64,000 nucleotides of DNA, taken from the human T2T-CHM13v2.0 reference genome, Homo sapiens. The DNA lies in assembly GCF_009914755.1 (NCBI RefSeq), contig NC_060927.1, one strand, 5' to 3'. Position numbers and translations under genes: made by a program. Below the pieces are notes generated by a model, which was not told the DNA's origin, searched no databases, and saw only the letters and a program-made list of their open reading frames with translations. The first letter of the stretch is position 1, and the number at the start of each line of letters is the position of its first letter. Positions 1 to 64,000 of the stretch are shown here, piece after piece.

Positions 1-27
1 GTGTCTTTCTTCCCTTTTTCTTTTTAC

Positions 28-58
28 CTTGTTTCCGAAATTTTCTCTGACCTGAGAC
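28..58 (-). other. Putative 31-bp exon of an unidentified minus-strand transcript
   Basis: Minus strand reads tgtgcctttcag|GTCTCAGG...GGAAACAAG|gtaaaa, with canonical AG and GT. Inferred from motifs only. Confidence 0.3.
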
Positions 59-371
59 CTGAAAGGCACATGCACGCCTCCTAATTGCTGTTGCCCCGGA
101 CGAAGAGTCTTCGGTGGACTCTTGCCTCTGTTCTTAGGCCTTGAGGTCAAGTCTGGTGGAAAAGTGCTCTGCCATGATGATGTGTAGAATGTCGGTTTTA
201 TCCCAATTCAAAAGAAACACAGCATAATAGAATTTTCTCAACTATGAATTTTTCTCTTACATGTTTTTCTTAAGCTCTTAATGGATTTCTTTTGACCACT
301 GGTGAGCTGCAGGCACAGCAAGTGAACTATTTTGCCGAAGCTCCAGAGACATGACCGTGGGCCTGCGCTAC

Positions 372-499
372 CTGGACTGATTGGAACAGCATTGCTGCTG
401 GTCATGCTCAGAAGCCACCTGCTGCCTGGAAGGCAGGGAAGGGAGGTCAGCTTGACCTGCTGCTTAATTGTGTCCAGATGTCTCTATACTCTGATCCAC
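372..499 (-). other. Putative 128-bp exon of an unidentified minus-strand transcript
   Basis: Acceptor gtccttttctgtag and donor CAG|gtagcg on the minus strand. It contains two ATGs. Motif inference only. Confidence 0.3.
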
Positions 500-561
500 C
501 TACAGAAAAGGACACTCAAATGTGAAAAGAACATCTCTACTTGACTCAGAATGTTTCTTCA

Positions 562-602
562 GAGTGACAGTGACAGTGACAGTGAGGTGACAGTGACTGA
601 CA
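562..602. repeat. Short (AGTGAC)n tandem repeat
   Basis: agtgacagtgacagtgacagtgaggtgacagtgactgac. Confidence 0.8.
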
Positions 603-629
603 GGGAGGCGAGCAGGCTGGCTGGGAGCC

Positions 630-790
630 TGGCAGTCCTAAGTTCTTATCTTAGCTCTTCTACTCACTAACTGTAACTTCGGGCAAGTTAACCTCTATGA
701 GCCTCAGTTTCTTCATCTGTAAAATGGGGAGGTGACTGTTAGAGTTTTTGGTAGGATGGACTAAGCAGATACATGAAGAGTGGCTGGCAG
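630..790 (+). mobile_element. MIR SINE fragment
   Basis: MIR core: gggcaagttaacctctatgagcctcagtttcttcatctgtaaaatgggg. Confidence 0.8.
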
Positions 791-1477
791 GACCCCTGAT
801 TCAAGAGAAATGGCCGTGATTATGACTCTGATTCATATTGTATTGGTTGCTAGGTGGCTATTTTGTGGGGAGAGGGTGTAACTTGATCACAGGTATGTAC
901 GGCCAGAAGCACTGGCTCCAGCTGTCCTTTCAAAAGCTCTCAGGTTATGGAGTCGTACATTGTTCTACTTACTGTATCCTCATTAATTCTTGATCCATCC
1001 CTCAGCCCTTCTTCCCACTCACTTAGATAAAGCAGAGACCTGTGGTTTTCCTGCTGGCATTTTGTTCAGACACTGGTTTCTGAAGGTCTTTCCTGCCACT
1101 TGGAAGGATGGAGGAATACAAGGACTGAGAATGTTTGACTCCTTGGAGGGAGACACAGGGTTTCACGGGATTAGCTGACACAGCATGTAATCACCTTTCT
1201 GCTGCTCCTTAAGGCGGGGGGTGGGGGGTCTATTACTGTTGCTTCTTAAGTAAGCTTAGACGGAGCCTGGCTTCGCAGGCCCAGAATCCACTGCTGGACA
1301 CTTTCCCTCCCTGGCCATGGCTTCTTGTGGCCAGAGGGGAATTCCCAGCAAAACTGTTGAGCCAACCTGGCACATGGACCCAGCCTAGCAGTCCACCCTA
1401 CTCTGTTCTGTGGAGTCCGGGGAGGGTCTTGTTCTTGCTGGACATTTCCCCTGGGCACTTTATTCAAGAATGAAGGA

Positions 1478-1930
1478 ACGAGAGACAGAGAGCTGAGTCT
1501 GAGAGGCAGAGAGAATCAAAGAGACAGAGACTGAAAGAGACATGCACACAGACAGAAAGAGACAGCGGTACAGAGAGAAACTAAGAGGCAGTCTGAGAGA
1601 CAAGGAGACAGAGACAAGGAGACGACGACTGAAGGAGAGACACACAGAGAGACAGGGGGACAGACAGACGTGTGGGCAGAGGGAGCAAGCGAGAGACAGA
1701 GAGAGCAGAGTGTTAAAGGGACAGAAAGAAACAGAGAGAGACTGAAAGCAGAGAAAGAGAGACAGAGAGAAACAAACACACAGTGAGACAGAAACAGACA
1801 CACACAGACAGGACAGAGAAGTAAACATAGAGGAATACACAGGCAGGCATGCAGAGAGATGGAGACGAAATCACACAGAGGCAGAGCTATAGACGGAGAG
1901 ACGAGACACATTCAGAGAGAGAAAAAGCAA
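1478..1930. repeat. GA/CA-rich low-complexity tract, (GAGACA)n-like
   Basis: About 450 bp of degenerate gagacagaga. It explains the S/L/C-rich and R/E-rich ORFs here. Confidence 0.9.
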
Positions 1931-2123
1931 AGAGTTTCGGGGGAGATGAGGCTAAAGAGAAATGCCGGACTTGGCGGGAGACAGGACAAAGCAGTGGCTC
2001 AGCTGGGGACACGCACCGTTTGCACCAGAAGTCTTCACGCTCAAGTAGTTTCTTAGCTCTCAGCAGACAGCTGAGGATCGTCTCCAGACGACACGCTTCG
2101 GGAAGTGGGCCGGGCAGACTTAC

Positions 2124-2171
2124 AGGGACAGCTGGGCTTCAGCTGTGGTTTACAGCGGCCAGCCTTTTAAT
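2124..2171 (-). promoter_or_regulatory. Putative TATA-like promoter with a very short first exon
   Basis: Minus strand ATTAAAA (2171-2165) lies about 45 bp upstream of a CCT|gtaagt donor (GT at 2123-2122). CAGCTG E-boxes cluster near 1999, 2068, 2129 and 2140, and CpG is locally elevated. Confidence 0.35.
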
Positions 2172-3193
2172 CCAGGGCCAGGCCCGCAGGCAAGCTGGGG
2201 AGCTCAAGAGGCTCCCCCCGTAGCTCCCCGCTCCCAGGACCACGATAGGGACCCTGTGGGTCCTGTGGCCAGGGCAGACCCAGTTGAGGGGGAGGAGTAT
2301 CCAAGCGCAGATACTCAGCCTGCAGGAGGCCTGGGGTCTGCAATCCACGGCAGCCCACACAGCCTTGGCTGTGGATGTAGGCCTCTGCTGTCATTTCAGG
2401 AATATGGGGAGCAGCCAGCCCCATTTCCTAAGCAACACCCCTGTCCTCACCACTCGCATGCCCACATACACACACGCACTTTCTAGTCTGCTGGGGGAAT
2501 GGCTCCTTTTAGGCAGAGAGGGCTTAGTAACTGGAGTCAGCCATCGTAGAATCTCTGTTTCCCAACACAGCAGGAAAGTCAGGTGGAGAAATGTTCACCT
2601 GAGAAATCCTATCTGGTGTTCAGCGTGGTACTTCTGAAGGCCTGCAGAGGTGTGGGCTCTAAGCAGGAGAGTCAACCTTAAACTCCTAAGATGCGAGGGG
2701 CCCTGAGCCCGGAGCCTCGGCCTTGCTCCTGGCTCCTCCTGGCTCCCTGGCCTGTTCCGTGTTCTCCGAGCGCCTGCCTGTTTCTCTCTATGTTCTGATG
2801 ACTGCTAAGGCTACCCTTCCTCCATCCTTGCTCTGCATCACTCACGGCATTTGCCCACTCGTACCCCAAGACATTGCAGGAGCTTGTCGTTGTCATTTCC
2901 CCTGGGACCTACCGAGGGTCACCAACTCTCTTGCTGACCAGACCTAGAGCCCAAGAGAGGCATCAAGCCTTGCCCTGAGATAGGATGTACTACCATCTCT
3001 CTGTTGAAAAGGGAGGTGATATCTAAAAAATGCTGCCCTTTTGACCCTGGGACCTCACAGTAGACATTACAATACAAACAAAGCCATTGGAGAAATCAAA
3101 GCTCATCCTTGGATAAGGAAACTGGGTCTGGATAATCTTGCAAGATAATTGCATTCCTGTGCCTGTCCTCTCTGCCCACAAGAGTCAACATGG

Positions 3194-3493
<300 letters not shown>

Positions 3494-3525
3494 GACTCCA
3501 CAGGGTCCGAAGGAGCTCACTGTTG

Positions 3526-3640
3526 TCAGTTCACCCAAGTGTGAGCCCTGTGTGGAACCAGGGTGTAGCGTGACGGCTGGATCAGTTCACCCAAGTGTGA
3601 GCCCTGTGTGGAACCAGGGTGTAGCGTGACGGCTGGATCA
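3526..3640. repeat. Perfect 56-bp tandem duplication (2 copies)
   Basis: tcagttcacccaagtgtgagccctgtgtggaaccagggtgtagcgtgacggctgga occurs twice, with TCA microhomology. Confidence 0.95.
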
Positions 3641-4222
3641 AGTGCAGAGTGTGGGGACCGGTCAGAGAGCTGGCACTGAGTGAGTCTTTGTCAGCAGGTT
3701 GGCGTGGAGCCCTCCTTGATTCTAACAGTCTCACTTTCTGTTTCCATCGTACTTTCGTTTGCAAAGCTCTTTCCCCCTCATCATCGTATTCCATTCTCCC
3801 CACGACTCTTAGGAGACGGGCAACCCGACTTTCCCCGCACAGGGAGAGAAAGTGAAGAACACAGAGGTGGGTGGGTAGCCTCTTCAAGGACACAGGGTGA
3901 ATAGTGCCAGAGCCAGGACCCCAACCTAGATCTTCTGGATTAAAAAACCAGGGGCACTTTCTACTCGATTCGGCTTTTATAGGTGAGACATTGACCAGTT
4001 CCTGCCAGAATCCTATCTTCCATCATTTATTTCCTCTGAAAAGGAAAACCCAAAGCGGCAGGCAAGATATTGCGTGTTATGCCTCAGGGGGTTGGACAGT
4101 CCTAGAATTACCTGGAACACTTACTTCCAGCATGAGGGTTCCTCATGTAGCTATCGCACCTCCCAGCCCTTCAGCTGCATACCTGCAGGCCACCTGCTCC
4201 ACACACAAGCCATGAAAAGGCA

Positions 4223-4570
4223 TGCTGTGATCTGAACTGTATGTCTCCCCAAAATTCACAGGGGGAAACCTAATGAGCAAGGTGATGGTATTAGAAGGTG
4301 GGACCTTTGAGAAGTGAGGTCATGAGGTCATGAGGGGAGCCCTCATGGATGAGATGAGTCCCTTATAGAAGAGACTCCAGAGTGCTAGTGAGCCCCTGTG
4401 ACCCTGTGAGTTTCCAGTGAGAAGGAAGTGGGCCCTCGTCAGACACTGACTCTGCAGGCACCTAGATCTCGGACTTCCCAGCCTTTGAAACTGTGAGAAA
4501 TAAATGTCTGCTGTTTACAAGCTACTCCGTTTAGTGCATTTTGTTAGAGCAGCTCAAAGGGACTAAGACA
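4223..4570 (+). mobile_element. MLT1A-like solo LTR (ERVL-MaLR)
   Basis: TG...CA ends, 3' end ctgtgagaaataaatgtctgctgttt...gactaagaca, TSD aggca/aggtg. Confidence 0.85.
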
Positions 4571-4931
4571 AGGTGCAAATGCTCAACCACAGAATGAGCA
4601 CGACCATAGCACAGGCTCCCGGGCGGCACAGGGGAGATGGGGGAGAAGGGCAATTTGTTATGTCTTGTTGCTGGTTATTGCTGATCTACAGGAAGGCAGC
4701 TGCTCCGAGCCATGTATCTTAGATACGGCCCTTTGATGGAATTTCATTAATATCAGCAAGTGTTTTCAGTTGATTATCTGGGAATTTCTAATGATAATTT
4801 TTTCTCCTTTTGAATAATTCTACTTCTTATTTCTATTTTATTGCATGAATCAGATCTTCCCAATATTAAATAATAGTAGTAATGGTAGAGATTTTTATTC
4901 CTGATTTTAACAAGACTGTGTCTAATGTTTC

Positions 4932-4982
4932 AGCTTCTGAGATCAGACAAGATTGGGCACCTTCAGGGTGGTATGGCCCTAT
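4932..4982 (-). pseudogene. 5S rRNA 5' fragment (tailless retropseudogene)
   Basis: Reverse complement ggccataccaccctgaaggtgcccaatcttgtctgatctcagaagct matches 5S rRNA nt ~7-53 (GGCCATACCACCCTGAACGCGCCCGATCTCGTCTGATCTCGGAAGCT). Confidence 0.9.
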
Positions 4983-4988
4983 GTCTAA

Positions 4989-5304
<316 letters not shown>

Positions 5305-5443
5305 ATGTCTAATATTTTCTAATTAAGTATTATATTTGTCACTATCATGAGTTGCATTTGGTTGTGGTAAGGAAAAATCTTTCTATTCCTAGTTTAAATT
5401 TTCTTTAACAAATCAGGAATGAACATTTTCTGATAAAGATTTA

Positions 5444-5947
<504 letters not shown>

Positions 5948-6044
5948 TTAACTTCTCTGAGCCATCTTCACCTCATCTAGAGAAGCAGGGCCTTTACTTG
6001 CTAGTTTTGTGAGGATGAAGTGAGGTTGTGTATGTGAAGTACTG

Positions 6045-8800
6045 AGATAGCCAGTCTCCAAGACGGTCCTCAACAATCTCTGTCTCCTGTATTTACACCC
6101 TTATGGGATCTCCTCCTGTATGATATTAGGATTGGTCTGTGTAACCAATAGAATCCAGCAACTGTGATGATATGTCACTTCCAAGGCTAGGTCGTAAAAT
6201 AGCATTGAGGCTTCCTGTTTGGTCACTCTCTTTCTTGGATCACGTGTTCGTGGGGATCACTTGGATCATGTGTTGTGAGCAGTCCTATGGAGAGGTTCAC
6301 GCAGTAAGGAACAGAGGCCTCCTGCCAACAGCCATGTGTGAGCCATTTTACAAGTGGCTCCTCCAGCCCATCAAGTCTTCAGAAGACTGCAGCTTCTCAG
6401 ATGACACTTTGACTGCAACCTCAGAGACCCTAAGCCAGAACCGCCTAGCTAAGTCACTCCTGACCTTCAGAAACTATGTGACATAATACATGTGATATGG
6501 TTTGGCTGTGTCCCCACCCAAATCTCATCTTGAATTGTAACTCCCACAATTCCCATGTGTCGTGGGAGGAACTCCGTGGGAGGTAATTGAATTATGGGGA
6601 TGAGATCAGATGTTTTTTTAAAAATGGGAGTTTCACTGCGCAAGCTCTCTTTTTGCCTGCTGCCATCCATATAAGATATGACTTGCTCCTCCTTGCCTTC
6701 TGCCATGATTGTGAGGCTTCCCCAGCCATGTGGAACTGTGAGTCCAAATAAACCTCTTTCTTTTGTTAATTGCCCAGTCTTGGATATGTCTTTATCAGCA
6801 GTGTGAAAACAGACTAATACAGTAAATTGATACCAAGAGTGGGGTGCTGCTGAAAAGATACCCAAAAATGTGGAAGTGACTTTGGAACCGGTTAACAAGC
6901 AGAGGTTGGAACAGTTTAGAGGGCTCAGAAGAAGAGAGGAAAATGTGGGAAAGTTTGGAACTTCCTAGAGACTGTCGAATGGCTTTGACAAAAATGCTGA
7001 TAGTGATACGAACAATAAGGTCTAGGCTGAGGTGGTCTCAGAAGGAGATGAGGAACTTGTTGGGAACTGGAGTAAATATGACTCTTCTATGTTTTAGCAA
7101 AGTGACTGGCAGCATTTTGCCCTGGCCCTAGAGATTTGTGGAAACTTGAACTTGAGAGAGATGACTTAGGGTATGTGGCAGAAGAAATTTCTAAGCAGCA
7201 AAGCATTCAAGATGTGACTCGGGTGCTGTTAAAGGCATTCAGTTTTATAAGGGAAGTAGAGCATAAAAGTTCAGAAAATTTGCAGCCTGACAATGTGATA
7301 GAAAAGAAAAACCCATTTTCTGAGGAGAAATTCAAGCTGGCTGCAGAAAGTAATGAGGAGCTGAATATTAATCCCCAAGACAATGGGGAAAATGTCTCCA
7401 GGGCATGTAAGAGGTTTTCACGGCAGCCCTCCCATCACAAGCCCAGAGGCCTAGGAGGAAAAAATGGTTTCATAAGCCAGGCCCAGGGTCTCTGTGCTGT
7501 GTGCAGCCTAGAGACTGACTAAAAGGGGCCAAAGTACAGCTTGGGCCATGGCTTCAGAGGGCGCAAGCCTCAAATCTTGGCAGCTTCCACATGGTGTTGG
7601 GCCTGTAAGTGCACAGACGTCAAGAATTGAGGTTTAGGAACCTCTCTCTGCCTGGATTTCAGAGGAGGTATGGAAACACCTGGATGCCCAGGTAGGAGTT
7701 TGCTGCAGGGGTGGGGTCCTCATGGAGAACCTCTGCTAGGGTAGTGCAGAAGGAAAATGTGGCGTTAGAGGTCCCACACAGAGTCTCTACTGGGCCACCA
7801 CCTAGTGGAGCTGTGAAAAGGGAGGCACCATCCTCCAGATCCCAAAATGGTAGATCCACCAACAGCTTGCAACGTGTGCCTGGAAAAGCCACAGACACTC
7901 AACAACAGTCTGTGAAAGCAGCCAGGAGGTAGGCTGTACCCTGCAGAGCCACAGAGGCGGAGCTGCCCAAGACCATGGGAACCCATCTCTTGTATCAATG
8001 TGACCCAGATGCAAGACACAGAGTCAAATGAGATCATTCTGGAGCTTTAAGATTTGACTGCCTTGCTGGATTTTGGTCTTGCATGGGACCTGTAGCCCCT
8101 TTGTTTCGGCCAATTTCTCTCATTTGGAATGGCTGTATTTACCCAATGCCTATACCCCCATTTTATCTAGGAAGTAACTAACTTGTTTTTAATTTTACAG
8201 GCTAATAGGTGGAAGGGACTTGCCTTGTCTCAGATGAGATGTTGGACTGTGGACTTTTGAGTTAATGCTGAAATGAGTTAAGACTTTGGGGGACTGTTGG
8301 GAAGGCATGATTGGTTTTGAAATGTGAGGATATGAGATTTGGGAGGGGCCAGGGTGGAATGATATAGTTTGGCTGTGTCCCCACCCAAATCTTATCTTGA
8401 ATTGTAACCCCCACAATTTCCGTGTGTCGTGGGGGAAACCCAGTGGGAAGTGAGTGAATTATGGGGGTGGGTCTTTCCTGCACTGTTCGTGATAGTGAAT
8501 GAGTCTCACAAGATCTGATGGTTTTAAAAAAATGGGAGTTTCCCTGCACAAGCTCTCTCTCTTTGCCTGCCACCATCCCCATAAGATGTGACTTGCTCCT
8601 CCTTGCCTTCCACCATGATTGTGAGGCTTCCCTAGCCACGTGGAACTGTGAATCCAATTAAACCTCTTTCTTTGGTAAATTGCCCAGTCTCAGGTATGTC
8701 TTTATCAGCAGCATGAAAATGAACTAATGCAACATGTTTATTGTTTTAAAGCTGCTAAGTTTGGGGGTATCTTGTTACACAGCATTAGATGACTAATACA
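6045..8800 (+). mobile_element. MLT1F-like LTR split by a THE1 provirus (6045-6492 and 8737-8800)
   Basis: 5' agccagtctccaagacggtcc... and 3' gttttaaagctgctaagtttggggg...gactaataca. Confidence 0.7.
6493..8731 (+). mobile_element. Full-length THE1A/B element: 5' LTR 6493-6821, internal region, 3' LTR 8360-8731
   Basis: Both LTRs begin tgatatRgtttggctgtgtccccacccaaat and end ctaatRca. THE1-int sequence lies between them, and the 5-bp TSD ACATG is perfect. Confidence 0.95.
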
Positions 8801-9142
8801 AGTACCTAACATATAATAAGTACTCAATCAAGGTTAACTATTCTATCTGTGTTAATATTAATGAATATCTAAATTACTAAAAAAAAAATCCAATTGGCCC
8901 TAACATTAAAAACAAATTTAAAAGTTTACGGAAACCCTCCATGCATCAAAAGATCTTTTTTGTTATACAGGCTTTAAATTTTAACCATGTTAGTTCGTAT
9001 TAAGCACATAGAGCCTCAGTTATACAAAAAGAGGTACATGAAAATGGAGTCTTTGCAAATTAGTTCATATTTTAATGAAAATAATTTTGCTGAGAAAGTC
9101 ACTTTGTTTCCTCACCTAAGAATTGAGGAGGTTGAAATAGAT

Positions 9143-9352
9143 CTGCTCTTCCAATATGACAGCTACTAGCTGTACATGGCTATTTACATTTACACCTAAA
9201 TTCATTAAATGTAAATAAAATGAAATATTCAGTTTCCTAGTTGTACTAGCCACATTTCAAGTGTTCAATAGCAAAATGGGGCTAGTAGTTGCAGTATTAG
9301 CATATATAGAGAACATTTTCATCATCACAGAAAGTTCTATTGGATAGTGCTG
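9143..9352 (-). mobile_element. MER3 (hAT-Charlie MITE)
   Basis: ...tagccacatttcaagtgttcaatag...agaacattttcatcatcacagaaagttctattggatagtgctg. Confidence 0.85.
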
Positions 9353-9652
9353 GTCTCGATATCTAGTAAGAATTGAATATGTGGCTTGTGTAGACCATTT
9401 GGCACAGTTCCTAGAACATACTAGGTTCTCTTTCTTTCTGCTTCCTCACAGCTCTGGGACAGGGGCAGCTGGGCCTTTGTCCTGACATAAACAGCTGAAA
9501 GACACAGAAACTAGTCTTAGGGCAAACTTTCCCACCCTCACTTGCTCACCATCATCTCAGATTTCTATGTTTCTATTACAATAGTCTTATCGAAGACTGA
9601 GTCTTACACCTCCAATAACCAGTTGTACAATCCTGCCTGTTTGTCTAGATGA

Positions 9653-10047
<395 letters not shown>

Positions 10048-10334
10048 TACCTCTGTTTTTCATCCATGGGACCGCCACCCTCTCTTGGAGGACTTCCCTT
10101 TGCCTCCTCTCTCCCTTCTCCACCTTGTGTCTCTACTGACCACTCACTCCAGGTCAAGTTCTCCTGATTTAGCCTTCAGACTACTTTTCATTCCTGTTCT
10201 CTCCTCTCCATCTCCCCCGCCAGCACTCTACTGCATTAGAGGGCCTCATCGTCACTGTTGCAGGAGAGGCCTTATGGGTGTCTTGCTTTGTTAAAGATTT
10301 AGTGGAAAAGAAGGAATGGAGCTTGGAAAGGCCT

Positions 10335-10380
10335 GTTTTTGTTTGTTTGTTTGTTTTTTGTTTTGTTTTGTTTTGTTTTT
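10335..10380. repeat. (TTTG)n/(TTTTG)n microsatellite
   Basis: Seen directly. Confidence 0.9.
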
Positions 10381-11568
10381 CCAAGGACCAGTCTGGGAAA
10401 GATTGGTCTTGTAGAGAAGGAAATCGGGCATCTGCGAGGAAGCCAGACACAGGAGAGTGACTTCACGACCAGGAGGTCTTTTCTGAGAGCAAGTCATCTG
10501 AGCAGTTGCCAGGGAGAGTGAGACTCCCTAGGGGTCTTCTCGTCTTTTCCTGCTGCTCAGCAGCTCTCCTCTCACCCCTAGAAATCAAACCCTACTCTCC
10601 TAACATTTATTCATGCATTCACTCAAGTAACACTTCCTGAGCCTTTACCTTGCCTAGGGCCCTGGGTTGGACTCAGTCATAAAGGACCCAGAGATTAATA
10701 AGAGGTGTATCCTGCCCTCTCAGAGCAAATGATACAGTTGGGAAAGGTAGGTGTGTTGTTGGGAGACCAGGGCTCCCCAGAGAAGCAGGCCTCATTTTCT
10801 TCTGCCTCTATCTTGCCCCGTCAAAAGGAACCCAGTGAACTCAGCAGGAACACTGACTGCCACAGCAGGAACCTGAGGGAAAAGGTATGGTCTCGGGGCT
10901 GAAAGGCAGAAGGAAAATGCGCAACCTGTGCAACTGTTCCTAAAGACCCTGCTGCTGACGCATGCAGAGAATTGACCCTGAGCTGCCTGGAAGAGCAGAA
11001 TCAAAGTGGTGGGAGGCTATGAGGAGGGAAGTCAGGAGCCAACGCTCGAGGGGAATCAAATCCAAGTGACTCTCGCCGACCTGTGGTCAGAAAACCAGCC
11101 CAGGAGTCAGAAGCTGGGAACAGGAAGAAGGCAAAGAATGGCAAAGAATGTAATAACATGGGCAATAGGAAATGCTTAGCTGGGAGTATTAAGGGCGTTT
11201 CTTATGGGGTTTGACTTCCTGGTGCAGACAAATGAGTGAGGCAAGAAAGGAATAGCTTATTGTGGAGGGGCTATTTTTTCTGTTTCTTCTTTTCTTACCT
11301 ACAAATCTGTAGGGCAACAGGGGGCAGAAGCCGAATCAATAGTGGAAGTTACAGGGGTCTAATTGCAGCTAAACAAAAAGAGGAGATTGCTAGAACAACC
11401 ACAGCTCCCTCACAATGAAGAGGCTCTCGGGGCCCGTCAGCTCTGTCATTCCTTTAAAGTGCTCAGACAGAAGCTGGGTAGCTCCCGTCAGGGATGGCGT
11501 GTGGTGGGGGAGTCAGGGGGCTGCTGATCATGGGCTCTGAGGGGATTCCCACTCTTACATTGCATTGA

Positions 11569-11878
<310 letters not shown>

Positions 11879-13251
11879 ACGTTAGAGTTTTGAGTGCCGT
11901 GTTTGACACAGTCTCACAGGATCGTCAGAGGTCTGTTCGACAGTTTGATGGCAGGGCCAGACTCAATAGGTGCTTAGAGTATGTGTGTGAATTCTTCTTA
12001 GTCTTTGATCTAGTTTAGCAAACATTTCCCTCTGCCCTTTCTCAGATCTCCAGCCTAATGGAGCACAAACAAGCTAGGGATGAGGGTAGAGGGCTGGGTG
12101 GCTGAGAGTCATCTCCATGCTGGCACCTGGCCCAGGGCATCAGGCTGGAAGTGTTTCCCATGTGCCGTAGTGGGAAGTAGTGGGAGGGTAAGGCTGGAAA
12201 GCACTGTCTAGAGAAGCTGTTTAGTTGCATCTCTGTCAGGACCACAAGCCCACAAAATGCCTTTGCATGGACTAGAAAAAGCACCCTTCTCACCGCCATA
12301 TGGACACAGCTCATTTTGACTCAATGAGAGGAGGAGGTCTGGATTTCAATTCTTACTTGCCACTTCTCGTGCAGTAGATAACCTGCACAACGGTACTCAG
12401 TGGGCCCTGTCCACCATCCCACTGTCCCCTCCAATCTGTGTTCCTCCATGTGCTACAATCTCAGGACTGGACTTAAAGGAGAGCTGGAGCAATGAATAAG
12501 AATGAACGGGAGGCTCCAGGAATTGTTCCTTCTCAGAAATCAGCCATCTAGAAGGCACAAAGCCACACTAAGTCAGTGTCTAATATTAAGACTGCTATCT
12601 CTGCTTTTCTGGGCCTTTCCCAGAGCTGCCGAACACAGGGGAGGCTGAGGATAGAGGGATCCCTTCCAGGAACAAATTCCCAGATGCCTTCTTCCCTCAC
12701 TAGTCCATTAAATGCACTTGCCCCTTTACTTCTACTGAAATACTTACGTGTTAAATAGCTTTCATTTATGTATAATATAGAGCTTCAATATCTGTCCATA
12801 ATTTTATTCTGTCCTAAATTTCAAGTTCCTATAAAGTGCAGACTCTGCAATACATGAGTAATCGTGCTCAGTAACATGCCTGACAACTTGCCATTGGTGC
12901 TTTTAAATGATAATGATGATGGTGAAGCTCAAATTCCTCACCCTGTCATTCCATACCTTCCATCATCCAGCCCCGTAACCGACTCCCCTTCCTACCCCCA
13001 TCATTTAGTTTCAACATCCTATATAACAGCCAAACTGGCCTGCATTCCTTAGACATCCCATCTCTGCTGTCTTAAGCTGTTTCTTTTATCTGCATATCCC
13101 TTTCGCCTTTCTTCTCTCCCTGAGTGTCTAAATCCACTCCTGAGTGTTTCTCTGGAGGGTCAACTCTAATACTGTTCCCCATGATATCCTTCCAGATTCC
13201 TTGTGCAGGAATGACCTGGTGTCTTTGCTCTCCCACGATTCTTCATTTCAA

Positions 13252-13533
13252 CTTTTTTTTTTTTTTGAGACAGAGTCCTGCTCTGTCGCCCAGGCTGGAG
13301 TGCAGTGGCGTGATCTCGGCTCACTGTGATTTCAAGTGATCCTCCTGCCTCAACCTCCTGAGTAGCTGGGATTACAGGCACCCGCCACCACGCCAGGCTA
13401 ATTTTTGGATTTTTAGAGAGATGGGGTTTCTCCATGTTGGCCAAGCTGGTCTCAAACTCCTGACCTCAAGTGATCCACCCGCCTTGGCCTCCCAAAGGCC
13501 TGGGATTACAGGTGTGAGCCACCGCGCCTGGCC
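13252..13533 (-). mobile_element. AluS with a small internal deletion
   Basis: Antisense Alu, TSD atttcaacttttt. Confidence 0.95.
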
Positions 13534-14987
13534 ATTTCAACTTTTTATGGATAGAATTACATTTTCCCTTGTATCGTTGCTCTCTGAGCAAGTGACTGCT
13601 TCCCCCGGTAATCTGGGGCTCTGAGAGAAGAGGTTGTGTCTCTTCCACCTTCCTCTCTATAGGGTTCACCCCAGGGCTGGGCACCTGGTATTTAGTTCTG
13701 TGACCTGGACAAGTCCCATCCCTGCTCGTCAGTTAAGTGAGGGGTTGCATGAGATAATCTGTAAGGTGCAGGGTGGCTCTCTGGTCTGTAGCTCGCTAAA
13801 TGCTCACTGAATGAATACAAGGTTGGAAGAGGGCAGCCCCCATCAGAGGAGGGAGCACTGGAGGATTTGCTATTTATAGAAGCCTGAAATTCTTGGATTG
13901 CCAAGAAGTTGGAAATTCAAACTGGTTAGTCCTGTGTACCAGATTTTTCTCTTCTCGTGAATGGGAATGGCATTAAGTGACTCAGAGTAGTTGGCACAAG
14001 GACACAATCTCTGTTCTTCAAAGTTGGCACTAAGAGCTCCTCCTGCGGTTCCCCTTCCTCTCCTCGAGCAGCAAAGGCGTGGTCCACAATGCCCACCCTG
14101 TGGGGTCTAGGGGTGCCCGGCTTGCTGACCTCCAGGCCCCCTCTGTGGCGAGGTTTGGACTGCATACATGGTGCAGGCCCCTCATCACTGGAGCTGCCAG
14201 GACAGCACTGGAGACCCTAAGCCAATACCTATTTTTGGCAATAATTATCAAGCATTTGTAAAAGCCCGGGTATGCTGGCAAATCTTTTTAAAATAAGAGC
14301 TTATTGTCTCCTCAGATTCCTGGCAGTGACCCAGCACGGTACAGTAGCTGTGATTCAAAGTGTGTAGGCACCCAGGGCCTGCGATGAGTCTTGGCAGCTG
14401 TTTAGTTCTCCCTCCTTGAACCCAGAGGGTCACAGCCACCGAGAGGAGGCATCCACACCCCATTCCCTCAGTCTTCCAGAATGCCACTGTGACCACATAG
14501 CTGCGGGCTTCTCTGCCTTGTAGACACGGGCAACCATCAAGGCCAAGGCATTTGGCGGGAAGCTCCAGAGCTGGGGTCGGGGCAGGGAGGGGCCACGCTG
14601 GGACTCTGCTGGCCCAGTACGGGGGCAGATGCTGTCTTAAGGGCTGGCAGAATGGGGAGAAGGGGTCCAGAGGGGAGAGGAGATGAGGGATGCCCCAGCT
14701 GACAGAGGCCCAGCTGGGCTACTGACTCACTGTGGCTCTTAATCTCCTGTGGAGGGCAGGCCCAGCTCCTGGGAGCCTGGAGGGCTTAGCAGTGTTTGCA
14801 CAGCTACAGAAGTAGGGCCTGTGGGCTGGCACGAAGCCCTGCTGGGCCACAGACAGGAGGGTAGGAGAGCGGAGCAGGGCAAGAGAGAGGAGTGAGACGC
14901 AGGATGAGTTCCCTGGAGAGGGAGAAGTGAGCCTCACCAACCTGCAAAGGGAGTGTTTGCAGAGAGACTGACAGAGAGATGAAGCCT

Positions 14988-15018
14988 GGGTGGGGGTGGG
15001 TGGGGGCGGGTGGGGGGG
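14988..15018 (+). other. G-quadruplex-forming motif
   Basis: gggtgggggtgggtgggggcgggtggggggg has six G-runs with 1-nt loops. Confidence 0.75.
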
Positions 15019-16366
15019 AGAGTCAGGTAAATCAATATGCATGAGGCCAGTCCAGACTGTGCACCCCGGTCTAGAAAGAGACGGGTTGTGCATTTTTCAG
15101 CTTTTCATAACTGGGCCAAAGACTTCAATTTTCCCAATAAAATGTATGGGACCTGCTCAAGAGCCTAATAAGTTGAATACATAAACAGAAACTCCAGGTC
15201 CACTTCTGAACCCTCATTCTCTCCCTTTCTGTCTCCTTCACTCCACCGCCTGCCCTCTGACGGCCCCTGGTCGTCACTTAGTTCTCTCCTCTGTCTCATT
15301 GTACAAAAAAGAGATGGGAATAAAAATGCCTCCCTTTTACCTTGCTCTCCAAATGCTGAGAGAGTGATGAGTAGAGACCCAGAATGGAGCACGTGTGTTC
15401 CAAGGCTCTGTGTACAATGCTGAGCTTTGGCACAAAATGTGTGGCATGGAGATGATGTTCGAAAGAGTTTCAGGAGGGTTTCTCTTCTTCAGGAGGGTTT
15501 CTCTCTCCTATACATCTTGTTGCTCTGGGGCTTCCCATTCAGGGGGTTTCAATGCTTCAGGGAAGGAGCTCAAATCTGCCATTGCTGAGGTTTCACTGTC
15601 GAATTAAATTTTCGTGAATCCCAAACATGACAATAGGCTCAAAAGCCAAGTGCTAAGGAGAGGGGATTTTCTAGAAGCCTGGAGGATTAGATCACAGAGT
15701 TTTGTGTATGGGAGATCCCTGCAAGGCAGGAAGGGGGAGGGGGAGGCAGCTCTTTTATTTCCAAGGATGGTGGGAAAGGGGGAGGTGGGCATTCAGATGA
15801 GCACGGGTCTTCCTGGGTTCCAGTCTGGGAGGAGATGTGTTCAATAAGTTGAGGGGAGCACTCTGTTCTCGGGTATTTGGGGTATTATTTGCAAAGGATA
15901 TTTGGTCTATTTGCCAAGGTATTTGGGGGTATCTGTGGCCACATCAAAGAAAATGCAGCATATACCATGGGAAGTCTCTGCATACTCTAGAGGCTGATAT
16001 GGAACTTAGCTGACAGCCCGGCTGGTATCTTGGGAGTTGGGGGAGAGGTTTGTGCCTGGTATTGTAGCCAAGAGCAGACGGCCTGAGTAAGTCTGTATGG
16101 AAGTTCAGCCAGACCTCGGGACCTGTGGGGCACAGAGAAAATCCTGAAGGAGACAAGTCAGAGACAACTGAGCCCTGGCCAGACGGCAGCAGAACATCCA
16201 TCTATTACCTGTGGCCCAGAGCAAGCCCTTGGGCTAGAAGCTGGTAAACCCAGCTGCACAGTTGACTCCCCTGTGGATGAGTCCCAGATGCCCAGGCTCC
16301 ATGCCTAAAGGTTTGGATGGAATTGGCCTGGCACTGGTATCTTTTTAGAAAGCTACCCAGGGCTTA

Positions 16367-16903
<537 letters not shown>

Positions 16904-16949
16904 CTCCACTCTCCTCTCCAGGTAGGTCCCTTCCCTGGGCCCAATTTTT

Positions 16950-17371
16950 CTTTTTCTTCTTTTCCTTTCCCTTCCCTTCCCTTCCCTTCCCTTCCCTTCC
17001 CTTCCCTTCCCTTCCCTTCCCTTCCCACCCCCCTCCCCCTTCTCTCCCCGCTTCCCTTCCCCTCCCCTTTCCCCATCCATCCTTCCCTTCCTTTTTCTTT
17101 CTTTCTGACAGGATCTCACTCTGTCGCACAAGCTGAAGTGCAGTGGCATGATCACAGCTCCCTGCAACCTTGACCTCCTAGGCTCAAGTGATCCTCCCAC
17201 CCACCTCAGCCTCTGAGTAGCTGGCACCACTGTGCCCTGCTAATTTTTTATTTTTTGTAGAGATGGGGTTTCACCATGTTGCCCAGGCTGGTCTCAAACT
17301 CCTGGGCTCAAGCCATCTGCCCGCCTTGGCCTCCCAAAGCACTAGTGTTAAAGGAGCCACCGTGCCTGGCC
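16950..17371 (-). mobile_element. AluJ whose tail has expanded into a (CTTCC)n microsatellite
   Basis: The TSD cctgggcccaRttttt (16934-16949 / 17372-17387) encloses both the pyrimidine tract and the Alu. Confidence 0.9.
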
Positions 17372-18275
17372 CCTGGGCCCAGTTTTTAGAAGTAACCCCA
17401 GCTATGAGTCCCTCTACTTTGGAAGCCATCTGAAGAGCACAGATGAAAGTTTCATGGGGCCAAGGGACCAGCTGGGGAATCGGTTTGGGAAAAGAGTTGG
17501 CAGAAAACCAAAAAATGAGCAGATTAAATTACTACCTTAACCACTTTGCTGGTTTCTGGGATGAGAACGACATGACATGACTATTAGCTGCCAGATGCAG
17601 CTTCGTCATTTCTACCAGCTCTCCAAAGCCATGACATTTTGGTTTACTGACTGTAGGGGAGGGTGGACTAGGTCCAGGGTTCTTTAGAAAGGAATTCAAG
17701 TTACACAAACCAATGTGTGTTCACGGTCTGTTGCAGTCTCAAAGAAAAAGTGTGTGTGCCTGCCTCCAAATAGCATGTGGGTGAGACTCGGGGGGCCTTG
17801 CATGGCTCCTGGTTGCTCATCATCTGTCTCACCCAGAAATCCATCCCAGCCATGGTGAATCAGAATTGTCACCATGGAAGGCAGACCTTTGAGAAGCATT
17901 TGGAACCGCTCAGTTTGTTAGTGTGAGCTCAGGGCTCCAGTGAATGGTCCAGTACTGTGCATAAGCCCAGGGCTTGACACGCTAGAACAAATGTGTCCTT
18001 TGTAAATAAGAAGTGACCTTTGTTTCCCTCTGCCCCAGCGTCCCCCTACCCTTGCTTCATCCTGGCCTCAGTACTGACCCTGGATCCCCCAGACAGAAAC
18101 CTGACCTGGCCTTGCCAATGGAATTGGACACCCTAAGCCACGAGAGAGCTGGGATGGGGGCATCACTCCGTGTTCGAATACAAAGTCCTTCTTATTGGGA
18201 TAAGAGCGAGGGCCCTGGCCTGTAGGAGCAGAACTGTGTTCTAAACTGCCAGAGCACCTTCTAAAGCCTGGTTTT

Positions 18276-18562
<287 letters not shown>

Positions 18563-20240
18563 AAAGCCTGGTTCTGTTTCTATCACCCCTTTCTCAGCTT
18601 TGGCAGTGGTAGGAAAGTTATCGCAGAGGAAGGGTTGGTAGACAGGGGACTAGCATCTGGTCACGCCACTGACTCCCAGCTGCTGCTTAGGGTCCTGTCG
18701 GCAGCCTCTGGCCCAGGTCACAAACCTTCAAATCCTGAAGCAATTTCCTTTAGAATAATCAATCATTTGAGGTCTGACTTCCTTCAGATCTGATGGCTTA
18801 TTCAGGTCTACTGTAGAGGGGATCTGCCTGTTCTCTGGGCTCTGGAGGTGATTAACATGTGAGCAGCTGTGGAAGCTCTCTAATGAACTAGGCCACTTAA
18901 GCTCAAGGAGTTCTTTCTCTCTCTGCGGTAATTTCTGCTGAGAGAAGCAGCATCAATGACCCATAAAACTCAAGAGCTTTTTCCCTTACCCATTTGCTGG
19001 GATCTATTAATCTCATACCATAGCCAGCAGCTAACCCATCTGCAAGACACCTGGTCTTGATTTAATTAATGTGCAAAGCCAAAGAACATCAGGCAGGTAA
19101 AAATCTGCAATTAACAACTGTCTCTCAAGATTTTCTTTGTTGGGTCCTGCTTCTCCCCCTTTCAGGCAGAGGGAGGGATGAGAAGGAATCAAAGGCAAAT
19201 ACAGTTTAATTCCATCTTGAGTAATTGCTCCGGAAAGGCTCTAAAAGAATTGCTGGCTGTTTAACTCAGCAATTTGAACTTGCATTTAGGAACATCATCA
19301 AACTGTAAGTGCTTTGATCTTTTTTATGCTTCTGTACATAAGAAAACCAAACACGCCCAATTCCTATGCTGTGTTGTCATAAGAATTAGAAACTCTTGGC
19401 ACACAGCTGTCAGTAAGAGGTTCGGGAGGGGCTGGCTTTTCTTGAAGGAGGAAACAGCTGAATGCCTCAGAGTGAGCATCAAAAGACAGGCCAGGAGGCT
19501 GGAGCTCTGGACTCTGTTCCCAGTGGCTCCCGAGATGACACTGGGCAGGACATGCCCCTTCCTGGCCTTCATTTTCTAGTCTGTAAAAGAAGGGAGTGGA
19601 ACCAGATGGTTTCCATATTTTGAAGTCCTCCCTCCCCAAACCCCTAGGCTCTGCCATTCTTTGCTTCTAGGAAACACATTCCTTTCTCACACCGCAAACC
19701 CAGAGGTGAGGGAGGTTAGGCAATGGCAAAGGTAACTAGGCACAGAAACTTGCTCTGCGGGCTCGATTAGCAACACATTTCAGGAAAAGGTCAGCAACTG
19801 TGGATTCTGAGATTTCTTTGAACAGTTACACCTTGGATAGAGTGTAGAACCTGTAGCCACAGAGGACAGCAAAATTAACTGGCCTGGGTCGGGGATGTTT
19901 GGGGCACCTGTGAGCTCAGCCTTAATCAGCGTCACATGCTCTGCAGAAACACTAGAAACCCACCAGGGTTTTAGGCAATCAAAAGCAATGCCATTGCTTT
20001 CCGTGTTATTGTACGCTCTTCTTCTTTTGGGGTGGGAGAGCAGAACTGGGACAACAGGGGCAGTAACCTGTTCATTCATTTCTCTGCTCATGCATTCACT
20101 CAGCAGATGCTAAACACCTACTATACACAGGCCCTAGGGATGCGTAGGAACTGGATGAAGCATGGCCCAGAGGCTGCCAATGGTTCTCTGAGCTTCGCTT
20201 CTTTGACACTTTCGGGTTATGTATTAGATCTGTAATAAGA

Positions 20241-20553
20241 GGCTGGGCGCAGTGGCTCACACCTGTAATCCCAGCACTTGAGGAGGCTGAGGCAGGAGAA
20301 TCGCTTTAGCCCAGGAGTTTAAGACCAGCCTGGGCAACATGACGAAATCCCATCTGTAAAAAAAAAAAGCTTTTTTAAAATTAGCCAAGTGTGGTGGCAC
20401 GTGCCTGTAGCCCCAGCTACTCAGGAGGCCGAGGTGGCAGCATCACCTGAATGTGGGGTCGGGTTGGGGTCGAGGCTGTAGGGAGCTGTGATTGCACCAT
20501 TGCACTCCAGCCTGGGTGACAGAGTGAAACCCTGACTCAAAAAAAAAAAAAAA
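20241..20553 (+). mobile_element. AluJ
   Basis: Dimeric Alu, TSD atctgtaaYaaga. Confidence 0.9.
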
Positions 20554-21412
20554 ATCTGTAACAAGAGAAAGCCATTCACAAGGAAACGTATCTTTTTTCT
20601 AGCTCTTAATGAATAATGAGCCGGACAACCACAGGTCCTTAACTAAGTACGCTTATCACTGTCGGTAGAGTTCCTATTTGTCCTTCAGAGTCCACCTACT
20701 TCCCCTGGAAAGCCTCTCCTCGTATTTCCGGGCAGACATGATCTCTCTGTCTTCTGGTCATCAGTAGCATTTGGTTGGTCCCACTCAGCTGGCTGACGCT
20801 CAACTAGCACGATTTTTTATTGTGCCTGTGTTTTTCCTCCTTTAGACTGGTAGCTCCTCAAGGGCAGAGACTATTGAGGCAGAAGAAGAATGAGACCATG
20901 AGGAAGTGGTCAGTATCCTGGCTATGAGTCTGTATTAGTCTCTAAGTTTTACCATGCAGGGAAACTGGGTAAAGAATACAAAGGATCCCTCTGGGTTATT
21001 TAGTACTACTGCGGATTCATCTACAATTATTTCAGAAAGTTTCATTAGAAAAAGATGCATGGACTCATAAAGCCTCAAAGTTGAAAGCAACTCAAGAGGT
21101 CACTTAGCCCTGTCATTCTCCAACATGTGAATTTCTGTGACTGCGTCTCACCCACAGATTCACCCAGCCTCCTTTTCAAATTCTAGTAAGGGAGAATTCA
21201 CTGTCTCATGAGAAACAGCATTACTTTTTAAGACAATTCCATTTTGAGACAAAATTGGCCAGGCTGTAACTTCCTTCTTGGGCCCACGTGAATGCATTGG
21301 TCTCTTATCCCCATGACAACCCTTCGGGTATGTAAAGGTGATCGTTATGGCCTTCTGGGTCTCCTCCAGGCTGCAGGGTTTCAGTTCTCTGAATTTACCT
21401 CCATAATTTTGA

Positions 21413-21812
<400 letters not shown>

Positions 21813-22876
21813 TGAACTTGCTAATGTAGTCCTTACCTGTATTCAAGCCAGTAGCATCAGTAGCGTTCTGGCCAGTAAAACACTACTGGTTTGAATACAG
21901 TTAAGAACTACATCAGCAAGTTCATACTAACTCTATACCATTGACTCATATTAAATGTGAAGTCCACAAAAACCTTTCAATCTTTTAGTTACACCAGCTG
22001 CACTCAAACTCTGCTTCCCTTATGTTGGTGATTATTGTTTCGTTTTATTTTGTTGACTCAGATGTGGGACTTTATATTTCTCTATACCTGGCTGCAGTGC
22101 CACAGATTCATCAGCTGAAAACATGCGGGAGGTAAGTCTGTGTACATGCTGCGTGGGCTGGACTGCACCCACAGCAGCGTGCCCAGAGACATATGAGTAC
22201 TTCCAGCGCTGGCAACCCTGGGGTATCGCTCATTGTTGTCGAATAGCAGAATCAGTTTATTTTTATTGCAACTATTGACTGTGGAACAGCTTAGCAGAAC
22301 CTCCTGGGTTTCACAACTCTTCCGGCTCTATTACATATGCGTAACGATGCCAGCCTGGCTCCCATCCTCTCTCCCCATCCCCACAGAGATGCCTACGGGG
22401 AATGAGAGCATCGGGTTAAAGCCCCGTGTTAAGCATCTGGGCTCAGGGAGACAGGGAGGATGTGTCTGTGGGAACTTAAAGGGCACAGCCATCTCACCCA
22501 CAAATAAATGAGAGGAGAAGGCAAGGATTGTAGCCTGTTTGGAGCACAGCGGGAAACATCACCTGCTTATGTAAAACCTGTGAGATTCAGCTCTTTCTGG
22601 GAAGGCATAAACTCAGTCTAGAGCCCCAAGCTTCATCTTACCCTGTGTTCTTTTCCTTTGCTTATCTCAGCATCAGAGCACTGTTGTGTTGGCCCATGAG
22701 AGAGCAGGGGAAGTATATCCTCATCTCTCCCCGCATTTAAACACCTGCAAATGCATTTGAACCAGGGCCTGAAGTAGAGGCGGGATTCTGACAACAGCTA
22801 AAGAGGAAGGGCACACCAAGAAGACAGGTCAGTTGTGTCAAGATTGTGGCAGGAATGGAATCCAGGATAATAGGAG

Positions 22877-22968
22877 CCTGGGAGGCCAAGGCTGCAGTGA
22901 GCCAAGATTGGACCACTGCACTCCAACCAGGGCAACAGAGCAAGACCCTGTCTCAAACAAAAACAAAA
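22877..22968 (+). mobile_element. 5'-truncated AluJ fragment
   Basis: cctgggaggccaaggctgcagtgagcc...gtctcaaacaaaaac. Confidence 0.85.
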
Positions 22969-23174
22969 GCCCCAAATGCATGCCTACATGATGCCTTCCT
23001 GAGTTCTTTCGATGAGTGTAATCTCTCTCTTCTCTGTGTTTCTCTCTTCTGTCTGAGCAAAGCCATCATTTGCAAGCTCCACCATCCTGACAGGGTTCAC
23101 AGAGGAGTGTTACACTTGGTATTGGGACTTGCCTCATGTGGACCCTATTTTGCCCCGCTTCCAGCTAGTCTATG

Positions 23175-23912
<738 letters not shown>

Positions 23913-24884
23913 TATAGCATCCCACCCCACTTACGCTTGGCCTCCATGGGCTTCCCCCTCTCCGTGCCTCTCTACCCTCCAGCCCACTGCCTTAGCTCCC
24001 AGCCTCTTGGCTTGTCCCTCCTGCCTTGCCCTGACCCAACCTCCTGAGAGGCTTTTCTGGCACTGCCCTGACAGGCAGGCATGTCAGGGGCAGAGTACTG
24101 GGGGTCAGGCTGGCATTTCCAGATTCTGTTTGCTTTCAGCTCCAACCCTTGCTCGTTGGGTATTAGACACTAAGCACTTCGTGTCTCCTGAGCCATCATC
24201 TCGTCAACTTGGTCTCCCAGTAACTTACTCATAGCAGGCCCTTAATCAACGTGTCTAGATCCCCATCCCAGGATTCCTAGAGCTCCACAATGAGTCCTGA
24301 ATGGTGCCAAATGCTGTGGGCTCATTACTAGCTTTTCCCAGTTATTGAAGCCTATCCAGCTGGAAAACGCAATTGGATCAATAAATCAACTTGCCAAATG
24401 CTTCCCAACTGGGGCTCTTCCAAGAAGTTTTTCTCTCCAGTAAAACGGGGAGCATTATGGCATCCAGTCCTACTCAGTCCCAGGCACCTCAGCTTCCCTG
24501 AGATGAGCTATGCCCACCTACGACCTTGAAGTGTTAAGTGACACACCCAGAGCAGGTTAAGTCTTAATCACTGATCCGAGAAGAAAGACTTGGTTAGTAC
24601 TGTAATTCCAGTAACACTTAAAAATAACTTCTCCTGGGGAACTGAGTGGGAAAATTGACTGGGAAATACAATGGAACCCCTTAATTAAGCAGCTGATAAG
24701 AGAACAGGTGCACCCCCTGTGCTAGACTTTCTAGGGCGAGGAGAGCTGGAAGACTTGCTCCTGTGTACCAGAGGGCATGGTTTCACCTGCAGCATCAAAT
24801 CGGGGGAAAAGGAGACATGTTTGGGTGGGACTTTACCACCCCCTCTTCCAGTGACTAGTGTGGAGAAGATGCAATAGAGACTCA

Positions 24885-25199
<315 letters not shown>

Positions 25200-25755
25200 G
25201 GAAATCATTGGATATAGAGGACAGAGCATCAACTCAGAAGTGAGAAAACCATGTCCCGAGTAGCAGCTCCGCACTTCCTGCTTCCTGGGTGGCCATAAGC
25301 AAGTCCCCGAAGCTTCCTGGCTCATTCTCCTCATCGTCCTAGTGGGAGGAGGCGATGACGTGTTCTCTGAGCCCCTTGCAGTTGCAGCATTCTGGGAGGC
25401 TGGTGCTTTTCCATGGTCATCTGCTTCATGGTTTCCTTCAGCAGCTCTCTGCCTTTACCCCAGCCTTGCTATCCACACTTTCCGATGACTCCTCACTCCT
25501 CCCTGCCGTCTGCTCCTCCTGTCGCTGAATTAGACATTCAAGCACACTCAGAGTTTTCCATAAACACAGAATCGCATGAACAGCAAACAGAGAGGGCCTG
25601 GAGGCGGACGCAGCACGGAGCCAGGTCGCTGTGAGCCAGGCTCTGTCGCTGCCTCTCGGGCCTGTTATTTATTGGCGCCGGCTCTGAGCCCAGCCCCGTG
25701 CCGGAGCGTAGGGAAGGCAGGGAAAGGTGCTGGGGTTCCTCTGTTCATTTCAGTA

Positions 25756-27755
<2,000 letters not shown>

Positions 27756-27784
27756 TTCCCCACTCCTTGGGGAGTGTGAGCCAC

Positions 27785-27897
27785 TAGAGTGACCAACCAT
27801 CGTGGTTTGTCCAGAGCTTTATCAGTTTTTGTATTGAAAGTTTTGCATCTTGGGAAACCCCTCCGTTCTGGGAAAACCGGGATAGTTGATCACCCAG
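27785..27897 (+). mobile_element. MER81-like hAT-Blackjack MITE
   Basis: TIRs tagagtgaccaaccatc / gatagttgatcaccca, about 113 bp. Confidence 0.75.
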
Positions 27898-29018
27898 CTG
27901 GCCTGTACCTTCCTTGATCAACAGAGTGCATTAGAAATGACAGTGTACAGGTTCCCAGCCTAGGCCTCAAGGGGCTTTGACGCTTCCTCCCTTGCTGCTC
28001 TTGGGAATCTGCTGCTGCATGAACAAACCTGTGCTAGCCTGTGCTGGTTGATGAGAGACATGTGACTGGCCAGCCCATAACTCTTGCTAACAGCCTGCTA
28101 GCGGCCAGACATGTGAACGGGGCCATCCTCAATCATTCAACTGCCAGCCGACCTGCCAGCTGACTGCAGGTGCATGAGAGCCCAGCAGCACTCAGCCAAG
28201 CTGGCCCAGACCAGGAGACCTGCCCAGCCAGCCCACAGAACTGAAAGCTAAATAAATGACTGTTGTTGTAAGTCGCTATGTTTTGGAATGATGTGTTACT
28301 CATACAGGCCCACATAAAAGATGCTTTGGCCATTGTCCCCATAAGATCTTTGCTGTAGACAGGATACTCCTGCCCCACCATATTCCTATTCAATCATTCT
28401 TCATGAGAAAATCTTTACCTACTTTTTTATAATAGCCTGGCCACGGAAGCAGCCAAGAGACCATTCACTATCTCTGCCAAAAGCCGACAAAATCCTTCCT
28501 CTCATCCAAGCTCTTTGTCCTTCCCTCATCATCCACTTTTTACTGAACAAAGAGAGATGTGCTCACTACATTTAAGGGCTGAAATGGCAGGAAGAGCCCT
28601 TTCTGGCAGTGTTGCCAGACACTGTTTCTGACAGGGTCTATTTTTCTCTTGCCTCTATTTTTCTTCCTGATTACAACACACCTGGGAGAATTTCTGACTT
28701 GCTTGAAATGCTCTTTCTACAGTTGGCTGCAGCTTCTGTGCCAATACTCCTGTTCAGCCTGCATGGTTCCCTGCACGGTTGTGATGGAGATGAACTGTTT
28801 TCACACAGGAGCCTGATCATTGTAGCTTCTGTGACTGTTTCAGAGCTCTTCACAGTGTCTCACTCGGGAAACTTGAAGTCAAGCAAGAGTCTCAGGAGTC
28901 TTCTTCTGAAGGAGATCTGCTTTCTGCTGGAAAGTTCCGGCTCTTAACCCTTTCAAGAAACACTGAATTGTTACTTATTTATTTGATAATGAGGGCACAA
29001 AATATGCAGAATGTTTCG

Positions 29019-29302
29019 TTTTCCTTTTTTTTTTTTTTTTTTTTTGAGACAGAGTTTCACTACTGTTGCCCAGGCTGGAGTGCAATGGCGCGATCCGGGT
29101 TCAAGCGATTCTCCTGCCTCAGCCTCCCGAGTAGCTGGGATTACAGGCATGCGCCACCACGCCCGGCTAATTTTGTATTTTTAGTAGAGATGGGGTTTCT
29201 CCATGTTGGTCAGGCTGGTTTCAAACTCCTGACCTCAGGTGATCTGCCTGCCTCAGCCTCCCAAAGTGCTGGGATTACAGGCGTGAGCCACTGCGCCTGG
29301 CC
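29019..29302 (-). mobile_element. AluS (AluSp-like) with internal deletion
   Basis: TSD agaatgtttc. Confidence 0.95.
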
Positions 29303-29509
29303 AGAATGTTTCTTTTTCTTCCTCTATTCAGCCCTTGAGGGACCCTTTCACCTGCAAACTAGCTGCAGCACTGCCCTGGCCTCATGGACTTTGGATGGTG
29401 GAACTGATTCTTAGCCTCAGAGTGATAAGAATTCCATTCCAGGGTTCTTTCCCTAGTCCTGGATCAAGAAAGATAGAGCCATACAAAGTCAGAATTTCAA
29501 GAACTTTTG

Positions 29510-29640
29510 AAATCAACTGTCCCAATATTGCCACATTACAGATGGAGAAACTGAGGGCCAGACGTGCTCAAAGTCTGGAAGTGACCTGCCCAAGGCTGCC
29601 AGCAAGGTGGTGATGCCTAGAACCATGACCCTCTGACCCC
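29510..29640 (-). mobile_element. MIR fragment
   Basis: ttacagatggagaaactgagggccaga...aagtgacctgcccaagg. Confidence 0.75.
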
Positions 29641-30044
29641 CAGTTTGTACCATCTCAACTACCAATTGCTGCCTGCATTCTCCAGTTTTCCAATAGTGCT
29701 TTGGTTGATTTTTGAAAAATGGATTAGGAGAAGTAAAAGGAAGCCAAGGGTTTTCTGCAGACCAGCCTGTTGGGCAGCAGAGCAGAGGGCAGTGCCACCA
29801 AGGTGAGAGACCTCAGAAAGCCTCCTTCCATCTTCTCCTTGATGTGAGAATATCCATAGGACAGAAACTCAGAAAGGAAAGGGAACGAGGTCCTTCACCC
29901 ACGCCAGCATATGAACAACTGTAAGGAGGAGAACACCTTCGCCTCCTTGCCTTTTAATTTTATTTAGTAAACACATTTCTTATGAATGGACACAACTTTT
30001 CCAGAGGAAAACCCCTTAAAGAGTAAATGTCTCTGTTTCTGTTC

Positions 30045-30347
<303 letters not shown>

Positions 30348-30427
30348 TTCTGTTCCCTTTTGACTCTTCTCAAGTTTTCATGTTGTGTAACCAGTGTGAA
30401 TACTTTTCAGCTACCTTTTTTCTTTAA

Positions 30428-30821
<394 letters not shown>

Positions 30822-31077
30822 TGAGTGCATCCTAATTTGCTTTCCAATTTGCATCAGGTTGAATATTTGCAGTAGTTCTAATTCATTAGTATTAATAACA
30901 CCAATATGATTATTTTTGCATCCATAGCTCCTTTATCCCTTTGGGTTTATTTATTCAGGGTGTGCTTCTGTATCCGTAGGTAGAATGATTCAATCAAGGT
31001 GAGGTCTCGGCTCTTGCTATTACCTTGCCAGATTATTATCCGGAAAGATGCAACCAATTTGTAGGGTCTCCAGTACC

Positions 31078-31079
31078 AT

Positions 31080-31118
<39 letters not shown>

Positions 31119-31131
31119 TTCATTTATTTTT
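31078..31131. repeat. (TTTA)n microsatellite abutting the 28-bp array
   Basis: About 12 copies followed by tttttggagac. Confidence 0.95.
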
Positions 31132-31137
31132 GGAGAC

Positions 31138-34100
31138 ATCTGCAAAGCATTTGGAATAGTTCACGATCCATAGTGTATTTGTGATAGTTTACCATCTACT
31201 ATCTGCAGCTCATTTGGGATAGTTTACCATCTGCAGCGCATTTGGGATAGTTTACTATCTGCAGCGCATTTGGGATAGTTTACCATCCGTAGTGTATTTG
31301 CGAGAGTTTACGATCTGCAGCGCATTTGGGATAGTTTACCATCTGTAGTGCATTTGTGATAGTTTACCATCCGTAGTGTATTTGCAATAGTTTACTATCT
31401 GTAGCACATCTGGGATAGTTTACTATCTGCAGTGCATTTGGGATAGTTTACTATCTGCAGCGCATTTGGGATAGTTTACTATCTGCAGCTCATTTGGGAT
31501 AGTTTACCATCCGTAGTGTATTTGCGAGAGTTTACGATCTGCAGCGCATTTGGGATAGTTTACTATCTGCATTGCATTTGGGATAGTTTACTATCTGCAG
31601 CGCATTTGGGATAGTTTACTATCCGTAGTGTATTTGCGAGAGTTTACTATCTGCAGCGCATTTGGGATAGTTTACCATCCGTAGTGTATTTGCGAGAGTT
31701 TACGATCTGCAGCGCATTTGGGATAGTTTACCATCTGTAGTGCATTTGTGATAGTTTACCATCCGTAGTGTATTTGCAATAGTTTACTATCTGTAGCACA
31801 TCTGGGATAGTTTACTATCTGCAGTGCATTTGGGATAGTTTACTATCTGTAGCAAATTTGGGATAGTTTACTATCTGCAGCGCATTTGTGATAGTTTACC
31901 ATCTGCTTGCATTTGGGATAGTTTACTATCTGCACCACATTTCGGATAGTTTATTATCTGTAGCACATTTGGGATAGTTTACCATCCATAGTGTATTTGC
32001 GATAGTTTACTCTCCGTAGTGCATTTGGGATAGTTTACTATCTGCAGCACATTTGGGATAGTTTACTATCTGTAGCACATCTGGGATAGTTTACTATCTG
32101 CAGTGCATTTGGGATAGTTTACTATCTGTAGTGTATTTGGGATAGTTTACTATCTGCAGCGCATTTGGGATAGTTTGCTATCTGTAGCAAATTTGGGATA
32201 GTTTACTATCTGCAGCGCATTTGGGATAGTTTGCTATCCGTAGTACATTTGGGATAGTTTACTATCTGCACCACATTTGGGATAGTTTACTATCTGTAGC
32301 ACATTTGGGATAGTTTACCATCCATAGTGTACTTGTGATAGTTTACTCTCCCTAGTGCATTTGGGATAGTTTACCATCTGTAGTGTATTTGTGATAGTTT
32401 ACTCTCCGTAGTGCATTTGGGATAGTTTACTATCTGTAGCACATTTGGGATAGTTTACTATCTGTAGCACAGTTGGGATAGTTTACTATCTGTAGTGCAT
32501 TTGGGATAGTTTACTCTCCATAGTGCATTTGGGATAGTTTACTATCTGTAGCACATTTGGGATAGTTTACTATCTGCAGCACATTTGGGATAGTTTACAA
32601 TCCGTAGTGTATTTGCAATAGTTTACTATCTGCAGCGCATTTGGGATAGTTTGCTATCCGTAGTACATTTGGGATAGTTTACTACCTGCGGCACATTTGG
32701 AATAGTTTACTATCTTCAGCACATTTGGGATAGTTTACTATTTGTAGCGCATTTTGGACAGTTTACTATCTGTAACACATTTGGGATAGTTTACTGTCTG
32801 CACCACATTTGGGATAGTTTACTATCTGCAGCGTATTTGGGATAGTTTACCATCTGCACCGCATTTTGGATAGTTTACTATCTGCACTGTATTTGGGATA
32901 GTTTACCATCTGTAGCGCATTTGGGATAGTTTACTATCTGCAGCACATTGGGGATAGTTTACTTTCTGTAGCACATTTGGTATAGTTTACTATCTGCAGC
33001 ACATTTGGGATAGTTTACTATCTGTAGCACATTTGGCATAGTTTACTATCTGTAGCGCATTTGGGATAGTTTACTATCTGCAGTGCATTTGGGATCATTT
33101 ACTCTCTGCCTCGCATTTGGGATAATTTACCATCTGTAGTGCATTTGGGATAGTTTCCTATCTGCAGTTCATTTGGGATAGTTTACTATCTGCCTTGCAT
33201 TTGGGATAGTTTACCATCCATAGTGCATTTGGGATAGTTTACTCTACGTAGTGCATTTGGGATAGTTTTCTATCTGTAACACATTTGGGATAGTTTTCTA
33301 TCTGTAGCGCATTTGGGATAGTTTACTATCTGCCTTGCATTTGGGATAGTTTACTATCCCAAATAGATAGTTTACTATCTATTTACAAATAGGTAGTTTT
33401 TACAAATAGATAGTTTACTATCTGCCTTGCATTTGGGATAGTTTTCTATCTGTAGTGCATTTGGGATAGTTTACTATCTGCCTTGCATTTGGGATAGTTT
33501 ACTATCTGCCTTGCATTTCGGATAGTTTACTATCTGCATCACATTTGGGATAGTTTACTATCTGTAGCAAATTTTGGATAGTTTACTCTCTGTAGTGCAT
33601 TTGGGATAGTATACTATCTGCAGCACATTTGGGAGAGTATACTAACCATAGTGTATTTGTGATAGTTTACTATCTGCAGTGCATTTGGAATACTTTACTA
33701 TCCATAGTGTATTTGTGATAGTTTACTATTTACAGCACATTTGGGTTACTTTACTATCTACCTTGCATTTGGAATAGTTTACCATCTGCAGCGCATTTGG
33801 GATAGTTTACTGCCTGCTTTGCATTTGGGATAGTTTACTATCCACAGTGCATTTGGGGTAGCTTACCATCTGCAGTGCATTTGGGATAGTTTACTATCTG
33901 CATCACATTTGGGATAGTTTACTATCTGTAGCAAATTTTGGATAGTTTACTCTCTGTAGTGCATTTGGGATAGTATACTATCTGCAGCACATTTGGGAGA
34001 GTATACTAACCATAGTGTATTTGTGATAGTTTACTATATGCAGTGCATTTGGGATACTTTACTATCCATAGTGTATTTGCGATAGTTTACTATTTACAGC

Positions 34101-37100
34101 GCATTTGGGTTACTTTACTATCTACCTTGCATTTGGAATAGTTTACCGTCTGCAGCGCATTTGGGATAGTTTACTGCCTGCCTTGCATTTGGGATAGTTT
34201 ACTATCCACAGTGCATTTGGGGTAGTTTAACATCTGCAGTGCATTTGGGATAGTTTACCATCTGCCTTGTATTTGGGGTAGTTTACTATATGCCTCGCAT
34301 TTGAGATAGTTTACTGTCTGCCTTGCATTCGGGATAGTTTACTATCTGCAGCGCAGTTGGGATAGTTTACCATCCATAGTGTATTTGTGACAGTTTACTA
34401 TCTGCAGCACATTTGGGATAGTTTACAATCCATAGTGTATTTTGATAGTTTACTATCTGCAGTGCACTTGAGATAGTTTACTATCTGCAGCACATTTGGG
34501 ATAGTTTACAATCCATAGTGTATTTGAGATAGTTTACTATCTATAGCGTATTTGGGATAGTTTACTATCTGTAGCACATTTGGAATAGTTTACTATCTGC
34601 AGCACATTTGGGATAGTTTACCATCCATAGTGTATTGGCAATAGTTTACTATCCGCAGTGCATTTGAGATAGTTTACTATCTGTAGCACATTTGGGATAG
34701 TTTACTATCTGCGGCATATTTGGGATAGTTTACTATCTGCAGTGCACTTGAGATAGTTTACTATCTGCAGCACATTTGGGATAGTTTACAATCTATAGTG
34801 TATTTGTGATAGTTTACTATCTATAGCATATTTGGGATAGTTTACTATCTGTAGCACATTTGGAATAGTTTACTATCTGCAGCACATTTGGGATAGTTTA
34901 CCATCCATAGTGTATTGGCTATAGTTTACTATCTGCAGTGCATTTGAGATAGTTTACTATCTGTAGCACATTTGGAATAGTTTACTATCTGCAGCATATT
35001 TGGGATAGTTTACTATCTGTAGCACATTTTGGATAGTTTACTATCCATAGTGTATTTTGATAATTTACTATCTGCAGTGCACTTGGGATAGTTTAGTATC
35101 TACAGCGCATTTGGGATAGTTTACTATCCATAGTGTATTTTGATAGTTTACTATCTGCAGTGCACTTGAGATAGTTTACTATCTGCAGCACATTCGGGAT
35201 AGTTTACTATCTGCAGTACATTTGGAATATTTTACTATCTGCAGCATATTTGGGATAGTTTACTATCTGTAGCACATTTGGGATAGTTTACTATCTGCAC
35301 CACATTTGGGATAGTTTACTATCTGCAGCGTATTTTGGATAGTTTACCATCTGCACCACATTTCATATAGTTTACTATCTGCTCTGTATTTGGGATAGTT
35401 TACTATCTGTCTCGCATTTGGGATAGTTTACTATCTGTCTCGCATTTGGGATAGTTTACTATCTGCAGTGCATTTGCGATAGTTTCCTGTCTGCCTTGCA
35501 TTTGGGATAGTTTACTATCTGCAGCACATTTGGGATACTTTACTATCTGTAGCACATTTAGGATAGTTTACTATCTGCAGCACATTTGGGATAGTTTACT
35601 ATCCATAGTGTAGTTGTGATAGTTTACTATCTGCAGTGCATTTGGGATAGTTTACTATCCGTAGTGTATTTTGATAGTTTACTAGCTGCAGCGCTTTTGG
35701 GATAGTTTGCTATCTGCTGCACATTTGGGATAGTTTCCTATCTGCCTTGCATTTGGGATAGTTTACCATCAGCAGCGCATTTGGGATAGTTTACTATCTG
35801 TGGCACATTTGGAATAGTTTACTATCTTCAGCACATTTGGGATAGTTTACTATCTGTAGCACATTTTGTATAGTTTACTATCTGTAACACATTAGGGATA
35901 GTTTACTATCTGCCTTGCATTTGGGATAGTTTACTATCTGCATCACATTTGGGATAGTTTACTATCTGTAGCATATTTGGGATAGTTTACTGTCTGTAGT
36001 GCATTTGGGATAGTATACTATCTGCAGCACATTTGGGAGAGTATACTAACCATAGTGTATTTGTGATAGTTTACTATCTGCAGCACATTTGGGATACTTT
36101 ACTATCCATAGTGTATTTGCAATAGTTTACTATTTGCAGTGTGTTTGGGTTAGTTTACTATCTGCCTTGCATTTGGAATAGTTTACCGTCTGCAGCGCAT
36201 TTGGGATTGTTTACTGCCTGCCTTGCATTTCGGATAGTTTACTATCTGCAGTGTATTTGGGATAGTTTACTCTTCATAGTGTAGTTGCAATAGTTTACTT
36301 TCTGCAGCACATTTGGGATAGGTTACTCTCCATACTGCATTTGGGATAATTTAATATCTGCACCACGTTGGGGGATAGTTTACTATCTGTAGCCCATTTT
36401 GGATAGTTTACTATCTGTAGCATATTTGGGATAGTTTACTATGTGCAGTGCATTTGGGATAGTTTACTATCTGCCTTGCATTTGGGATAGTTTAATATCT
36501 GCCTTGCATTTGGGATAGTTTCGTATCTGCCTTGCATTTGGGATAGTTTAGTATCTGCACTGCATTTGGGATAGTTTACTATCTGCAGCGCATTTGGGAT
36601 AGTTTACTCTCTGCACTGCAGTTGGGATAGTTTACCATCCATAGCACATTTGGGATAGTTTACCATCTGCAGCGCATTTGGGATAGTTTACCATCAGCAG
36701 TACATTTGGGACAGTTTACCATCTGCAGTGCATTTGGGATAGTTTACCATCCATAGCACATTTGGGATAGTTTACCATCTGCTGTACATTTGGGACAGTT
36801 TACCATCTGCAGCGCATTTGGGATAGTTTACTATCTGCAGCACAGTTGAGATACTTTACTATCTGTAGTGTATTTGTGATAGTTTACTATCTGCAGCACA
36901 GTTCAGATAGTTTACTATCTGTAGTGTATTTGTGATAGTTTACTATGTGCAGCACATGTGGGATAGTTTACTCTCCATAGCACATTTGCGATAGTTTTCT
37001 ATCTGCAGTGCATTTGGGATAGTTTACCATCTGCCTTGTATTTGGGATAGTTTACTATATGCCTCGCATTTGGGATAGGTTACTGTCTGCCTTGCATTTG

Positions 37101-40100
37101 GGATAGTTTACTATCTGCAGGGCAGTTGCGATAGTTTACCATCTGTAGTGTATTTGTGATAGTTTACTATCTGCAGCGCATTTGGGATAGTTTAGAATCC
37201 ATAGTGTATTTGCGATAGTTTACTATCTACAGCGCATTTGTGATAGTTTACTATCTGTAGCACATTTGGGATAGTTTACTGTCTGCAGCACATTTGGGAT
37301 AGTTTACTATCTGTAGCACATTTGGGATAGTTTACAATCTGCAGCACATTTGGAATAGTTTACTATCTGCAGCACATTTGGGATAGTTTACTATGTGTAG
37401 CACATTTTGGATAGTTTACTATCCATAGTGTATTTTGATAGTTTACTATCTGTAGTGCACTTGGGATTGTTTACTATCTACAGCGCATTTGTGATAGTTT
37501 ACTATCCATAGTGTATTTTGGTAGTTTACTATCTGCAGTGCACTTGGGATAGTTTACTATCTGCAACACATTTGGGATAGTTTACTCTCTGCAGCACATT
37601 TGGAATATTTTACTATCTGCAGCATATTTGGGATAGTTTACTATCTGTAGCACATTTTGGATAGTTTACTATTTGTAGCACATTTGGGATAGTTTACTAT
37701 CTGCACCACATTTGGGATAGTTTACTATCTGCAGTGTATTTGGGATAGTTTACCATCTGCACTGCATTTCGTATAGTTTACTATCTGCTCTGTATGTGGG
37801 ATAGTTTACTATCTGCAGCGCATTTGGGATAGTTTGCTATCTGCAGCAGATTTGAGATAGTTTACTATCTGTAGTGCATTTGGGATAGTTTACTATCCAT
37901 AGCCCATTTGGGATAGTTTACTATCTGCAGTTCATTTGGGATAGCTTACCATCTGTAGTGCATTTGGGATAGTTTACTATCCATAGCACATTTGGGATAG
38001 TTTACTATCTGCCTTGCATTTGGGATAGTTTAACATCCATAGTGCATTTGGGATAGTTTACTATCTGCAGCACATTTGGGATAGTTTACAATCTGAAGTG
38101 TATTTGTGATAGTTTACTGTCTGCAGCACATTTGGGATAGTTTAATCTCCATAGCACATTTGGGATAGTTTTCTATCTGTAGCACATTTGGGATAGTTTA
38201 CTTTCTGCCTTGCATTTTGGATAGTTTACTCTCTGCATCACGTTTGGAATAGTTTACTATCTGCAGCACATTTGTGATAGTTTACTGTCTGTAGTGCATT
38301 TGGGATAGTACACTATCTGCAGCGCATTTGGGATAGTTTACTATCTGCACCACATTTGGGATAGTTTACTATCCGTAGTGCATTTCCAATAGTTTACTAC
38401 CTGCAGCGCATTTGGAATAGTTTAGTATCTGCAGCACATTTGGGATATTTCACTATCTGTAGCACATTTTGGATAGTTTACTATCTGCAGCACATTTAGG
38501 ATAGTTTACTATCTGCAGCGTATTTGGGATAGTTTACCATCTGCACCGCATTTCGGATAGTTTAGTATCTGCACTGTATTTGGGATAGTTTATCATCTGT
38601 AGGGCATTCGGGATAGTTTACCATCTGCAGTGCATTTGGGATAGTTTACCATCTGCACCACATTTGGGATAGTTTACTATCTGCTCTGTATTTGGGATAG
38701 TTTACCATCTGTAGTGCATTTGGGATAGTCTACTATCTGCAGCACATTTGGGATAGTTTAGTATTTGTGGCACATTTGGGATAGGTTACTATCTGCCTCG
38801 CATTTGGGATAGTTTACCATCCACAGTGCATTTGGCATAGTTTACTATCTGCCTCGCATTTGCCATAGTTTGCTATCCACAGCGCATTTGGGGTAGTTTA
38901 CTATCCACAGTGCATTTGGGATAGTTTACTATCTGCTCTGTTTTTGGGATAGTTTACAATCTGTAGTGCATTTGGGATAGTTTACTATCTGTGGCACATT
39001 TGGGATAGTTTACTATTTGTGGCACATTTGGGATAGGTTACTATCTGCCTCGCTTTTGGGATAGTTTACTATCCACAGCGCATTTTGGGTAGTTTACTAT
39101 CTGCAGTGCATTTGGGATAGTTTACCATCTGCCTTGTATTTGGGATAGTTTACTATCTGCCTCGCATTTGGGGTAGCTTACTATCTGTCTTGCATTTGGG
39201 ATAGTTTACTATCCAGAGCACATTTGGGGTAGTTTGCTATCTGCAGTGCATTTGGGATATTTTACCATCTGCCTTGTATTTGGGATCATTTACTATCTGC
39301 CTCACAATTGAGGTAGTTTACTATCTGGAGCGCAGTTGGGATAGTTTACCATCTGCCTTGTATTTGGGATAGTTTACTATCTGCAGTGCATTTGGGATAG
39401 TTTACTATCTGCAGCACATTTGGGATAGTTTACCATCCATAGTGTATTTGCGATAGTTTACTATCTGCAGCACATTTGGGATAGTTTACTATCCGCAATA
39501 CATTTGGGATACTTTACTATCTGCAGCGTATTTGGGATAGTTTACCATCTGCACTCCATTTCGGATATTTTACTATCTGCACTGTATTTGCAATAGTTTA
39601 CCATCTGTAGCGCATTTGGGATAGTTTACCATCTGCAGCACATTTGGGATAGTTTACTGTCTGCCTTGCATTTGGTATAGTTTACTATCTGAAGCGCATT
39701 TGGGATAGTTCAGCATCCATAGTGTATTTGCGATAGTTTACTATCTGCAGCACATTTGGGATAGTTTACTCTCCGTAGCACATTTGGGACAGTTTACCAT
39801 CCATAGTGTATTTGCGATAGTTTACCATCTGTAGCACATTTGGGATAGCTTACCATCTGTAGCGCATTTGGGATAGTTTACTATCTGCCTTGCATTTGGG
39901 ATAGTTTACTATCTGCACTGCATTTGGGATAGTTTACTATCTGCAGCACATTTGGGATAGTTTACTATCCATAGTGTATTTTCGAGAGTTTACTATTTGC
40001 AGTGCTTTCGGGATCGTTTACTATCCATAGTGTATTTGCAATAGTTTACTATCTGCAGCGCATTTGGGATAGGTTACTATTAGTAGTGCATATGGGATAG

Positions 40101-43100
40101 TTTTCTATCTGCACCGCATTGGGGATAGTTTACCATCCATAGTGTATTTGGGATAGTTTTCTATGTGCAGCGCATTTGGGATAGTTTACTCTCTGCCTTG
40201 CATTTGGGATAGTTTACTATCTACACCGCATTTAAGATAGTTTACTATCTGTAGCATATTTGGGATAGTTTACTATCTGTAGCGCATTTGGGATAGTTTA
40301 CTATCTGCCTTGCATTTGGGATAGTTTACTGTCTGCACCGCATTTGGGAAAGTTTACTATCTGCCTTGCATTTGGGATAGTTTACCATCTGTAGCGCATT
40401 TGGGATAGTTTAGTATCTGCAGTACATTTGGGATAGTTTACCATCTGCACCACATTTGGGATAGTTTACTATCTGCTCTGTATTTGGCATAGTTTACAAT
40501 CATTAGCACATTTGGGATAGTTTACTATCTGTGGCACATTTTGTATAGTTTACTATTTGTGGCACATTAAGGATAGATTACTATCTGCCTCGCATTTGGG
40601 ATAGTTTAACATCCACAGTGCATTTGGGATAGTTTACTATCCACAGTGCATTTGGGGTAGTTTACTATTCGCAGTGCATTTGGGATAGTTTACAATCTGC
40701 CTTGTATTTGGGATAGTTTATGATCTTCCTTGTATTTGGGATAGTTTACTATCTGCCTCGCATTTGGGATAGTTTACTGTCTGCCTTGCATTTGGGATAG
40801 TTTACTATCTGCAGCACATTTGGGATAGTTTACCATCCGTAGTGTATTTGCGATAGTTTACTATCTGCAGCACCTTTGGGATAGTTTACTATCTCTAGCA
40901 CATTTGGGATAGTTTACTATCTGCAGCACATTTCCGATAGTTTACCATCTGTAGTGTATATGCGATAGTTTCCTATCTGCAGCACCTTTGGGATAGTTTA
41001 CTATCTCTAGCACATTTGGGATAGTTTACTATCTGCAGCACATTTCCGATAGTTTACCATCTGTAGTGTATATGCGATAGTTTCCTATCTGCAGCACATT
41101 TGGGATAGTTTACTATCTGTAGTGTATTTTGATAGTTTGCTATCTGCAGTGCCCTTGGGATATTTTACTATCTGCAGCACATTTGGGATAGTTTACTATC
41201 TGCAGCACATTTGGGATAGTTTACTATCTGTAGCAAATTTTGGAGAGTTTACTATTTGTAGCACATTGGGATAGTTTACTCTCTGCAGTGTATTTGGGAT
41301 AGTTTACCATCTGCACCGCATTTTGGATAGTTTACTATGTGCACTTTATTTGGGATAGTTTACCATCTATAGCACATTTGGGTTAGTTTACTATCTGCTC
41401 TGTATTTGGGAGAGTTTACCATCTGCACCTCATTTGGGATAGTTTGCTATCTGCTCTGTATTTGGGATGGTTTACTATCTGCGGTGCATTTGGGATAGTT
41501 TACTATCTGCAGCACATTTGGGATAGTTTACTGTCTGTAGTGTGTTTGCGATAGTTTACTATCTGCCTCACATTTCGGATAGTTTACTGTCTGCAGTGCA
41601 TTTTGGATAGTTTACTATCCATAATGTATTTGCGATAGTTTACTATCTGCAGCGCATTTGGGATAGTTTACTATCTGCAGCACATTTCGGGTAGTTTACC
41701 ATCTGCAGCGCATTTGCGATAGTTTACTGTCTGCCTTGCATTTGGGATAGTTCACTATCTGCAGCACATTTGGTATAGTTTACTATCTGCAGTGCATTTG
41801 GGATAGTTTACTGTCTGCCTTGCATTTGGGATAGTTTACTATCTGCAGCGCATTTAGGATAGTTTACTATCCGTAGTGTATTTTTGATAGTTTACTATCT
41901 GCAGTGCATTTGGGATAGTTTACTATCCATAGTGTATTTGGGATAGTTTACTCTCTGCAGCACATTTGGGATAGTTTACTATCTGCAGCGCATTTGGGAT
42001 AGTTTACTCTCTGTAGCACATTTGGGATAGTTTCCTATCTGCCTTGCATTTGGGATAATTTACCATCAGCAGCGCATTTGGGATAGTTTACTGTCTGCCT
42101 TGCATTTGGGATAGTTTACTATCTGCAGCACATTTGGGATAGTTTACTGTCTGTAGTGTGTTTGTGACAGTTTACTATCTGCCTCACATTTCGGATAGTT
42201 TACTGTCTGCAGTGCATTTTGGATAGTTTACTATCCATAGTGTATTTGCGATAGTTTACTATCTGCAGCACATTTGGGATAGTTTACTATCTGCAGCACA
42301 TTTCGGATAGTTTACTATCTGCAGCACATTTGGAATATTTTACTATCTGCAGCACATTTGGGATAGTTTACTATCTGCAGCACATTTCGGATAGTTTACT
42401 ATCTGCAGCACATTTCGGATAGTTTACTATCTGCAGCGCATTTGCGATAGTTTACTATCTGCCTTGCATTTGAGATATTTCACTATCTGCAGCACATTTG
42501 GTATAGTTTACTATCTGCAGTGCATTTGGGATAGTTTACTGTCTGCCTTGCATTTGGGATAGTTTACTATCTGCAGCGCATTTGGGATAGTTTACTATCC
42601 GTAGTGTATTTTTGATAGTTTACTATCTGCAGTGCATTTGGGATAGTTTACTATCCATAGTGTATTTGCGATAGTTTACTCTCTGCAGCACATTTGGGAT
42701 AGTTTACTATCTGCAGCGCATTTGGGATAGTTTGCTATCTGTAGCACATTTGGGATAGTTTCCTATCTGCCTTGCATTTGGGATAGTTTACCATCTGCAG
42801 CACATTTGGGATAGTTGACTGTCTGCCTTGCATTTGGGACAGTTTACCATCCGTAGTGTATTTGGGATAGTTTACTATCTGCAGTGCATTTGGGATAGTT
42901 TACTATCTGCAGCGCATTTGGGATAGTTTACCATCCATAGTATATTTGCAATAGTTTACTATCTGCAGTGCATTTGGGATAGTTTACTATCTGCAGCGCA
43001 TTTGGGTTAGTTTACTGTCTGCCTTGCATTTGGGATAGTTTACTATCTGCAGTGCATTTAGGATAGTTTACTATCCGTAGTGTATTTTTGATAGTTTACT

Positions 43101-45152
43101 ATCTGCAGTACATTTGGGATAGTTTACTATCCATAGTGTATTTGGGATAGTGTACTCTCTGCAGCACATTTGGGATAGTTTACTATCTGCAGCGCATTTG
43201 GGATAGTTTACTCTCTGTAGCACATTTGGGATAGTTTCCTATCTGCCTTGCATTTGGGATAGTTTACCATCAGCAGCGCATTTGGGATAGTTTACTGTCT
43301 GCCTTGCATTTGGGATAGTTTACTATCTGCAGCACATTTGGGATAGTTTACTGTCTGTAGTGTGTTTGTGACAGTTTACTATCTGTCTCACATTTCGGAT
43401 AGTTTACTGTCTGCAGTGCATTTTGGATAGTTTACTATCCATAGTGTATTTGCGATAGTTTACTATCTGCAGCACATTTGGGATAGTTTACTATCTGCAG
43501 CACATTTCGGATAGTTTACTATCTGCAGCGCATTAGCAATAGTTTACTATCTGCCTTGCATTTGGGATATTTCACTATCTGCAGCACATTTGGTATAGTT
43601 TACTATCTGCAGTGCATTTGGGATAGTTTACTGTCTGCCTTGCATTTGGGATAGTTTACTATCTGCAGCGCATTTGGGATAGTTTACTATCCATAGTGTA
43701 TTTTTGATAGTTTACTATCTGCAGTGCATTTGGGATAGTTTACTATCCATAGTGTATTTGCGATAGTTTACTCTCTGCAGCACATTTGGGATAGTTTACT
43801 ATCTGCAGCGCATTTGGGATAGTTTACTATCCATAGTGTATTTGCAATGGTTTACCATCTGCAGCGCATTTGGGATAGTTTACTATCTGCAGTGCATTTG
43901 GGATAATTTAGTATCTGCCACACATTTGGGATAGTTTACTATCCATAGTGTATTTGGGATAGTTTACTATCTGCAGCGCATTTGGGATAGTTTACTATCT
44001 GCAGCGCATTTGGGATAGTTTACCATCCATAGTGTATTTGCGATAGTTTACTATCTGCAGCGCATTTGGGATAGTTTACTATCTGCCTTGCATTTGGGAT
44101 AGTTTACTATCTGCAGCGCATTTGGGATAGTTTACCATCCATAGTGTATTTGCGATAGTTTACTATCTGCAGCGCATTTGGGATAGTTTACTGTCTGCCT
44201 TGCATTTGGGATAGTTTACTATCTGCAGCGCATTTGGGATAGTTTACCATCCATAGTGTGTTTGCGACAGTTTACTATCTGCAGCGCATTTGGGATAGTT
44301 TACCATCCATAGTGTATTTGCGACAGTTTACTATCTGCAGCACATTTCGGATAGTTAACTGTCTGCCTTGCATTTGGGATAGTTTACTATCTGCAGCGCA
44401 TTTGGGATAGTTTACTGTCTGCCTTGCATTTGGGATAGTTTACTATCTGCAGCGCATTTGGGATAGTTTACCATCCATAGTGTGTTTGCGACAGTTTACT
44501 ATCTGCAGCGCATTTGGGATAGTTTACCATCCATAGTGTATTTGCGACAGTTTACTATCTGCAGCACATTTCGGATAGTTAACTCTCTGCCTTGCATTTG
44601 GGATAGTTTACTATCTGCAGCGCATTTGGGATAGTTTTCCATCCATTGCATATTTGCGAAAGTTTACTATCTGCAGCGCATTTGGGATAGTTTACTATCC
44701 ATAGTGTATTTGCAATGGTTTACCATCTGCAGCACATTTGGGATAGTTTACTATCTGCAGTGCATTTGGGATAATTTAGTATCTGCCACACATTTGGGAT
44801 AGTTTACTATCCATAGTGTATTTGTGATAGTTTACTATCTGCAGCGCATTTGGGATAGTTTACTATCTGCAGCGCATTTAGGATAGTTTACTCTCCATTG
44901 TGTATTTGCAATAGTTTACTATATGCAGCGCATTTGGGATAGTTTACTATCTTCAATGCATTTGGGATAGGTTACTGTCTGCCTTGCATTTGGGGTAGTT
45001 TACTATGTGCAGCGCAGTTGGGATAGTTTACTGTCTGCCTTGCATTTGGGGTAGTTTACTATCTGTAGCACATTTGGGATAGTTTACTATCTGCAGCGCA
45101 TTTGCAATAGTTTACTATCTGCAGCGCATTTGGGATAGTTTACTGTCTGTAG
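31138..45152. repeat. ~14-kb 28-bp tandem array (minisatellite/VNTR, ~500 units), consensus GATAGTTTACTATCTGCAGCGCATTTGG
   Basis: Continuous 28-bp periodicity with a conserved core and a variable segment (TGCAGCGC, TGCAGCAC, TGTAGCAC, TGCCTTGC, CATAGTGT, CGTAGTGT and others). Confidence 0.98.
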
Positions 45153-46885
45153 TTCTTTTGCCCATTAGCTTGGATTCCTTGTCGTAGGGTCTCTTTTTGT
45201 CTGCTTTGCAAGCAAAAATCAGAGCCCCTGAGTCACAAAAGTGTGTAGGTACCTTTCCACACTAGTTTCTCCTCATTCAGGGACCCCATGGCTTATAAGA
45301 AGGTAAAGCTGAGTGGCTCTCAAGTGTCCCAGGAAAACAGTCCTTTCTGCATGTTTGATCTGCCAAGTTGCCAATATCTGATCTGAGCTCCTCAGAAGCT
45401 CCTAGGAGAAAGAGGTGACTCAGGGAGCAGAAATGATGGGCCAGAGAGAGAACCCTAATAGCTAGCTTCACAGGCCCATCTCTGTCTTTGCCCACCTTTC
45501 CTCACCCAAGTACAACAGTGTTTGGAGTGGCTTAGTGTAACCTAACTTTCAGTGGTCCCCTCAGGACTGGTAGGCCAAATTTAGAGCCCACACAAGGAAG
45601 TCTATTGGTCATGTGGTGTGCCTTGAAGCCTGCAGCATGTAAAAAGTTATATTTAATACCCTGGGAGAGACCAAATACAGGAAAGCCAGTTTGTGGGATA
45701 CAATTATTTTTTCATAAGAAGCCTCTCTGCCTATGTGTTTGGTAAACTGTTAGCCCTCTAAGAGTTGGACTATGGATTCTCTAGTCTTATAGTTAGACAC
45801 GTGGACAAGCAGAACGTTTAAGAGTCAGAGGAACATTCCAGGATCTTCAACAGCCCTAAACAAGGTCATTGGCATCCTGCTAGATATGGTTGGCACAGAG
45901 CACACTCTGTGACTGACCCTCTCAATCAGCCCAGCATCCTGTCCAGTGGCCTGACCGAGGGCTGCACTGTAATCCTTGTTTCCTTTGAAAGTCTGGAATT
46001 CATAAGGAAATAGGGTGGGGGTAAAGAATGGATGATCTAATTTTCCAAGGGAGTATTGGATTAGTCAACAACTTGATCCCCACTGCTGAGATAGCTCCTT
46101 TTGTGAATATTTTACCTACCCACCTGCTAGGTCTCAAGGCTTCTGAAAGTACTCTTCCTAGACAACTACACTGAGCATCTTAAAACAGCACAGTCTGCTT
46201 CCTTCCCTCACTGATTCTGAAAAACGGAGCCGCTCCCAGTCCCTTTCGTATCCACCCTGACTCCAGGCAGGATAACACTGGATAAAGTCCCCTATATCCT
46301 TCAGCATAAAAATCCCAAAAGTCCACTCCAAGGCCTTCTGCCTGCTCTTGTTTAAGACACAGTGGCTGGTCTCTGAAGCAGCCTCTAGAGGCTCTGATGC
46401 CAGCCAGTACATTTAAAGATGAGCTAAAGGAAACAGAAGGGTAGTTGGTACACTTCTTTATCTCCCGACATTTGCCTGGAGCAAAAGAAAGAGGAGAATG
46501 ATGCTGAGATTAAAGCCTCTCCCCTGGAGTGATTCTATGTGGCCTGTTGCGTTGGTGCAGAGAGGCAAGGCAATAAGGCCTTCTGGGGTTCAGCAGAGAG
46601 ACAGGTCAAACAAGGGTACTGCCCAGGCTGCTGGGGCCCCAATCAAGATGTGACTCTTCTCCAAAGGGAGCAGATGACACGGGCCTCCTTGTACCAGTGT
46701 GGCAGCCAGCATGTGTGCAGGATGGGGACAGACACTCAGGATAGGCAGAGAGAGCCACATTACCAAGTAATCAGACTTGTTTACCACTCTTGAGGTAAAT
46801 GTGGGAAGCCAACAACCAGCATTTTGTAGAGTCACTTGGCGGAAGAAACACCATCCACACAAGTCAATCAAAAATATATATTCTT

Positions 46886-47177
46886 GGCTGGGCGTGGTGG
46901 CTCACACCTGTAATCCCAGCACTTTGGGAGGCCGAGGAGGCGGATCACCTGAGGTCAGGAGTTCAAGACCAGCCTGGCCAACATGGTGAAACCCATCTCT
47001 ACTAAAAATACAAAAAATTAGCTGGGCATGGTGATGGGCACCTGTAATCCGAGCTACTCAGGAGGCTGAGGCAACAGAATCGCTTGAACCTGGGCGGCGG
47101 AGCTTGCAGTGAGCTGAGGTTGCGCCACTGCACTCCAACCTGGGCCACAAGAGTGAAACTCCGTCTCAAAGAAAAAA
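46886..47177 (+). mobile_element. AluS
   Basis: Full Alu. Confidence 0.95.
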
Positions 47178-48159
47178 GGTCTATTTTTAAAAACTACTAA
47201 CTGAGAAAGAAGTAAGAGCCTTGAAGAAACAGAAAGAAGGAACCTGAGCATGCCACGGCAGGAGAGGATGAGAACGGCATGGAGAAGGGGGAGGCGCAAG
47301 CAGCTGGAAGCCCACGGCGGAATGGGCCGGTGCTCGGAGAGCTGTTCGGATGGCACGGGAGCTGATTGTCTTGACGTTAAGTTCCTCGGTGAGGAGAGAA
47401 CAGAAGTTAATGGCACCCACCGGGCCTGGGTGGAGCCTCAGCACCACCAAAGAAAGCAGATTCTGCATTTGGAAAGCCTAGGCCCTCTCCTTGAACCTGG
47501 TTCTCAAGGTTTCGGTGATGAGTCACCTCGTTCCCCCTCACCAGCTTCTGTCTTTAGCCACAGCACTGACGTGTCTGAACCCGCACGCACCTCCTGAGCT
47601 GGAGCACCCGTCATCTTCACACCACAGATGACTAACCATGGCCTGCTCACAGTCTCCTCATTATCACGGAATGAAAATGCTACATGCCTGAAAGCTGAGG
47701 TTTTGGGAACAGGATGAGAAGAGCTGCGGAAGGAATGGAGATGCAGGTGGCAATGAGCTAAGCTTTTGACAGGCCCTCGCAGTCCTCGGGAGCAGGGGCC
47801 AAGTGACCACAGATCCAGAGAGAGTGCTCTCCTTGGCAGGGCCGCATGAAATCTCATTCATTACAGCCTCCGATTAGGTTCCCAGGCTCATTAAAATCTG
47901 TGTGCCATTCACTGTTTCTCTTGGATCAGACTGGATTCTACTGTGCAGAGAATTGCCAGGGCTTCCAAGTGTCCAGTGCAGGCCAGATAGCATCTCTTGG
48001 CTTCACTTCTTCCTGAAGTTTCTCCCTGTGCTTCTGTGTGCTCACTGCCAAGAACACAAGTCAGCATTCAGGCCCACGGCTGCCAGCTGAAACAAGGGCT
48101 TCTGACCCAGACAAAGCCCGCAGATAAAGTCCAAAGCACTTGAGCTAAACTTACTCTAA

Positions 48160-48552
<393 letters not shown>

Positions 48553-48601
48553 AGGAGAGTAAAGAGGAGCTTTTACTCTATCTGATAGAAAGACATATTA
48601 T

Positions 48602-48907
48602 AGCCAGGTGCGGTGGCTCACGCCTGGAATCCCAGCACCTGGGGAGGCTGAGGCAGGAGGATCACTTGAGGCCAGAAGTTCAAGACCAACCTGGGCAACA
48701 CAGTGAGACCCCATCTCTACAAAAAATAGAAAAAAATAATTAGCTGGTCACGGTGGCACGTGCCTGTAAGTCCAAGCAACTCAGGAGACTTAGACGGGAG
48801 GATTTCTTGAGCCCAGGAGGTTGGGGCTGCAGTGAGCCGTGGCTGCACCACTGCACTCCCCAGCCTGGGTGACAGAGTGGGAACCTGTCTCAACAACAAC
48901 AAAAAAA
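48602..48907 (+). mobile_element. AluJ
   Basis: Full Alu, TSD aaagacatatta. Confidence 0.9.
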
Positions 48908-49022
48908 GACATATTAAAAAGCCATCATAATAAAAACAGTAGTTTAAAAACCATAAAAATAGATCACCAGAACAGAATAGAGAGCTCAGATTCAGTCCCA
49001 ACTTAATGTAGGATGAAGGTGA

Positions 49023-49338
49023 GGCCGGGCGCGGTGGCTCACATCTGTAATCCCAGCACTTTGGGAGGCCGAGGCAGGTGGATCATGAGGTCAGGAGTTC
49101 AAGACCAGCCTGGCCAAGATGGCAAAACCCCGTATCTACTAAAAATACAAAAAATTAGCCAGGCGTGGTGGCATGCACCTGTAATCCCAGCTACTCTGGA
49201 GGCTGAGGCAGAGAATTACTTAAACCTGGAGGGGCGGAGCTTGAAGTGAGCCGAGATTGCGCCACTGCACTCCAGCCTGGGCGACAGAGTGAGACTCCAT
49301 CGCAAAAAAAATAAAAAATGATTAAAAAATAAAAAATA
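49023..49338 (+). mobile_element. AluS
   Basis: Full Alu. Confidence 0.95.
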
Positions 49339-49791
49339 ACATATAGGATGCAGGTGGTCCCGCACATCACGGGGAAGGACAGATTATTTAGTAAATGGCA
49401 TTTGGGAAACAGGCTCATTGTATAGAGAAAAATAAAACTGGACCCCTACTTAACACTAAATACAAAAGAGGACTCTGCATGCTTTAAAAACCTAAGTATA
49501 AAAGGTTAAAGAAAAATAGTGGAAATAAAATGGGCAGAAGAGAGTGCAGGGACGTATCTTTGTGATCGATCCTCCTCAAAACAAAATTTCAAAAGCATAA
49601 GGCAAATTTTTACGAATATGATTAAATTAAAATTAGGGGTTTCTAATCAACAAAAGTCCCCATGGACAAAGTTAGTAGACTGTTAACAGAACAGGCGTAG
49701 ATATTTGTAACATCTAAATCAATGAGGGATTGATACGAAGAATATGGAAAGATCTTGAACATTTATGACTGTAATTAAAAATGGGGAAAGG

Positions 49792-50612
<821 letters not shown>

Positions 50613-51808
50613 ATGAAGAGAGACTCAAAAGTTTTAGTAACACAAAAAATGAAAATTAAAACAACAGCCGGATGTCACTGTATGCCTTTTATATTGGCAA
50701 AATATAGAAATACAGGTAGTGCCAAGTATTGGCAGGGATGTGGGACATAGCCACTCCTGTACCCTGCTGGCGAGAGGACAGATTGAGAGGAGTCGGCATT
50801 GGCAGTGTTCCGGGGCACACACAGGCATTGTTAGTCACATTCGGTATAACATGCTAGCAATGCCTCCACGAGGTATACATCCCAGGCCGCTCTTATGCAA
50901 TTCTGTAAGGAGAGGTGTATGCAAATGTTGCCTGCACAGGAATTAGTGGTGGGAGCTGGAGACTCCCTGAGTTTCCATCACTGAGATGGAGAAATAAAAT
51001 ACAGTGAATGCACGCCAGGGAGTACGATGAAACAGGACTGAGGCAAAATAATAGACGTACACATAGCAGCATAGACGGATCTTAAGAACAGTGAAAAATG
51101 GGGGAAAAGCATGTAAAAGCGTTAGAAATAATGAGATAGAATATGTACATAAATTTAAAATACTGCAAATGCTATTTGTATGAAAATATGCGAACAAAAC
51201 GATACACATGAAAGAACTAGGAATCATGTGCAGTGAGAGAAGGAAATGGAATTGCAGGATGGGGACTAAAAGGAATAAGGAAGTAAATAATTCACGAGGG
51301 GGTTTCCCAGGGACCAACGATGCTGACATCCAGGGGCCAAGGAGTAGGAGTAACTCAACTCTGTACATCTGACTTCTAAGACTAGCAGCAGCAACCACCA
51401 CCATTTGAGCCCCAAGAAAGCAAGCTCAGGTTCTGCACCTTCTCTTTCTCTGAGATCTCCCCTCAAAGGTCACAGGCTGAGTCACTGGAAAATGGCAGAG
51501 CCCTGCCCCACATCACTCCCCACTCTTACGTATAAATGAAATGACACACACCTCTGATCTCCAGTGGGCTAAAGAGGTTGGCACCTGCATGGAGGTTCAT
51601 GCCCCTTGAGGCAGAATTGACTTTGCTGCAGGGAAGGATGCTTTCCATTCTCTTTCCCACCAACTCTCCCACCTTTGATTCCAATCAAGTCACCAACCAA
51701 ACTGAAATGCAATAGGCATAAGCTCAATGCTTGCCTTTGATCAAGACCCTCATGACAGACGGAGGAAACACAACCAACTCAGAGTGATGTCTTAGATCTT
51801 GCCCACCT

Positions 51809-52491
<683 letters not shown>

Positions 52492-52506
52492 TCAGGCTCA
52501 TAAATG

Positions 52507-53382
<876 letters not shown>

Positions 53383-54097
53383 GATGGAAACAGAAAGTCA
53401 AGTGGTCATAATAGTGCTGCGAACCCCCTGGCCAGCACCGGGCCCTGACTCCCAGGCCAACTCTCACTTTTCCTCACTATCATGGTGATGACTATACAGT
53501 TATTACTATATAAGGAGTCTCTTCTAGGACACCAGCATTGCATTCCACAAACAAGTCTGTAATAAATAAGATCCCTAGGAAAAAGGAGAGTCTCAGGATC
53601 CATGGTAATGGAGTTTGTGTAGGTAGAATTTTTTAATCATGTTTTCCTTCTGGGTCCAGAAAGTCAGCTTCTGTGCCTGCCTTAATGCTTCATCCTGGAA
53701 AGCTCAGGGTAAGCTGGGTCTTGCTGCTGAAAGGTGTTCTAAGGACAGCAGTTGGTCAGTGATGGTATAAAATGCCTGTGCACAGTAGGCCTCTCCAAAT
53801 GTTAGCTCCCTTCCCTACCTCCATTTTCCTTCTCCCGCGTTGTTTTCACTGAGGAGTCATGCTGGACCCCAGGAGATCTGGCCTCTGGTCTTGGCTCAGG
53901 TGTCTTTTTACAGCCTGGTCTTAAGCAAGAGGCTCTCCCTCCCTGTAGCCTTCTGTTTCGCTGACTCTAGTTTCTCATGTTTAGAAACGGAGCTAGTATC
54001 ATCTATCTTGGTGGTACCCAGCTTGGTCCCCACTCCCTTTTTTCTAGCCTTTGGAAAATGAAAAATATTAAATTTTAATTTTTTAAATAGAAAACTA

Positions 54098-54491
<394 letters not shown>

Positions 54492-55187
54492 TCAACATGG
54501 AAACATACTAAATGAAAATTGAGGAGTTACCTTCTCCCATTCCCACTTTCCATAGTAACTACCTCCCAAAAGTAAACTATTAACAGTTTCTTATCATTCC
54601 ATCCAGAAAAATTATGCATATATATTGACATGCCCTGTTTTTAAAAAGTACACAAAATTGGTCATATCCTAAATAGTATTCTCTAATTTGTTATTTTAAA
54701 CTTAATAATATATCTTTTATACATATATATAAATCTATTTTATTCTCTATAACAGCTAAATAATATTTTGTGAAATGGACATACGATTCAGTCCAGGAAG
54801 ATTTTGAAGTTTCTCTCTTTTTTTTTTTTTTTTTTTTTGCGAACACTCGCTCATCCTCTTGCCCCTTGATTTTCTCCTGAGAGTCTGACTTGGCCAGGAG
54901 CTGTGATTCAGGTGACAAGTAAGATAGAGAAGTTTCTGTGTACCCAAACGTCCGCGGCAAAATTGCTGTGAAACTGTTATGGGTGACAGTGTTTGCTTGT
55001 TTCCCTTACTAGAGAAAAGTTCCAAAGTCAATAGCCAGTTTGCCATATATCTTGATGGCTGAACATTTTGGACAAACTTCAATGTTTTCAACAATAAAAT
55101 TCCAGATTTGGAAAGGACCTGTAGGTCATTTGGCTTAACCTCCTTGAACTCACTGTAGAAATTTCTTCTACAAGCCTCTGTGTTATC

Positions 55188-55488
55188 TTTTTTTTTTTTT
55201 TTTTTCTGAGACGGAGTTTCGCTCTTGTTACCCAGGCTGGAGTGCAGTGGCACAATCTCAGCTCACCACAGACTCCTTCCCCCAGGATCAAGCTATTCTC
55301 CTGCCTCAGCCTCCTGAGTAGCTGGGATTACACGCATGCGCCAACACACCCAGCTAATTTTGTATTTTTAGTAGAGACGGGATTTCTCCATGTTGGTCAG
55401 GTTGGTCTCGAACTCCTGACCTCAGGTGATCCACCCACCTTGGCCTCCCAAAGTCTGGGATTATAGGCATAAGCCACCGTGCCTGGCC
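55188..55488 (-). mobile_element. AluS (AluSp-like)
   Basis: TSD tgtgttatc. Confidence 0.95.
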
Positions 55489-56230
55489 TGTGTTATCATT
55501 TACTGTCACTATATCATAATATCGAACAACTTTTACTAACAGAAATTCTTCCTCATTTCCCCAGACCAGTCACCATGCAATGTCCCCGCACTGGCCCCAC
55601 TCTGCCCTTTAAAACATCCTTGAACATGTGTGTTCCTCTTCCCACACAGCTCTCCAGATGATTGAGGACCACACTCACATCCCTCTGAATCCACTGTTTA
55701 TTCCTTTAACAAATATCTCTCTAGAGCCTGCCATGTTTCCAGCACGGAGGCAGGCACCTTGTAAACTCCACGAAGGCAGAGAGGTCAGTCTAACTTGCTT
55801 CATGTGGTAACCACAGCACCTAAAAGGGCTTTCTGTGCAGTAGGCATTTAATACATATTTGTTGAATAAATGAATGAATACGAAGGTGGATAACATAGTC
55901 TCTGTCCTCAAGGAACTCTTAGTGTAATGGGAGTGGGGGAACAGAACTATAGGCAATTCTAATCTAGGAGCCATGAGAGAATGTGAGTAGCAGAACCTCA
56001 AAGGACAGGCCCCTAACCCAGCATTCGTTACCTTCCCTTCTCCACTGTGAGGGATCATCCATTACCTTCCCTTCTCCACCACCTCCCTCATGCACTGTGA
56101 TGTCAGCCACATCATTCTGTCATGGTATGTCTGCGTGTCTGTTTCCCAATGAACTGTCAGCTCTTTGAGGACAGGGACTGAGTTTTATTTAGCTTTATAA
56201 CCCTAATGCTTAGCACAGGGTCTGGCCTAG

Positions 56231-56566
<336 letters not shown>

Positions 56567-57307
56567 TGAAGTGACTGACGGATGAATGGATGGCTAAATG
56601 AATTAATATATTAACACTCCCACAGAAAAAAAATGAAGTATCTGCTTTCATGGGATTAAATTAGTCTTGCCTGATATTTTATCAATACAAAAACTTAGTG
56701 AAATAGAAGTGACAGCAATCTTGGGAGGAAACGACCATGACACCTAGGGCTCCACAGAGCCTCACTGTTTCAACCAACATTGAATGAGCACCTACTCTGT
56801 GCCAGGTGTGCTGCCAGACTCTAGGTCAAGACAAATGAGACACAGCTCCTGCCTTGAAGGTGCTCCCCGACTAGATGAGGAGATGCACATGGAAATCACG
56901 AGGCCGCAGGTGACTCTGACAGGGTGACAAGGGTGCTGTGCAGGGTGGGATGGTCAGGAAAGCCACTTGGAAGAGAAGACGCCTGAACGGGGTCCCGAGG
57001 AAACTGTCCGGGTAAGGAGATGAAGGAAGGCCATTCTAGGTGGAGGGAGCAACAGGGGCAGAGCCCGAAGGGTGAGGACAGGCCGTTTGCAGGTACTGCA
57101 TAGCACCTGGGGAGAGCAGGGAGTGGAGGGAGGGGGAGCGGTGGAGGTGGGGCCAGATCGGGAAGGGCCTTATAGGGCTGCTAAGGAATTTGGACTTGAC
57201 CGTGATGAGGCCATGAGGGAGCCATTGAAAGAATTCCAAACTCCCAGGATAATCAGATTTTTTGCGTTTTAGAAGATTGTTCTTACAGCACTTTAGAAAA
57301 TGGATTA

Positions 57308-57438
57308 GGCTTGCACGGTTGGTGGCTCACACCTGTAATTCCAGCACTTTGGGAGGCTGAGGTGGGAGGATCACTTGAGGCTAGTCGGCCTCCCCAAGTG
57401 CTTGGATTCCGGGTGTGAGCAGCACTGTCTCCCTGGCT
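57308..57438. mobile_element. Two fused Alu 5' fragments in opposite orientation (+ 57308-57384, - 57385-57438)
   Basis: ggtggctcacacctgtaattccagcactttgggaggctga... joined to tcggcctccccaagtgcttggattccgggtgtgagc... Confidence 0.8.
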
Positions 57439-57988
57439 GCTTCAGTCTTCTGCAGACAAAAGGCTCTGTTAAATTTGCAAGTTACAAGCACCTGAGCCAC
57501 ACAATGGGCCAATCAACCAAATCATGTGTAAAGCTATCTCCTGGCTGTGAGGAATAAAATCAATATTTTAAGACCTTAATTTTTCAAATGCTATACCCCA
57601 GAGGTGATTCATAACTTGAGGAGCGCCTCAGTAGGAGAACACGGGCTAAGGATTTGTGTGAACATGGCTTAGCCTGCAATTTCCCATATGCAATCGGTCA
57701 AAGGGCTGACAAAAGATAAAATCACAGAACTGTTCTGACACAGCTTCCCAGGGAGATCCCAGAGGAGCCAGGCTGCTCCCGCTAAGAAGCCTAGACTCAA
57801 AATAAGGAGAGAAGAAACTTGCACTAAGGAAGGAGCTGCGGCCCCCAGGGCTCTCCGAGTGCTGGTGTCTTCAAGAATTCCTGCATCCTTTGCACAAAGT
57901 GGGGCTGGTAAAGTGGCAGGGGTGGGGTGGGAACGGGGGAGAATGGGACTCTTCCAAACACTACCTTTAGAATAAAGTGTAAAATATT

Positions 57989-58280
<292 letters not shown>

Positions 58281-58427
58281 GTAAGCTATTTTCTGAGAAA
58301 GTGCCAGTCGTCTTGTATCCCTGCCCCTAAATCATCACTTCATGCAGGAAATTAGCCTCCTGTCCGTGGTGCATGTGCCATTAGGACCATGTGTCACTGA
58401 GTGGACTGGCATGGGGGTGGCGGATCA

Positions 58428-58778
<351 letters not shown>

Positions 58779-58819
58779 TCACTAACGGAGGAAGCAACCA
58801 AACCCAGCCTAGAGAAATG

Positions 58820-59030
58820 GAGGCGGCGTAGCATCGTGGATGCTCCTGGATTGGCATGAAGAAGCCTTGAGTTCTGAGTCCCGGGCTCTGCCACTGTGTG
58901 ACCTTGGACAAGACAACGATCCCTCTCAGCATCAGTTTCTGTAACACTAAAATAATGATAATAATCTCCTCCGTACTGGGTTCTTGGGAAGATGAAATGC
59001 GGTTAAGAAGATTTGCAGGAGCACTTTGCT
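58820..59030 (+). mobile_element. MIR fragment
   Basis: ggctctgccactgtgtgaccttggacaag...ctctcagcatcagtttc. Confidence 0.65.
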
Positions 59031-59044
59031 GTTCCCTCAGACTG

Positions 59045-59420
59045 TGTATTAGTCAGGACACTGCTTTGGTTTCTGTAACAGAGACCAAAATAATAATGGC
59101 TTAAACGAAATAGAATTTATTTTTCTCTCACATGAAGCCCCACGCTGGTGTGGCTGCTCTGGCCTGTGAGGTCATCAGAGCCCCGCTTCTTCTGTCTTAC
59201 TGGCTTCCTTAGCCTGCTCCAAGATGGCTCCCTGCCAGGACCACATGCCAGCCAGCAGAAGGGGCGGGGGGCCGAGGGAGGGCAACCCTGTCCACATAAC
59301 CCAGCACTGTCTACACGCTTCCTCCCTCTTCCTGTTAGGGTCCAGCGTCACATCCACCTCTAAGAGAGGCTGGGAAATGCAGCTGTTTTCTGGGAAGCCT
59401 ATACTCAACTAAAAATTCTG
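59045..59420 (-). mobile_element. Old MLT1 (J/K/L-like) LTR
   Basis: tgtattagtcagg...aataatggcttaaacgaaatagaatttatttttctctcacat. Confidence 0.6.
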
Positions 59421-59446
59421 TGATTATGAAAGAAGAGGAGATGGAC

Positions 59447-59738
59447 TTTTTTTTTTTTTAGATGGAGTCTCACTCTGTCGCCCAGGCTGGAGTGCAGTGG
59501 CGCGATCTCAGCTCACTGCAACCTCCACCTCCTGGGTTCAAGCATTCTTCTGCCTCAGCCTCCTGAGTAGCTGGGATTATAGGCGACTGCCACCACGCCT
59601 GGCTGATTTTTGTATTTTTAGTACAGACGGTGTTTCACCATGTTGGCCAGGCTGGTCTCCAACTCCTGATCTCAGGTGATCTACCCGCCTTGGCCTCCCA
59701 AAGTGCTGGGATTACAGGCTTGAGCCACCATGCCTGGC
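59447..59738 (-). mobile_element. AluS
   Basis: TSD gaggagatggacttt. Confidence 0.95.
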
Positions 59739-60617
59739 CCGAGGAGATGGACTTTGAGGGACAATTCAAAGTCCGCACGATCTCCCCTATTTGTTTGTCT
59801 AATTCCCTTACATCCTCAGGTCTCGGGTTTATGTCACTTCCTTGGGGAGGCCTTTCCAGACCCTCAGTGCTCCATGAGCCGCCCCCATTGCTCCCTCACG
59901 CCTCCTTCACAACACTCGCTGCGCCTGTAATTTTTGACTGACTGTCTATTTTCCCATGAGAAGGTAATTCTGTACCCATGGACTGTGCTTCCTCCCGAGG
60001 CCTGCCTGTGGAGGCACAGAGTGGATACTCGATACATCACTCTGACGGGTAGCGAGGTGCGATCCCCAGAGGGCTCTGGGAGCTCCTCGGGCAGAGCTTC
60101 ACGGCTTCGGGCCACCACCAAGTCCTCTCCAACCCAGGATGTGTTTGGAAAGAAACTGGTGCCTGCTACTGCTTCCTCAGTGGTGGGCGTGCCGGCACCG
60201 TGTCCTTTTATCTGCTAGTCCTCTCTTTGTGTGGGCCTCTAGAACTGCTCAAGTCCAGCCTCAGATAGTCCGTGAGGGGGTAACTGTGCCTTTTCGTAAT
60301 CTTGCTTCTCAACTCTGTTGTTCAGGATCTGGGAATGAACAGAGGGTGTTGTGGGAAGAGCTTTTCCCAGCACAGAGGCCAGAATGAAGGACACAGGGAG
60401 AGATTTGGTTTTCCATTCCCGGTCTCTATAATGCAACTAATGGGCCCGAAGCCTGCCCTGTGAAGAGGTGGGGAAGGAACCTCAGTAGAGGATGTCACCA
60501 GGGAGTTGACCCCCACCCCCTCTGTGGGGGCAGATGGCTCCCCAGGGTCTGGGCACTGTTTGGCTCCTGGGCAGCTCCCTGGTGCTCCACTTCAGTAACC
60601 TCTAGCTCACTCTGGCT

Positions 60618-60915
60618 TTTTTCTTTCTTTTTTTTTGAGACAGTCTCACTCTGTCGCCCAGGCTGGAGTGCAGTAGTGTGATCTTGGCTCACTGCAACCT
60701 CCACCTCCTGGGTTCAAGCAATTCTCCTGCCTCTGCCCCTGAGTAGCTGGAATTACAGGTGTGCCCCACCAGGCCCAGCTAATTTTTGTATTTTCAGGAG
60801 AGGCAGGGTTTCACCATGTTGGCCAGGTTGGTTTCAAACTCCTGACCTCAGGTGATCCACCAGCCTTGGGCTCCCAAAGTGCTGGGATTATAGGTGTGAG
60901 CCACTGCACCTGGTC
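60618..60915 (-). mobile_element. AluS
   Basis: Full antisense Alu. Confidence 0.95.
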
Positions 60916-62814
60916 TCACCCTTGTTTTGACATAAAACGCATCCTTTTCTAAGAAATCTTCTTAGCTCATTTTCTTTGTTCCGAAGAATGTCTTTTGGGA
61001 ATTTCGTCAAACATGACTCTGGTTCTCGTGTTGAGTGGAGGGCTGTGCCCTGGGGTTGACCTTTATCCCATTACATTCTCGGCACCCTCCATTTTTCTTT
61101 GATTTAAACTAGAGGGAAGCTTGGCTTGGGCTTGGAGCAGTCAGCTCTTTCTGGCAGTCTGCAGAGCTGCTGAAGGGGAAGTCACCAGACACCAAGCCCT
61201 GGCGGTTGCTAGGTGCTCAGGTTACACTGATACACAAAATGAGCGTATTCAAGACCCAAGTTCAAGTTTCCCTGCTTATAATTTTCTGGAGAGTCAGGGA
61301 GGGAGCAGCCATATCCTACCCACAGCCCCTGGGAACTCTGCCTCATGTCTGGCATCAAGGGAATCTTTCCTCCCAACGGTGGCACAGGACTGACCTGGGA
61401 ACCCACACAATTGCAGCTTCATTCTGGCAGCTGGGGTTTTTGCCCCATAAAATGGCAGTGTCCCTTTAATTCCCTGCGGGTCTCCTCTCCGGGCTGGCAG
61501 TAGGTTAAATGGATCAACTGACCAGCCCTTTCTCACTGGGGGTTGTGGGATGGAAATTCTTCTTACTTGCTTCAGCTTGTGTCCAGGAACAAAGAACAGT
61601 TAAGCAGGGATTAACTTTTCCCTCTGTTGGTTTCTCTGTCCTTTCTCAGAAGAGTACACGTCTAATTCAGGGACATAGGTTCCTCTTGGAGCCCCACTTC
61701 TTTCCTTCCTTGACCATCCATGGAGCTATTGACTGTCCCAGCTGTTCTAGTCTTCTATACTCCCACTGTGGGGAGCAAAGTGTCTCTCTGGGTTGATTTC
61801 CCAGCGTGGCTCCTTGCAACTCTGATTTTAGCTTCACCTATTTCTCTCCAGCACATACCCTGGACTGGCCCTCTACACATTCCAAAAACTTTCTATTAGT
61901 GATGTTATTTCCCCAAGTAGCCTTCTTTTCTGAAAAGAGAATATATTGAACATCTTATACACACATTCTTGTTCTCATTGAGATTTGACAGCAAAGGGTG
62001 GTAGAAAGCGCACTGATTTGAGAGTTGGGGTTTCTGGGTTCTCATTCTACCTTTGGCATTAACTAGTGTGTGACATGGAGAAAGTCGCTTCCCTTGGCTC
62101 ACGGTCCCCTCTATAAGGCCAGTGAGTCCTTCCAATGCTAACTCTCTAGTGTCTATATTGAATAATCTTGCCATCTCTTGTGGGTTTGATCAGCATTTTG
62201 TCAATCCCCATGACAAACCAGTTTCCAGTTTGGCATGTTTCTGGTGGAGCTAAGGCTGTTGGAACGTGGGAACTGGTCATGATCCATTCTTCATTCTCTC
62301 CATTGAGGGCACCCAAAATAAAAGCCAATGGTTTAACGACAGTACTCGGGATGGGGACAGCTGAGATTAGGCCCAGGACGCAACCTCCTCACACTGATAT
62401 TGAGACCACAGGAGACTGTGGTATCTTGTTCTTGCGGATTCCATGACAACCTGAAGTGTCCATCTCAAAAATGTCATCCTACCACACCATATCCCTCGCC
62501 TCCTAAACTCACACCTTAGGCCAATCCTGAGGGCAGCATAGTAACTGGACATGACCCACCAACCATGCTCCAGAAGAGACATCCTGGCTGCCACAGGTCT
62601 GCACCTTCCCTGCTGAGGCAGAGCCTTCTTTCCTGAATTTGTTTGCCAAATTCATGTGTCCCCAAATGGTCCTTCTTATAGAGATGTCTGATTTGCAATC
62701 CTTACAACACCTTCATTGCTTTAAAAGAATGCAGGAATGGCTGAATAGGAACAGCTCCGGTCTACAGCTCCCAGCGTGAGCGACACAGAAGACGGGTGAT
62801 TTCTGCATTTCCAA

Positions 62815-63174
62815 CTAAGGTACCGGGTTCATCTCACTGGGAAGCGCCAGACAGTACGTGCAGGACAGTGGGTGCAGCGCACCATGTGCGAGCCAAAGCA
62901 GGGCGAGGCATCGCCTCACCCAGGAAGCACAAGGGGTCAGGGAATTCCCTTTCGTAGTCAAAGAAAGGGGTGACAGACAGCATCTGGAAAATCGGGTCAC
63001 TCCCACCCTAATACTGCGCTTTTCCAACAGGCTTAAAAAACAGCACACCAGGAGATTATATCCCGCACATGGCTCCGAAGGTCCTACGCCCATGGAGTCT
63101 CGCTCATTGCTAGCACAGCAGTCCGAGATCAAACTGCAAGGCGGCAGCAAGGCTGGGGGAGGGGCGCCCGCCAT
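62815..63174 (-). CDS. LINE-1 ORF0 homologue, open and extended to 119 aa
   Basis: MAGAPPPALLPPCSLISDCCASNERDSMGVGPSEP...EKRSIRVGVTRFSRC matches primate L1 ORF0. Expression unknown. Confidence 0.6.
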   Translation of the reverse strand: MAGAPPPALLPPCSLISDCCASNERDSMGVGPSEPCAGYNLLVCCFLSLLEKRSIRVGVTRFSRCCLSPLSLTTKGNSLTPCASWVRRCLALLWLAHGALHPLSCTYCLALPSEMNPVP

Positions 63175-63756
63175 TGCCCAGTTAGTTGTTTGATTAGGTA
63201 AACAAAGCGGCTGGGAAGCTCCATCTGGGTGGAGCCCATCACAGCTCAAGGAGGCTTGCCTGCCTCTGTAGGCTCCACCTCTGGGGGCAGGGCACAGACA
63301 AACAAAAAGACAGCAGTAACCTCTGCAGACTTAAATGTCCCTCTCTGACAGCTTTGAAGAGAGTAGTGGTTCTCCCAGCACGCAGCTTGAGATCTGAGAA
63401 CGGGCAGACTGCCTCCTCAAGTGGGTCTTTGACCCCCGAGTAGCCTAACTGGGAGGCAACCCCCAGTAGGGGCGGACTGACACCTCACACGGCCGGGTAC
63501 TCCTCTGAGACAAAACTTCCGGAGGAACAATCAGGCAGCAGCATTTGTGGCTCACCAAAATCCACTGTTCTGCAGCCACCGCTGCTGATACCCAGGCAAA
63601 CAGAGTCTGGAGTGGACCTCTAGCAAACTCCAACAGACCTGCAGCTGAGGGTCCTGTTTGTTAGAAGGAAAACTAACAAACAGAAAGCACATCCACACCA
63701 AAACCCCATCTGTACATCACCATCATCAAAGACCAAAGGTAGATAAAACCACAAAG

Positions 63757-64000
63757 ATGGGGAAAAAACACAGCAGAAAAACTGGAAACTCTAAAAATCA
63801 GAGCGCCTTTCCTCCTCCAAAGGAACGCAGCTCCTCACCAGCAACGGAACAAATCTGGACGGAGAATGACTTTGATGAGTTGAGAGAAGAAGGCTTCAGA
63901 TGATCAAGCTACTCCGAGCTACAGGAGGAAATTTGAACCTATGGCAAAGAAGTTAAAAGCTTTGAAAAAAAAAATTAGACAAATGGATAACTAGAATGAC
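63757..64000 (+). pseudogene. LINE-1 ORF1p pseudogene
   Basis: MGKKHSRKTGNSKNQSAFPPPKERSSSPATEQIWTENDFDELREEGFR, then in-frame TGA at 63901 and 63934, plus an expanded A-run near 63965. Confidence 0.92.

What the first reader, a model, noticed from the sequence alone, without database searches (positions are those of the whole stretch)
31138..45152. 14-kb array of a 28-bp unit with a conserved palindromic core and a variable segment
Seen: ~500 units, each containing GATAGT-TT-ACTATC (6-bp dyad, or 7 bp in GGATAGTTTACTATCC variants) followed by a ~8-bp segment drawn from a limited vocabulary. A second small dyad, TGC-NNN-GCA, is kept in several variants (AGC, AGT, CTT, CTC, ACT, ACC). It is very long for an interstitial minisatellite in Alu-rich DNA and matches no classical satellite I recognise. 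Inference: a hairpin-driven, probably lineage-expanded and highly polymorphic VNTR that is likely collapsed in older assemblies. I cannot tell whether it is already catalogued.
Basis: partly seen in the sequence, partly recalled or inferred. Interest (0 to 1): 0.85.

Follow-up and report, generated by a model that had tools for sequence, protein, structure and literature searches.

The report
Large single-locus 28-bp minisatellite at 3q29
This is a real 14-kb non-coding array of about 500 copies of a 28-base unit found at only one place in this human genome; it looks like an old, ordinary large minisatellite rather than a new kind of element.

Summary
TRF finds one array at 31197-45152 with period 28 and 498.4 copies. 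Two degenerate units precede it from 31138.

My segmentation gives 498 units, 294 of them distinct. The unit is specific to this locus in T2T-CHM13. All 232 genome-wide matches to a 26-mer lie in the window, as do 458 of 460 matches to a degenerate 28-mer.

- **Coding or RNA:** none. The longest stop-to-stop frame is 73 aa, and Rfam gives no hit.
- **Age:** the array is old and diverged. Mean unit identity is about 81%, there is no array-wide higher-order repeat, and variation is transition-rich at CpG-type positions.
- **Recent growth:** young multi-unit block duplications cluster in the distal third.
- **The dyad:** the GATAGT-TT-ACTATC dyad is perfect at 194 of 465 junctions. This is no more than shuffling gives, there are no compensatory pairs, and the hairpins are weak.

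The "hairpin-driven" reading is therefore not supported. Polymorphism, lineage-specific expansion and collapse in older assemblies could not be tested here. I found no name for the array in print, but the T2T list of newly curated satellite arrays was not visible to me.

Verdict: an ordinary, unusually large member of a known kind.

The parts
31078..31129 (+). (ATTT)13 microsatellite directly abutting the 5' edge of the array
   Evidence: TRF period 4, 13.0 copies, 95% matches; sequence read
31138..31196 (+). Two degenerate leading units of the 28-bp repeat
   Evidence: Read. The first degenerate unit matches the 28-mer pattern with 3 mismatches at 31154-31181
31197..45152 (+). Main 28-bp array of 498 units. 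The consensus is TACTATCTGCAGCGCATTTGGGATAGTT. Unit types are A (about 348-408 units), B (62-68, never adjacent to each other) and C (70)
   Evidence: TRF; segmentation; column counts; clustering and type map
33528..34255 (+). Tandem duplication of a 13-unit block (364 bp twice), 97.8% identical
   Evidence: Unit-diagonal run search
34451..35010 (+). Tandem duplication of a 10-unit block (280 bp twice), 97.5% identical
41501..44888 (+). Distal zone with the youngest block duplications and local 4- and 8-unit periodicity. Examples: 19 units at lag 43, 98.7% identical; 9 units at lag 8, 99.6%
   Evidence: most five-unit windows with a partner of at least 98% identity lie at units 370-490
30820..31077 (.). 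Unique 5' flank, usable as an anchor. It lies between an Alu-like stretch ending at 30818 and the (ATTT)n tract
   Evidence: Only the self match in the whole CHM13 genome. The Alu bounds come from the hub's masking list and the sequence read
45153..45560 (.). Unique 3' flank, usable as an anchor
   Evidence: Only the self match in the whole genome

Best explanation
The feature is an old, single-locus, non-coding minisatellite (a VNTR-type tandem array) at human 3q29. By the hub's gene table it lies about 84.5 kb beyond the DLG1 end and about 23 kb before lncRNA LOC105374308.

The proposed history has four steps:
1. A 28-bp founder unit that happened to contain a short palindrome was amplified.
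2. The copies then diverged, mainly by transitions at methylated CpG-type positions.
3. At least three unit types arose (A, B and C).
4. The array kept growing by unequal exchange or replication slippage of multi-unit blocks of 4 to 43 units, most recently in its distal third.

The palindrome is inherited from the founder unit and is not maintained by selection for pairing. I infer no sequence-specific cellular function. The likely biological effect is that of a large, probably length-variable block of repetitive DNA.

Shown: anatomy, uniqueness to one locus, absence of coding or known RNA, divergence pattern, block duplications, lack of covariation. Inferred: the mechanism of growth, germline methylation, neutrality.
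For: **Tandem structure and size:**

**Locus specificity in CHM13.**
- 232 of 232 genome-wide matches to a 26-mer (up to 2 mismatches) lie in the window.
- 458 of 460 genome matches to a degenerate 28-mer (up to 3 mismatches) lie in the window. The reversed control pattern gives 1 match.
- Both flanks are unique in the genome.

**Non-coding.**
- The longest stop-to-stop frame is 73 aa among 50 frames of at least 40 aa.
- Rfam gives 0 matches at gathering score over 30000-46500.

**Old and diverged.**
- Unit identity is about 0.81 at every lag from 1 to 119, with no array-wide higher-order period.
- 217 of 498 units are unique sequences.
- The median best partner of a five-unit window is 92.9% identical.
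- Differences from consensus are 1082 transitions against 528 transversions, led by C to T (502) and G to A (300).
- Positions 13 and 14 split C256/T222 and G310/A161, as expected from CpG decay.
- CpG observed/expected is 0.37.

**Growth by blocks.** There are 18 diagonal runs of at least 6 units at 95-100% identity. These include tandem 13-unit and 10-unit duplications and a cluster in the distal third.

Against: - Neutrality and lack of function are inferred from absence of evidence. No chromatin, methylation, expression or population data could be consulted.
- A 280-nt stretch of the array folds better as single-stranded DNA than its shuffles: -31.8 against -20.95 +/- 3.31 kcal/mol, z -3.28, 0 of 200 shuffles as good. 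Some multi-unit slipped structure is therefore possible.
- The small inner dyad shows more palindromic unit versions than shuffling gives: 197 against 154.6 +/- 7.9, 0 of 1000 shuffles. These include 39 TGT..ACA double-change units. I attribute this to descent of an amplified unit type, but selection is not excluded.
- The unit carries dense matches to transcription-factor-like words: 304 WGATAR matches (21.7 per kb against 1.4 per kb in the rest of the window) and 407 GTAAAC cores.
- Age estimates assume no elevated mutation rate in the array.
Confidence: 0.78

Rival explanations
1. Hairpin- or cruciform-driven expansion. The GATAGT-TT-ACTATC dyad extrudes hairpins during replication, and this is the main cause of the array's growth and instability.
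For: - The dyad is perfect at 194 of 465 junctions and occurs 203 times exactly.
- The 7-bp variant folds at -3.4 kcal/mol, z -3.22.
- A 280-nt stretch has z -3.28.
Against: - The standard unit hairpin is only -2.2 kcal/mol (z -0.99; 27 of 200 shuffles as good).
- The B-type junction is -1.1 kcal/mol (z -0.41).
- There is no excess of perfect dyads over shuffled arms and no compensatory change.
- Units with a broken dyad (position 4 C in 80 of 480 units) were themselves amplified in blocks.
- A 2-nt spacer forces a 5-bp A/T-rich stem with a 4-nt loop.
Confidence: 0.12
2. A functional cis-regulatory or chromatin platform. The array is a dense cluster of factor-binding sites (GATA-like, forkhead-like, or a KRAB zinc-finger target), and its length tunes nearby genes or nucleates heterochromatin.
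For: - 304 WGATAR matches, at 21.7 per kb against 1.4 per kb in the rest of the window.
- 407 GTAAAC cores, at 29 per kb against 0.24 per kb. The motifs are recalled consensus words.
- The conserved part of the unit (positions 16-28 and 1-7) carries these words.
Against: - Any repeated unit multiplies whatever words it holds.
- The conservation pattern is equally explained by the variable part being CpG-rich.
- No binding, accessibility or expression data were available.
- The RefSeq enhancer marks listed by the hub lie outside the array.
Confidence: 0.07
3. A transposable-element-derived satellite. The founder unit and the immediate flanks are a piece of an ancient interspersed repeat (I suspected an old L1 lying antisense), from which a 28-bp segment was amplified. 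This concerns origin and is compatible with the best explanation.
For: Only a recalled resemblance. One short match lies at the place I predicted: the 3' flank on the minus strand against the ORF2 segment of a young L1 copy, 19 residues, E = 26.
Against: - blastn of flanks and edge units against four young L1 loci gave only chance-level hits; the best E values were 0.026-0.06 for 13-19 bp.
- tblastn with L1 ORF2 gave nothing for the 5' flank and only E >= 0.38 for the 3' flank.
- Neither flanks nor units resemble anything else in the window (best E 0.051).
- The flanks have only self matches in the genome.
Confidence: 0.2
4. An assembly artefact: an over-expanded or mis-joined tandem repeat in the assembly.
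For: None from my calls. Long tandem arrays are in general error-prone to assemble.
Against: - 294 distinct units fall in a non-periodic order, which gives many unique anchors along the array.
- 427 of 494 five-unit windows have no partner of at least 98% identity.
- Both edges are sharp and lie in unique DNA.
Confidence: 0.02

Closest known systems
Locus-specific VNTR arrays above 10 kb in the human reference (Warburton et al. 2008, PMC2588610, Table 1; passages seen)
   Same: - Short unit (20-1823 bp in that list), array above 10 kb, single locus, no RepeatMasker class.
- Many lie in distal chromosome bands. The list has a 28-bp array of 15.5 kb at 2p25.3 and a 38-bp array of 13.8 kb at 3q29.
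   Different: - This array is not in that hg18 list.
- The 3q29 entry there has another period (38 bp), and by my recalled gene coordinates it lies about 2 Mb proximal.
- The 2p25.3 28-mer is unrelated. The only chromosome 2 hit of my pattern is one 3-mismatch match at 26.4 Mb.
- This array has no array-wide higher-order repeat.
AT-rich, inverted-repeat-bearing minisatellites of rare fragile sites (FRA16B 33-bp, FRA10B about 42-bp units; recalled, not looked up)
   Same: Minisatellite units that contain short inverted repeats and can reach many kilobases.
   Different: - This array is only 61.4% A+T and its unit hairpins are weak.
- I know of no fragile site reported at this place (recalled).
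- Expansion-dependent fragility is untested.
Classical GC-rich hypervariable minisatellites with the Jeffreys core, at recombination hotspots (recalled)
   Same: Unit length of tens of bases, distal chromosomal location, interspersed unit variants, and polarity with the youngest changes at one end.
   Different: - A/T-rich and T-skewed strand (T 38.8%, A 22.6%).
- 0 matches to the recalled core word GGGCAGGANG and 0 to the recalled PRDM9 13-mer in the array.
- Much longer and far more diverged than those loci.
Newly curated interstitial satellite arrays of T2T-CHM13 (Hoyt et al., preprint 10.1101/2021.07.12.451456; passages seen)
   Same: [quoted passage not shown] This array could be one of them.
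   Different: I could not see the list, which is a table image and closed supplements. The main text names no chromosome 3 arm array; its 6 mentions of chromosome 3 concern the centromere.

Membership tests
Minisatellite / VNTR | Head-to-tail tandem units of about 10-100 bp | tested here: met
   Period 28, 498.4 copies; 480 of 498 units are exactly 28 bp
Minisatellite / VNTR | Single genomic locus, not a dispersed or multi-chromosome satellite | tested here: met
   232 of 232 and 458 of 460 genome-wide pattern matches lie in the window
Minisatellite / VNTR | Copy number varies among individuals | not testable with these tools
   Only one haploid-like human assembly is held. There are no pangenome or read data
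Higher-order-repeat satellite | Array-wide multi-unit period with high identity between higher-order copies | tested here: not met
   Identity is flat at 0.80-0.825 for lags 1-119. Only local blocks and a weak 2-unit alternation are seen
Classical named human satellites (alpha, beta, gamma, HSat1-3, SST1 and others) | Sequence match to the family model; pericentromeric, acrocentric or multi-locus distribution | tested here: inconclusive
   The distribution criterion is not met, because the unit is at a single locus on a distal arm. No Dfam or Repbase library was available to test sequence similarity
Classical GC-rich hypervariable minisatellite | G-rich core motif; association with a PRDM9-type hotspot motif | tested here: not met
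   0 matches to either recalled motif in the array; G+C is 38.6%
AT-rich palindromic fragile-site minisatellite (FRA16B/FRA10B type) | Very high A+T content and stable hairpins from the inverted repeats | tested here: not met
   A+T is 61.4%. Unit hairpins are -1.1 to -3.4 kcal/mol, and 3 of 4 are within 2 sd of shuffles
Structured RNA gene or coding repeat | Match to an RNA family, or a long open frame through the repeat | tested here: not met
   0 Rfam matches; the longest stop-to-stop frame is 73 aa, and 28 is not a multiple of 3

The most novel reading that the evidence does not exclude
The array is a highly length-polymorphic element, expanded in one primate lineage, inside the 3q29 interval whose deletion is a strong schizophrenia risk factor. 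Its roughly 300 GATA-type and 400 forkhead-like words per allele, or its non-B DNA potential, would make allele length a modifier of neighbouring genes (DLG1, BDH1, local lncRNAs) or a site of breakage for atypical rearrangements.
Probability: 0.06. Interest if true: 0.6.

Novelty: new member of a known kind. Interest (0 to 1): 0.3.

Why it matters
**Rarity.** Locus-specific arrays of short units above 10 kb are few. The 2008 survey of hg18 counted 16.

**Location.** By the hub's table the array lies 84.5 kb from DLG1. By recalled gene order it lies proximal to BDH1, and so probably inside the recurrent 3q29 deletion and duplication interval. The passages give that interval as 195.94-197.64 Mbp (GRCh38).

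**Practical value.** The value is mainly technical:
- Short reads cannot size this locus.
- It may differ between assemblies.
- The unique flanks at 30820-31077 and 45153-45560, together with the unit-type map, give anchors for genotyping it in long-read pangenomes.

**Limits.** If the array proved strongly length-variable and tied to expression or breakpoints, it would gain interest. Nothing here shows that.

Tried and rejected
- **Whole-genome DNA search.** A search with 601 bp of the array was not scored because there were too many candidates. I replaced it with pattern searches.
- **Origin from an ancient L1.**
  - The recalled L1 C-terminal family accession is not in the library.
  - A 30-aa flank frame found only itself in the genome.
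  - I fetched young L1 copies through RVT_1. blastn and tblastn gave only chance-level hits. The result is inconclusive, because young L1s are a poor proxy for ancient ones.
- **Similarity within the window.** Flanks and units resemble nothing else in the window.
- **RNA gene or coding repeat.** Rejected.
- **Array-wide higher-order repeat.** Rejected.
- **Selection on the main dyad.** Rejected.
- **Literature.** Eight searches were run.
  - Six 13-14-base words of the unit, on both strands, were searched in the full text of about 8.4 million papers. One unrelated hit resulted.
  - Searches combining 3q29, DLG1, BDH1, VNTR, minisatellite, T2T and eQTL returned no paper describing this array.
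  - I read passages in PMC2588610, PMC13263140, PMC13689511, PMC8327921, PMC12855859, PMC10170684, PMC12776774 and preprint 10.1101/2021.07.12.451456. None mentions it.
  - Two papers were not held.
  - Supplementary tables, where tandem-repeat catalogues and the T2T new-satellite list live, were not seen. Absence from print is therefore not shown.
Full report
**1. What is there**

TRF finds one tandem array at window 31197-45152 with period 28, 498.4 copies, 77% matches and 1% indels. The same span is reported at period 56 with 82% matches. An (ATTT)13 microsatellite at 31078-31129 abuts the 5' edge. Two degenerate units follow at 31138-31196. The 3' edge at 45152 is sharp.

A dynamic-programming split against the consensus TACTATCTGCAGCGCATTTGGGATAGTT gives 498 units:
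- 480 of 28 bp, 12 of 27, 4 of 29 and 2 of 32;
- 294 distinct sequences;
- the consensus itself is the commonest unit, with 32 copies.

The 7-bp form occurs 32 times. The observation and its coordinates are confirmed.

**2. One locus only**

The window is chr3:200074001-200138000 of the held T2T-CHM13 genome.

- A 26-base stretch of the unit, allowing up to 2 mismatches, matches 232 times in the whole genome, all forward. The reversed control gives 0. It matches 232 times in the window.
- A degenerate 28-mer, allowing up to 3 mismatches, matches 459 times forward and once in reverse. The reverse hit is on chromosome 2 with 3 mismatches. The reversed control gives 1. It matches 458 times in the window.
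- At most two chance-level matches therefore lie elsewhere.
- Both flanks (30820-31077 and 45153-45560) find only themselves in the genome.

The array is not a copy of a multi-locus satellite, and the flanks are not part of a segmental duplication detectable by these searches.

**3. Anatomy of the unit**

Positions 1-7 and 16-28 are well kept. Positions 8-15 carry most of the variation. The split positions are mostly transition pairs:

| Position | Counts |
|---|---|
| 13 | C 256 / T 222 |
| 14 | G 310 / A 161 |
| 8 | T 390 / C 84 |
| 9 | G 399 / A 73 |
| 10 | C 312 / T 164 |

Against the consensus there are 1082 transitions and 528 transversions, led by C to T (502) and G to A (300). This is the pattern of CpG decay. 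The "limited vocabulary" of the variable segment is largely CGC, CAC and TGC versions of one ancestral word, plus a CCTT/CCTC type.

CpG observed/expected is 0.37 in the array and 0.27-0.31 in the flanks. The plus strand is T-rich: T 38.8%, A 22.6%, G 21.6%, C 17.0%.

Clustering separates a main type (408 of 480 units) from a B type (68) with several linked differences. By a simple rule there are 348 A, 70 C and 62 B units, plus 18 units of odd length. B units are never adjacent to each other (0 BB pairs), which explains the 56-bp TRF row.

**4. Long-range structure and relative age**

Mean identity between units is about 0.81 at every lag from 1 to 119 units. There is a slight dip at lag 1 (0.804) and a slight rise at lag 2 (0.825). 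There is no array-wide higher-order repeat.

Local block duplications exist. I found 18 diagonal runs of at least 6 units at 95-100% identity, for example:
- a tandem 13-unit block (33528-34255, 97.8%);
- a tandem 10-unit block (34451-35010, 97.5%);
- a cluster in the distal third, such as 19 units at lag 43 (98.7%) and 9 units at lag 8 (99.6%).

The best partner elsewhere for each of the 494 five-unit windows falls as follows:

| Best partner identity | Windows |
|---|---|
| at least 98% | 67 |
| 95-98% | 111 |
| 90-95% | 259 |
| 85-90% | 57 |

The median is 92.9%, and 217 of 498 units are unique sequences.

Most of the array is therefore old, diverged sequence, with recent growth concentrated at the distal end. 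I infer growth by unequal exchange or slippage of multi-unit blocks. The mechanism itself is not shown.

**5. The palindrome**

The 6-bp dyad spans each unit junction. It is perfect at 194 of 465 junctions between 28-bp units. Three results argue against selection for pairing:
- Shuffling the right arms among junctions gives 197.7 +/- 4.8 perfect dyads, and 810 of 1000 shuffles reach the observed number.
- No junction carries a compensatory double change.
- The commonest break (A opposite C, 78 junctions, from T to C at position 4) is uncompensated.

As single-stranded DNA, hairpins centred on a junction are weak:

| Junction | Free energy (kcal/mol) | z |
|---|---|---|
| Standard, plus strand | -2.2 | -0.99 |
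| Standard, minus strand | -2.4 | -1.56 |
| B-type | -1.1 | -0.41 |
| 7-bp variant | -3.4 | -3.22 |

A 280-nt stretch folds better than its shuffles (-31.8 against -20.95 +/- 3.31, z -3.28). Multi-unit slipped structures are therefore possible.

The small inner dyad TGC-NNN-GCA is present in 157 of 480 units. Palindromic versions in total number 197, against 154.6 +/- 7.9 on shuffling (0 of 1000), and include 39 TGT..ACA units. Units are related by descent and one such unit type is amplified (TGTAGCAC, 29 copies). I read this as inheritance, not selection, and a 3-bp stem is not a stable structure.

Overall the dyad is a feature of the founder unit. "Hairpin-driven" is not supported, though a contribution of secondary structure to slippage is not excluded.

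**6. What it is not**

- No open frame from stop to stop exceeds 73 aa, and 28 is not a multiple of three.
- No Rfam family matches 30000-46500 at gathering score.
- The recalled Jeffreys-type core and PRDM9 13-mer words have 0 matches in the array.
- The array is 61.4% A+T, far from the very A+T-rich fragile-site minisatellites that I recall.

**7. Word content**

Because the unit is repeated, the array holds two dense word sets (motifs recalled):
- 304 WGATAR matches, at 21.7 per kb against 1.4 per kb in the rest of the window;
- 407 GTAAAC cores, at 29 per kb against 0.24 per kb.

This is a lead for a binding-platform reading, not evidence of function.

**8. Origin**

I suspected from memory that the flanks and founder unit derive from an ancient L1 lying antisense. 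The tests did not bear this out:
- Young L1 copies fetched from the same genome gave only chance-level blastn hits.
- tblastn with L1 ORF2 gave only chance-level hits. The one match at the predicted place has E = 26.
- Nothing else in the window resembles the flanks or units.

The test is weak, because young L1s are poor proxies for ancient ones and no Dfam library was on hand. The origin stays open.

**9. Context**

By the hub's table (not my calls), no gene is annotated in the window. The array starts 84.5 kb beyond the DLG1 end and ends 23 kb before lncRNA LOC105374308.

Passages of Yilmaz et al. 2023 (PMC10170684) place the recurrent 3q29 deletion at 195.94-197.64 Mbp (GRCh38), with BDH1 on its distal side. 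By recalled gene order the array lies between DLG1 and BDH1, inside that interval. The same paper describes one atypical deletion whose breakpoints lie outside segmental duplications. Nothing links it to this array.

**10. Is it already described?**

- Warburton et al. 2008 (PMC2588610, passages) list 16 locus-specific arrays above 10 kb in hg18. This array is not among them. Their 3q29 entry has a 38-bp unit at another position.
- Words of the unit searched in full texts gave one unrelated hit.
- Six topic searches and passages in eight papers gave no description.
[quoted passage not shown] The list is in a table image and supplements that I could not see. Genome-wide tandem-repeat catalogues (for example PMC12855859, passages) almost certainly hold a row for this locus.

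I cannot say it is unnamed, only that I found no characterisation.

**11. Verdict**

This is a real, unusually large, single-locus, non-coding 28-bp minisatellite. It is old and diverged, with recent block growth at its distal end. It is a new member of a known kind, of modest interest. Its main value is as a locus to genotype in long-read data within a clinically important interval.

Noticed in passing
window 31078-31129: An (ATTT)13 microsatellite sits directly against the 5' edge of the 28-bp array, so two different tandem repeats are juxtaposed.
   Followed up: no
window 31197-45152 (unit map): B-type units are never adjacent to each other (0 of 62). Each is flanked by A- or C-type units, which gives the weak 56-bp period.
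   Followed up: partly
window 31197-45152, unit positions 8-10 and 14-16: The small inner dyad has more palindromic versions than shuffling gives (197 against 154.6 +/- 7.9), including 39 TGT..ACA double-change units. This probably reflects descent of an amplified unit type.
   Followed up: partly
window 27618-27716 (-) and about 49372-49769 (+): These are L1 ORF2-like fragments found by tblastn with a young L1 ORF2 (E 1e-4 and 1e-8). The second pair of coordinates was converted from an array-less concatenate. They are unrelated to the array.
   Followed up: no
window 33382-33416: A 17-bp, 2.1-copy tandem row reported by TRF inside the array marks a local irregularity where units of odd length occur.
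   Followed up: no
window 30033-30352 and 30479-30818: Two Alu-like elements lie just upstream of the array (sequence read; bounds from the hub's masking list). Only about 260 bp of unique DNA separate the second one from the (ATTT)n tract.
   Followed up: no
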